This document shows positions 1 through 64,000 of a DNA stretch of 64,000 bases, one piece after another. The DNA comes from an uncultured Chloroflexia bacterium (GTDB lineage Bacteria > Chloroflexota > Limnocylindria > QHBO01). The stretch covers positions 258,306-322,305 of the forward strand of contig CAWFCQ010000005.1 in NCBI GenBank assembly GCA_963814375.1. Reading direction: 5' to 3'. Under the pieces are notes generated by a model that saw only the letters and a program-made list of their open reading frames with translations, had not been told where the DNA came from and made no database searches. Within the stretch, counting starts at the first letter, position 1, and every line of letters begins with the position of its first letter. Both the position numbers and the translations under genes were made by a program.

Positions 1-69
1 CCGCTGAGCAAGCGTCCGGGCGGCCGATGGACCACCGCCGCGGTCGCCGCAACCACCGTCGGCGGGTAC

Positions 70-2031
70 GTGCTGCTGACGGGCGCGAGCCCGTCGGTCG
101 TGCGCGCGGCGCTCATGGCGGGCGCAATGCTGGTGGCGAAGCTCGGTGGCTCCCGGGCGCACGCGGCATCGGCGCTGGCGCTCGCGGCTCTCGTGATGCT
201 GCTCGCCGCGCCATCGGTCCTGTGGGATGTCGGCTTCCAGCTGTCGCTGCTGGCGACGGCCGGGCTGGTGTGGTTCGGCGGTGCCGTGGAGCGGCGGTTG
301 CCCGGCTGGCCGGGCTGGATCAGAGAGCCGATCGCGCTGACGCTCGCCGCCCAGCTCACGACGCTGCCGGTGATCCTGGTGAACTTCGAACGACTCTCGC
401 TGGTGGCGCCGGTGGCCAACGTTCTCGTGGTGCCCTTCGTCCCGGTGGCGATGCTCTTCAGCGCGGTTGCGGCACTGGCCGGTGTCGTGGACGGCGGGCT
501 GTCGGTGCCGATCGTCGGCCCAGCGATGACGTGGCTGGCCGGTGGTGCGGCCTGGCTCTGCCTGCGGCTGATCGTGGAGCTGGGCTCGGCGGTTGCCTCG
601 GTGCCGCTGGCGGCCGTCGACGTCCGGGTGCCGGCTCCGTTCGCGGTCGCCTGGCTGCCGATGCTGGGGCTCGTTGCCTGGGCCGTCGGCCCGTCGGACG
701 CGCCGGTCGAGACGCGACCTCCCCGACCGCCCGGTTGGCTCGCCCGGGCTGCGGGCAGGGTGATGCGGCCGGTGCCGATCGCTGCCTGTCTCGTCGCGGT
801 CCTGCTCGTCATCACGATCGCCTCGCAACCTGATGGCCGGCTGCACGTCACCGTCCTCGACATCGGCCAGGGCGACGCGATCCTGGTCGAGGCGCCGAGC
901 GGCGCGACCATGCTGGTCGACGGCGGCCCCGAGCCGGAGCTGACGCTGCGGCGGCTCGGCGCGAACCTGCCGTTCTTCGCCCGCCGCATCGACGTCATGG
1001 TCGCGAGCCACCCGCACCAGGACCATGTCGCGGGGCTGGTCGAGGTGCTCGAACGCTTCGGGGTCCGGACGCTGCTCCACGCCGGCATCCCGTTCGAGAA
1101 CCAGGCCTTCGACCACCTGATGGCCGATGCGTCCGGGGAGCACGGCCTCGTCCTCGGCCTGGCCCGCGCCGGCGGAGTGATTGCGCTGGATCCGACGACG
1201 TCGGTCGAGATCCTCTACCCCACACATGCCGATGCCGCCGCACCACTGCCCGAAGGCGACATCAACAACGGATCGGTCGTGCTCCTCCTGCGCCACAGCG
1301 GGTTCACCGCCCTGCTGACCGGGGATGCGGAGTCACCCGTCGAGTCATCGCTGGTCACGCGCGGGCTGGTGCCGGCGGTTGACCTGCTGAAGGTCGGCCA
1401 TCACGGCTCGACATCTTCAACGACGCCGGCGCTCCTCGCGGCGACGCAGCCCACGATCGCGGCTATCTCGGCCGGAGAGGGCAACGAGTACGGCCATCCA
1501 GCGCCGGAAACCCTTGCCGCACTCTCGGGCGTTGCCACCTACCGCACCGATCTCCACGGCGACATCGAGGTCGTCAGCGATGGACGAACGGTCCAGGTCC
1601 GGACTGATCGCGGCTGGTCGGCACCCGTGCCGGTGCAGCGTGGCGGTGCCGCGACTAGCATCGCCCGGTGGCCATCCCCGACCGATCAACCGCACAGCAG
1701 CTGCTCGAAGAGATGCCGACCGGGATCGTCGTCCACTCCACCGGCGTCGCCCGCGTGGCCGTCGCTGCGGCCGGTCTGGTGGCGGAGGCGCAGATCCCGA
1801 TCGATGGCGCCCTGGTCGAGGCGGCGGCGCTGCTCCACGACATCGATAAGGTCGAGATCCGGCGTACCGGCGGCGAGCACGGCATCGTCGGCGCCCGGCG
1901 CCTGGAGGCGATGGGCTACGGTGAGCTCGCCATGCCGGTCGCCTCCCATCCGATCAACGCGCTCCTCGACGACGACCGCTTTCCCATCGGCTGGCCCTCG
2001 GTCCTCGTCGCCATCGCCGATCGGCACGTGA
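70..2031 (+). CDS. comEC: ComEC/Rec2 DNA internalization competence protein (5' end probably outside window; homologous part ends ~1620)
   Basis: Competence domain (SVVRAALM, DVGFQLS, AQLTTLP) followed by a metallo-beta-lactamase domain (LDIGQGDA, SHPHQDH, LTGDAE, KVGHHGS, YGHP). The last ~120 codons overlap the next gene. Confidence 0.93.
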   Translation: MLLTGASPSVVRAALMAGAMLVAKLGGSRAHAASALALAALVMLLAAPSVLWDVGFQLSLLATAGLVWFGGAVERRLPGWPGWIREPIALTLAAQLTTLPVILVNFERLSLVAPVANVLVVPFVPVAMLFSAVAALAGVVDGGLSVPIVGPAMTWLAGGAAWLCLRLIVELGSAVASVPLAAVDVRVPAPFAVAWLPMLGLVAWAVGPSDAPVETRPPRPPGWLARAAGRVMRPVPIAACLVAVLLVITIASQPDGRLHVTVLDIGQGDAILVEAPSGATMLVDGGPEPELTLRRLGANLPFFARRIDVMVASHPHQDHVAGLVEVLERFGVRTLLHAGIPFENQAFDHLMADASGEHGLVLGLARAGGVIALDPTTSVEILYPTHADAAAPLPEGDINNGSVVLLLRHSGFTALLTGDAESPVESSLVTRGLVPAVDLLKVGHHGSTSSTTPALLAATQPTIAAISAGEGNEYGHPAPETLAALSGVATYRTDLHGDIEVVSDGRTVQVRTDRGWSAPVPVQRGGAATSIARWPSPTDQPHSSCSKRCRPGSSSTPPASPAWPSLRPVWWRRRRSRSMAPWSRRRRCSTTSIRSRSGVPAASTASSAPGAWRRWATVSSPCRSPPIRSTRSSTTTAFPSAGPRSSSPSPIGT

Positions 2032-2222
2032 GCCAGGAGTTCATGACCGTCGACGAGCGCCTGGACGACATGCAGCAGCGGCATCCCGGCCACGCCGATT
2101 CGATCGAGGCGGCGCGGCGGCCCGCTCATGCCCTCGAGGAGCAGCTGGCCGAGGCCGTCGAGCTCGATGTCCCGGCACTGGTCGACCGCCTGCGCGCCGC
2201 ATGGGAGGCCGGCCATTCATGA
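1668..2222 (+). CDS. HD-domain (HDIG-like) phosphohydrolase
   Basis: HS...LLHDIDK...H...H...AD metal-binding pattern; GTG start 6 nt after TAGCAT; TGA overlaps the holA ATG (ATGA). Confidence 0.85.
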   Translation: MAIPDRSTAQQLLEEMPTGIVVHSTGVARVAVAAAGLVAEAQIPIDGALVEAAALLHDIDKVEIRRTGGEHGIVGARRLEAMGYGELAMPVASHPINALLDDDRFPIGWPSVLVAIADRHVSQEFMTVDERLDDMQQRHPGHADSIEAARRPAHALEEQLAEAVELDVPALVDRLRAAWEAGHS

Positions 2223-3253
2223 TCACCCCGCTGATCCTCCTCCACGGCGACGACGGATTCGGGCTCGACCTCGCGATGCGGGAGTTCGCAACGTCGGTCG
2301 ACGCGACCGACGTCATCGAGATCAACGCCGCCATCGCGCCCGATGGCGCCCTCGACCGTGCGACCCTCGAGACCGGCACGCTGAGCATGTTCGGCGCGCA
2401 CCTCACCGTGCTGCGCCAGCCTCTCAAGAGCGCCGGCCGCTCGACCGTGGCGGCCGACAGGCTCCTCGCGCTCGTGAACGACCTGCCCGACGGATCGGCG
2501 CTGGCGATGGTCGAGGAACGTCCGTCGCGCGACATCACCAGGCCGCCGGCGCTGCTGAAGCGACTTGCGGAGGCGGTGAAGGCGAAGGGCGGCAGCGTCG
2601 AGGAGCATCCGGCGCCGCGCCGTGGCGAGCTGCGGGGATGGATCACGTCGCATGCCGCGCGCACGGGGGTCAAGATCGAGGTGCGAGCCGCCCACCTCCT
2701 GGCAGAGCGCATCGGCGGCTCGATCTGGGAGACGGACGTCGAGCGCGGCGAGATGACCCGTATCGCCGACTCGGAGCTGACCAAGCTCGCGACCTACGCG
2801 GGTGACCGTCCGATCACCGCCGACGACGTCGAGGCGCTGACCGCCGACACGCGGCCGGCATCGGTCTTCGCCATAACGAACGCCGTCGACCGGCGTGAGC
2901 CCGCCGCCGCAGCAGAGGCGTTGAAGCGAGCGCTGGCCGAGGGACAGCCCGGCCTGCGGATCCTCGCGTCGCTGTCCGGGCGGGTGAGCGATCTCATCGT
3001 GGCGCGTGACCTGGCGGCGCGGAAGACGCCGCCGGCCGAGATCGCGAAACGGGTCGCACGTGGGAACGTGAACGTCGCCCAGCGCTTGGTCGACGCCGCG
3101 AAGCGCTACCGCGGGGAGGAGCTGGAAGCGATGCTCATCGGCCTCTTCGAGGCCGACGTGGCGATCAAGACGAACGTCATGGAGGAGCAGCCTGCGCTGG
3201 TCGCCTGGCTGGGAGAGTTCCTGCTCGCGCCGCGCGCGGGCGCTTCGGCCTAG
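2219..3253 (+). CDS. holA: DNA polymerase III delta subunit
   Basis: LLHGDD N-terminus, TLSMFG, ELTKLATY, VFAITNAV, EADVAIKT; conventional position after comEC. Confidence 0.9.
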   Translation: MITPLILLHGDDGFGLDLAMREFATSVDATDVIEINAAIAPDGALDRATLETGTLSMFGAHLTVLRQPLKSAGRSTVAADRLLALVNDLPDGSALAMVEERPSRDITRPPALLKRLAEAVKAKGGSVEEHPAPRRGELRGWITSHAARTGVKIEVRAAHLLAERIGGSIWETDVERGEMTRIADSELTKLATYAGDRPITADDVEALTADTRPASVFAITNAVDRREPAAAAEALKRALAEGQPGLRILASLSGRVSDLIVARDLAARKTPPAEIAKRVARGNVNVAQRLVDAAKRYRGEELEAMLIGLFEADVAIKTNVMEEQPALVAWLGEFLLAPRAGASA

Positions 3254-3528
3254 GCGGCGGGAGCCTGACCGGCCTGGCCGGCGGCGAGGACGCGATCGGA
3301 CTCGATCGCGAAGGTGCAGCGTGCGCCGTCGAGGCCCAGGATGCCGATCAGCTGCTGGTCGACGTAGAGCTGGCGGCACGGTACGCACAGCGCGCCGGGG
3401 ATGGCGAAGAAGAGTCGCTCATCGGCCTCGGCATCACGGAAGACGGTGTCGAACACGCTGGTCAGCAACGAGCCGCTGCAGAAGCGGCAGGTCTCGATCG
3501 GTCGCGCTCGTCGCGCCTGGGCGGTCAT
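3250..3528 (-). CDS. small YgiT/MqsA-N-type zinc-finger protein
   Basis: CRFC...IPGALCVPC (two CxxC pairs, ~92 aa); its stop codon overlaps the holA stop in CTAG. Confidence 0.65.
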   Translation of the reverse strand: MTAQARRARPIETCRFCSGSLLTSVFDTVFRDAEADERLFFAIPGALCVPCRQLYVDQQLIGILGLDGARCTFAIESDRVLAAGQAGQAPAA

Positions 3529-3619
3529 GGCGGGCAGCATCCGGCCAGGAGGCCCCCTCCTCAATGGGACCGATGGGCCATGCGCGTCCACGCACCGCAG
3601 TACTTCCGACCTGATCCCG

Positions 3620-3994
3620 CTAGACGACCCGCACGACCTGGGCGGCCTTGCCCCACAGGCGCTCGAGGCCGTAGAACTCGCGCTCCTCGGGGGCGAAGAC
3701 ATGGACGATGACGGCGCCGTAGTCGAGCAGAACCCAGCGCGCGGACTGGCGCCCCTCGGTCCCCAGCGGGCGGACGCCCTCTCGGCGCAGCTCGTCCACG
3801 ATCGCGCCGGCGAGGGCCTGCACCTGGCGGTCGCTGCGACCGGAGCAGATCACGAAGAAGTCGGCCATCGTCGTCAGCTCGGCAGTGCGGAGCAGCACGA
3901 TGTCATTGCCCTTCTTGTCCGACGCGATCTCGACGATCCGATGAGCCAGCTCCGTGGCATCGGTCGGCACCTCGACGCGGTCCGGGTCGGTCAG
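3620..3994 (-). CDS. rsfS: ribosome silencing factor RsfS
   Basis: DKKGNDI, ADFFVICSG, WVLLDYGAVIVHVF...REFYGLERLW; start probably the CTG after AGGAAG (alternative GTG ~3970). Confidence 0.93.
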   Translation of the reverse strand: MTDPDRVEVPTDATELAHRIVEIASDKKGNDIVLLRTAELTTMADFFVICSGRSDRQVQALAGAIVDELRREGVRPLGTEGRQSARWVLLDYGAVIVHVFAPEEREFYGLERLWGKAAQVVRVV

Positions 3995-4007
3995 GACGGC
4001 ACTTCCT

Positions 4008-4673
4008 TCATCCGCGGCGGTAGAGCCCGCGTTCCACGATGAGCTCCTCGATGCCGCGCGGCACAAGGTAGCGGATGGCGTGGCCCGCCGCCACCCGGCG
4101 GCGGATCTCGGTCGAGCTCACGTCGAGGGACGGTCCGGAGAGGACGTGGATGCGCCCCGCGGCGGCGCCGAAGCGCTCCTCCAGCGCCGAGCGTTCCGGC
4201 GGTGGCGTGCCCGGTCGCGGGCCGACGACCCACTCGATGCGCTCGAGCAACGCATCGGGCTCACGCCAGGTGTCGATCTCGGCCAGCGATGCCGCCGACA
4301 TGATCAGGTAGAGGTCCGCATCGGCCGCGTAGGTGCGCAGCAGCTCGTCGACCGAGTCGATGGTGTACGACGGGCCGGGGCGCTCCATCTCGATGATCGT
4401 GATCTCGAACAGGTCGTCGCCGGCGATCGCCAGGCGCGTCATGAGGAGGCGGTCCGAGGCTTTCGTCACGAGGCGCCCGCCCTTGTGCGGCGGCTGCGCG
4501 GCCGGCATGAACAGCACGCGGTCGAGGCCGATGGCGTCCGCCGCCAGCGTGGCAAGCCAGAGGTGGCCGACGTGCGGCGGGTCGAACGTGCCTCCGAGGA
4601 CACCGATGCGGCGACGGCTCGCCGACGAGCTCTCCCGCACCGTGTCGGGGCTCGCCAGCACCGCCCCGGTCAC
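4008..4673 (-). CDS. nadD: nicotinate-nucleotide adenylyltransferase
   Basis: GGTFDPPHVGH, PPHK, SYTIDS, VSSTEIR; GTGA overlap with the obgE stop. Confidence 0.95.
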   Translation of the reverse strand: MTGAVLASPDTVRESSSASRRRIGVLGGTFDPPHVGHLWLATLAADAIGLDRVLFMPAAQPPHKGGRLVTKASDRLLMTRLAIAGDDLFEITIIEMERPGPSYTIDSVDELLRTYAADADLYLIMSAASLAEIDTWREPDALLERIEWVVGPRPGTPPPERSALEERFGAAAGRIHVLSGPSLDVSSTEIRRRVAAGHAIRYLVPRGIEELIVERGLYRRG

Positions 4674-5944
4674 TCGTCGCCCCACTCGAGCTCGTTCGAG
4701 CCGATGATCACGGTGGTGCCCGGCCCCGCGCCCTGGCGCCGCAGCTCCGCGTCGATTCCGAGACGCTCGATCAGCCGCCAGAAGCGATCGCGTGACTCGT
4801 CGTTCTCGAAGTTGGTGCGCGCCGCGGCGGTCTCGATCCCCCGGCCCCGGACCCGCAGGTCGGCGCCCTCGGCCACGACCTGCCAACCCTCGGCCAGCGG
4901 GTCGTAGCGGTGGATCAGCATCTCCGCAGCGGTCGGCTCGGTCGCAGCCCGAGCGTCGGCTGCCTCGATCGCGTCGGCGAGGCGGCTGCGAAGGGAATCG
5001 AGGCCCGTGCCGTCGTGGGCGCTGACGCCGATCGCATCCGGCAGCGTCTTGCGCAGGTCGGGCCATCGGTCTTGGACCTCCGCCAGGTCGAGCTTGGTGA
5101 CGACGAGCGGCATCGGCCGCTCCATCAGCGCCGGGTCGTGGAGGCGCAGCTCCTCCGCGACAGCTTCCCACTCGGCCAGCGGCTCGCGCGCGGCGCCGTC
5201 CACGACGCCGACCATCACACGGGTGCGCTCCACGTGGCGCAGGAAGTGATGGCCCAGTCCTCGCCCCTCCGATGCGCCCTCGATCAGCCCCGGCACGTCC
5301 GCGATGACGGCCGTCCGCTCCCCTTCGTCGTCGAGGGCGATGACGCCGAGGTTCGGGGTGATCGTCGTGAACGGGTAGGCGCCCACCTCCGGCCGGGCCT
5401 CGGTGAGGGCCGCCAGCAGCGTCGACTTGCCCGCGTTCGGCGCGCCGACGAGGCCGATGTCGGCGATGAGCTTGAGCTCGAGCTCGACCCATCTCTCCTC
5501 GCCGGGCGTGCCCTTCTCGGCGTGCTTCGGCGCTCGATGGGTCGGCGTCGCGAACCGCGCGTTGCCGCGGCCACCGCGACCGCCGCGCGCGACGACGAGT
5601 CGGGCCTCCGACTCGAGCAGCTCGCCGACCCACGCGCCGTCGGGGTGACTGCGCACCACCGTCCCGGGAGGAACCCGGACGATGACGTCCGGGGCGTTGC
5701 GCCCGTGCGCCTTGCGGCCCATCCCCTTTCCGCCGGGGAGGGCGCGGACGTGGCGGCGACGCTTGAAGTCACCCAGCGTCGTCATGCCGGGCTCGACGAT
5801 GAGGATCACGTCGCCGCCGCTTCCCCCGTCTCCGCCATCGGGACCTCCGCGTGGCACATGGGCCTCTCGTCGGAAGGTGCTGGCCCCGTCGCCGCCGGCG
5901 CCGGCGACAACCATGATGCGCGCGCGATCAGCGAAGCCGGACAT
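4670..5944 (-). CDS. obgE: GTPase ObgE/CgtA
   Basis: Gly-rich Obg fold (FRREAHVPRGGPDGGDGG), GAPNAGKS, YPFTT, DVPG, TKLD, C-terminal OCT domain. Confidence 0.97.
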   Translation of the reverse strand: MSGFADRARIMVVAGAGGDGASTFRREAHVPRGGPDGGDGGSGGDVILIVEPGMTTLGDFKRRRHVRALPGGKGMGRKAHGRNAPDVIVRVPPGTVVRSHPDGAWVGELLESEARLVVARGGRGGRGNARFATPTHRAPKHAEKGTPGEERWVELELKLIADIGLVGAPNAGKSTLLAALTEARPEVGAYPFTTITPNLGVIALDDEGERTAVIADVPGLIEGASEGRGLGHHFLRHVERTRVMVGVVDGAAREPLAEWEAVAEELRLHDPALMERPMPLVVTKLDLAEVQDRWPDLRKTLPDAIGVSAHDGTGLDSLRSRLADAIEAADARAATEPTAAEMLIHRYDPLAEGWQVVAEGADLRVRGRGIETAAARTNFENDESRDRFWRLIERLGIDAELRRQGAGPGTTVIIGSNELEWGDE

Positions 5945-5997
5945 GGGGGCGCTCTATCGGCCTGAAGATGTATACGTATCCACGCCAGGAACCGGGA

Positions 5998-6789
5998 TCA
6001 GAGGTACCGCAGCGGGTTGTCGATGATCCCGTTCACGATGACCTCGAAGTGCACGTGCGGGCCAGTGCACATGCCGGTGCAGCCGACGCCGCCGATCCCC
6101 TGGCCGGCGCTCACGTACTGGCCCGGTGAGACCCAGATCGAGCCGAGGTGGTTGTAGACCGTCTGCATCCCGTTGCCGTGGTTGATGGCGATGACGTTCC
6201 CGCCGCCGTTGTTCCGCCAGCCCGCCCACGAGACGACGCCGGACTGGGCGGCGGAAACCTGCGCGCCGTATGGCGCGGCGATATCGAGCGCCAGGTGACC
6301 GGCATGGAAGTACTGGCTGATGGCACCGGCCGGCACCGGCCAGAAGAGGGAATATGGTGCCGCGACAGCCGGGCCGCGGATGGAAGACCCGCCTGAGGAG
6401 TACGTCGAACCGACGCCGCTGGTCGTCGGCGCCGCAAGCGGCGTGGCATTCGGATCGACCGGCACCGGCGTGGGGAGCGGGGTTCCTTCGCCCGGAAGCT
6501 GCGCGCGCATGCCGCGATCGAGCATCACGGACTGCTCCTCGCCGAGCGCCTCGAGGTCGTAGACATTCGTGCTGAGCTCATCGCTCGCGTTCGCGGCGCC
6601 ACGCGCCTGGCTGATGAGCGAGATGAAGCCCGGATCGGAGGTGGGACCATGCCCGTCGTGCCCGTTCGCGCTGGAAACGCCGCTGACAACAGCGGCGATG
6701 ACGATCGCGACGACAGAGAGATGCGCGACGATCCGCGGCAGGACGGCGCTCTCGGTGATACGGCGGGTCAGCCGGCGCGGGTCAGGCAA
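5998..6789 (-). CDS. M23 family peptidoglycan endopeptidase with N-terminal anchor
   Basis: HLALD, YNHL and TGPHVHFEV M23 motifs; hydrophobic N-terminus; Pro/Thr linker. Confidence 0.9.
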   Translation of the reverse strand: MPDPRRLTRRITESAVLPRIVAHLSVVAIVIAAVVSGVSSANGHDGHGPTSDPGFISLISQARGAANASDELSTNVYDLEALGEEQSVMLDRGMRAQLPGEGTPLPTPVPVDPNATPLAAPTTSGVGSTYSSGGSSIRGPAVAAPYSLFWPVPAGAISQYFHAGHLALDIAAPYGAQVSAAQSGVVSWAGWRNNGGGNVIAINHGNGMQTVYNHLGSIWVSPGQYVSAGQGIGGVGCTGMCTGPHVHFEVIVNGIIDNPLRYL

Positions 6790-6904
6790 TAGGAAGTCGT
6801 CTCCGCCTACAACGGGTCTGTAAAAGCTGCTTGCGTGAGCCCCTGTCGGTCCGATCTAGATGATCGCTCCTCTTGATGGCCGATGGCAGTCTCGCGCCCG
6901 CCGA

Positions 6905-6933
6905 ATGGTAGCAGCGGAGCATAGGTGGCACAA
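6905..6933 (-). promoter_or_regulatory. sigma70-type promoter of the M23 gene
   Basis: TTGTGC-17 nt-TACCAT with an extended TGn; implies a ~110-nt 5' UTR. Confidence 0.65.
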
Positions 6934-6996
6934 CCGGAAAGGTGCAGTCGGGCGGAGTACCAACGGATCGTGGGGAATGGTGGAGTGGTATTCGGT

Positions 6997-7945
6997 TCAG
7001 GGAGCCTGGTTGGCGACCTGGAGGGGCGCCGACCCGTTGTCGGCGAGCGCCTCGCCGTCTGTCCCCAGCGAGATCCATGCCACCGAACGCTCGGACGGCG
7101 TACGGGGAAGCGCCGCGTCGATCACGACGGACTCGCCCGGGCCCAGCGCCGGAACCTCGACGTCGAGCGGCTCCAGCACCGGCGCCGCTACGAGGTACGG
7201 GCTCTCCGTTTCATCCCAGCCGGCGAGCAGCCGCATCCTGGCTGGCCATGGTGCCTGCCCGCTGTTCGTGAGGCGCAGCCGAAGCGTGCCATCCTCGATG
7301 GGCGGCGGCCAGAACGGCGGCCCGTCCCCGGGCACGGCAGCCGGAGCCGCGCCGACCGGAGCGTCGGCCAGGCCGATGCGGGCAGCGAGCTCACGCTGCG
7401 CAAAATGTGCTGCGAGGCCGTCGAAGAGCCCCGCCGCGACGGCGTCCTGACCGGCGGGCGAGGCAAGGAGATCGTGCTCCTCGCGCAGCGTGATCGAACC
7501 GACTTCGGCCAGGACGGACGGCATGAGGAGGCCGCGCTGCGGCTTGCAGAACGCGTCGCCCTCGACCTCGCAGGTGTCGCCATCCGCCCAGGTGCGGCTG
7601 ATCGCGTAGTAGGCGACGGCCTCGGTGCCACGGTCCTCGCGGTCGTACGTCGCGAGTGGCTCGATGGCGGCCACGACACCGCCCTGGATCGCGTCGGCGA
7701 GAGATCCGCTGGCGTCGACTCCCCACGGCGTCTCGTCGTCGAAGAAGGTCTGGGTGGCGGCCAGCTCGTACACCACCCCGTCCTGCGTCAGCGAGTTGAT
7801 GTGGATGCTCACGAACGCATCGGCGCCGGCGAGGTTCGCTCGATCGATGCGCGCCTGGAGCTCGTCGCGGGTCCGGATGCGGCCGGTCTCCTCGAAGCCG
7901 GCATTCCCGTCACCGTCGACGTCGCGCCAGTCCGGACCGGTGCAG
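6997..7945 (-). CDS. N-acetylmuramoyl-L-alanine amidase (Amidase_3) with C-terminal Ig-like domain, 5'-truncated at junction
   Basis: The frame continues upstream of the annotated ORF as LQARIDRANLAGADAFVSIHINS; MPSVLAEVG catalytic Glu; C-terminal LTNSG...PGESV Ig-like motif. Confidence 0.8.
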
Positions 7946-8068
7946 GCCGTTGTGCGGGCGGCTTGCCCCGGACATCGCGAGGGATGGCGCCGTCGTAGTA
8001 CTCGCTCCTGACGGGAGCCTTCCGCTCCAAGGCCAGGTATTGCTCCGGCGTGGGGCGTGCACCGTCAC
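7946..8068 (-). pseudogene. Uma2 (DUF820) family endonuclease N-terminal fragment
   Basis: TPEQYLALERKAPVRSEYYDG.I.AMSGASRPHN, a typical Uma2 N-terminus, cut at the junction. Confidence 0.7.
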
Positions 8069-8557
8069 GGCGGCTGCTCCTGGGCGTTCTGTTCCCGTAC
8101 CCGTCGCTTGAACTCCTCGAGCACCTCCTCGGTGACGTAAAAGGTCGTCTCCTGGACGAGCCGTTCGCGCGTCGGCTCATAGTCGATCAAACCCCGATGG
8201 GACGCCTCCTCGAAGACGCCGAGCGTCGACGAAGTCAGGCCGCGTTGCTGGGCTTCCTTCTAGCCCCTCCGCTCGTCGATCAGGATCCAATCCGCCTTTA
8301 GCTCCAGGGCAAGCGCGATCACGGCTGTCTCCCCGACTCCGAGCTTGAGCGAAGGGTCGATATGGGTCGGGTCCTGGACGGTGAGCCATTCGGGCGGGCT
8401 CTTCGCCCACGTCCGCACGACTTCCGGGCTCCTGCGGTGGAAAGCTCCTCGATGACCACGGACGGTGCATACACTCGCCCGAAGATCGCCGGGAGCACAT
8501 GGGCCGTTTCGGTGAGGATGAGGTATTGAGCGGCGTCGTGTCCGAGACGACGATCAT
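8065..8557 (-). CDS. DUF3368 PIN-like protein (putative toxin), frameshifted
   Basis: MIVVSDTTPLNYLIL, LGVGETAVIALALE, ILIDERRG, TLGVFEEA, joined across indels. Confidence 0.8.
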
Positions 8558-8815
8558 TCGGGCCTCGCCCCTCGGAGCGAACCGATTTCGGCTCGTATCT
8601 CCTCGGGTCGGTCCCGGCGAGACCTTGTGCCGCTTGAGGACCCCCTCGGTCTCGATGCGGGTCAAGCCCAACGCCTCGGCAAGCTGGTGATGCGTGATCC
8701 GCTCGTCGCGGTAGAGGTCCACGAGGAACAACTCCCGAGCCCGGCCGTTCAGGTCGGCTCCGCCGACGGAAAGCTCCTGCTCGATGTCCCTGGGTAACTC
8801 GAAGGTGATGGTCAC
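8554..8815 (-). CDS. UPF0175 family protein (putative antitoxin), one indel
   Basis: LVDLYRDERITHHQLAEALGLTRIETEGVLKRHKV helix-turn-helix; GGAG RBS; ATGA overlap with DUF3368. Confidence 0.8.
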
Positions 8816-9043
8816 ATTCGTCTCCTGCTCGTCGTCGGGGCCTCCTCCCCACCCCGAGACCTCGCGATGATCGGCATACGTCAAGACCGCAGGTGGCACG
8901 GACAACCGATCGCGACCCTGGATGTCATGGGAGCCTCCACGGACCATCCTATCGCATCGACGGCCGACGACGAAACCCCTTCGGGCCCGGCGCCGGCCGT
9001 CCCGCGGTGGGACGACGCATCCCGAGCATCCCGGCAGGGCGAA

Positions 9044-9505
9044 TCATCGGTCCTCATGGCGTCCGATGACCTCCCGGATGGTCGCCCCCAGGACCTCGTA
9101 AGTGACCGGCTTGGTCAGGTGCGTGGCGAAGCCCGACGCGCGGCTCTGGGCGATATCCTGCTCCTGACCGTATCCGCTGAAGCTGATGCCGGGCAGCGTC
9201 GAGCCCCGATGGCGGAGGGTGCGCATCAGGTCCAATCCGCTGCCGTCGGGCAGGCCGAGGTCGCTGATGAGCAGGTCGAACTCCTGCTCGATGGCGGCCT
9301 TCAGGCGCACGTTGAGCCCCTCCGACTCCTCCGCGACCTCCTGCTGCCGGATCGCGGAGAGCAGGAGCGATTCGTTCATCGCCACCGCCCGCCTCCGGAA
9401 GACGGCGGTCTCCGTCACGTCCGTCACCTGGATCGTGAGTCCGGCCGCCCTCCCGGCCGCCCCGACGACCGCCCCCGCCGCATAGGACCAGTAGACTCCC
9501 GGATC
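9044..9505 (-). pseudogene. remnant of hybrid sensor kinase (PAS-linker fragment joined to half a receiver domain)
   Basis: FDLLISDLGLPDGSGLDLM...SGYG...HLTKPV receiver C-half; no HisKA/HATPase domain; interrupted by IS4. Confidence 0.65.
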
Positions 9506-10985
9506 CAGCCCTCTTGGATGCGTCATTTTGTACATGTATGACGCGCTTCGAGAATCTTCGCGGTGGCGACGTGTTTGATCTTGGCCCCGCTCTGCTTCTT
9601 GGGCTTCGGCTTCTTCGGGCCGCGGGGGTGCTTGCGGAACTTCGGCAGGGAAACCGACCGCGCCAAGCGCACCAACACCTCGGCCAACTCCACGGGGGTC
9701 AGGTCGTGAAACACCGACCCATTCGTCTTCGGGGATCGCGATCATCATCCCCCGGTGGGTCATCTGGATCTCGTCGGCCACGTAGTAGCCCGAGACCTCC
9801 TCCGCCACCACCTCCTCGCCATGCACCGACCGCAACGCCGCCTTGAGCGTGCTCAGCACGTTGTACGACACCAACGCCACGCAGAAGGCGAACAGCGCCG
9901 CCTTGGGATAACCCAGGGTGTTGATCTCGCCGTGGAGCGTCGCCTCCAATTCCTGGAACGCGGTCTCGATCGTCCAGCGCCGCCGGTACAGATCGGCGAT
10001 GACCTTGGCACGGGCGTCCTTGGCCGGCACGTTGGTCAGCAGGTGGAGTTCGGTGTCCCCGTCCCGCGTCGGTTGGTCCAGGAGCACCGTGACCCGCCGC
10101 AGGAAGAGGATCTCGCCCGCGTCGTTGGTGGCCCGGATCGTCTGCTCGAAGACCTTGCCGGTCTCGATCCGGCCGCACGCCCGCCGCTTCCCGACGAACT
10201 CCCAGTGGAGCGTCGAGGCGTGCTGTCGGATCACGAAGGACCCGTCCCGCCGCGCGATCCCGAAGAGGAAATCCGTCGTGCAGAAGTTGCGGTCGGCGAT
10301 CCAGAGGTCCTTCGCCGCGACGATCGCCAGGACCTGGTCCAGCAGCGACCGCTCCTGGGCATGACCGTCTTCGCACAGGACCACGTCGGTGGCCAACATC
10401 AGCCGGGGGTCGAGGACGACCAGCGCATGGCCGGGCAAGGCCCCGGCGCCGATCGTCCGCAACTCCTTGAGCCGGTGCTCGGTCCCGGGGAGATGGTTGC
10501 CGTCGAGGATGCGGACGCGATAACCGGGCAGCCAGTCCGCCCGGCCGCCGCCCATCGCGTCGATGACCGGAGCCAACCGCGCGGCCACCGCGTGGACCAG
10601 CGCGGCCGACACGGCGGTCTCGGTGCCGTCGAGCTTGTCGTAGACGGCGTCGATCGTGGCCCCGACCGTCTCGGCCCGCGCCTGAAAGGCGGCGTGGATC
10701 GAGGGCCGGATGCGGCAGACGACCACGCTCATCAGGTCGACGATCGTGGAGAAGAGGAGCTTGTGGGTGAACTGCTTGCTGGGCGACGTCCTCGAAGAGT
10801 TGATCGACGATCCGGGGGTTCAGGGCGTTCTCCATGACCCCTTGAGCCATGACGGACAAGGGGGAATCCTGGGAGAACCGCTCGAAGACGTCGCTGAGGA
10901 TCATCGCTGCCGCCTCCGCGGAGAATCGGTAACTCCGTATCTGGCGACAGCTTAGCAGATTCATGCGGACGACTCCAAAGGGCTG
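9506..10985 (-). mobile_element. IS4-family insertion sequence (~1.48 kb)
   Basis: Terminal IRs CAGCCCTCTTGGATGCGTC / CAGCCCTTTGGAGTCGTC; 11-bp direct repeat ACTCCCGGATC at 9495-9505 and 10986-10996. Confidence 0.92.
9523..10905 (-). CDS. IS4-family DDE transposase (indels ~9715 and ~10780)
   Basis: ILDGN, IADRNF, and the YRRRWTIETAFQELE (YREK-like) signature. Confidence 0.9.
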
Positions 10986-11139
10986 ACTCCCGGATCCTAC
11001 CCGTGTTCCTGCTCCGCCAGGCCCTCGCGGACGGGCGGGGATGCTTGTCCCACTCCAGAATACGCCGCCAGAGGCCGGGCCGTCGGTGTCGAGCCGCCTC
11101 CTTGTAGACGTCCGCGTCGACTCCCCGAGCCGGTCGTCC

Positions 11140-11300
11140 GGGACCTCGAAGACGCGGCACGGATCGGCTCGGCGACCCCTCCATGATACGCCCGGGCGAT
11201 CGCTTCCGCGATGCAGGCGATCGTGTCGCCGTCGACGCCGATCGAGACGGCCTCGCGGACCTCGTCCTGAAGCCGTCGGACTCGAGGAAGGCGGAAGTCC
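11140..11300 (-). pseudogene. ADP-ribosylglycohydrolase C-terminal remnant
   Basis: Manual translation AFLESDGF/DEVREAVSIGVDGDTIACIAEAIARAYHGGVAEPI resembles the ARH/DraG GGDSDT motif region. Confidence 0.55.
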
Positions 11301-11393
11301 GGCGACGTGATGCTTGTCCGGGGCGTGCCTTGATTTTACGATGGAGGGATCGCGCGTTCCCGGGGCGTGATCGAACACGAGGAAGGGGGCATC

Positions 11394-12616
11394 ATGAGTC
11401 AGGGACGAATGGGGTGGACCAGGCCTTGGCTGATGACGGTGGCGGTGGCCCTGGCGACGGCGACCGTGGGGGCGTCGCTGGCGCAGGACGCCGCGCCCGG
11501 CGGCCGGGGCAAGGCGGCGAGCAAGGCGCGCCGGGGCAAGGCGGCCAAGACGGCAAGGCGACAAGGCGAACAAGAAGGGGCGGCCGGTCGCGGTCGACCC
11601 GCTCGCCAAGGCGGTCGCAGAACCCGCTCGCCAAGGCCGCGCCGCCGGGGACGTTCCATTACAAGTTCAAGATGAACGTCCCGGGCGAGACCACGCTGGC
11701 CGCGACCTACTACCCGGCCAAGCTCGGGCACGACCGCCCCGGTCGTCCTGCTGATCCACGAGAAGGATCGCTCGGGCAAGGACTTCGAGGAGCCGATCGG
11801 CGAGCTGAAGGGGCAAGGGCTGGCCGAGCACTTGCAGGGCGCCGGGTTCGCCGTCCTGTTCATCGACCTCCGCGGCCACGGCGCCAACCCGCGCCGGACG
11901 CTCTCGGCGAAGGACTGGCGGGCGATGACGGTCGACTTGCAGGCGGCGTATCTCTTCCTGCTCGACCGGCACAATCGCGGCGAGCTGAACCTCAACAAGC
12001 TGGGCGTGGTGGCCGTCGGCGAGGGGGCGAACCTGGCCGCGGCCTGGGCCGCCACGCCGGGCGCCGCGGTCTCCACCCAGGGGCGTAACAGCGACCTCGC
12101 CGCCCTGGTCCTGGTCTCGCCCACGGCGATCGAGGGGCGCGAGGGCCTCGAATCGGTCCTGACCACGCTCGCCCCCCGCGTCCCCCTGCTGCTGATGGTC
12201 GGCGAGCGCGACACCGACTCCAACGCCTCGGTCAAGGCCGTCCGCCCCTTCGTCGAACGCACGAAGACCAACAAGATCGAGCTCGTTCCCCTCCTCGCTC
12301 CACGGCTACAAGCTGCTGTGGCTCGAGCCCAAGGTCTCCTCGGTCCTCACCCGCTTCCTGGACTCGACGCTCAAGTCCAGGGCCGACGAGTGGGAGCCCC
12401 GCTACAACCTGAACCCGGTCGCCTTCACCGACATCCAGGTCGTGCGCAACACCAAGTCCGCCACCCCCGCCAAGGCCAAGGACCTCGCCGACGCCAAGGC
12501 CAAGGCCAAGGACGCCCCCGCCAAGGCCAAGGATGCACCGCCCGCGAAGGCCAAGGACGCACCACCCGGCCGAGGCCAAGGACGCACCACCCGCCAAGAA
12601 GGATGCACCCCGGTAG
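11394..12616 (+). CDS. exported alpha/beta-hydrolase-fold protein with Lys/Ala/Pro-rich tail (frameshifted)
   Basis: Signal peptide (..GASLA-QD), VVLLIHE, IDLRGHG, ALVLVSP, GERD, SLHG; several indels. Confidence 0.75.
12465..12612 (+). repeat. coding tandem repeat (AKAKDAPP-like, ~21-24 bp unit)
   Basis: Repeated gccaaggccaaggacgc(a/c)cc units. Confidence 0.8.
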
Positions 12617-12808
12617 GGCCATCCCGGGACGGCACGAGGGAGCTCTCGACGCAGCCCACCCGATCGCGGAGGACGAGCGGCTGCCGTCGAGAACTCGCTC
12701 GCCCTCCCCTTCCCTTCGCGTCCCTCGCGCCCTAGGATGATCTATGACAACTGTCGTTTGGTCTCTCGGCCGCGTCACCGTCTCTCCCTTCGCGTGGAGG
12801 CGATTCTC

Positions 12809-13390
12809 ATGGAGTTTCTCTCGGAGGACCCCACGTACCTGGCCTCTCCGGGCTGGGGGTGGTGGCGGTGGCGTCGCTGATCGCGCTCCGGGTCACGCAG
12901 CGGGGCAAGTTCTTGCTCGCGGCGGGGGTCGCCCTGGCGCTGGCCTTGGTGGTGTTCGTCGTCGAACGGGCCTGGGTGACCCAGGGCGAGCGGATCGCCC
13001 ATGGTGGTCGAGGACCTGAGGCGGGCGGTCGAGGCCTCCGACGTCGAGGGGGTGACCCGGCACCTGACCCCGGACGTCGAGTTCGTGCAGGGGGATCGCA
13101 CCGTGGGGAGCGCGCTGACGCTGGCCTTCATCCGGTCGACCCTGGAGCACGCCGGGCTCGACTTCGTGCGGGTCAGCGGCCTGACGACGGCCGCCTTCCC
13201 GCAATCGCGCCGGGGCACCGCCGAGTTCCGGGTGATGGCCAAGGGGAGCCTGAAGACGCCGGTGGGGTCGGCGACCATCGGCTCGGCCGGCTCGGAATGG
13301 TCGCTCGGCTTCCAGGAGACCAGCCCGGATGTCTGGAAGGTCAACCGGATCACCCCGATCCGCGTCCCCCGGGGGATGATGACGCCTTGA
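12809..13390 (+). CDS. membrane protein with C-terminal NTF2/SnoaL-like domain (frameshifted)
   Basis: GGAGG RBS; two TM helices, then VEDLRRAVEASDVEGVTRHL...WKVNRI. Confidence 0.6.
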
Positions 13391-13457
13391 GGGCGGCTCG
13401 GGCGGATCCCGGGAGCGGGCCGGAGCGGGCGAGCCCGTCCGCTCCGCCCGGCGCCCA

Positions 13458-13946
13458 TCACTTCCGGTCCGGGTACTCGAGGATGACGAGCTTGTGTTCC
13501 TTCTCGTCGTAGCCGTATTCCTGGTAATGGGGGAGCGTGGGGAGGCGGATGTCGTTGGCCTTGACGATCTCGTCCATGAACTCCTGGAGGTCCTTGGGAT
13601 AGCGGTCGTTCTCGGCCTGGTAGAGCTTCATCGCGTGCTCGATCTGGAGGATCGAGGTCTTGCCGATCATGGTGACGTAGGCGTTGCCCGTGAGCAGGAT
13701 CGGGTCCTTGGCGACGATCTTGGTGCTCGCGACCTTCGCCCCCTCCTCCTTGATCTCGGGGTCGGCCGCGCGGATGTCTTGCGTGGTCTTGCCGATGACG
13801 TCGCGGGGCCTGGAGGGTGCCGGCGGCTCGGGGGGCGCGGCCGCCTCCTGGCGCTTCTTGCCGGGGTAGCGCGGTTCTTCGCAGCCGATGGCCACGAGCA
13901 GGAGGGGCAACACGGCCCGCACCAGGCGCCGTGAGACGAGGGACAT
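13458..13946 (-). CDS. hypothetical lipoprotein
   Basis: AAGGAG RBS; lipobox-like LVAIGC; [16 protein letters not shown] segment resembling a pseudopilin helix. Confidence 0.7.
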
Positions 13947-13978
13947 GGGGTCGCTCCTTTCGTCGCCTTCACCGCGGG

Positions 13979-14741
13979 TCAGCCCTTCCAGTTCCACTGG
14001 CCGATCTCGGGGATCAGGTCGTAGCGGGTCAGGTCGAAGTGGAGCGGGGTGACGGTGATATAGCCCTCGCAGAGGCTGGTGACGTCGGTCTCGGGGCCTT
14101 CGAGGTGATACGGGGGGCTGTACGTCATCCAGTAATAGGTCCGGCCGCGCGGGTCGCTCCGGCGCTCGAAGCCCTCGCCGTAGCGGCCGACGCCCATCGG
14201 CACGACGCGGATGCCCTTGGGCTCGCCCCGCGAGTGCGCCGGCAGGTTGACGTTGAAGAGCGACCCGGCCGCGCGGCTTGTTCGCCAGGATGCGCTCGAT
14301 GACCCGCGTGGCGTGCTTGGCGGCGTGCGGGTAGTCGAAGTGCTCGGCCAGCTCGAGCGAGACGGCCACGCTGGTGATCTTGAAGAAGGCCCCCTCGATC
14401 GCCGCGGCCACCGTGCCCGAGTACAGCACGTTGATCCCCGCGTTGGAGCCGGCGTTGATCCCCGAGACGATCAGGTCGGGGGGCCTGGGCAGCAGCTCGC
14501 AGATGGCCAGCTTGACGCTGTCGGCCGGGCTCCCCTCGACCATCCAGCCCAGGGTCGAGCCGTCGTCCTCGTCGACCTGCTTGACGACCAGCGGGGTCAG
14601 CAGCGTGATCGAGTGCCCGACGCCGCTCTGCTCCAGCGCCGGCGCGATGACGGTCACCTCCCCCAGCCGCTGCAACTCCTTGCGCAGGGCCCGCAGGCCG
14701 GGGGCGAAGACGCCATCGTCGTTGGTCAGCAGGATCTGCAC
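13979..14741 (-). CDS. surE: 5'/3'-nucleotidase SurE (indel ~14270)
   Basis: [52 protein letters not shown]. Confidence 0.95.
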
Positions 14742-14816
14742 GTGTCGAGCACCCGAGACGCGACCGCGCCGGGCCAGGTCCAGTCGAGCCGACCGCGGCG
14801 CCGGCGGCCGGAGCCG

Positions 14817-14846
14817 ATCGTAACGGGCCGGGACACGCGCCGTCAA
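14817..14846 (-). promoter_or_regulatory. sigma70-type promoter upstream of surE
   Basis: TTGACG-18 nt-TACGAT. Confidence 0.55.
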
Positions 14847-14969
14847 CCACCGCCCCCGGCGGATGGCGTCCGGGCCGCTCCGTATCTATTTGTACAAAGA
14901 GCGCAGTTTGACGGGAGCCGAGTGGGTGTTCGGACCCCGGCCCGTTGAGAGTTGGGGTTGGAGCGGGAA

Positions 14970-16148
14970 TCATCGACGGCCGCTCGCCGATCACCAGGAG
15001 CGTGATCTCGGGGGGGCAGAGGAAGCGGAGCCGAGGCGCCTGGCCGCGTTCGCATCCCACGCCGCGGCTCACGTAGATGCGGTTCCCCCCGAGGACGTGC
15101 AGCCCCCCCGCGGCGACGGCGCGGGGGACCTCGCTCAGGGTCATCGGGGGGCCGAACCAGGGGACGACCACCTGGCCTCCGTGGGTGTGGCCCGCGACCG
15201 TCAGGTCGATCCGCGACCCCGGCCGCAGGCCCAGGACGACGTCGGGCCGGTGGGCGACGAGGATGCGGATGTCCCCATCGCCGGGCGACTCGTCGAGCCG
15301 CTCGACCGCCTCGCGGGCGGCCCGGCTGGCGTAGGCCAGCTCCACGCCGACGATGGACAGGCGACGGTCGCCGACGCTCACCCGGACGACCCCGTTGACG
15401 AGCGGCTCGACCCGGGTCCCCTCGATCATCCGACGGACCCGGTCCGTACGTGATCGACGTCTCCCATGGCGAAATAGACCCCGCCGGGGGCCGACAGCCT
15501 CGACAGCAGACCGGCGCAGGGCGGGCAGCTCGCGCTCGAACTCGTCGTCGGAGCCCTGGAAGAGGTCGCCCGGCAGCAGGATCACGTCCGCCCGGAGGGC
15601 CATCAAGCGGTCGATCGCCCCGCGTTCGTAGTCGGTCACGCGACTCGTCTGGAGGTCGGCGAGCACGCCGATCCGGACCGCGCCGCGGCCGTCCCGCGCC
15701 GCCGCGACGGGGACGCTCGATCGCTCACACCGCAGTCGGAACGGCTCCCAGGACGTGGCATAGAACCCGACGGCGAAGAGGCCCAGGCTGGCCACGGCCG
15801 CGACGCGGACGGGGGGCGAGAGCCACGGCCTGGAATCTCGAGCGGGGGCGAGCCGCGCGGCGACCAGCAGCGACAGGCCGACGGCGGGGATCAGGCCGAC
15901 GAGGTCGACGTAGACGAGGTGCATCAGCCCGAACCGATGGACGCCCGCGGCGGCCAGGAGCGGCAGCTTGGCGGCGAAGAAGAGCGCGGTCGCCGCCGCG
16001 ACGAAGCACGACCCGTCGCATCCGGATCCGCGCCCCCGAGGCCGTCGGGCCGCGATCGCGCGGAGGATACGCCAGGAGGGCCCCCGCGACGAGGGCATCG
16101 GAGAGCGTCGAGCCGATCAGGACCCAGGCGAAGGGGAGGAGGGGGCAT
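14970..16148 (-). CDS. membrane-anchored metallophosphoesterase (YkuE-like), frameshifted; ends approximate
   Basis: [35 protein letters not shown]; N-terminal TM helices. Confidence 0.8.
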
Positions 16149-16198
16149 CTGCCGAGTGCTCCGGGCCTCCGGCGACGGGCCGACGCCCTCGGTCCGGA

Positions 16199-19100
16199 TC
16201 AGGACAGGAGGAATTCCAGGTCGTCGCGGGTCAGGTTCTGGATCAGGCTGTTGTCGGCGTTGAGGATGGCGTCGGCCAGGTCGCGCTTGCTGCTGCTGGA
16301 GCTCGAGGATCTTCTCCTCGACCGTGTCGCGGCAGATCAGGCGGTAGGCGAAGACGTGCTGCGTCTGGCCGATGCGGTGCGCGCGGTCGATGGCCTGGGC
16401 CTCGACGGCGGGGTTCCACCAGGGGTCGAGCAGGAAGACGTACTCGGCGGCCGTCAGGTTCAGGCCGAGGCCGCCGGCCTTCAGGCTGATCAGGAAGAGC
16501 GGGCAGTCGGGGTCGTTCTGGAACCGCTCGACCCGCTCGGCGCGGTTGCGGGTCCGGCCGTCGAGGTATTCGTAGGTGAGCCCCTCGGCGTCGAGCCGGT
16601 CGCGGACGATCGCCAGGAAGCTGGTGAACTGCGAGAAGACCAGGACCTTGTGCCCCTCCTCGACGACCTCGGCCAGCTGCGGCAGGAGCATGTCGAGCTT
16701 GGCGCTGGGCTCGCCGACGCGGCTCGGGTCGATCAGGCCGGGGTGGCAGGCCGCCTGGCGCAGCCGCAGCAGCGCCTCGAGGACCTGGATCTTCGAGCGG
16801 TTCAGCTCGGCGGCGTCCTTGCGCGAGCAGCGCCTGGCGGTAGTGGTCGCGCAGCTCGTCGTAGAGCTTGCGCTGCGCCGGCTCCAGCTCGCAGTAGAGG
16901 GTCTGCTCGGTCTTCTCGGGCAGGTCCTTGGCGACCTGCTCCTTGGTCCGGCGGAGGATGAACGGCCGCAGCGGCCTTGGCCAGCAGCGTCGCGGGCCTC
17001 GTCGTCCGGCCGCCGAGCGCCGCCGGCGTGCCGCTTGAAGACCGAGGCCGGCGCCGAGCATGCCGGGGTTGAGGAACTCGAAGAGGGACCAGAGCTCGCC
17101 CAGGTGGTTCTCGATCGGCGTGCCGCTCAGCGCCAGGCGGTGCCGGCCCCGGAGCAGCCGGGCCGCCTTGGCCGCCTGGCTGTCGGCGTTCTTGATCGCC
17201 TGCGCCTCGTCGAGGATCACGTAGTCGAACTCGAACTCGGCTCAGCTCGACGATGTCGCTGCGCAGCGTGCCGTAGGTCGTGAGGATCGAGGTCGTAGTC
17301 GTCGAAGTCGTCGCGCAGGGCGTGGCGGTCCGGGCCGGTGTAGTCGAGCACGCGCGAGCCGCGGGCGTGAACCGCGCGGCCTCCTGGTTCCAGTTGAAGA
17401 CGAGCGAGCGCGGCACGACGACCAGCGACGGGCCCCTTGGCCTGCCGTCGCGCGCGGCGGCGCTGCAGCAGGGCCAGCACCTGGACCGTCTTGCCCAGGC
17501 CCATGTCGTCGGCCAGGCAGCCGCCGAAGCCGAACTTCTGGAGGAAGTCGAGCCAGCCCAGGCCCTCGCGCTGGTAGGGCCGCGAGCTCGCCGTGGAAGC
17601 CCGGCGGGCGCGTCGAGCGGCTCGACCCCCTCGAAGCGCGTGGAGCCGCTCGCGGACCTTGGTCGAACGCCGCGTCGACAGCGGACCTCGGGCTGCGCCG
17701 CCAGCAGGGCGTCGAGCAGGCCGGCCTGCGTCGCTGCCGAACCGGAGGTCGCCGTCCTCGGCGCGTGCCCAGCTCGGCCAGGATCCCGTACTTCTTGAGC
17801 CAGTCCTCGGGGAGCATCCCCATCGAGCCGTCGCCCAGGGCGACCATCGTCTCGCCCCGGCGCGGCGGCGGCCAGCAGGTCGGGCAGGCGGACGCTCCTG
17901 GCCGCCGAAGTCGACGCCGGCCGCCGAGCTCGAACCAGTCGATGCCGCGTGGTCACGGCGAGCTTGAACTCGCCGGCCGGGCGGATCAGCTTCCCCTCGG
18001 CCTCGACCCGCCAGCCGGCCCGACCAGGTCGCGCGGTCACCTGCGCCATCCGCTTCGGCGGGCAGCTCCAGCGTCCCCGGCTCGACGCGGAGGTCCTTCG
18101 CCTCGCGGAAGCCCAGCTCGAAGAGCAGGACGTCGGCCGCGGCCTCGGCCGCCGGCGTCGCGGCGGATGACCAGGCCGCAGCTCGGTCGAGACCGCCAGG
18201 CGGCCGTGGTCCGGCCCGCCGGGACGCAGCGCGCCGTCGTAGTCGAACTCGAGCTCGGCCAGGAGCCGGTCGGAGCCGGGCCCCAGTTCTGCCGCGGGGT
18301 CCGCAGGGTCAGGCAGGGCCGCGGCGCGGCGTCGATCTCCTCGAGCTTGAGCGTCTCGACCAGCTCCGACGGCGGCGACGCGGGCCTCGGCCAGGATCCG
18401 GCCGAGCATGATGTCCTGCTGCGGGTCGGCGAAGACGATCTCCTTCTCGTGGCGGAGCCGGACGATCCAGGGCATCACCCCGGCGTCGTCGAACCGGGCG
18501 GCGCGGCCGACCCCCTGGATCAGCAGGCCGGGGACCAGGACCAGCGGCTCGGCCAGGTCCATCCGCGCCTCGCCCGCGGCGGAGCGAGCCGCGCCAGGCC
18601 CAGCGCTTGCCGCCGGGCTCGGGGCGGACGTCGAGCGCGAACCGCCAGGGCGGGCCGTCGTCCCAGCGGACCGTCGGCGGGTCCTCCTCGCCCTCGGTCC
18701 GGCGGAGCCGGAGCCGGCCGGTCCGCGCCGAGCCGCTCGACGACCGCCGCCTGCTCGTGCCGGAGCACGAACCGCCGCGTCCCCATCGCCTCGCCGCCAT
18801 GCCGACCGCCCCCGAGCCGTTGACGTGGACGTTGACGTTGACCGCCGCCGCGGCGGGCGCCGCCGAGGCCGGCGGCGGCGGGCGATCGCCCTGGCCTCCT
18901 CGAGCAGCGCCAGGAGGTCGCGGTCCTCGGGGTCGTACCGGGCCAGCAACGGCGGCGGGCGCGTGCCACCAGGGCTTCAAGGGCCCCCAGTCGCCCCCGG
19001 GCCGGCGCTGGCGGCGGGCCAGGTCGATGACCACCTGGTTCTGGTCGAGCGTCGCCGGGACGTCGAGCACGTAGACCAGCAGGCGCTTCGCGTTCCGGGC

Positions 19101-19697
19101 CGCCGGCTTGGCCCGGGCCGGGTCGCGCCCCGCATGCGGCTGGGGCCTCCCCGGCGTCCGGCCCGGGGCCGGCCGATCCTTGGGGCGAGGCCGCGCCGAT
19201 CGCGGCGGCGCCGGGCCGTGCGGCAGGGACGCTGGCGGGGCCGCGGGCCGGCGGCCGTGGGCCGCGCGACGCGGCCGCGCGGGCCGATGGCCGGGCCGGG
19301 CCGGGCGCCGGGCAGGCCGGGATGGGCGGCCGGGGCCCCGGCGCCGGCTGCGCCGGCCCCGCGTGCGGCACGGCGCGGCGGGTCGCTGACCAGCTTCAGG
19401 GGGCGGACCGGGGCCGCCTGCAGCAGCCTCCGCGCGTCGGCCGCCAGGACCGTCGCCCAGAGGTGCTTGCACGGGTCGCCGAACGGCCCGAAGTACGGGC
19501 ACGAGCACGACGCGTGGAGCCTCCCCCCGCGCAGCCGGAGCCGGACCCGGTACTTGGCCGTCCCCCGGACCTCGCGCGACGACCTCGCCGGCCGAGGCCG
19601 AGGTGATCGCGACCCGCCCCTTGGCGAAGTACGACTGGCCCCGCGAGCGGACCGCGTCGCTGAAATCCCGCGAGACTTTCTGGGCGATCCCCATCAT
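16199..19697 (-). CDS. SWIM zinc-finger + SNF2 family helicase (many indels)
   Basis: SCSCPY...CKHLW SWIM motif; [51 protein letters not shown]. Confidence 0.9.
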
Positions 19698-19984
19698 CCC
19701 TTCCCACTCGGTCGGGCCTCATCCCACCGTCATCCGCATCCGCGATCCGCGCATGCCCGCCGCCACGCGATCGCGGATGCCCGCGCAACCCACCGGCCAC
19801 CTCGGCTCGCCTTGCCGAGAGGCCCCGGCCGATCCTGGAGGCCCCGCGTCGGGCCTGCGTGCCTCCGACTCCGCATCGCCGAACTCGAGGCACAGCAGAG
19901 CAAGGCGGGGAGCGCCGGTGCCACCGGTCGCCGGAGCGGGCCCGCCCGGTCCGACGGGCCCCACTCCCGCACGCGCGCCGGCGC

Positions 19985-22534
<2,550 letters not shown>

Positions 22535-22660
22535 CGCGGGATCACCTCGGCTGTTCCAGAGAATGGGGCGGGACCTCGGCCCGGCCCGCCGGTCCGGTCC
22601 CCTTCGCATTGTCGCGCCCTCCCGTCGCGGGCGCCTCGCGCCTCCGCCGTCAGACGCGCG

Positions 22661-23044
22661 TCACGACCGGTCGCGGGGCCGGCGGCGGGCCTTCGCATCG
22701 TCCGTCGGCGCGGCCGACGAGGCGGGGGGGTCGATCGGGCCGACGCGGAACCGGATGTCGTGAATGGACGTCCCCGACGCGTCGCGCCGGAGCGCGGCCA
22801 GGAGTGCGGGTTTGCGGTACGCGGCCAGCTCTTCCAGGAGCGTCGAGTGGGCCACCGTCACGTTCAGGACCCCGCGGCGGACCTCGCCGACCCGGGTCTG
22901 GTGGCACTGGGGTTCGCCGACCGCCGCGTTCCAGGCGTCCTCGAGTTCTTTCAGGCCTCGGAGCCGGCCGTAACCCCTGGTGGCGAACAACTCGCCCAGG
23001 ATGTCGGACAGCGGCCTCGCTCCGCGGCGTTCCGGGCTCGACAT
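22661..23044 (-). CDS. DUF721/DciA-family helicase loader
   Basis: AWNAAVGE...GVLNVTVAHSTLLEEL; typical location between dnaN and gyrB. Confidence 0.8.
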   Translation of the reverse strand: MSSPERRGARPLSDILGELFATRGYGRLRGLKELEDAWNAAVGEPQCHQTRVGEVRRGVLNVTVAHSTLLEELAAYRKPALLAALRRDASGTSIHDIRFRVGPIDPPASSAAPTDDAKARRRPRDRS

Positions 23045-23112
23045 GCTGAACGTCCCGCGCCCGAAGGCCGGGCCCTCCGTTCCGCCGCGCCCACGGGGAT
23101 GAACGCGCTTCC

Positions 23113-23141
23113 ATTATAACCGAGGGTCCCGCGCATCGCAA
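23113..23141 (-). promoter_or_regulatory. sigma70 promoter for dciA-gyrB
   Basis: TTGCGA-17 nt-TATAAT. Confidence 0.7.
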
Positions 23142-23238
23142 CGGGCCGTCGACGCGTTGCCACAAAACACCACTCGCTCGCCGGACGATCGGAACCGGCC
23201 GGTCCGGGGGCCCGGCCTCCGCCGAGGACCTCGCTCGA

Positions 23239-24359
23239 CTAGCGGTCGCGGGTCAGGGGCATGACCACGTACGTGTAGCCGTCGTCGGTCTTGAAGACGG
23301 CGGCGTTCTTGTGGTCGATCAGCTCGGCGGTGATGGACGCCTGCTCGTCGAGCGTCCGGAGGGCGTCGGTCAGGTAGCGGGGGTCGAAGGTGATCTCGAT
23401 CGTCCTTGCCCTCGTAGGCGATCGGCAGCTCGACGTGCGACCGCCCGACGTCGGCCGCCTGGCTGGAGAGCCTCAGCAGGCCGTCGGAGAACCGGAAGTC
23501 GACCCCCCGGCTCTCCTCGCTCGTGACGATCGAGGCCTGCTCGACGACCAGGCGGAGCGGGCCGACCTCCATCGGGATCTTGACCTCGACGCTGCTGGGG
23601 AAGACGTCCTGATAGCGCGGGAAGCGGCCCTCGACCAGGCGGCTGTAGATGATCGCCCGCTCGGTCCGGACGAGCACGGCGGTCCCCGACTGGATGGCCA
23701 GGTGCACCGGCGGGTCGTCGTCGTCGAGGTTGCGTTCGATCAGCTTCAGGGCCTTGACCGGGACGACCGGGCTCCCGGTCGGGGCGACCGCGCCGTTCTC
23801 GGCCTCGGCCGGCGCCGACATCCGCGCCAGGCGACGGCCGTCGGTGCCGACCATCGTGATCGAGTCGTCCGAGAGCTCGACCAGGACCCCGCCGAGCGCG
23901 TACCGCGTGCTCTCGACGTCGGTGGCGAACATCGTCCGGCGGATCAGCCTCTTCAGGTCGGCCGCCGCCACCGACGTGGTAGCTGGACGCCGCGAAGTCG
24001 GGGACCTCGGGGAAGAGGCTCGGGTCGTCGCTCGGCAGCGTGAACTCGGCGTGCAGCCCGCGCACGATCAGGCTGTCGCCGTCGGTCTCGATGGCCAGCT
24101 CCTCGTCGGTGCTCGTCCGCAAGATCGACCCCATCCGCGAGGTCGGCAGGATGGCCGAGCCCGGCTGGTCCACCTTCACGCCGAGCACCCGGTAGCGGAC
24201 CCCCACCTCGAGGTCGGTGGCCATGACGATCGACCCCTCGTCCGGGTCGGCCACCAGCTTGATGTTCTGCAGGATCGGCTTGGGGCTCCGGGAGGGGACC
24301 ACCCCGCCGACCATCCCGAACGCGGCGAGCAGTCCTTCGCGGTTGCACAAGGCCTTCAT
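23239..24359 (-). CDS. dnaN: DNA polymerase III beta clamp (indels ~23400, ~23975)
   Basis: PILQNI, ATDLEV, GTDGRRL, RLVEGRFP, YVVMPL. Confidence 0.95.
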
Positions 24360-24499
24360 GCGTCTTCCCCGCGTGAAACCTGATTGACGTCGCACCCCCT
24401 CAGGGCGTCCGCGCCCTCTTCTCTGGGGTTGCATCGTCTTCTATACGGTTCGAAGAGAGTAATTTCACCGTCGTCTTCTTCGAAGCGCGACCCCACCGC

Positions 24500-24738
24500 T
24501 GTGGACAACCGCAGTCGAGCCTTGAACAAACCCATGATACCCAAAGAGTTACCCGGGGACAACGTCCCTTGAACGGCGGGGGAAAACTCGTTGACAACCC
24601 CGTCGCGCCCTCCGGCAGCGCCCGCCGCCCGGGCGCCCGCCCGATGTCGCTCCGCGACCGGCCCTGTGGGAAACCCTCGCCCATGCTCCCCGGCGCGACA
24701 GGGTTGTCAACAGGTTTTCCCCCATCGCCCGTGGATAA
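24500..24738. promoter_or_regulatory. cluster of DnaA-box-like 9-mers, candidate oriC
   Basis: TGTGGACAA 24500, CGGGGACAA 24554, CGTTGACAA 24589, TGTGGGAAA 24665, TTGTCAACA 24704, CGTGGATAA 24730, all in non-coding DNA upstream of dnaN. Confidence 0.65.
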
Positions 24739-25186
24739 CTTCCCCCTCGGCGGCCGGACGGGGCCGCCACGGCGGCCTCGGAGGGATGGCGAAGCCCGAC
24801 ATCCCCGGGCTCGCGAGACCCCTGGACGAGGCGATGCTGGCGGGGCTTCTCAGCCCCGGAGGGGCGTCAGTCCATGCCCGGGCGCAGAGCCCTGGGCCGT
24901 CCGGCTCGAGGCGACTGATCGCTGCCTGCCCCGGCAGGGGCGCAGGGCCATGCGACCCGCACCTGCCGACCCTCCGGTCGCTCGAGATGTCGATCGCCCG
25001 GAGCGCCCTGGTCGCGACGGCTCGCGCCGTGAGGCGTGGACAGCCGGCCCTCGGCGTAAGTTGCGTAAGAGTGAGTCCTCGGACGCATCCTACGCTCGAG
25101 TATGCTTCGCGGCCGATTCGCATCCTCGATTCGCGGGATTTGGTCTACGATGCCCGCTCGCGGAGGAGGCGGGATTCGTCACTCCG

Positions 25187-26769
25187 ATGACCAGGTGGTC
25201 CAGGCAGGAGGCCCCGGGGATGCCCGAGACCCGGCTGGGGGGCGTGCGGCTGGCGATGATCGTGGCGATGGCGGCGGGGACGCTGGGCCTGGGCCTGGGG
25301 GGCTCGGGCCGCCTGACGTACCACGAGGCGTTCGTCGCGCAGGGGCGCGCGAGATGATCGCGCGGGGGGATGTCCTGGTCCCGACGATCGGCGGGCGCCC
25401 CTGGCTGGAGAAGCCGCCGATGGTCTGGTGGCTGGTGGCGCTGGCGGGGAGGATCGCGGGGGGGGTGAGCGAGGCCGCCGCGCGGGCCCCGTCGGCGCTG
25501 GCCGCGACGGCCCTGGCGCTGGGGGTGGCGACCCTCGCCGCGCGGAGGTTCGGCGCCACGGCCGGGCTGCTCGCCGGCCTGGTCCAGGCGAGCACGTCGT
25601 GGACGGTGATGCGGGGCCGGCTGGCCGAGGCCGACATGCTCCTGGCCTGCCTGGTCACCTGGACGATGGTGGCGTTCGACCGCTCCCGGGGCGAGCCGGA
25701 GGGCAGGCGCCCCTGGCGCTGGGCGTTCTTCGCCGGGCTCGGGCTGACGTCCCTGGCCAAGGGGATCGGCTTCGGCGCCGTGATGGTCGGGGCCTCGGTG
25801 GCATTGGTCGTGGCGTGGGACCGCGACCGCGAGGCGCTGCGCCGGCTCCGATTCTGGCCGGGGTGGGCGCTGGCGGGGATCGTCGCGACTGACCTGGCCG
25901 GTCCTGACGGCCCTGCGCCACCCGTCGGTCCTGGGGCTCTGGACGCTGCACGTGACCGACCGCCTGGCGAGTCGTCCCGAGCACTTCGCCGGCGGGCCGT
26001 GGTGGCAGTACGGCCCCGCCCTGCTCGTGCAGGCCCTGCCCTGGACCCCGCTGGCCCTGCTGGGGGCCGGCCCGTCGCTGGTCCGCGCCTTCGCCGGCCG
26101 GGGCCGGGGCGGGGGCGATCGCCTCCTCTGGGCCTGGGCGGTCGCGCCGGTGGTGCTCCTCTCGCTGGCGACGGTCAAGAACGCCCATTACGCGATCCAC
26201 GCCCTCCCCCCTGGTCGATCTGGGCCGCCCTGGGCCTGATGCAGGCTCGGCGAGCGGCTGCGCCGGCGCGGCTGGACGCCCGATCGGGTCCGTCGGGGCG
26301 CGTGGATCGGCTTCGCGGGCCTCGGCCTGGCCATCGGCCTGGGATTCGCCATCGCTCGGCCCCCGGTTCGACCGCCGCGGGGTCGAGTGGGCCTTCTACG
26401 AGGACGCCGCGCGCCTCCTGCGGCCGGGCGAGCCGCTCGCCCTGCTCTACGACGACTGGGACCGCGACCCGTATCCGACGCCGTTCGGCCCCGTCCCGCA
26501 CGACCTGGCCGTCCGCCTCTACTACCTCGACCGCCCCGCCTGCTGGCGGCTCGGCGTCGCAGTCGCTCGCCGACCGACCGCCGGCGCCCTCGCGCGAGGC
26601 CTTCGCCGTCATCGGCCGCGACCGCGACCTCCCCGGCCTGCGCCGGCTGGGCCGCGTCGAGACCGTGGCCCGCGGGCCGGCCACCCGGTTCGACCGCACC
26701 TACGCGCTGTTCCGCGTCACGCCGGGCGAATGGGACCTGGCCGCCAAGGACCAGGATGGGAAGAGATAG
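25187..26769 (+). CDS. ArnT/PMT-like glycosyltransferase family 39 (frameshifted)
   Basis: TYHEAF...AREM, PWLEKPP, AARAPSA, EADMLL, LAKG; multiple TM helices. Confidence 0.85.
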
Positions 26770-26796
26770 CGGATCCGAACGTCCCGGCTGGCGCTA

Positions 26797-27928
26797 AGCA
26801 ACTCGCCAGAATTAATTTGACACGCCGTTTGCTCATGAGCAGCCTCCGGATGGAGGAGAAGCCCATGAGCCGGCTCAACCTGACTTCCTGGCAACGGCGG
26901 CGCCTCCGGCGTCAACTCGCGGAGACCCGGGATGCCCGCCTCTTTCGGCGGACCTTGGCCGTCTTGGAGTTCGACCACGGTCGCTCCGCCGCCGACATCG
27001 CCCGCATGCTCGGGGTGACCCGGCAGAGTGTCTACGACTGGGTCGAGGCTTACACTCGAGGACCACGACCCCGCGTCCCTGGAGGACGAGGGAGGCCGGG
27101 GGCGTCGCCCGCTGCTGGACGAAGACCAGGAGCACTTGCTGGAGGCCCTCCTCGCCGTCTCGCCCCAGGACCTCGGCTACCCGCACGTGAGCTGGACGGT
27201 GCCTCTGCTCCGCGAGGCCCTGGAGATCGCCACGGAGCAACGGGTGTCCGATGACACCCTTCGCCGGGCACTGCGCCGACTGGACTACGTCTGGAAGCGG
27301 CCGCGCTACGACCTGGACCCGGACCCGGAGCGCGAGAAAAAAACGCCGCATTCGCCGGCAAATCCGGGCCCTGCCGCGGCGCAGCGTCGTGCTGGCCCAG
27401 GACGAGACCGACCTGCTGCTGTTCCCGCCGTTGCGCGCCGCTTGGTCGAAGCGCGGCGAAGTCGCCAAGGTCTGGCTGAGCGGCCGCAACGCCCGGCGGG
27501 TGATCTTCGGGGCGATGAACCTGCGGACGGGGACACGGCTGTTCGTGCCGCGCGAGAAGGGGCGGAGTGGTGACTTCCAGGCGTTCCTCGGGGAGGTCCG
27601 GTCGCACTACCGGGGCTGGCATGTGGCCCTGTTGCTCGACGAGGATCCCTCGCACACGGCCAAGGCCTCGCTGCGTGAGGCCGAGGGGATGACGCTGTTG
27701 TGGCTGCCGAAGCGGTCGCCGAAGTTGAACCCGATGGATACGCTGTGGGGGCAGGGCAAGGACGTGATCAGCGCCAACAAGCAGTACGCGACCATCGAGG
27801 AGCAGGTGGATCGCTTCCTCGGTCATCTGCGCAGCCTGACGAATCAGGAGGCACTGCATACGTCCGGCGTCCTCTCCAGGAGGTTCTGGCTCAAGAGGGC
27901 GTTGTCAGATTAATTCTGCGGAGTTGCT
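26797..27928 (+). mobile_element. IS630-family insertion sequence (~1.13 kb)
   Basis: 26-bp IRs AGCAACTCGCCAGAATTAATTTGACA / AGCAACTCCGCAGAATTAATCTGACA; TA duplication at 26795-96 and 27929-30 (CTAG target). Confidence 0.93.
26865..27913 (+). CDS. IS630 transposase (HTH OrfA + DDE OrfB, probable -1 programmed frameshift at A7 run ~27336-27342)
   Basis: IARMLGVTRQSVYDW helix-turn-helix; QDET, LLDEDPSH, LPKRSPKLNPMD; GAGAAAAAAACG slippery site; extra indel ~27058. Confidence 0.88.
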
Positions 27929-28281
27929 TAGGTCTCCTCGCCGGACATCGAGACGCGGCCGTTGCGGTCGTGGAGTCGGCCCAGCGTCCGGTCGAGGACG
28001 TGGATCATCTTGTCGACCGCCCCGCTGACCGCCTCGTCGATGCCGGTGGCCCTTTCATCGACCGCGACCGGCTGGTGCCCGGCCAGGCTGACCTCGATGG
28101 AGCACCGGGTGTCGACGCCCCCCTTGTGGGCGTTCATGTCCTGCAAGTAGACCTCGACCCGCCGGATCCGGTCGACAAACCGATCGCTCAAGGCACCCTC
28201 GACCTCGGCTCGAATGCTGCTGGTCAGGTCTTCGCTATTCTCGATATGGTTGTCGGTGCGAACCTGGAAATGCACGGTCAA
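27928..28281 (-). CDS. HPF/RaiA-family ribosome-associated protein
   Basis: RFVDRIRRVEVYLQDMNAHKGGVDTRCSIEV...AVSGAVDK; GGAGG RBS. Confidence 0.85.
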   Translation of the reverse strand: MTVHFQVRTDNHIENSEDLTSSIRAEVEGALSDRFVDRIRRVEVYLQDMNAHKGGVDTRCSIEVSLAGHQPVAVDERATGIDEAVSGAVDKMIHVLDRTLGRLHDRNGRVSMSGEET

Positions 28282-28321
28282 TCCTCCCCGGGTTACGATG
28301 CGTTTCGGTCAAAGTCGTTCG

Positions 28322-28338
28322 AGCAATGTGTGTGCCAA
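28322..28338 (-). promoter_or_regulatory. sigma54 (-24/-12) promoter
   Basis: TTGGCACACACATTGCT gives GG-N10-GC matching TGGCAC-N5-TTGCW, ~40 nt upstream of the HPF gene. Confidence 0.75.
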
Positions 28339-28344
28339 TATTCC

Positions 28345-28611
28345 GAGCCATGGCGATCGAGGGGATCTTCGTGCTGACCGTCGGCCGCTCCTCCGGGGGT
28401 GTCACGGACAACCTGTCGTCCGCGTCGCGGAGCGACGAGGCTCCGGCGGCAGGTCGTGGATGTAGATGTGCTCCTCGAGCTGGACGATGTAGCTCGGGCC
28501 GATCCGCGGGGCCAGCTCCCGGCGCATCGCCGAGAGGAACTCCGTGTGGAAGTCCAGCCAGTGGGCGGCCTGCTCGAAGTAGGGGTTCATGCCCGGGAAG
28601 GGGGACGGCAT
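28345..28611 (-). pseudogene. DUF4058 family protein, truncated
   Basis: MPSPFPGMNPYFEQ..WLDFH N-terminus characteristic of DUF4058; only ~90 codons remain. Confidence 0.7.
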
Positions 28612-28819
28612 CGCGCTCTCCTCCGGCTCCGGTCCTCCGCATCATGGTATCATCGCGGATGATCCGGGCGAAGCTCCGGGCCGCGGACTGGCCGGCCCAC
28701 CGGGCCTCCTGAGCTCCCGCAGCGGCATCCTGGGCAGATGACGCATCGAGGAATCGACCTTTCCAATGGCCCGATTCCCCACGCTCAGCCCGGTAAGGCG
28801 GCCAGATTCCCGTCCTCGC

Positions 28820-29219
28820 TCAGGGGTAGAGGCCATGGGCGATCAAGGCGGCGCGCAGTTGCAGCCGCTGCCCCGCGTTCATGGAGAGCACCTGCACCGT
28901 CGCCCGGCCCGTGGGCGTGAGGCCGAGGAATCCGCGGGCCATGCAGCTCGAAATGATCCGCCCAGGACTGCTCTCGCGGGTGGAACAACCGCTCGACCTG
29001 GCCGGTCTCGCGGTCGATGCCCGTGAGGTCCGACCCCTTGAACAGATTGCACCGCTCGCACGCGAGACAGAGGTTCGATACGTCATCGCTCCCGCCGTGC
29101 TTGCGGGCTACGATGTGCTCGACGTGGTGGGAGAGCTCGACGTGGTCCTGATGGACCAGGCAATATTCGCAGCGGCCTCCGGCACGAGTCCGGACGGTTG
29201 CGCGGGTGGCCGGATCCAT
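28820..29219 (-). CDS. HNH endonuclease (indel ~28930)
   Basis: CEYC...HHVEHI.ARKHGG.DD.SNL..AC.RCN..KG; LFHPR..W..HF; GLTPTGRAT...L.MN. Confidence 0.88.
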
Positions 29220-29478
29220 CAGCTCGTGCCGTTGGCTTCGAGGTGACGCTTCGCCTTGAGCTTGAAGATGGCCAGCAGGTCCGCCGCCTCGATGTAGCTC
29301 AGGTACTCATCCCGCTCGTCGGGGGTCAGCTCCCCCTCGTTGGCGCGCCGGCCAAGACCTCGACCCGCGGCTCAGTCTCCGGGTCGATGCGGAGGTCGAG
29401 GATGCTGCGGGCCGCCTCCGCGTTCAGGCACGCCGCGAGCGGGTCGAGGAGCCGGTCCATGAAGTGCGCCGCATGCAT
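29219..29478 (-). CDS. small helical partner protein of the HNH nuclease (putative antitoxin; indel ~29350)
   Basis: Not in the ORF track. Manual translation MHAAHFMDRLLDPLAACLNAEAARSILDLRIDP...ANEGELTPDERDEYLSYIEAADLLAIFKLKAKRHL; GGAG RBS; TGATG overlap with the HNH start. Confidence 0.7.
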
Positions 29479-29543
29479 TTGAGTCTCCAGGAATGGCCCG
29501 TTCTCCCTTCTCCGTCATCGTACCGCGAATCGGCCGGACCTGG

Positions 29544-32688
<3,145 letters not shown>

Positions 32689-32777
32689 CGCGCCTACTTT
32701 CCGCACATCTCGGACGGGTTTTTTCCGAATGACCCGCAGGCTGCCAGGTCCGCCAGGACGACTGGCGTGTGTAGGAC

Positions 32778-35684
<2,907 letters not shown>

Positions 35685-36173
35685 TTCAACGAACGCGACG
35701 GCCATGCCGGCGCCGTTGGATTCGGGGGCAATCAGGAGCCGCTTGCCCTTGTAGTCCTCGACCGAACCGCCATGCTCGCGAATCAGGCCTTCGATGCGCA
35801 CCGCGTCGAACCGGCCGCGGGCCAGCACCATCGGGGGACCATCGGTCCCGACGCCAGGCCAGGCGGCCGCGAGGACGCTGTCGATGTCATTTTCGATGTC
35901 GATGCCAGTTTGTGTTTCAAACTGGTTCTTGTCGTCGGCACTTGGCTCGAATTGACGCAGTTTCTGTCGTAATTCTGAGCCCGCCACGCTCCGGACGTCC
36001 GCGAACGCGATCATCCGGGCATCCGACGGCACGTAGGAGAGCTCTTCGGGGCCGTTGCTTCCGATGATGGCGAAATTCTGGATACCGACGTAGGAGGCCG
36101 ACAGGCCCGTCCCCAGCCCGAAGACCAGAACCCCAACCGTTCCAACAAGAAAGAGCCGTGTCCTCTTCTTCAT
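35685..36173 (-). CDS. exported hypothetical protein, 3'-truncated at junction
   Basis: N-terminal TM/signal, [24 protein letters not shown]; AGGAG RBS and an upstream TATAAT. Confidence 0.65.
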
Positions 36174-36210
36174 GAACGCTCCTGAAGGTGATTATACGGA
36201 CGACCGGGGA

Positions 36211-37050
36211 TTATTGTTCGAGGACATATTCCCGTCTTTCGATCGCGCGCTGTCCAAGGAACAGGGACACCCCGGTGATGACGGCTATCCAGAACAAGCA
36301 GGTCGGAGCCGTCGGGGTATCCGTGAATACCGCCTGAATCAGGGAGGCGACGCCGTCGCTCGGCATGGCGTGGGGCACCAGGCCCTGCAGGTAATAGGCG
36401 AGGGTGAAACGCCTGAGGTATCCCGGCATCAGCATGGCCAGCTGTTCCCAGCCGAAGGCGAACACCAGGCCGACCACGAGCGGCCGCTTCAAGACCGTCC
36501 CGACCAGCGCGAACAGCGCCCCATAGGAGGCCAGCCCCAACGCCATGATGCCCAGGTCGGTCAGCAGCAGCCGGAAACTTCCGGGGATCTCGGCAACCGG
36601 GACGATCAGGAAGTAGACCACCATGATCGACGGCAGGACCACCAGCACCGTACACACGAGGTAGGCCAGATACTTTCCGAGCAGGACCGCGCCGCGCTGG
36701 ACCGGGCGCGTGAATAGATAGGTCAGCGTCTTGTCGTCGACTTCATCGGCAATGAGTGACGTGCCGTAGAACACTCCCAGCATCGGAATCGTGAACCGGA
36801 TGAAGAGCACCCAGATCATCATCCCGAAGATCCCGGCTCCGCCCACCCGGACCCCGTTCACCCGCAGGGGGGCCACACCCATTTCCTGGACGATGCGCGA
36901 CACGATCGCGAGGATGACCGGCGCGGCCATGATCAGCGCCATGAAGATCGTCCGGCGGGACCACAGCATCTCCCCGAGCGACAGCTCGAAGACCCGGACG
37001 GCGCTCGACAGGAACGACGGCGCGCGGCGCTGACTGATGCTCTCACTCAT
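36211..37050 (-). CDS. ABC-2 type transporter permease
   Basis: Six TM helices; DEVDDKTLTYLFTRPV..G.VLLGK motif. Confidence 0.88.
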   Translation of the reverse strand: MSESISQRRAPSFLSSAVRVFELSLGEMLWSRRTIFMALIMAAPVILAIVSRIVQEMGVAPLRVNGVRVGGAGIFGMMIWVLFIRFTIPMLGVFYGTSLIADEVDDKTLTYLFTRPVQRGAVLLGKYLAYLVCTVLVVLPSIMVVYFLIVPVAEIPGSFRLLLTDLGIMALGLASYGALFALVGTVLKRPLVVGLVFAFGWEQLAMLMPGYLRRFTLAYYLQGLVPHAMPSDGVASLIQAVFTDTPTAPTCLFWIAVITGVSLFLGQRAIERREYVLEQ

Positions 37051-38010
37051 TGCTTGACCAGGTACTTGAAGACCGCCTGCAGGTTGTCATCGGGTGACGT
37101 CACTTCGTCGATCACGCCCGCTTCACCGTTCGCGGCCATGTCCGTGAGCCGGGCATAGAACGCGTCAGGCCGGCGCCGTTTCCACCACCAGCGCCCCCGG
37201 CTCGAACCGCAGGCTGATGACGCCGTCCTCGGCGAGGATGCTCTGCGCAAGCCCCCGCGGATCTTGCCGCCCGGATGAATACCGTATGCGGATGCGTGTC
37301 GATCAGGTCGCGGATCTGATGGACGTTGCCTTCCGCGAGGATGCGACCGTTGTTGATCAGCAGGATGTTGGACGTCATCGACTCGATTTCGTGCAGCACG
37401 TGACTCGAGACGAGGACGTGCTTTCCCGCTCGCGCCCAGTCCTTGATCAAGCGGATCGTCCGGCGTCGCATCAGCGGGTCCATGCCGGTCAGCGGTTCAT
37501 CCAGGATCAGCAGCTCGGGATCGTGCACGATCGCCTGCGCCAGCTTGACCCGCTGTCGCATCCCCTTGCTGTACGCACCGATCTTCTTGTTCGCCGCATC
37601 CATCAGATCGACGGCTTCGAGCGCGCGTGTGGCGGCGGCGGTCGCCTCGTCTGCAGACAACCCGTTCAGCCGCACCAGCGCCGTGACCCAGTCCAGGCCG
37701 GTCATGCGCTCGTAGAACGCGTCTTGCTCGGGGCAGAACCCGATGCGGTGGTAGAGGGCCGGGTTGCCCCAATCGGCTCGCCGAGCACCCGTACCTGGCC
37801 CTTGCTCGGCCTGAGCTGACCCGTCACCAGCTTCATGAACGTCGACTTGCCGGCGCCATTCGGGCCGAGCAGGCCCGTGATGCCGGGCGGGACGATGACG
37901 GTTACGTCGTTCAGCCCGGACACCTGCCCGTACCACTTCGACAGGTGCTCGGTCGCGATGATCATCCCTCGCCCCGGCGCGGGCTGGCCCTGAGCCTGTG
38001 GAAGGGTCAC
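37047..38010 (-). CDS. ABC transporter ATP-binding protein (indels)
   Basis: GPNGAGKST, YSKGMRQR, LILDEP, SSH. Confidence 0.9.
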
Positions 38011-38845
38011 GTCACCACCTCGACGCCGCGGACCCGTCGTTCGAGCACCCAGATGGATGCGGCAATCAGGACGGCCACCACGACGACCGCGGCGGCCACT
38101 GGAATCGCCCGCGGACCTTGAATCCGGAAAATACCATCGGCAATCACGTTCATGGTGTCGCGCGGCGAGATGGCGGCCCACGCGGTGCTGTTGGTAATGG
38201 CTCGAAGCGCCTGATACATCGCGGCGGTGAAGAACAGCGCCCCGGCGTACATCATCGCCACGAAGCGGCGGCTCTTCGACATCGACGACAGCGCCAACAT
38301 GGTGAACGACGACACGAACACCTGCAGGCCGGCAAACAGCGTGATGGCCGGAATCAGGAACGGATGCTCGGTGAGGAACTTCGTGCTGCCGGCAAACAAC
38401 ATCTGCAGCAGCAACAGGCACATCGCCGGCAGCCAGGTCACGAACGCCAGGACGATCGCCAGCGTGATCAGCTTGCCAGCGATGTATTCGACACGGCTCA
38501 GTGGCTTCGACAGGTAAATCTGCAGCGCATTCGCTCGACGATCATCGGCAATCAACCCCGCCCCGATCATGATGCAGACGATGAAGACGAACACGCTCTG
38601 CTGTTCGAGGTATTCGCGGAACATCTGCGGCGTCGGCGCCAGGAACGCGACCTGCTGAAAGTTGGACGACGCGTAGATCTGGACGGCGCGGACCAGAAAC
38701 GGCAGCCACGCGGCCAGCAGCAGGCCCATGACGCGCCGCTCGCGGATACGCGACAGCAGTCCGGCGCGGGCGATGACCCACCAGCGGCGGCCATGCGGCT
38801 CGCGCACACCGCCATAGCGGCGATATCCCTGATCGTGAATCGGAC

Positions 38846-38849
<4 letters not shown>
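38007..38849 (-). CDS. ABC-2 type transporter permease
   Basis: MSPIHDQGYRRY; DDRRANALQIYLSKPL..EYIAGK; multiple TM helices. Confidence 0.88.
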
Positions 38850-39775
<926 letters not shown>

Positions 39776-39777
39776 AC

Positions 39778-39830
39778 GTTCGAGCCGTTCGAATCGTTCG
39801 AGCCGTTCAAGTCGGTCAAGGTCGTTCGCC
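39778..39830. repeat. 9-bp degenerate tandem repeat (CGTTCGAGC-like)
   Basis: gttcgagcc gttcgaatc gttcgagcc gttcaagtc ggtcaaggt cgttcg. Confidence 0.7.
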
Positions 39831-39831
39831 T

Positions 39832-40403
39832 CTAGCGCGAGTGGCTGCGAGGCCGAGACGGCTGCGCGTTCGCGCAGGAAAGCAATCACGTTCGCCGACG
39901 TGCTCCTCGAGCGGCAGGCCGAGTTCCGCACGCCGGGTCGCAGATCGTCTCGCGACACGGCCCGCGCGAACGCCTTGTCCTTCATCCGCTTCAGCGACCG
40001 ACGCGGCCTCGAGATCCATCACGCTCGGCTCGGCCGGACCAGCGCGCGCCGCGGTCACGAAGCCGGCCATCTCGTCGCAGGCAAACAGTGTCTTCTCCGA
40101 TCGCGCTCTCGCGCGGAACGCCGGAATAGTCGGCGTGCGGACAGGATGGCCGCGCGTCACCCAGGCCGGGTAGCCGCGACGCGGCAGTTCCTCACACCCG
40201 CGGAACGGAGTGGTCGTCCGCCGTCGGATATCGCTCGTAGTCGAAGTCGTGGAGCAGCGCCACCACGCCCCAGTCCGTTTCATCCTCGCGAACCTTCGGG
40301 CATAGCCGCGGACCGCCGCTTCGACCGCCAGCGCATGCTTTCGCAGGCTCTCGCCCGTCGTCCACTCGGCAGCAGCGCCACGCCTCGTCGCGATCGGCGA
40401 CAC
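39832..40403 (-). CDS. HDIG-domain hydrolase (indels)
   Basis: SLRKHALAVEA, LLHDFDYE, LFACDEMAGFV, MKDKAFARAVSRDD. Confidence 0.82.
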
Positions 40404-40879
40404 TCAGCCCCCATCGAGTACCGAGTCGGGGCGCGCGGCGTCGGCGCGCCAGTTCGAGCGCCCGCGCGAATCACCGCCGTCGCCTTCTCGGTGAGGTGAT
40501 ACGCTCGCAGCTCAGCGGGGCTCGTCCCGAGACCACAGTCGTCGACGTCCGAGGCCGCTCGCAGCGTCGCCACCACGCCGCCAGCACAGGTAGTCCACGA
40601 GCACGTAGTGGTACATGCACCCGCCCGTCGTCGTCACGCGTGATTCGGTCGAAGACCTCGATGACCGGACCGACCTCCACCTCGAGGCCGGTCTCCTCGC
40701 GCATCTCGCGGGCCACGCACTCCTCGCGAGGGTCTCCCCCGGCCTCCACCGCCCCGCCCGGCAGGCTCCACTCGCCCGTCAGCGGCGGGACCGCCGCGGC
40801 GTACGAGCACCACACGCGCGTCGTCGACGATGACCGCGCCAACGCCAGCGAACGGACGGTCGGGATACCTACGCTTCAC
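40404..40879 (-). CDS. NUDIX hydrolase (indels)
   Basis: RYPDRPFAGVGAV, WSLPGG.VE..E....REMREETGL Nudix box. Confidence 0.85.
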
Positions 40880-40882
40880 GCT

Positions 40883-41023
40883 TCTCGGTTCTCACTGCTC
40901 GGTTCGTGTTCAGGTTCGTTGTTCGGTTCGCCGGCCTTCGTCCGGGCTGCGTCGAACCACCAACCCGGCACACCGAACACCGAACATCGAACGTCAAACC
41001 GAACGCGAACAGGAACTGAGCAG
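40883..41023. repeat. imperfect inverted repeat built from GTTC/GAAC short repeats
   Basis: Left arm ctgctcggttcgtgttcaggttcg pairs imperfectly with right arm cgaacgcgaacaggaactgagcag. Confidence 0.6.
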
Positions 41024-41030
41024 CAAGTAG

Positions 41031-41212
41031 ACCATCGCGGCGAACGTGTCGCGGGTGCCGGCGCACCTCGTCGTCGGCGTAGTCGAGGGCGACGACACGA
41101 TGACCCGCGGCGGGCGAGCTCGAAGGCGTGCCGGCCGAAGCCGGCCCGACGTCGAGCACCAGCGCGCCCGGCGCAGCCGAGCGGCGAGCCGGTCGAAGCG
41201 GATGGTCGACGA
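41031..41212 (-). CDS. class I SAM-dependent methyltransferase, N-terminal fragment cut at junction
   Basis: TIRFDRL...LVLDVG.GFGRHAFE...VVALD. Confidence 0.7.
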
Positions 41213-41230
41213 TCGCCGGCGGCCGAGCCG

Positions 41231-42530
41231 TCAGATCCGGCCGTTGCGGCGCGAGCTTGGCGACGTTGGCCGGCATCGCCAGCACCTCGCGGTACTGCTC
41301 GACGGTCAGCTCGGCGCAGCGCCGCCACGTCCAGCGATCGAGGACCCGCTGCCGTCCGTCGGCGCCGACCCGGGCGCGCAGCTCGGGATCGTCGAGGCCA
41401 CGGCCGATCGCCGCGGCGAGCGCCGTCGGCGTCCCCGGCCCGGCAGGCAGCACGGTGTCGCCGTCGCGGCCGGTGACCTCCGGCAGGGCACCACCGTCGG
41501 TGGCCACCAACGCGGTCCCGGTGCACCATCGCCTCGATCGCCGGCAGGCTGAACCCCTCGTAGAGGCTGGGCACCACGGCCAGCTCGGCCTCGGCGTACA
41601 GCTCGACGATTCGCTCGTCGGTGACGCCCGGACACGAACTCGACGTGGGGGCGGAGGCCGAGGGCGTCGATCAGGTCCATGCTGCGGCCGGCCTTCGGCT
41701 TGCCGATGATGGTCAGCGTGACGTCGCGCTCGGTGCGCAGCTTGGCCATCGCCTCGAGCAGGTACGAGAGCCCCTTCAGGGCCACGTCGGCCGATGCCGT
41801 CGTGATCAGCCGGCCGGGGACGCGGGCGACATCCGGCCGCGGGCGGAACAGGTCCGGATCGACGCCCACCGGCACGAGCCGCATCCGGTCGAGGGCGACG
41901 CCCATGTCGGTGTGGATGTCGTTGATCGAGTTCTCGCTGACGACGACGATGCGCGGCATCCGCGTGGCGACGCGGCCCTGCATCTTCACGAACGAGTACC
42001 ACCGCCCGACCGACCAGCCGCTTGCGCCGGGTCGGTGCGTGCTCCATCTCGAGCTCGCGGTCACGGGTGATCGGGTGGTGGAGGGTGACGATCGTCGGGA
42101 TCAGCTTCTCGAGCTGCGAGGATCCCGTAGCCGAGGCACTGGTTGTCGTGGACGAGGTCGAACTCGCCGGCCCACGGGCTTGAGCGCCCGCAGGGCGCGG
42201 TAGCTGAACGCCAGCGGCTCGGAGAACGTGCCGGTCGAGAACTGCGCGAGCTCGAGCAGGTCCTCGCGGGTCTTGATCTCCCAGTAGGCCGGGAAGCGAC
42301 CGGGGTAGTGGTCGTTGAAGATGTCGAGGCTGGGCAGCTTGGTGAGCGCGACCCGCTCGTCGAGCACCGGGTACGGCTGGCCGCTGAACACCTCGACGTG
42401 GTGGCCGAGGTCGACGAGCGCCTTGGTGAGGTGGCGGGTGTAGACGCCCTGGCCGCCGACGTGCGGCTTGCCGCGGTAGGTCAGGTAGGCGATGCGCAGC
42501 GGCGCGTCGGTTCCGGCGCCGGGCGGACAT
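41231..42530 (-). CDS. glycosyltransferase family 4 (indels)
   Basis: YRGKPHVGGQGVY, SGQPYP, TLHHPIT, VPSLYEGFSLPAIEAM. Confidence 0.88.
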
Positions 42531-42609
42531 TCCGGGCAGGCTATCCGGCACGGTTACCGCCAGGTAAGCGCGACGCACTGCGTCAGCGTGGTGCGAGCGA
42601 TGCGAGGCG

Positions 42610-43054
42610 ATGCGCGCGGTCGTGCAACGGGTGACCGCGGCGGCGGTCACCGTGGCACGGCGAAGAGGTCGGCCGGATCGGCCCCGGGCTGTGCGTGCTC
42701 GTCGGCGTGACCCACGACGACGACGAGGCCGTCGCCGCGGCCAAGCTCGCCGACAAGCTGTGGAACCTGCGGGTGTTCGACGACGACGCCGGAGTGATGA
42801 ACCGCTCCGCCGCCGACGTCGGCGGCGAGGTGCTCGTCGTCAGCCAGTTCACGCTCTACGGCGACACCAGCAAGGGTCGCCGCCCGAGCTGGATCGCGGC
42901 CGCCCGACCCGAGCACGCCGAGCCGCTCGTCGCAGGTCGGTGGTCGACGAGCTGCGCCGGCTCGGCGCGACGGTCGCCACCGGCCGGTTCCGCACCGAGA
43001 TGCAGGTCACGCTCGTCAACGACGGCCCGGTCACCGTGCTGCTCGAACGTGTGA
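42610..43054 (+). CDS. dtd: D-aminoacyl-tRNA deacylase (indels)
   Basis: [34 protein letters not shown]. Confidence 0.93.
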
Positions 43055-43069
43055 GCGCCGACCTTCGAC

Positions 43070-44535
43070 GGCGCCGACGCAGCGTCCAGCGACCCACGAA
43101 CGCGGCGAGGACCAGCGACGCAGGGCGACGATCAACGGCCGGTCGCCGAGGTCGACGTACCACGTCGCGACCGGTGCGCAGTCGACACGTCCGCGTAGAT
43201 CACCCGTTCGCTGACGGCGGTGCGGTCGAACACGTCGCCGTCCGGCGTCGACGAGCTCGCGAGAACCCGGTCGGCGACACCTGCACCACCCAGCGCCCGG
43301 TCTCGATCGCCCGCAGCCGGCTCGAGGCGACCTGCTGCGTCTGCACGATCGTGCCGGTGTAGCTGGCGCCGTTGGTCGGGTTGAGGATGACCTCGCCGCC
43401 GTGCTTCACGCCCTCGCGTGCCCGGCCGCCGAAGAACACCTCCCACGAGATGACGACCGCCAAGCGGGTGCCGTCGGGCAGGTCGACGACTGCCGGCCCG
43501 GTGCCGGCGATCGCGTTCGTCGGCACCTGATCGACCGGCGCGCCGATCGCTTCGAGCAGGCCGCGGAGCGGCACGTACTCGCCGAACGGCACGCGCCGCA
43601 CCTTGTCGTAGCGGCCTGACGCGCACCGTCAGGGCGTGACGACGACCTGGGCGTTGGTGATCCGACCCGGCTGGTCGGGCACGTCCTCGGTGACGCCGAC
43701 GGCGAACGGGACGCCGAGCCGCGCCGCCTCGGCGGCGACCAGGCGGAGCTGCTCGCTGGTCGCGAAGTCGACGGTGTCGACGACGTTCTCCGGCCACACC
43801 ACGAGGTCGAGCGAGTCGTCGGGCTCGATGGTGCCGTCGCGTCGAGGTGGCGCTCGGTCACGATTCGCGTCGGCACGTCGATGGCCCGTGTTCCCTGCTC
43901 GCCGCCGCCCTGCACGGCGGCGACGTCGAGCATCTCTCCGGTCCCGCGCCCCGCGGGGCGACGAACGCCAGCATCAGCACCGCGGCCGCGGCGACGAGGG
44001 CGCCGATGGCGAGGGGCTCCCCGCGGCGCTCGCCGCGCGCCGTGGCGGAGATCAGCGCGCCGAGCGCGAAGCCGACCTGGAACACGACCCACGTGATGAG
44101 GATCACGCCGCCGACGCGGGCGATGCCGGCGAGCGGACCGGCGGCCTGCGCGATGCCGAGGCTGGCGAGCGGCACGCCGCCGAACGGGAACGAGAAGCGC
44201 AGCGCCTCGACCAGGGTGTGGGCGGCCGGCCGGCCGATGATCCGCCAGCGCCCGGTCGGAGCGACGAGCTCGGCGACGCCGTGCCAGCTGGCGAAGAGCA
44301 GGCTCGCGACGATGTAGCCGGGCACCGTGAGCTGCCACATCCACGCCATGCCCATGGCCATCCAGACGAGTCCGAAGGCCATGCCGCTGACGAACCGGTC
44401 CCGCGCCGACGGCCGGGGACCGACGGCGATCTCGAGCAGCGCCGGGCCGGCGAAGGCCAGCGGCCACCATCCCCACGGGGGCAGGGAGAACGCGACGAGG
44501 AACCCGCCGAGGGCCGCGAGACCGATTCTCTTCAG
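43070..44535 (-). CDS. lnt: apolipoprotein N-acyltransferase (indels; ends approximate)
   Basis: SLPPWGWWPLA, PFGGVP, VQGG, WPEN, K.RRVPFGEY, ISWE, PTNG, RAIETGR. Confidence 0.88.
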
Positions 44536-45155
44536 GCCAGCTCGAGGTGGACGACGATGCGCTGGGCGACCGATCCCGGCGGATGGCAGGCGAACAGGGT
44601 GGCGGTCTTGGCGTGCGTCTGGTCGACGATCCAGATCGCGACCGGGCTGACGATCTCGGTGGACTCGACGAGGTACACGTGGCGGCCGGCAGCCGTCGTG
44701 AAGACGACCTCGTCGCCGACCGTCAGCTGGTCGAGGTCGCGGAAGTCCTGGTTGCCGCTCACCCGGTGGCCGGCGACGACCACGTTGCCGAGCTCGCCGG
44801 GGAGGGCCGAGCCGGGCCAGTGGCCCGGTCCGCGATCGAAGGTGCTGAGGCGGATGCCTTCGTACATCGTGCGGCTGAGGCCGAGACGGGGGATGTCGAT
44901 CTGGCCGAGCACGACGAGCGGGTCGGAGGAGCCGTCCTCGACCGGTGGTGCGATGGGCACAGGAAGCGGCGGGCGCGTGGTCGTCGGCGCCAGGGTCGTC
45001 GGGGTCGTGGTCGGGAGCGTGGTGGTGGTGGTGCTGGTGGTGGTTGGCGTGGTCGCCGGCGCCGTGGTTACGGGGGTGAACCGCCCAACCGCATCGTCTT
45101 CGCCGCCGCACGCGGCGAAGACGCACAAGGCGAGCGCGGTGGCGAGCCTTCGCAT
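44532..45155 (-). CDS. sortase (class E-like) with lipoprotein signal and Thr-rich linker
   Basis: GPGHWPGS.LPG..GN.VVAGHR, TLFAC.P...R catalytic motifs; FAAC lipobox. Confidence 0.88.
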   Translation of the reverse strand: MRRLATALALCVFAACGGEDDAVGRFTPVTTAPATTPTTTSTTTTTLPTTTPTTLAPTTTRPPLPVPIAPPVEDGSSDPLVVLGQIDIPRLGLSRTMYEGIRLSTFDRGPGHWPGSALPGELGNVVVAGHRVSGNQDFRDLDQLTVGDEVVFTTAAGRHVYLVESTEIVSPVAIWIVDQTHAKTATLFACHPPGSVAQRIVVHLELA

Positions 45156-45179
45156 GGCCCTGAATTCTGCCAGCGATGT

Positions 45180-45202
45180 GGGGTTTCGTTTCGGGAAACC
45201 CC
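45180..45202. promoter_or_regulatory. perfect 8-bp inverted repeat between divergent genes (operator-like)
   Basis: GGGGTTTC-N7-GAAACCCC. Confidence 0.4.
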
Positions 45203-45266
45203 GCTATCCGATGAAGGACGCGATCGGTATCTTCGCCCGCCGGTAACGCTTGAAACGGAGCAACAA

Positions 45267-45641
45267 ATGACCGTGACGAACACTCCGACGCTGTTCGAGC
45301 GCCTCGGGGGCAGCGCGAGCATCGACGTCGCCGTCGACCAGTTCTACGAACGGCTGCTCGACGACACGGAGCTGGCGTCGTTCTTCGAGGGCGTCCCGAT
45401 GGGCCGCCAGCGCGCCCACCAAAAGGCGTTCCTGACGATGGCGCTCGGTGGCCCGGCCGCCTACGAGGGTCGCGGCCTCCACGAGGCCCACGCCGCCCTC
45501 ACGATCGACGACCACCACTTCGATCGCGTGGCTGAGCATCTGGCCGGCGTGCTGCTCGACCTCGGCGTCGCTCCCGAGCTCGTCGACGAGGTGATCGCCG
45601 CCGTCGATGGGCTGCGGCCGACCGTGCTCGACCACGGCTGA
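45267..45641 (+). CDS. group I truncated hemoglobin (GlbN-like)
   Basis: LFERLGG, FYERL, LGGP..YEG..L.EAH, HFD.V..HL. Confidence 0.92.
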   Translation: MTVTNTPTLFERLGGSASIDVAVDQFYERLLDDTELASFFEGVPMGRQRAHQKAFLTMALGGPAAYEGRGLHEAHAALTIDDHHFDRVAEHLAGVLLDLGVAPELVDEVIAAVDGLRPTVLDHG

Positions 45642-45663
45642 CGCGGCAAGGTGCGCCGGCCAT

Positions 45664-46355
45664 TCAGTCCGGTGCGTCGCGCTGGGTCATCATCTCGGCG
45701 ATTCGCTGGAAGTCGACCCGGATGAACAACGCGTCGGCCTCGGCGGTGACGGTCGAGCCGTCGTAGCAACGTCCGGTCGTGAAGATCTTGCGTCCCTGGA
45801 CTCGCTCGAGCGTGCCGACGAAGCGGAGATCGCGGTGCAGGGGTGTCGGGCGCCGGTAGCGCACGGCCAGCGTGCCCGTCATGCCGGGCTGGCCGCTCAG
45901 GGACTGCGTCATCCCGAGCACCTCGTCGAAGGTGGCGGCGACGATGCCCCCATGAACGGAGCCTGGTGGGCCCTCGTAGGCCGCGCCGAAGCGGGCGTGG
46001 ATGACGACCTCTCCGTCCCCGGCCGGCTCGACCCGCACGAGCGGGGCGATCGGATTCGCCGTCCCGATGATCGGGCTGTGGTCGAAGTGGGCGTGGGGAT
46101 CGCCGCCGGCGTTCGCTGATTCGGCGAAGCCCTCGTAGCGCCGCACCTTGCCAGGCCCGTCGAGCTCGGACGCGGCGGCCTCCAACAACCGGGCCGCCCG
46201 CTCGATCTCTTCGTGGGAGGGCTCAGTCGCCGCCATGCGCTCGATCACCAGGCGGCCGGCGTCGGCGAGCCGGCGCAGCGCGACACGGCGGGGGACGCGT
46301 CCTCAGTCGTGGCCCACCACTGCGTCGTCGACAGCCTCGGTTCCTCCTCCGACAT
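45664..46355 (-). CDS. PaaI-family hotdog thioesterase (indel ~46290)
   Basis: SPIIGTANPIAP, YEGPPGSVHGG, FDEVLG. Confidence 0.85.
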
Positions 46356-46464
46356 TCAGCGGACCGTAGCGGGGCCGCCTGGTCGCCATCTGCTCGAGGA
46401 GGTTGCGACACGGTGGGCTGGCGGGGATGATGGCAGGCGGGGGAACTGCGGAGCGGAGGTCATC

Positions 46465-47061
46465 ATGTTCGTACAGGTCTTCGAGGGCCGGGTCGGCGAT
46501 CCCGGCGGACTGCGCGGTCAGCTCGAGCGATGGGCAACCGAGCTGCGACCGGGAGCGAAGGGATTTCTCGGGTCGACCGCTGGGGTCACCGACGGAGGTG
46601 ACGCCATCGTGCTGGCCCGGTTCGAGACGGCGTCGGACGCCGCCGCCAACAGCCAGCGCAGCGAGCAGGGCGAGTGGTGGGCCGAAACAGAGAAGTGCTT
46701 CGACGGCGAGGTCCGGTTCACCGAGTCCGATGATGTCGACAGCTTTCTCGCCGGGGGCTCGGACGATGCCCGCTTCGTCCAGGTGATGAAGGGCCACGAC
46801 ATGGACCGTGATCGGGTTCACGCGCTCGACCAGCAGTTCGAGGAGCACGCCGCCTCGTTCCGTCCTGACCTGCTGGGCGGCATTCGCATGTGGACCGGGC
46901 CCGACAGCTACATCGAGGTGGCGTACTTCATCGATGAGGCCGAGGCGCGACTGGGTGAATCCAAGGCGCCGCCCGCCGAGCTCGCCGCGCAGATGGACGA
47001 GTTCGAAGCGCTGATGGCCAACGTCGAGTTCATCGACATCCGCGATCCCTGGCTGATCTGA
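46465..47061 (+). CDS. hypothetical protein with internal duplication (dimeric alpha/beta-barrel-like)
   Basis: Two halves starting FVQVFEG and FVQVMKG; GGAGG RBS. Confidence 0.7.
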   Translation: MFVQVFEGRVGDPGGLRGQLERWATELRPGAKGFLGSTAGVTDGGDAIVLARFETASDAAANSQRSEQGEWWAETEKCFDGEVRFTESDDVDSFLAGGSDDARFVQVMKGHDMDRDRVHALDQQFEEHAASFRPDLLGGIRMWTGPDSYIEVAYFIDEAEARLGESKAPPAELAAQMDEFEALMANVEFIDIRDPWLI

Positions 47062-47148
47062 TCGTCGCCACGGCCGAGGGTTCGATACCGCTCAACCGGG
47101 GCACTGGCTGATCCGTAGGGTCATCGTTACCAGCAAGGAGGTGAGCAG

Positions 47149-47376
47149 ATGGGGAGCGAGCACACCGTCGCCGACGACATCGTCTATGACCTCATCAGCA
47201 TCCAGTACCACGCCCTGAAGGCCGCCGAGGCCTACGACAAGTTCCTGGGGGACGCGCATTCGAGCGAGCATCAGGACGTCGCCGAGTTCATCCGACAATG
47301 CAAGGACGAGGATCAGCAGCGGGCGATCCGTTGCCACGAGTTCCTGGTTCAGTTGACTCGATCGGGCATCGGCTGA
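47149..47376 (+). CDS. small ferritin-like helical-hairpin protein
   Basis: YDLISIQYHALK...Y..F..DA...VAEF...EDQQRA; strong AAGGAGG RBS. Confidence 0.7.
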   Translation: MGSEHTVADDIVYDLISIQYHALKAAEAYDKFLGDAHSSEHQDVAEFIRQCKDEDQQRAIRCHEFLVQLTRSGIG

Positions 47377-47470
47377 GCCGTCAGCGACCCGCGCGTGCTG
47401 ATGGCGCGGACTCGATCATGTCCGTGGAGAGGGAAGATCCGGAGAAGGCCTGCTTCCTACCTTCGGCGGC

Positions 47471-48034
47471 ATGAAGACTCCTCTCCCTCTCAAGCGTCTG
47501 CTGATCGCGGGCGTCGCTGCCGCAGCCGCGGTCGGATCCATGTCCGGGAACATCCAGGCCAGACCGTACGATCCTGCCGTACCCACCGCGATCACGGTCC
47601 CCGCCGGCAACAAGGTGTTCCTCGTCGGCCACGCGATCGGCGTGCAGATCTACTTGTGCAACCCCACTACGAGCGGCTTCGCGTGGGGCCTGGTTGAGCC
47701 GTACGCCAGGTTGTACGGCAAGCACGGCAAGCTCGTCGCCACTCACTACGGCGGCCCGACGTGGCACGCCACGGACGGCAGCACCGTCGTGGCGGGGCGG
47801 GTGGACGGCGTGACGGTTGATGCGACGGCGATCCCGTGGCTGCTGCTCTCGACGGTGTCGACCACGGACGGCGACTACGGCGACCGGTTGACGCAGACCA
47901 CGTTCATCCAGCGCACGAGGACCACCGGCGGCCTCCCCCCAGCGGCTGCGGACTGCAACGCCACCACGGCGGGCAGCCGCGCGGAAGTCCCGTACACCGC
48001 GGACTACCACTTCTGGACGGCCACCGGCCGCTGA
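47471..48034 (+). CDS. secreted DUF3455-family protein
   Basis: GVQIYLC, HYGGPTW..TDGS, AIPWLLL, IQR..T.GG.PP, VPYTADY.F. Confidence 0.85.
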   Translation: MKTPLPLKRLLIAGVAAAAAVGSMSGNIQARPYDPAVPTAITVPAGNKVFLVGHAIGVQIYLCNPTTSGFAWGLVEPYARLYGKHGKLVATHYGGPTWHATDGSTVVAGRVDGVTVDATAIPWLLLSTVSTTDGDYGDRLTQTTFIQRTRTTGGLPPAAADCNATTAGSRAEVPYTADYHFWTATGR

Positions 48035-48129
48035 GCGGGACCCGCAGCCCGCTCTCACTGCTCGCCGGTTGACATGCTCGCCGAGTGCCGATCGCCTCAG
48101 CGGGTAATGCTGACCGGTAGACCGAGCGA

Positions 48130-49002
48130 ATGAGGAGCGCCGCTGTGTCAACGAAGGTCCCCAACGTCACGCTGAACAACGGAGTCGAGATGCCGATCCT
48201 CGGGTTCGGCGTCTACCAGATCCCGCCGGAGGAAACCGAGCAAACGGTGGCCACCGCGCTCGAGGTCGGCTACCGCCTGATCGACACCGCCGCCTCGTAC
48301 GGGAACGAGGAGGCCGTAGGCAGAGCGGTGACGAGCAGCGGTCTGCCTCGCGACGAGGTGTTCATCACGACCAAGCTGTGGATCCAGAACCCCGGCGAGG
48401 CCAACGCCACGGCTGCATTCGAGCGATCACTCGAGCGTCTCGGCCTCGATCACGTCGACCTGTACCTGATCCACCAGCCGCTCGGCGACTACTACAGCTT
48501 CTGGCGCGCGATGGAGCAGTGCCACGCCGAGGGCCTCGCGAGAGCGATCGGTGTGGCCAACTTCTACCCCGACCGCCTCGTCGACCTGATCGAGCACAAC
48601 GACGTGACGCCGGCGGTCGACCAGATCGAGACCAACCCGTTCTTCCAACGCCACACCGACCACGAGCTGATGCGCTCCCACGGTGTGCAGCTCGAAGCCT
48701 GGGGCGGGTTCGCCGAAGGCCGCAACAACCTGTTCGGCGACCCGACGCTCACGACGATCGGTGACACTCACGGGAAGTCGGTGGCTCAGGTCGTCCTGCG
48801 GTGGCTCATCCAGCGCGACATCGTCACGATCCCCAAGTCGGTGCGCCGCGAACGCATGGAGCAGAACCTCGACGTGTTCGACTTCACCCTGAACGACGAC
48901 GAGATGGCACGTATCGCCGCCATGGACACCGGAGCCTCGCTGTTCTTCGACCATCGCGACCCGGAAATGGTCAGCTCGCTGAACAGCCGCCGAGAGACCT
49001 GA
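48130..49002 (+). CDS. aldo/keto reductase (DkgA-like)
   Basis: [32 protein letters not shown]. Confidence 0.93.
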
Positions 49003-49087
49003 CTCCCTCCCGGCCGGTCGGGCCCACCCTCTCAGTCCGGCTTCCGGGCGCAGTTGTTCTCAACAGGTGAGAAGGAATGCGCCCGGA

Positions 49088-49813
49088 TCAGCCCTTGAGC
49101 TCGCGGTCGAACATGACCTTCGCCCGCTCGTAGGACCGCGTTGCCGCGGCTTCGTGGTGGCTGGGGCCGTACACGCCGAAGCCGTGGTCGGCGCCGTCGT
49201 GGATCTCGGCCTCGCCCTTGGCCAAGGCGTTGGTCGCCTCGATGAGCGGCGTGTTGGCCGATGCGGGCTGCATGGTGTCGGCCGAGCCGAACCCGACGTA
49301 CAACGACCCGGTGTAGGACGGCACGGCGAGATGAGGCGAGTCACTGTCGTCGGTGGTGCAGAACGAGGGGTGCAGGCCGACGCCGACCCGAAATTGCTCG
49401 CCACGGTCGCGGATCGTGCACAGGACCGATCGCGCACCGATGCAGTAGCCGATACAGCCCATCGCACCGCTCTGGGCGGCGGGGTCGGACGGCAGCCAGG
49501 CAAGCAGGGCGGTGAGATCCTCGGCGACTTGGTCCTCGGTCGTGCCCAGCACCAAGCCGAACATCTTCTTGATCTCGTCGTCGTTGCGGCTGCGCATCGC
49601 GTACCACGGCTCGGCTCGGTGGTAGCGGTCGTGCGTCACCACGTAGTAGCCCCACTCCGCGATGCGGGCCATCGTCTGCTTCGATCCCTCGTCGAGCCCG
49701 GGGCCGTGATGGAAGAAGACGATGACCGGGAATGGGCCGTCGCCGTCGGGCCGAACGACATGGACGCCCATCGGACCGCTCGGGGTGGTGATCTCTTCGG
49801 TGCGGGTCTGCAT
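49088..49813 (-). CDS. dienelactone hydrolase family protein
   Basis: GYCIG nucleophile motif, HP, D, ADHGF. Confidence 0.9.
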   Translation of the reverse strand: MQTRTEEITTPSGPMGVHVVRPDGDGPFPVIVFFHHGPGLDEGSKQTMARIAEWGYYVVTHDRYHRAEPWYAMRSRNDDEIKKMFGLVLGTTEDQVAEDLTALLAWLPSDPAAQSGAMGCIGYCIGARSVLCTIRDRGEQFRVGVGLHPSFCTTDDSDSPHLAVPSYTGSLYVGFGSADTMQPASANTPLIEATNALAKGEAEIHDGADHGFGVYGPSHHEAAATRSYERAKVMFDRELKG

Positions 49814-49925
49814 CCCAGAACTCTGGTGCGTGGCGGACGTGTCCGCAAAGGTCGGGCACTCGTGTGACCAACTTGCCGCGTCCCCGAGCGTGTGACGCGA
49901 CCGCACCGCGCCACTCCGCCCGCCG

Positions 49926-50450
49926 TCAGAACCGGAAGCGAGTGAGGCCGCCCGGGTCTGTGCCCAACACGACCGTCGCCGAGCGGGGCTCGATGCGAAA
50001 CACGTGCCACGGCGGCGGACCTTGAGACGGTGCGTTGAACGGCGCGGTGATGCCGGAACCGCTCTCATCGGGCTCCACGGGCCAACCGTTGTCCGCCCAC
50101 GCCTTCGCAATGCGCGCCACGATGCCCGGGTCCGTCACCCGGGCGGCGTCACCCTCGACGACGACGTCCGCGTCGAGGATCGAGACGGCGATCGAGCAGC
50201 GCGGATCGCGCGTGACGTTGTGGCGCTTCCTGGTTCCCGAGCCGGTTTGGAACCAGAACGCGCCATCGAGCCAGACGGCGCCGACCGCAGTCACATGCGG
50301 GCTGCCGTCCTCGTTCACCGTTGCGAGCCAGGTCGTACGAGCGTTGTGGGCGTCCGGAGCCGGCGCCGATCCCGCATCCAGCTTCTCGGTGACTGCGTCC
50401 CAGTCCACTGGCGGGAGCCCGTCCCCTGCACCCAGGTTGATGATCTCCAT
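49926..50450 (-). CDS. pyridoxamine 5'-phosphate oxidase-like (split-barrel flavin/F420) protein
   Basis: WLATVNEDGSPH, RK..N..RDPR, VEG.A. Confidence 0.85.
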   Translation of the reverse strand: MEIINLGAGDGLPPVDWDAVTEKLDAGSAPAPDAHNARTTWLATVNEDGSPHVTAVGAVWLDGAFWFQTGSGTRKRHNVTRDPRCSIAVSILDADVVVEGDAARVTDPGIVARIAKAWADNGWPVEPDESGSGITAPFNAPSQGPPPWHVFRIEPRSATVVLGTDPGGLTRFRF

Positions 50451-50543
50451 AGCTCTTTCCTTTCGTCGCTGAGCGACACGTGCGCAACCGCGTGTCGTAG
50501 ATCAGACGTGCCGAAATCAGCGAAGTCATCGGGCGCGTGCCGC

Positions 50544-51530
50544 TCAGGGGTAGCCGGCGACGACGGCGTAGAGGTACTCGCCGAAGTCCTCGGCGAGGCC
50601 GTTGACGGCGAACTCGGAGCCCCATGACCAGACCTTGAGGCGGATCTGGTCGTCGTCTGAGGGGTCGGGCGGGTTCAGGTCGCCGAGGTAGACGACCCAG
50701 TGGTCGGGGGGCCACGCATCGTCTTTGCTGTGGATCGTCGACTCGAGCACCCCGACGGGCATTCGCACGGTGTGCCTGGCCCGTCGCCAAAACATGTCGC
50801 TCTCATCGTCGTCTCCGCCGTCCTTGATGAGGTTTGCATCGACGAGCATGAAGCAGACCCCACCAGCCTCGACGGCGTGCCGTGCGACTTGGAGCGCTTC
50901 GAGCTCGTCGGTGTGATAGCACTCGAACAGTTCCGACCGAAGTCCGAGGATGTCGCGGACCCAGCGCTCCATGGACCCGGGCAGGCTCATCCCTTCGATT
51001 CCTCGGCCGTCGTCGAGGTCCTCGAAGACGTTCTCCTCCTCGCGGATCGTCGCTGCGATCATCCAGTCCACCTGCCCGACACCCGCAGGTGACGGTTTGG
51101 CGCGAAGCTCGTCGTCCGCATCGATCGAACTCCCGTCGAACACCGGCAACCCGCCGGTCTCGTACAGGCGTGCTACAGCCGACACGTACGACGACGGTGA
51201 GCGGCGGATCATCTCGAACATCAGCGAGAACGGTCCGCAGAGATGAGTTGGGTTCTGAGTCAGGATGGCCGGATCGCGCAAGCGGTCCTGGATCTCGCCG
51301 ACGACGATCTCCCGACGCAGCTGCGACCATGCGCTCTCGGTTCCCGCGGCGAACCGACGCAGCTCAGCTCCCGCCGACGCGAAGCGTCGGGCGAGTTCAA
51401 CTCCGACACTGCCACCCGGTCCCGTGGCAAACGGCGGCCACACGCCGAGCCCGAGCGATCCCCGCACACCCCACCGGCCCGAGCCGTCTCGTCCGAGCGC
51501 GAACGCCGCATCCCTGAGCGAACCTGGCAT
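50544..51530 (-). CDS. hypothetical protein, putative papain-like Cys-His hydrolase
   Basis: Q.....CGP, HWV and WSWG motifs in papain-like order; GGAGGTG RBS. Function is inferred. Confidence 0.6.
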   Translation of the reverse strand: MPGSLRDAAFALGRDGSGRWGVRGSLGLGVWPPFATGPGGSVGVELARRFASAGAELRRFAAGTESAWSQLRREIVVGEIQDRLRDPAILTQNPTHLCGPFSLMFEMIRRSPSSYVSAVARLYETGGLPVFDGSSIDADDELRAKPSPAGVGQVDWMIAATIREEENVFEDLDDGRGIEGMSLPGSMERWVRDILGLRSELFECYHTDELEALQVARHAVEAGGVCFMLVDANLIKDGGDDDESDMFWRRARHTVRMPVGVLESTIHSKDDAWPPDHWVVYLGDLNPPDPSDDDQIRLKVWSWGSEFAVNGLAEDFGEYLYAVVAGYP

Positions 51531-51586
51531 TGTCACCTCCTGTTGCTCGCCATGCGTCAGCCGTCGGTCGACATGACGCAGCCGGC

Positions 51587-52772
51587 TCAGCGCGGGCTGA
51601 CGAGCACTCGAACCATTCCGCGACCGTGCGAGAGCGGCGTCAGCGCCTTGCCGATGGTCGAACCGACGGCTCGGGCCAACTCGTCGACCCGTCGGGCGTG
51701 ACCGGGGGTTGACGATGTCGTGAGCAGATCACCCGGTTCGATCGGTCCTGGACGCCGCGTCGGCCAAGCACCACACCTTGCCGACGAGCGCGACGTTGAC
51801 CGCGCCTTCGTGACGATCGAGAACCACCGCCGGCGACACCCCACCGGCACCGGACACGATGCCGGCAACAGCGGCGTCGTACTCACGTCGACACGGCTCC
51901 ACCCGTCCGTCGCCTCCGATCACCACGACCGTGCCCGCATCCACACCTGGATCGGACGCAGTCAGCGCCTCGGCATAGTCGGCTCCAGCAAGGAACAAGT
52001 CACCGGTGACCTCGACATTGCCCTCGACGACGACGTTGCCGGCGAATCGCCCGGCCGGATTGCCCTGGCCGAAGATCCCGGGACCATTGTTTCCCAGCTG
52101 GAAGCCACACACCGCCGCCTTACCGGGTGCGTTGGCCACACCCTTGACCCCATCGCCCGTGGCCAACCCGTCTCCCCAGACCCCTGCGGATCCAACCTCC
52201 GCAGGAGCGTGGGTCTCGCCGTACACGCCGATCCACGCTGCACCCGTGCCGTGCACACCCACCACTCCCCGACCTTGCACCCCATTGCCCTTGATGCTCG
52301 AACCGAGTACCCCGGGTCCGCCACCTTCCTCAGCGAGGTGGTGACCCTCGACTCCGCCGCCACCAGCGACACGGGCGTGCCCCTTCACACCCGCTCCACC
52401 CGTCAGGCCTTCACCCCACACGCCCGCGGGACCGCCCTCGCTGCCATGCGTCTCGCCATAGACACCGATCCACGTGCGACCGACGCCAGAGACGCCGACC
52501 GGCCCATCCCCGCTGACACCATGCCCACCTGTCGTCGACTGGCTCGCGCCGAACACCCCATGCCACGTGGAGCTCTCTCCGAACACACCGGTCGCGGCAC
52601 TCCGACCGTGCACGCCGACTCCAGCTTGTGGCGTGGCGTTGTCGTTCACTCCCATCACACCGGCTCTCGCCGCCGCGTGACTCAAACCGTCGACACCGAC
52701 ACCGTTGGACGCCTCACCGCGAACGCCGGGCTCATCGACCCCGTCAGTGCTGCCAGTCAACCCAGTGCCCAC
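51587..52772 (-). CDS. GVxG-repeat fibre-like protein with C-terminal peptidase-G2-like autoproteolytic chaperone (indel ~51750)
   Basis: About 20 GVxG units, then GDL..GADYAE, GTVV, GIVS, ALVGKV, I.PGDLLTTS.TPGHA, IGKAL; AAGGAGG RBS. Confidence 0.75.
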
Positions 52773-52874
52773 GGTGCCTCCTTCGGGTCGTACTCGGCTG
52801 GCGAGAGTAACGACAGCTGTCCCGGAGTTCCGCGGTTAATCGACAGGGCGGTAGCGGACCGTACGCGCTGCTCG

Positions 52875-54056
52875 ATGATCCCGCCTTCCAGCTGACGGGC
52901 CCACATCTCCACGACATCGTCAGCCAAGCTCCATGCAAACCGGTCGATGGTTGTGGACGATGACGGCGTGTTCGAGCGCGTTGACTACCCACATGAGTCT
53001 CCGGCGACCGACGGACTGGCGCGGCTGCGCGGAGACGGGTGGTCGGCGTTTGTCAAAGTCGTGCGGTCCTTCCGTCACTGGCCACGCTGGGCCTCGCTGC
53101 CGCTCGAGGCGCGTGAGGTGCTCGGCGCCGAATCGGTGTGGCGCCAGGAAGTCGACTTGTACACCTCGGGCCTGGGGCGCGTGCTGCCAACGGGAATGCG
53201 CTTGCCCGGGCTGCTCGGCGTCGTCGACCTCGGCCACGACCGGCTGATGTTGGTGCTCGAGGACGTCGAGGTCGACCCGACGCCGTGGGACCAGGAGCGC
53301 TACGCGCGTGCGGCGCGGCTGCTCGGCCGGTTGAACGTGCGGCTGACCGAGACCGCCGGCCTGCCTCGTCGCTCGACCGAACGACCGGCGGAACTGGTCA
53401 ACATCATGTACACCAGCCGGCTGCTCCCGGTGGGGCTGCCAGCGCTGGCGGACGACACGATCTGGCGCCACCCCTTGCTGGCGGGTGAGGCGGAGCTGAG
53501 GGCCGATCTCGCCGAACTGGCGCGGCGCTTGCCCGCACTCGTCGAGGTCGCCAGTCGTCTGCCCCAACTGCAAAGTCATGGTGACGCCACACCACACAAC
53601 CTGCTCGTACCGAGGCGGGAGCCGGGCATGTTCGTCGTCATCGACTGGGCGATGGCCAGCCTGGCCGCCGCCGGCGACGACCTCGGCCAACTACTCGTCG
53701 GCCACGCCCACGACGGCGTCCTGGGCGCGGACGATCTTCCCGTGCTCCACGACTGGCTCGTGCACGCCTACGTCGCCGGGCTCGCGGATGAGGGCTACCG
53801 GCTCGACGAGGACGTCGTACATGTCGGCATGAACACCGGGTTGTCGGTGCGCAGCGCATTCACCGCCCTACCGCTGGACCGCCTCGGGGAACCAATCACC
53901 GACGATCTCGCCGCGGCGGTCGCCGGACGCATCGAGCTCACGCGCTACCTCGTCGACCTCGGCCTGCAGATCGACCTCGAGCGCGCGACTCGAAACAACC
54001 CACGTTTAGCGGCGCGCGAAATGCGCGGCAGCTCTCTGCGAGCATCCCTGCAGTGA
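52875..54056 (+). CDS. APH/choline-kinase-like phosphotransferase (5' indels)
   Basis: FVK, LVLED, HGDATPHNLL (Brenner motif), IDW. Confidence 0.8.
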
Positions 54057-54583
54057 GTGACCTCGTGATCGTGACCGGTCCTCCCGGCGCCGGCAAGTCG
54101 AGCGTCGCGGCCGTGTTGGCGGACCGCCGTAGCCCCAGCGTCCTGGTCGAGGGCGACGAGTTCTTCCGGTTCCTGCGCCAGGGACGGATCGATCCATGGC
54201 TCGTCGAGTCACACCAGCAGAACCAGACCGTCACAGAAGCGGCCGCCGTGGCGACCGGACGGTTCGTCGCCGCTGGCTACTGGGCCGTCTACGACGGTGT
54301 GATCGGGCCATGGTTCGTGAGAGAGTTCGCCGCCGCAACCGGTCTCGACCGGCTCCACTACGCGGTGCTGCTCCCCGATGTCGAACGATGCGTCGAACGC
54401 GTCGACGTGCGCGTCGGGCACGGATTCCGCGACGAGCCGGCAACCCGTCGCATGCACGAGCAGTTCGAACGAGCCGAGGTGGCCACACGTCACGTGCTCC
54501 GAGACCCGTCCGAGGACATCGACGAACTCGCCGGCACGATCCACGCACTCGTCGAGGATGGCCACCTCGAACTCCGACTCTGA
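54053..54583 (+). CDS. P-loop kinase-like (AAA_33-type) protein
   Basis: TGPPGAGKS, VEGD.F, YDGV; GTGA overlap with the upstream gene. Confidence 0.85.
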   Translation: MSDLVIVTGPPGAGKSSVAAVLADRRSPSVLVEGDEFFRFLRQGRIDPWLVESHQQNQTVTEAAAVATGRFVAAGYWAVYDGVIGPWFVREFAAATGLDRLHYAVLLPDVERCVERVDVRVGHGFRDEPATRRMHEQFERAEVATRHVLRDPSEDIDELAGTIHALVEDGHLELRL

Positions 54584-54676
54584 GCGCTCAGCGCCTCTCG
54601 CTCGTGTCGACCGCGTCCTGCTGCATGACCCAGGAAGCAAGCTCGGGAGCATCGCCGAGCCCCATGTTGCTCATCG

Positions 54677-55288
54677 TCACGCGGTGGGCTGGAGCGGTGG
54701 GTGCTCGAGGACGCGGGGCCGGTACTCGACCAGCTGGATGCGGCCGTCGAAGTTGCGGTTGTCGATCATCTCGAGCGCCACGTCCGGGTAACCGTCGTAG
54801 ATGCGTTCTGCGCCCGTGGCGCCGGTGATCACGGGGAACATCACGACCCGGAAGCGATCAACGAGTCCGGCTCGCAGCAGCGACCGGCACAGGCTGAGGC
54901 TACCGATCGTGCTCATGGGGCCCGAGCCCGAGCCGCCCTCCTTCATCGCCCGGACCGCTTCGACCGCGTCATCGCGCACGAGCGTGGAATTGGGCCACGT
55001 GAGCGGCTCCTCGAGAGAGGCGGAGAACACCACCTTCGACGCTCGCGTGAGTCCGTCGACGGACGCCTGCTCGTCGGCGGTGAACTCGTCCGTTCCCGCG
55101 GGGGTCTCCCCGGCCGCGAATCCCGACATCAGCCGGTAGGTGTTCGCTCCCATCACGTAGGTGACCTCGGGTTGTTCACCCAGCCAGGCGAGGTACTCAG
55201 GCCCTTCGAGACCCCAGAAGCCGGGCCAGCCCTCCCCCGACGCGTAGCCGTCGAGGGAGGTGATGAAGTCGATGAGGAGTTCTGGCAT
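54677..55288 (-). CDS. dihydrofolate reductase/RibD C-terminal family protein
   Basis: FITSLDGY, MGANTY, GSLSL..SLL..GLVD, FPVI.G. Confidence 0.88.
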   Translation of the reverse strand: MPELLIDFITSLDGYASGEGWPGFWGLEGPEYLAWLGEQPEVTYVMGANTYRLMSGFAAGETPAGTDEFTADEQASVDGLTRASKVVFSASLEEPLTWPNSTLVRDDAVEAVRAMKEGGSGSGPMSTIGSLSLCRSLLRAGLVDRFRVVMFPVITGATGAERIYDGYPDVALEMIDNRNFDGRIQLVEYRPRVLEHPPLQPTA

Positions 55289-55419
55289 GGTTGTGTCCTT
55301 GTCCTTGGAGGTCAGGCAGCTGCACCTGCCTTCGCTATCACGGCGGCACGAGGATGGACGGGCGGCGAGCCGAGAACTCATCGGAGTGGTCAGCGTGTCG
55401 ATGCGGCTACCGTCGGCTC

Positions 55420-55821
55420 ATGACGATCCGGCGAGACGCGGTGAATCCGTGGAGTTGGTCACTGCAGCTGGGGTTCAACCAGGGCGAAGTGGTGGAAGGC
55501 GATCGCCGAACGCTCTACTGCGCGGGCCAGACTGCGATGTCCGCGGAGGGCCAGCCGCAGCACGCCGGCGACATGAGCGCGCAAGTATCGATGGCCGTTG
55601 ACAACCTGGAAGCAGTGCTCGGCGAGGCCGGGATGAGCCTGGCCAACGTGGTCCGGTTGAACATCTACACCACCGATGTCGACGAGTTCCTGGCCAACTA
55701 CGGATCCATGGTGGAACGCCTGCAGTCCGCTGGTGTCGCCCCGCCAGGCACACTTCTCGGCGTCGCCCGGCTTGCCTTTCCAGACCTGCTGGTCGAGATC
55801 GAAGCAACGGCCGTCGACTGA
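55420..55821 (+). CDS. RidA/YjgF family protein
   Basis: LYCAGQ, NLEAVL..AG..L.NVV, LVEIEATA. Confidence 0.88.
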   Translation: MTIRRDAVNPWSWSLQLGFNQGEVVEGDRRTLYCAGQTAMSAEGQPQHAGDMSAQVSMAVDNLEAVLGEAGMSLANVVRLNIYTTDVDEFLANYGSMVERLQSAGVAPPGTLLGVARLAFPDLLVEIEATAVD

Positions 55822-55888
55822 TTCTGGCGTGTCTCGATCACCCGGGACCCATTCGTGAGCTGACCATCGCCCCGAGATCGAGCGCGGA

Positions 55889-56320
55889 TCAACCGATCCT
55901 GGCGCCGTACACGTTGTCGACCGTCATCGTCATCAGCACTCGTCGATCGGACACCATGACGGAGCGATACTCATCCCAGTCCGGGTGTTCGCCAGCGGCA
56001 ATGCGGTAGTAGTCCACCAACGCCTCTACCTCGAGACCGTGGGGGTCGGTTCCTGGCCCGGTGAGGGTGGCCGTGCCCTCGGCGGTGGCCCACGCCCTGC
56101 CGTCTGCGCTGGTGACCTCCAGCGTGGCTCGTGGGTCCCGGCGCAGGTTCGCGGTCTTGGCACTCCCGGCGCTCATCGACACGTAGATGACACCGGCCCC
56201 CAGGTCGTAGAACGGCATGACGGGGGAAAGCTGGGGGCGGCCGTCCGACTTGATGGTCGCGAGGACGCCGAGGCGGCTCTCCACGAGCAGCGGGTGCGGA
56301 TCGAATGGTGTGGCGGTCAT
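55889..56320 (-). CDS. PPOX-class F420-dependent oxidoreductase
   Basis: [32 protein letters not shown]. Confidence 0.9.
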
Positions 56321-56439
56321 GTCCGGGGCAACTGGTGACCAGATGCTGGATATTCCTGACGAGGAGTCTCCGGCGACGTCGCGACCGTGCCACCCGAGGC
56401 CTAGATCGACGGCGACGACAGACCGCTAGGGTCCGGGTC

Positions 56440-57875
56440 ATGACGCACCACGACCAGATCTACATCGACGGAACGTGGGTGGCCTCGACCGGAACCGGGA
56501 CGATTGACGTCTACGACTCCACCAATGGTGAGGTCATCGCCGCCGTGCCGGACGGGACCGCCGAGGATGTCGACCATGCGGCGAGGGCGGCGGCGGCCGC
56601 CTTCGAGTCGTGGTCCGCCACGACGCCGGAGGAGCGGGCCAAGTACTGCACGCGCATCGCCGAGGGCTTGCAGGCTCGTCTCGACGAGATCGCCACCGTC
56701 GTCACCCGTGAGGCCGGGATGCCCAAGTGGCTGAGCCAACTGGTGCAGGTCGGGTTGCCCGTCAACTCGTTCAACACCGCCGCTCAGGTCGCCGAGAGCT
56801 TCCCGTACGAGGAGCAGATCGGCAACAGCCTCGTCGTGCGCGAGCCGGTCGGCGTCGTGGGCGCGATCACGCCGTGGAACTACCCGCTGCACCAGATCGC
56901 GGCGAAGGTCGCCTACGCCATGGCGGCCGGGTGCACCGTCGTGCTCAAGCCCAGTGAGGTCGCCCCGCTCGACGCGTACATCCTCACCGAGATCATCGAC
57001 GAGGTCGGCCTGCCACCGGGCGTGTTCAACCTCGTCTGCGGGAGCGGCGCCGTCGTCGGCAACGCGATCAGCAGCCACCCGCTGATCGACATGGTGTCGT
57101 TCACCGGGTCGACGCGGGCCGGGTCGCAGGTGGCCGCCAACGCCGCGGCATCGATCAAGCGGGTCGCCCTCGAGCTGGGTGGCAAGTCGGCCAACATTCT
57201 CCTCGACGACCTCGACGACGAGCGCTTCGAGAAGGCGTTGCGCGACGGCGTCGGCAAGGCCTACCTCAACTCGGGGCAGACGTGCACGGCGCTCACCCGC
57301 ATGCTCGTGCCACGCGACCGCTTGGCCGAGGCCGAGCGGATCGCCGCCGACGAGGTCGAGCGCAACTACCAGCCGAGCAACCCCTTCGCAGACGGCGCTC
57401 GGCTCGGCCCGCTGTCGAGCCGGACGCAGGTCGAGCGGGTGACCGGCTACATCCAGACGGGGATCGACGAGGGCGCCAAGCTCGTCACCGGCGGTCCCGA
57501 GCGGCCCGAAGGCGAGGGCCTCGAAGGTGGGTTCTACGTCAAGCCGACGGTCTTCTCCGAGGTCACCAACGACATGACCATCGCCCGCGAGGAGATCTTC
57601 GGGCCGGTGCTGTCGATCCTGCCCTACGAGGGCGAGGACGACGCCGTACGCATCGCCAACGACACCGACTACGGGCTGTCCGGCGGCGTGTGGGCGCAGG
57701 ACCCCGATCGGGCCCAGCGCGTCGCCCGCGCGTCCGCACCGGCCAGATCGAGGTCAACGGAGGAGCGTTCAACCCCAACGCTCCGTTCGGTGGCTACAAG
57801 AAGTCTGGTTACGGACGAGAGTACGGCCGCCATGGCTTCGAGGAGTTCCTCCAGGTCAAGGCGATGCAGCTCTGA
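56440..57875 (+). CDS. aldehyde dehydrogenase (indel ~57730)
   Basis: [43 protein letters not shown]. Confidence 0.95.
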
Positions 57876-57878
57876 CCA

Positions 57879-58931
57879 TCAGTCGGATCCGAGATCCGAT
57901 GACCCGCTGACGAGGTCGTTCCAGCGGACGACGATCTGACCGTTGTGGTCCGGGAGCGGGAGGGCCGCTGCTTCTGCCTCAACGGCATTGCGGGCGGCGT
58001 GGGAGAGGCGGCGCCAGGTGTGGACCGTCACCGTTCCTCGGGCGCGCCGCCAGGTCCCGACGATGTCACCGTTGACGAGGACGGCGCCTGGCCAGACGCG
58101 AGGAGTCCACAGTTGGAGACGATTTTCGGGCTCGCGAACGAGGAGCCGGCGATGCTCCCCCTGGAGGAGGAAGTAGGTGTCGCCGCTGGGAAGGAGCCGG
58201 GCCGGTGCCGGCGGGAGGGCGGGTTCCCGGAAGGCAGGCTCGTCTTGAGCCAGGATCCATCCGTGTCCGATCGGTGTGGACACCGACGTCAACGACGGGG
58301 CCAGCGCTTCGAACGCCGCGTTCGCGCGCCGGGGTTCGATCCCCGCCCAGTCCGCGAACGAGTCCGCGGTCCCCGGACCGAAGACGTGCAGATATCGGCG
58401 GGCGAGCTCGACTCGGGCGTCGACGGGGTCGACGTCGGGACGCGGCACGGTCCAGATTGTCGGTGCTCGGGCACCGTCCCAGCGGATCAGAACCGTGCCC
58501 GTCGGCGCGGCATAGCGGAGCGCGTTGGGGTGAATGCCGATCCCACGTCCCGCCGCGCCGTAGTTCATCGTCCGACCGGCGAGGAACTCGTGGAGGCGAG
58601 CCGCCGTGTCTTCGGCTCGCCACAACGCCTTGGTGTCGTCAGGCAGCCTCCCGAGCGTGAACACGGCCCGGTCCTGTGCCGCCACCACGTACGTGCTGAA
58701 TCGCGGCCCCCACAACTGCACCAGCGACGGGTCCTCCCAGGCGGCCGGTCCGGTCCCCTCGACGCGAGCGTGGATCGACAGCACCGCGGCTCGGGGCATG
58801 CTGTCCTGCAGCCCCGCCCACGCCGCCCGCCGCAGGGAATGGGCGCCAGGCGGGAGCCGCTCGTCGAGCGCCCCAACTCGCCTCCGGAACGAGAGGATCT
58901 GCGGCCGGGTGAGGACAAGACTCGACGTCAC
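57879..58931 (-). CDS. AlkZ-family (HTH_42) interstrand-crosslink DNA glycosylase-like protein
   Basis: GLQDS (QxD motif), LSIHARV, RRYL..FGP.T..FA.W.G, LLP..D.Y, G.VLV.G..VG.W. Confidence 0.8.
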
Positions 58932-59046
58932 TTCACGCCCCCGTCGGCACGTCGCGGCCGCGCGCTGTCGATCCGGGCGGGTGCACTTCGTGGTGATGTC
59001 GAGGATCGGCACCGAGCCGGCCCCGTCCCCCGACAAGGAGTTGGTC

Positions 59047-59586
59047 ATGACTCGCAAACTCATCGAATCGACGTTCGTCACGCTTGATGGCGTCATCGGT
59101 GATCCCCAGATCTGGGGGCCGCCCTACTGGGACGACGAGCACGCCGCCTACGCCGCCAAACTGCTCGACAACGTCGACACACTGTTGCTGGGCCGCGTCA
59201 CGTACGAAGTCTTCTCCGTCGCGTGGCCACAGCGTGCCGGTGACCCGTTCGCCGATCGGCTCAACGCGATGCCCAAGTACGTCGCGTCCCGCACCCTGCG
59301 CGACGCTTCCTGGAACGCCTCCATCCTCGACGCCGACGTCGCCGCCCGCGTCGCCGACCTCAAGGCGTCCGACGGCCAGGACATCTTGAAATACGGGACG
59401 GGCGAGCTCGATCGCACGCTGCTCGGGCACGACCTGATCGATGAGCTCCACCTGTGGATGTTCCCGGTCATCGCTGGCGGCGGGCAACGGCTCCTCGACG
59501 ATGTGGAGACCACCCACCTCGAACTGGTCGAGACGACCACGTTCCGCTCGGGCATCGTCGTACTCACCTACACACCCAAAGCGTGA
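59047..59586 (+). CDS. dihydrofolate reductase/RibD C-terminal family protein
   Basis: VTLDGV, LLGRVTYE, PKYVAS.TL, LIDE..L..FPVI.GGG. Confidence 0.88.
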   Translation: MTRKLIESTFVTLDGVIGDPQIWGPPYWDDEHAAYAAKLLDNVDTLLLGRVTYEVFSVAWPQRAGDPFADRLNAMPKYVASRTLRDASWNASILDADVAARVADLKASDGQDILKYGTGELDRTLLGHDLIDELHLWMFPVIAGGGQRLLDDVETTHLELVETTTFRSGIVVLTYTPKA

Positions 59587-59657
59587 CTCATCTGCGACAC
59601 CAGTCATCATCCCGCCGAGGTACCAATGATCGCACCAGCGGCGGTGCGGCCCACCGG

Positions 59658-60047
59658 TCACGGCGGTGCGTCAGTGACGCTGGGTGGTCCGGCGAATGGA
59701 TGATCGACGATGTACGCCCAGGCGCCGTCAACACGCCGGCGGAGCACTTCGGCGCTGGTTGCCGCCGCGATCCACGGCGCTGGCAGTGTTGGTGATCGTC
59801 CACGCCGCGGTCACGAGTGCGATGTCGTCGACGATCACGGTCGACCGATTTGCGACCGCATCGTTCCTCCCAGCGACAACAGGCCGGCGAGGTGCAGCCG
59901 ACGGGCGGCAGCGCTTTGGGCGATCGTGCCGTCCCGCTCAACGATCCGCGCATCGTCATCGAACAACGCAACGAGGGCGTCGAGGTCGCCTCGGTTGACG
60001 CCGTCGGCGAAGCGCTCATTGATCTCTGCCGGGTGACTCACTCCCAT
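59658..60047 (-). CDS. SnoaL/DUF4440 (YybH-like) NTF2-family protein (indel ~59850)
   Basis: FADGVNRGDLDALVALF, GDIAL, SAEVLRR..DG.W.YIVDHP. Confidence 0.75.
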
Positions 60048-60099
60048 GTGTCCACCGTGGTCGATGACAGGCGCGTCGTCAACGTGCCGACGCGGGCCG

Positions 60100-61143
60100 C
60101 TACGCCACCGTGGGCTGCAGCGCCAGCACGTTGAAGGCGCGCACCCAGTCGCTCTTGCCGGCGAGGCGCAGGCTGCCGAGATCTTGCGACTCGACGAGAT
60201 CTCGCACTTTGTCGTGGGTCGGCTCGTCGACGAGGATCTGACCAGGGCCGGCCGCCGTCTGCAGCCGTGACGCGACGTTCACCGGGTCGCCGATGACGGT
60301 GTAGTGCATTCGGCGCTCCGACCCGACGTTGCCGGCGATCACCTCGCCGGTCGTGACGCCGATGCCGAGGTGCAGTCGCACGCCCCGCAACGTCGGGATC
60401 TCGAGGCGCATGATCTCGCCCTGCATGGCGAGGGCGGATCGGACGGCCCGCTCGGGATCGTCGGCGTGGATCACCGGGGCACCGAAGCAGGCGATGATGC
60501 CGTCGCCGAGAAAGTCTGCGACCGTGCCCTCGTGACGCTCGACGGCATCAGTCACGACCGTCAGGTACCGGTTCAGCAGGTCCAAGATCGTCTCCGGCGG
60601 ATGCTCGGCGGCGAGCGCCGTGTAGCCGCGCACGTCCGCGAACAGCGTGGACACCTCACGCCGATCGCCGCCCAGCGAGACGGAGAACGGATCACGCAGC
60701 ACCTCCGTCGCGACGCTGGCGCTGACGTAGCGTCCCAGCAGGTCGGCGAGCCGATCCTGCAGCGCCTTCGTCCGCAGCAGCGAGCGCAGCCGCGCCGACA
60801 GCTCGCTCAGGTCGAACGGCTTGCTCAGGAAGTCGTTGGCCCCGGCCTCCAGGCCGCGCACCTTGTCCTCGGGACGGTCGAGGGCCGTGAGCAGCAGGAT
60901 GGGCAGGCCAGCGTGCTCGGGGTCGCGACGCACCCGCTGGCACACCTCGATGCCACCGGGCGCGGGCATCATCACGTCGAGGCAGACGAGATCGGGTTGG
61001 TGCTCGGCGATCGCACGGAGCGTGGACTCACCGTCGACCGCCTCGACGACGTCGTAACCCTCACGCGTCAGGAGCTTGTGGAGGAGGGCCAGGGTCGCGG
61101 GCTCGTCGTCCACGGCAAGGATCAGTGGCCGCTCACGGCTCAC
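60100..61143 (-). CDS. receiver-domain + class III nucleotide cyclase
   Basis: REC (VDD, LDVMMP, KP), then LFADVRGYT, FLGD, GEVIAG, YTVIGD.VN.ASRL. Confidence 0.92.
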   Translation of the reverse strand: MSRERPLILAVDDEPATLALLHKLLTREGYDVVEAVDGESTLRAIAEHQPDLVCLDVMMPAPGGIEVCQRVRRDPEHAGLPILLLTALDRPEDKVRGLEAGANDFLSKPFDLSELSARLRSLLRTKALQDRLADLLGRYVSASVATEVLRDPFSVSLGGDRREVSTLFADVRGYTALAAEHPPETILDLLNRYLTVVTDAVERHEGTVADFLGDGIIACFGAPVIHADDPERAVRSALAMQGEIMRLEIPTLRGVRLHLGIGVTTGEVIAGNVGSERRMHYTVIGDPVNVASRLQTAAGPGQILVDEPTHDKVRDLVESQDLGSLRLAGKSDWVRAFNVLALQPTVA

Positions 61144-61505
61144 GGCAGCAGGCCCCGAATGGTGTCGGCGAAGGTCGCGAAGTCGATCGGCTTGCTCAAG
61201 TACTCGTCGAACCCGGCCGCCAGCGCCCGTTCCCCGTCACCGACCATGGCGTGGGCGGTGAAGGCGACGATGCGCAGCCTGGCGACCGGACCTCGATCCG
61301 CACGGAGCTCGCTCAGCGCCTGCCAGCCGTCCATGTCCGGGAGCCCGAGATCCATGAGCACCAGGTCAGGGAGCTCCTGGCGAGCCAATGCCATGCCGTC
61401 GGCGGCAGTGTCGGCGGAGAGCACGTCGTGCCCGGCCGCTTGCAGCAGCTTGGTGGCCAGCGCCCTGTTCGCCGGAGTGTCCTCGATCACAAGGATCGTC
61501 GCCAC
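61140..61505 (-). CDS. single-domain response regulator (DivK-like)
   Basis: IED, MDLGLP, TAHAM.GD, KPI. Confidence 0.9.
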   Translation of the reverse strand: MATILVIEDTPANRALATKLLQAAGHDVLSADTAADGMALARQELPDLVLMDLGLPDMDGWQALSELRADRGPVARLRIVAFTAHAMVGDGERALAAGFDEYLSKPIDFATFADTIRGLLP

Positions 61506-61888
61506 TACCGCTGAGCCTCCCGTGCGGCGGCGCCATCGTCGAGCATGCGCAGGAGCCGGACCTGCTGGACCGGCTTGCTCAGGTAGCCGTCGACGCCCTC
61601 GGGCAGGTCGCCCGGGTCCGCACCGGACAGCACGATCACGCGGATCGCGCTTGTCTCGGGGTCGCTCTTGAGCTCGCGCAGGATGTCCAGCGCGTCGGGT
61701 CCTTGGAGGCGGACGTCGATCAGGATCGCGGCGGGCTTCCCGCGCCGCGCGTCCTCGACCGCGGTCCTCGCGCTCTGGGAGGCGACCACGCGGTACCCGT
61801 GGCCGCTGACCATCTTCTGCAGCACGTGGACGACCGAGGGATCGTCGTCCACGCAGAGCAGCAGGCGCTCACCGTCAGGGGCCGCCAC
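61505..61888 (-). CDS. single-domain response regulator
   Basis: VDDD, LIDV.L, LS, KPV. Confidence 0.85.
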
Positions 61889-63496
61889 CGGCGGAAGGTC
61901 GTCGCTGCTCAGCGGGCGTCGGGCGACAGTCGAGCGGGAGGATGAGGTGGAAGACGCTCCCTCGGCTGGGCTCGCTCTCGAACGTGACGTCGCCGCCCAT
62001 CGCTCGGGCGAGGCGGCGGCTGATCGGCAGCCCGAGGCCGGTGCCGGGCGCGGCTGCCTCGGCCTGTTGGAACTCCTCGAAGATCACCTCCTGCTGCTCC
62101 GGGGCGATGCCGGGCCCGGTGTCGCGCACGGCGACGTGGAAACGAGCGTCGTCGGTCCGCGCTGAGGTGACCTCCACCTCGCCGGCCTCGGTGAACTTGA
62201 GCGCGTTGCCGACGAGGTTGACGAGGATCTGACGCACGCGCTGGCGGTCGAGCACCACTTCGGCCGGCGTGCCCGCGTCGTGCCATCCGAAGCGGATCCC
62301 CTTCTGCGCCGCGAGCGAGCGGTGCTGGGCGACGACGGTCTCGACGAGCTCCCGCGGATCGAAGGGCTCGACGTCGAGGGTGAGCTTCCCCGCCTCGATC
62401 TTCGACAGGTCCAGGATCTCGTTGATCAGCCCGAGAAGGTCCTGCCCGCCGCGCTGGACCCAGCGGAGCGACGCCTCCTGGTCGGGGTTGAGCGGACCGT
62501 CCACGCCCGCGAGGACCGCATCGGTGAAGCCGAGGATGGAGGTCATCGGCGTGCGCAGCTCATGGCTGACGTTGGCCAGGAATCGCGACTTCGCCTCGCT
62601 GGCCCGCTCGAGCGACGCATTGGTCTCGCCCAGCCGCGTGGCCAGCCGCCGCTGATCATCGAACAGCGTGGCCAAGCGCTCGCTCGTGCTGTTGAGATCT
62701 CGCGCCAGGCTGCCGAACTCGTCGCGGTTCGGCACGTCGACGCGCTGGTCGAAGTTGCCGGCGGTGATGTCGGCGAGCGCTCGTTCCATCTTCCGGACCG
62801 GCAGGATGAACGCCCACGAGAGGACAAACCCGAGCATCAGGGCCACGATGACGCTCACGGCCGAGAAGGCGATCACCATGCCGGTGAAGAGGTCGTGAGC
62901 AGACCGGAAGTCGGTCTGGGCGGCGGCCATGTCCTCCTTGGCCGTCGCGACGAGCGTCCTCATCGACTCCTCCAGCGTGTGCGAAGTCGGGTGCTCCTCG
63001 TCCAGGTGGACGTCACGGCCGCGTCCATGTCGCCTTGGTCGATCAACGCCAGCACCTGCTGGCCGGACTGCCGGTATTCCTCGTTGACGGTCCTGACGTC
63101 CTCGTAGAACGCGGCGTTGGCCGGCTCGGCCTGCTGCAGCTCGTCGAGGAGCTGGGCGAAGGTCGCCTTGGCCTCCTCGACCTGCCCGTTGTATCTGGCG
63201 GCATCCTCGGGGAGGAGCAGTGCCATCGCCCGGTAGTGGCTCTGGGCCGTCACCGCATAGAGCATCTCCTGCGCCCGGCCAGCCTTCACCTGCGCATCGT
63301 TGAGCTCGATCATGCGATCGTTCATCTGCCGGATGACGAGGAGGCTGAGCAGCGCCATCGCCACGAGCAACAAGGCGCCGATGAGGAAGCCGAAGAGCAG
63401 CTTGCGGTGGACGCCTGCCTTCACGCGAGCGACCGCCTCGACGACCGGGCGCAGCCAGCCCGTGAAGCGCGGCATCTTCGGTTCGGCGGGCGTCAT
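61875..63496 (-). CDS. membrane sensor histidine kinase (TM, helical sensor, TM, HAMP, HisKA, HATPase; indel ~63013)
   Basis: [38 protein letters not shown]. Confidence 0.92.
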
Positions 63497-64000
63497 CACG
63501 GGGTCACGAGCCTCCGTTGGTAGCAGTACGGCCACTCGAGGCGACACCCAACCCCGACAGCAACAGATACGCCACCACACCAAGGCACCACTCCGCCGCC
63601 GTCCGTCCCTTACACCGCCCACTGGCTCCCTCCCCAGTCTCATCGAGCCGCCACGCCGCCCGATCAAGCGCGCTCACACCGTAACAGTCCTCCCGCGCCG
63701 CCCGGCCGGGGTTCGCTCGGTCGTGAACCCAGGTGGCCCGACGGTCAGCACCGCCTTGGCCTGGTCATGGGCTTGTCCACCGCCCTCAGGGCGGGTGCCC
63801 GATGCGCCGCGAGACGTCTTGTGCGCTCGATCGGACCGACGGCAATCCCTGATGCTTCGGCGCCTGCCGTGCGGATCACTTCGTCACGTCTGGAGGCGGG
63901 CGGCCACGGCGCGGGCCGTGGCTTCGGCCTGGGCGACACAGGCCTGGGTCCCCGATGCCGCGGTAGCTCGCTCCGGTCACGAACAGACCGGCGGGGAGGG

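Follow-up and report, generated by a model that had tools for sequence, protein, structure and literature searches.

A glycine-repeat protein with a phi29 gp12-type C-terminal domain and a papain-fold peptidase: a conserved gene pair as a possible mobile fibre and effector cassette

An uncultured Chloroflexia bacterium encodes, side by side, a glycine-rich repeat protein that ends in a domain with the fold of the phage phi29 gp12 auto-chaperone and a papain-fold cysteine peptidase from an unnamed family. Genes for the same C-terminal domain accompany the peptidase gene across phyla, and in sister loci unrelated enzymes take the place of the peptidase. We favor the reading that the locus is a mobile two-gene cassette consisting of a fibre and a tagged enzymatic effector, and we give this reading a probability of roughly 0.45. 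In the window, meaning the whole 64,000-nucleotide stretch of DNA that was analysed, 84 open reading frames (ORFs) were scanned against Pfam.

Layout of the gene pair and a frame break

Both genes are real as judged from the sequence and the ORF list, and both lie on the minus strand. The preliminary description of this DNA had reported two co-oriented genes with strong ribosome-binding sites (RBSs), and direct reading confirms the AAGGAGG and GGAGGTG sites and a gap of 56 bp between the stop of gene 1 (51589-51587) and the ATG of gene 2. The GTG at 51536, which the ORF tool took as the start of gene 2, falls within the RBS of that gene. A database copy of gene 2 (P0001) is 328 aa long. The features discussed below are as follows.

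52777..52783, minus strand: RBS of gene 1, AAGGAGG, read directly from the sequence, 4 nt 5' of GTG 52772
52772..51587, minus strand: gene 1, whole; Gly-rich GVxG-repeat protein with a C-terminal domain, in two frames in the assembly
51729..52772, minus strand: first frame of gene 1, 347 aa (ORF list and sequence); repeats and start of the C-terminal domain
51746..51749, minus strand: frame break, one extra base within tcc-AGGA-ccg; reading AGGA as X joins the frames
51587..51745, minus strand: second frame of gene 1, last 53 residues (PIEPGDLLTTS...VLVSPR), +1 frame, stop 51589-51587
51969..51986, minus strand: GADYAE motif, predicted autocleavage site (invariant residues and gp12 alignment)
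51534..51540, minus strand: RBS of gene 2, GGAGGTG, preceding ATG 51530 (sequence)
50544..51530, minus strand: gene 2, 328 aa; cysteine peptidase of clan CA (papain/calpain fold), family unnamed (AF2 model and VIA)
51381..51524, minus strand: N-terminal extension of gene 2, about residues 3-50, with SLRDAAFAL; proposed docking tag
51237..51257, minus strand: Q94 (51257-51255) to C100 (51239-51237), Q-x5-CGP; oxyanion-hole Gln and nucleophile Cys
50700..50702, minus strand: H279, catalytic His of the DHWV motif; invariant, in strand 279-288 of the model

Gene 1 had been described as a single gene. Its RBS, repeats, and C-terminal domain are all present, but the assembly holds it in two frames, the first of which ends after 347 aa at the TGA 51731-51729 because of the frame break. 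When the break was bridged by reading AGGA as X, a pattern that occurs at one site, the joined frames amounted to 394 aa and were collinear with intact relatives of 393-395 aa, among them P0069 with 93% identity to the window copy. A search of the bacterium's own genome with gene 1 gave a match split in two at the same point. Gene 1 most likely owes its single-base break to an error in the assembly, since gyrB and further core genes of the window carry frame breaks of the same type. Among sequencing runs, six from soil contain only 5% of the sampled words, no RNA run is listed as containing them, and contigs from four runs, which represent relatives mostly less than 95% alike, had no informative indel at the break.

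The broken state of gene 1 might be taken to favor a decaying prophage or tailocin fragment, that is, a leftover appendage gene with a lysin-like neighbor, as might the fact that the closest solved relative of its C-terminal domain is a phage appendage protein. Because gyrB and other core genes are broken alike, however, the break is no sign of decay. A Pfam scan of 84 window ORFs found no phage genes (integrase, capsid, sheath, and baseplate all at zero, in agreement with the preliminary description), 50,697 phage records have no match to either protein, and 2.9 million viral contigs yield no match to gene 2 and only four loci for gene 1. The pair is essentially absent from phages and stays intact across phyla with no other neighbor in common. 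A prophage remnant is accordingly highly improbable and already largely refuted.

The same Pfam scan identifies the genes around the locus as thioesterase, DUF3455, aldo/keto reductase, dienelactone hydrolase, PNPOx, RibD_C, RidA, and aldehyde dehydrogenase genes. The window has two transposases, both distant from the gene pair. A scan of 50300-53100 for sigma-70 and intrinsic terminator consensus sequences found no promoter-like or terminator-like sites. The earlier reading of two proteins with no recognisable signal peptide also holds, as by inspection the longest hydrophobic run within the first 45 residues is 3 residues in gene 1 and 5 in gene 2. No secretion or lysis gene is linked to the pair, either among the window ORFs or at the loci compared below.

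Folds and conserved residues of the two proteins

The repeats of gene 1 are well borne out by counting. Residues 1-262 contain 22 copies of the pattern G[VIL]xG, against 3.9 on average and never more than 11 in 2000 shuffles. Clusters related to gene 1 number 1056. In the monomer AF2 model the N-terminal repeats have no secondary structure (pLDDT 55-89), and the resemblance of this region to the triple beta-helix of phage hyaluronidase is weak (Z 4.4-5.0, rmsd about 6 Å). Because the model has no repeat fold and the structural matches are weak, the label "fibre" rests on the repeats and on analogy. The gene 1 protein has no real counterpart in Pfam, PHROGs, NCBIfam, or PADLOC, and its profile found only low-complexity noise among PDB sequences.

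The C-terminal domain is far more informative. Fold comparisons were made with a model of P0069, and they place the last ~130 residues with the self-cleaving auto-chaperone of phi29 gp12. VIA aligned model residues 256-391 with residues 682-854 of pre-mature gp12 (3suc; Z 13.8, rmsd 2.2 Å, 115 aligned) and residues 264-391 with 692-854 of gp12 in 3gqh_A (Z 13.5), with identities of 19-22% to the gp12 structures and an rmsd of 2.2 Å. Foldseek likewise picked gp12 (E 1.3e-3 and 4.3e-3), and further VIA matches are the capsid decoration or cement proteins of HFTV1 (Z 12.3) and Sf11 (Z 10.9). At the sequence level the domain lies below the threshold of the corresponding Pfam family. The window pieces and P0068/P0069 have no match to PF11962 (gathering score 25 bits), and Peptidase_G2 is matched weakly by 8 of 63 gene 1 relatives, with a best E of 0.0055 that is under the threshold; of the 30 Atlas clusters that lie nearest, 7 have Peptidase_G2. 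Domain D4 of gp12 is an auto-chaperone according to the available text of two sources (PMC13317679, PMC4690869), the latter of which separates the phi29 chaperone from the S74 type. Peptidase_S74 had no Pfam match at E <= 1 for gene 1 or its relatives, and none of the listed fold matches is an S74 chaperone. The proposal that gene 1 ends in an intramolecular chaperone is upheld as to type of domain, and the kind is probably phi29 gp12/Peptidase_G2 rather than S74.

A candidate cleavage site accompanies the fold. Residues D264, A266, and E267 in P0069 numbering are invariant among 62-63 relatives, and D264 corresponds to codon 265 of the window copy, with the Glu three residues on at 268. The sequence alignment by hhalign, which sets GADYAE against gp12 "SDFAE", has an E of 0.015 and a probability of 3%. 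The structure alignment puts model residue 264 on gp12 residue 692, where the released fragment 3gqh begins. The gp12 cleavage at S691|D692 together with E695 is what we take to be the counterpart of the D-x-x-E motif. In gp12 self-cleavage, the Asp and the Glu have a catalytic role. By analogy, gene 1 is probably self-cleaving, with the cut predicted before the Asp of GADYAE.

For gene 2, the earlier assignment as papain-like is borne out by structure. The AF2 model has a pLDDT of 93.6, and the best 50 VIA rows are all papain-fold peptidases with Z from 9.9 to 5.7. Calpain-9 leads them (Z 9.9, rmsd 4.6 Å, 202 aligned), although the resemblance to calpain is limited to the fold (TM 0.36, 9-13% identity). 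Like the calpain core (family C2, ~320 aa) and other members of clan CA, gene 2 has the two-lobed papain fold, and its relatives by fold include staphopain, SpeB, C39 ComA/PCAT, and the CdiA-CT of Citrobacter rodentium. Unlike those peptidases, it has no real match in Pfam (Peptidase_C2 included), NCBIfam, or PDB sequences, nor in PHROGs or PADLOC. The family itself is large, with 67 close clusters and at least 1322 cluster representatives at 50% identity.

The Q-x5-CGP, DHWV, and WSWG motifs that had been pointed out in gene 2 are all present. Q94, C100, G101, and H279 are invariant across 53 relatives, and the Gln, Cys, and His sit in the elements expected for clan CA, with the Cys (C100, or Cys98 in ATG numbering) opening helix 100-112 in the AF2 model. 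Local alignments show the Q, C, and H motifs kept in five distant relatives, among which the His motif has the form P[DNT]HWV. When WSWG is aligned by eye with papain NSWG and calpain NPWG, a Trp falls at the Asn position. Peptidase activity of gene 2 is not certain because this by-eye reading places a Trp at the position of the third catalytic residue; conserved candidates for that residue are D278, D273, and E245. Gene 2 further differs from known clan CA peptidases in an insert of ~30 residues (about 240-270), missing from its distant relatives, and in an N-terminal extension. This extension is family-specific, and distant relatives in which the protease domain is fused to other domains match the gene 2 profile only from position ~40-60.

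Those fused relatives bear on the effector character of the protease domain. In these longer proteins the gene 2-type domain forms the C-terminus and keeps its catalytic motifs. Scanning of 35 relatives turned up eCIS_core (2), FG-GAP (2), Beta_helix/NosD (2), C2 (3), PKD, LGFP, hemopexin (2), and PG_binding_1 (2), and one relative on a Tenacibaculum plasmid is fused to Hcp/TssD. An N-terminal DUF4157 joined to a C-terminal toxin is a known eCIS architecture according to the available text of Geller et al. 2021 (PMC8213781). The eCIS_core and Hcp contexts, which are read from the sequences of relatives, support "effector" as a description of gene 2 and not a delivery route. The suggested link to a contractile injection system encoded elsewhere, which the locus would serve as an orphan cassette, is not supported for this genome. 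The 89%-complete assembly has no match to Phage_sheath_1, Baseplate_J, or eCIS_core, where the eCIS_core search gave no match in any control genome either. The window protein also differs from eCIS-associated toxins in having no eCIS_core domain of its own.

Conserved linkage and interchangeable partners

The pairing recurs widely, as the preliminary description had proposed might be found. A gene for the same C-terminal domain lies within 3 kb of gene 2 at 26 of 30 informative loci from at least seven phyla, and directly upstream of it at 19 of the 30. Reference genomes account for 13 of these loci (9 directly upstream, 11 within 3 kb) and metagenomes for 17 (10 directly upstream, 15 within 2.5 kb). 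Only the C-terminal ~140 residues are common to the partner fibres. The more two C-terminal domains differ, the more their gene 2 partners tend to differ as well (Mantel r 0.32 between the distances, a value reached in 3 of 2000 permutations). No other neighbor of the pair is conserved among the compared loci. At 16 loci there is no conserved ORF downstream of gene 2, where unrelated housekeeping or regulatory genes are found. No conserved immunity-like gene follows gene 2, though a small fast-evolving one could be missed; the lack of such a gene is unusual for an antibacterial toxin. The literature searched, with subscription journals and supplements outside the search, contained no description of this pair.

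Most fibre genes of this class stand apart from gene 2, which was found at 0 of 20 loci and at 0 of 38 new ones, and it is not among the nine plasmid partner proteins of fibre genes (0/9). No other member of the subclade to which the C-terminal domain of the window fibre belongs is known to be linked. Instead of gene 2, unrelated enzymes stand behind sister fibre genes, namely reprolysin-like, EEP (Exo_endo_phos), and GDPD-PLAT proteins, the GDPD+PLAT partners at L027 and L006 being 45% identical, and some partners belong to families of unknown function. The second half of the earlier proposal, a fibre with a variable downstream enzyme, is thereby also supported.

These observations bear on whether the two genes are a dedicated processing pair, in which the peptidase would mature, trim, or recycle the fibre protein, for instance by degrading the released chaperone domain or by cutting the fibre, with no external target. 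Tight linkage of gene 2 to the C-terminal domain, the sole conserved part of its partners, is what such a pair would display, and the missing immunity gene and export signals are in keeping with it. However, a helper protease is unneeded because the self-cleaving-type Asp/Glu site is invariant, and gene 2 is missing beside most fibre genes of the class. Phosphodiesterase-PLAT, EEP, and Zn-peptidase proteins in the same position cannot all process a fibre, and protease relatives end eCIS_core, Hcp, and surface-repeat proteins. We consider a processing pair unlikely.

Many of the partner enzymes have a short peptide at one terminus with the pattern S-hydrophobic-R/K. In a pre-set test on plasmids, two or more terminal motifs were present in four of five first-downstream partners vs one of 37 other CDSs in the same regions, and shuffled sequences reach this number 0.6-1.8% of the time. 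Since the motif had been widened after the Acidobacteriota and Myxococcota loci were viewed, the plasmid set alone is independent. Within it, the positive at L124 looks unlike the others, and the first partner at L122 has no motif. Within the gene 2 family, 34 of 53 members have at least two motifs in the N-terminal extension, and in the window copy one motif is canonical and a second is degenerate. Against the other partners, an HMM built on gene 2 residues 1-66 reached no more than 4.8 bits, and hhalign and BLASTP found no adaptor domain shared between gene 2 and other downstream proteins. Because the N-terminal profile finds nothing in the partners, the "tag" is a short motif and not a homologous domain. 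A Tat signal (S-R-R-x-F-L-K), to which there is a slight likeness, was rejected by eye as an identity for the motif, which has one Arg and no following hydrophobic stretch, and several C-terminal copies also contradict it.

The distribution is patchy, covering 14 of 401 genomes in the phylum of the window genome, itself counted, and none of three genomes of the same genus. Plasmid copies adjoin transposases, recombinases, and toxin-antitoxin genes, and Archangium and Streptomyces strains are among the cultured carriers of the cassette. Such a mobile distribution would also suit an intracellular anti-phage module of the abortive-infection type, in which an appendage-like trimer senses or decoys phage and activates a variable destructive enzyme (protease, phospholipase-like, or nuclease-like). 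Interchangeable effectors on a conserved module, absent export signals, and the likeness of the C-terminal domain to the HFTV1 and Sf11 capsid proteins mentioned above are compatible with this idea. It is nonetheless improbable. Neither protein matches a PADLOC 2.0 family, the pair has no linked NTPase or other sensor of the usual kinds, the window neighbors are metabolic, and the PLAT, hemopexin, PG_binding, and eCIS_core/Hcp settings in which relatives are found suggest action outside the cell rather than within it.

An outward location could also mean a structural or adhesive fibre of the surface or matrix, with the peptidase and other partners remodeling the cell's own envelope and no foreign target. 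A sister clade of the C-terminal domain is found on proteins with N-terminal signal-like sequences, protease relatives carry the cell-wall modules PG_binding_1 and LGFP, and an immunity gene is missing. Yet neither the window proteins nor the linked fibres have signal peptides, PLAT/GDPD and EEP partners, like eCIS_core/Hcp fusions, suit an attacking role more than housekeeping, and a core envelope function would call for a less patchy distribution. We regard this alternative as quite unlikely.

A possible fibre and effector cassette and its relation to known systems

Under the cassette reading that we prefer, the gene 1 product would be made in the cytoplasm as a glycine-rich repeat protein and would trimerise via its C-terminal auto-chaperone domain, by analogy with phi29 gp12. 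The auto-chaperone would then cut itself off before the Asp of GADYAE and leave a fibre-like trimer. The Cys-His papain-fold peptidase encoded by gene 2 would be the enzymatic payload, and its N-terminal S-hydrophobic-R/K peptide may dock it to the fibre protein, most likely at the C-terminal domain and neck, the sole part conserved among partner fibres. Export or release of the complex and its target are, like these steps, inferred.

A wider reading is more tentative and, on balance, doubtful. It holds that such loci represent an unrecognised and widespread class of non-contractile fibre-and-cargo systems, in which a self-released trimeric fibre recruits interchangeable hydrolases. The cysteine peptidase, reprolysin-like peptidase, EEP enzyme, GDPD-PLAT phospholipase-like enzyme, and effectors of unknown families would each be recruited through a terminal S-hydrophobic-R/K targeting peptide of ~35 residues, and the complexes would target other cells or infecting phage with no tail, sheath, or classical secretion signal. 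If this is true, cellular genomes in nine or more phyla have adopted a gp12-type auto-chaperone for non-virion use, and the unnamed cysteine-peptidase family, so far with no Pfam model, gains a context, both in the fibre cassette and in eCIS_core, Hcp, and surface-repeat proteins where it fills effector slots. The peptide shared by unrelated enzymes would then be a new targeting signal that might act as a loading tag, and the fibre-like genes labelled "hypothetical" in Streptomyces, Acidobacteriota, and Myxococcota, which number in the hundreds, would become approachable. Even with tag and docking set aside, the annotation of two unknown families and of a conserved gene pair still stands.

The nearest known counterpart of gene 1 is phi29 gp12 D4 (MEROPS/Pfam Peptidase_G2). 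In both, the same fold ends an elongated repeat protein, and the invariant D-x-x-E of gene 1 coincides with the gp12 motif. Beyond the low sequence similarity, gp12 differs in having its own beta-helix and a particle-attachment domain where proteins of the gene 1 type have GVxG or other solenoid-like repeats. Genes of this type are, moreover, encoded on cellular chromosomes and plasmids with no phage genes, and gene 1 is linked to a separate enzyme gene.

Polymorphic toxins offer a parallel for the pair as a whole. According to the available text of Zhang et al. 2012 (PMC3482391), they pair filamentous modules (RHS, tail-fibre) with papain-like toxin domains, and thus likewise combine a conserved filamentous module with interchangeable enzymatic "heads", papain-fold peptidases among them. 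In contrast to those toxins, fibre and enzyme are here separate genes, with fusions in distant relatives only, and a domain of the putatively self-cleaving type occupies the fibre C-terminus. There is no recognisable trafficking domain or conserved immunity gene, and the enzymes of the fibre cassettes have only the short terminal motif in common. Relatives of the gene 2 domain themselves fill the C-terminal slot of multi-domain, eCIS_core, and Hcp proteins.

Locus layout and a frame break in gene 1

Both genes of the cassette lie on the minus strand, and the 56-bp gap between them that was noted in the preliminary description is borne out by the sequence. Gene 1, the fibre gene, opens with a GTG codon and is interrupted near its end, and gene 2, the peptidase gene, opens with ATG. 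When the four letters at the break are read as a single step X, the resulting protein (P0068, 394 residues) runs collinear with unbroken relatives 393-395 aa long, among which P0069 is nearest (93% identity), so the window copy of gene 1 carries one surplus base.

Features of the cassette (window coordinates)
52783-52777, minus: AAGGAGG ribosome-binding site of gene 1
52772, minus: GTG start of gene 1
52772 to TGA 51731-51729, minus: first frame of gene 1, 347 aa
51749-51746, minus: AGGA, frame-break site
+1 frame, ending at TGA 51589-51587, minus: last 53 residues of gene 1, placed by comparison with the proteins of relatives
ATG 51530 to 50544, minus: gene 2, 328 aa, with GGAGGTG ribosome-binding site before the ATG

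The break is probably an error in the assembly consensus (2.5 Mb in 8 contigs, 89% complete) rather than decay, because frame breaks or in-frame stops also occur in further genes of the same assembly, core genes among them, and an essential gene such as gyrB cannot be a pseudogene. Splits of this kind in core genes point to indel errors, and "pseudogene" calls in this genome (G000) therefore need caution.

Other broken genes in the window
19988-21481 and 21328-22524: gyrB, frame break, two ORFs
29560-32228: AcrB/MMPL-type transporter, three ORFs
39208-39698 and 43150-44000: an ABC ATPase (two ORFs) and a CN-hydrolase
57600-57950: C-terminus of an aldehyde dehydrogenase (gene at 56.3-57.9 kb)

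At one retrieved locus from an Actinomycetota MAG (L009, 8699-11015), fibre gene and gene 2 homologue alike fall into several overlapping ORFs, a sign of either a further assembly rich in errors or a copy in decay. Two transposases, 23-40 kb from the cassette, are the sole mobile-element genes seen in the window. The first (9047-10819, minus strand) has a DDE_Tnp_1 domain in the same open frame as a response-regulator receiver domain, the two perhaps joined by another frame error, and the second (27019-27910, plus strand) has HTH_32 plus DDE_3. That the pair is a prophage remnant is largely excluded by the window ORFs and by viral contigs and phage records.

A gp12-type chaperone domain and a papain-fold peptidase

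The first ~260 residues of the gene 1 protein contain 29% glycine and 22 G[VIL]xG motifs, spaced mostly 8-15 residues apart, whereas 2000 shuffles average 3.9 motifs and never exceed 11. Pfam, PHROGs, and NCBIfam gave no name to the protein. An AlphaFold2 model of P0069, built with 63 relatives, reaches confidence in the last ~130 residues only, and the best structural match of this domain is the auto-chaperone of phi29 gp12, in its pre-mature form (3suc; Z 13.8, rmsd 2.2 Å over 115 residues) and as the released C-terminal fragment (3gqh; Z 13.5). The next matches (Z 8-12) are to trimeric capsid decoration or cement proteins and to the phi29 head fibre at its base. Residue 264 of the model falls on gp12 residue 692, and profile comparison aligns the invariant G-A-D-Y-A-E of the gene 1 family with the S-D-F-A-E of gp12. 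Xiang et al. in 2009 reportedly identified D692 and E695 of gp12 as the catalytic pair, and we infer that gene 1 would cleave itself before Asp265 in window numbering. Pfam Peptidase_G2 is touched by 8 of the 63 relatives, all below threshold, and is present in 7 of the 30 nearest Atlas clusters. The preliminary description of a chaperone-like domain was thus right in kind, with the type being G2 by fold match, sub-threshold Peptidase_G2 matches, and motif alignment. PMC13317679 and PMC4690869 describe the D4 domain of gp12 as an auto-chaperone removed once the trimer has assembled, with a fold that differs from the S74 type.

From its repeats and by analogy, the N-terminal part of gene 1 may form the fibre itself. 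In the monomer model this part shows no secondary structure and matches phage triple beta-helices weakly (Z about 5). A 389-aa protein elsewhere in the same genome (L020, 1144-2313, minus strand; contig C8, about 553.8-555.0 kb) has gene 1-like Gly-rich repeats, an N-terminal membrane or signal-like segment, and a '...GDFFGDVVVDGDIQV' neck. Its C-terminal part differs from that of gene 1 and lacks the GADYAE motif. The protein, for which Pfam gave no match, could be a secreted relative of gene 1 within this genome.

The gene 2 model is confident (pLDDT 93.6, pTM 0.92), and all 50 matches listed from 48,161 representative chains are papain-fold cysteine peptidases, including calpain cores (Z 9.9 and 9.8, about 200 residues), Alr0975 (Z 9.2), staphopains (Z 8.8 and 8.6), SpeB and a CdiA-CT toxin (both Z 8.5), and C39 domains (about Z 8). 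Q94, C100, G101, and H279 are invariant among 53 relatives, and the model places the Cys at the start of a helix and the His on a strand. By our own reading, the N-S-W-G of papain is replaced by W-S-W-G at the same position in this family, which puts Trp at the site of papain's third catalytic residue. Gene 2 is thus papain-like by predicted fold and motif, and it lies outside the calpain family because no sequence-level match was found in Pfam, NCBIfam, or PDB.

In a profile search of 1.84 billion representatives, at least 1322 relatives scored E <= 1e-3 and 127 reached E <= 1e-30, and many of the more distant ones are longer proteins with the peptidase domain at the C-terminus. Pfam scans of the N-terminal parts of 35 relatives gave eCIS_core/DUF4157 (2), FG-GAP (2), Beta_helix/NosD (2), C2 (3), PKD (1), LGFP (1), hemopexin (2), PG_binding_1 (2, one together with eCIS_core), and nothing in 21. 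In local alignments, Q..CGP, P[DNT]HWV, and [WFY][ST]WG are retained in all five distant relatives inspected. A plasmid of Tenacibaculum finnmarkense (CP116296; L074, 3173-5354) encodes a 568-aa protein annotated as TssD, with an Hcp/TssD domain in its first 136 residues (3-136) and a C-terminal part that tblastn relates to gene 2 (E 2e-7, 19.5% identity). Behind it comes a hypothetical gene of 156 aa, with an integrase and an IS91 transposase alongside. The arrangement resembles a fusion of Hcp to an effector, possibly accompanied by an immunity gene. A DUF4157 N-terminus with a toxin C-terminus is a known eCIS architecture (PMC8213781), and polymorphic toxins are known to include papain-like toxin heads (PMC3482391). 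These published architectures, together with the eCIS_core and Hcp fusion contexts, place the gene 2 domain among effector-type enzymes. The earlier suggestion of an orphan cassette for a contractile system is not supported here, since G000 shows no sheath, baseplate J, or eCIS_core match.

Linkage of the peptidase to the fibre, and other partners

The proposed conservation of the gene pair holds in the direction from gene 2 to fibre. Reference genomes yielded 17 gene 2 loci, of which 13 were informative after removal of three distant or partial loci and one without upstream DNA. The same C-terminal domain gene lies directly upstream of gene 2 in nine (L001-L004, L007-L009, L011, L014), 1.3 kb upstream with another gene in between in Archangium (L012), and on the opposite strand in L005; two (L006, L013) have none. 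Among 31 metagenome loci, 8 are distant and 6 are close with too little flank. The domain gene is directly upstream in 10 of the remaining 17 and within 2.5 kb in another arrangement in 5 (in L044, gene 2 precedes the fibre); the other 2 lack it and hold truncated gene 2 copies. None of the eight distant relatives (24-28% identity) has the domain nearby. On two metagenome contigs, L045 (2942-3469) and L046 (377-904), the gene 2 homologue is reduced to its C-terminal half (84% identity with residues 155-330 of the window copy); no fibre gene is near, and these pieces may be truncated remnants.

By record title, the hosts span Actinomycetota, Acidobacteriota, Verrucomicrobiota, Chloroflexota, Myxococcota, Lysobacterales, and Rhodobacter. 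The partner fibres share only their last ~140 residues, with N-terminal parts of differing repeat types, some with Lys/Ser-rich heads; no signal peptide was found in them, and no further conserved neighbour at gene 2 loci. Distances between C-terminal domains correlate modestly with gene 2 distances (Mantel r 0.32, as high in 3 of 2000 permutations). In a tree of 51 C-terminal domains (L049 left out; the L026 row from the unpublished genome G227), all 21 gene 2-linked rows fall inside one 42-row clade, across several well-supported subclades. The window-type domain falls into its own actinobacterial subclade, and this placement suggests re-pairing of fibre and enzyme. A separate clade of 9 rows, with domains on signal-bearing proteins, has no linked row. 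Small proteins of ~95-110 aa lie behind fibre-like genes of this clade; they have a signal-like segment at the N-terminus and, at the C-terminus, a conserved tail, '...Y(L/V)P(I/A)(V/I)(L/V)(R/K)...', sometimes after CCC.

Small proteins behind signal-bearing fibre-like genes
L031, 815-1144, minus
L039, 677-970, minus
L041, 1688-1969, plus
L029, 2370-2660, plus
L035, 1200-1496, minus

The reverse direction is loose, with gene 2 behind fibre genes at none of 20 loci and then none of 38 newly found ones. The fibre family comprises 1056 clusters and is patchy: 14 of 401 genomes in the window genome's phylum (G000 counted), none of three in its genus, 38 of 301 in the phylum to which the Acidobacteriota locus belongs, where one genome can hold as many as 6 copies, and 6 of 301 in that of Archangium. 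A fibre followed by a variable enzyme, as the preliminary description envisaged, does recur. A GDPD phosphodiesterase with a PLAT domain lies directly behind a fibre gene in an actinobacterial genome (L027, 2247-3593, plus strand) and is 45% identical to one in a Polyangiaceae genome (L006, 12310-13695, plus strand) that follows gene 2 and the 475-aa fibre-like protein P0334, in which a coiled-coil tail takes the place of the gp12-type domain. Other partners are an Exo_endo_phos enzyme (L079), Zn-peptidases of reprolysin-like type (L088 and L089 exceed the Pfam cut-off, L123 falls slightly below it, and L086 and L122 show HExxH motifs), a ~430-aa family (L021-L023, L084), and a function-unassigned ~315-aa family; still other genes follow further fibre loci. 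The ~315-aa family begins MIS[FY][RK]xQLxKIG...SLRxAMRSMD, ends ...FLKSF.A..P[DE]LI, and follows fibre genes immediately in Myxococcota, Acidobacteriota, a Hymenobacter plasmid, and a viral contig; in Archangium its gene separates the fibre gene from the homologue of gene 2.

Members of the ~315-aa family
L076, 2370-3314
L113, 2374-3318
L087, 1982-2899
L120, 4030-5010
L024, 4574-4897

A terminal peptide and a proposed mechanism

One terminus of many partners carries S-(L/V/F/Y)-(R/K)-x-x-(L/A/M), usually twice within ~35 residues. The peptide is N-terminal in gene 2 (consensus SLRDAAFALD...SLRELxxRF), the ~315-aa family, Zn-peptidases, and GDPD-PLAT enzymes. In the ~430-aa family it stands at the C-terminus, as it does in small partners encoded by Streptomyces, Bacillus, and G227. 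At least two strict copies occur at a terminus in 21 of 53 gene 2 family members, 8 of 118 distant relatives, 0 of 24 window genes, and 0 of 120 fibre proteins; in window gene 2 one copy is canonical and the second is degenerate. The pattern was widened on Acidobacteriota and Myxococcota loci, and the rule was fixed before the plasmid set was opened, which makes that set independent. There, 4 of 5 first-downstream partners carry two or more copies at a terminus versus 1 of 37 other annotated CDSs in the same regions (about 2 in 10,000 by our hypergeometric arithmetic), and shuffled plasmid partners do so in 0.6-1.8% of trials. One of the four positives (L124) is unlike other peptide-bearing partners, the L122 partner has no motif, and a profile of the gene 2 N-terminus retrieves none of the other partners. 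We take the peptide to be a real but still weakly defined feature.

We propose that the fibre would trimerise and then shed its chaperone, that the enzyme would dock via its terminal tag, most plausibly to the conserved C-terminal region, and that the complex would act outside the producer cell. The proposal builds on the gp12-type domain with its cleavage motif, the papain-fold enzyme in which Gln, Cys, and His are all present, a conserved linkage that involves nothing but the C-terminal domain, hydrolytic partners that are interchangeable, and the enriched peptide. In polymorphic toxins the payload is a C-terminal fusion, whereas here it is a separate gene, which would be explained if the self-cleaving domain occupies the fibre C-terminus. 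Against the mechanism, the cassette has no export signals, no linked secretion or lysis genes, and no immunity gene. The main rivals are that gene 2 is a protease that processes the fibre, that the pair is an intracellular anti-phage module with variable effectors, or that it remodels the envelope.

In the openly accessible articles searched, we found no description of the pair, of stand-alone gp12-type bacterial fibre genes, or of this peptidase family. The parts are of known kinds; what appears new is the cassette, the peptidase family, which has no name, and the terminal peptide.
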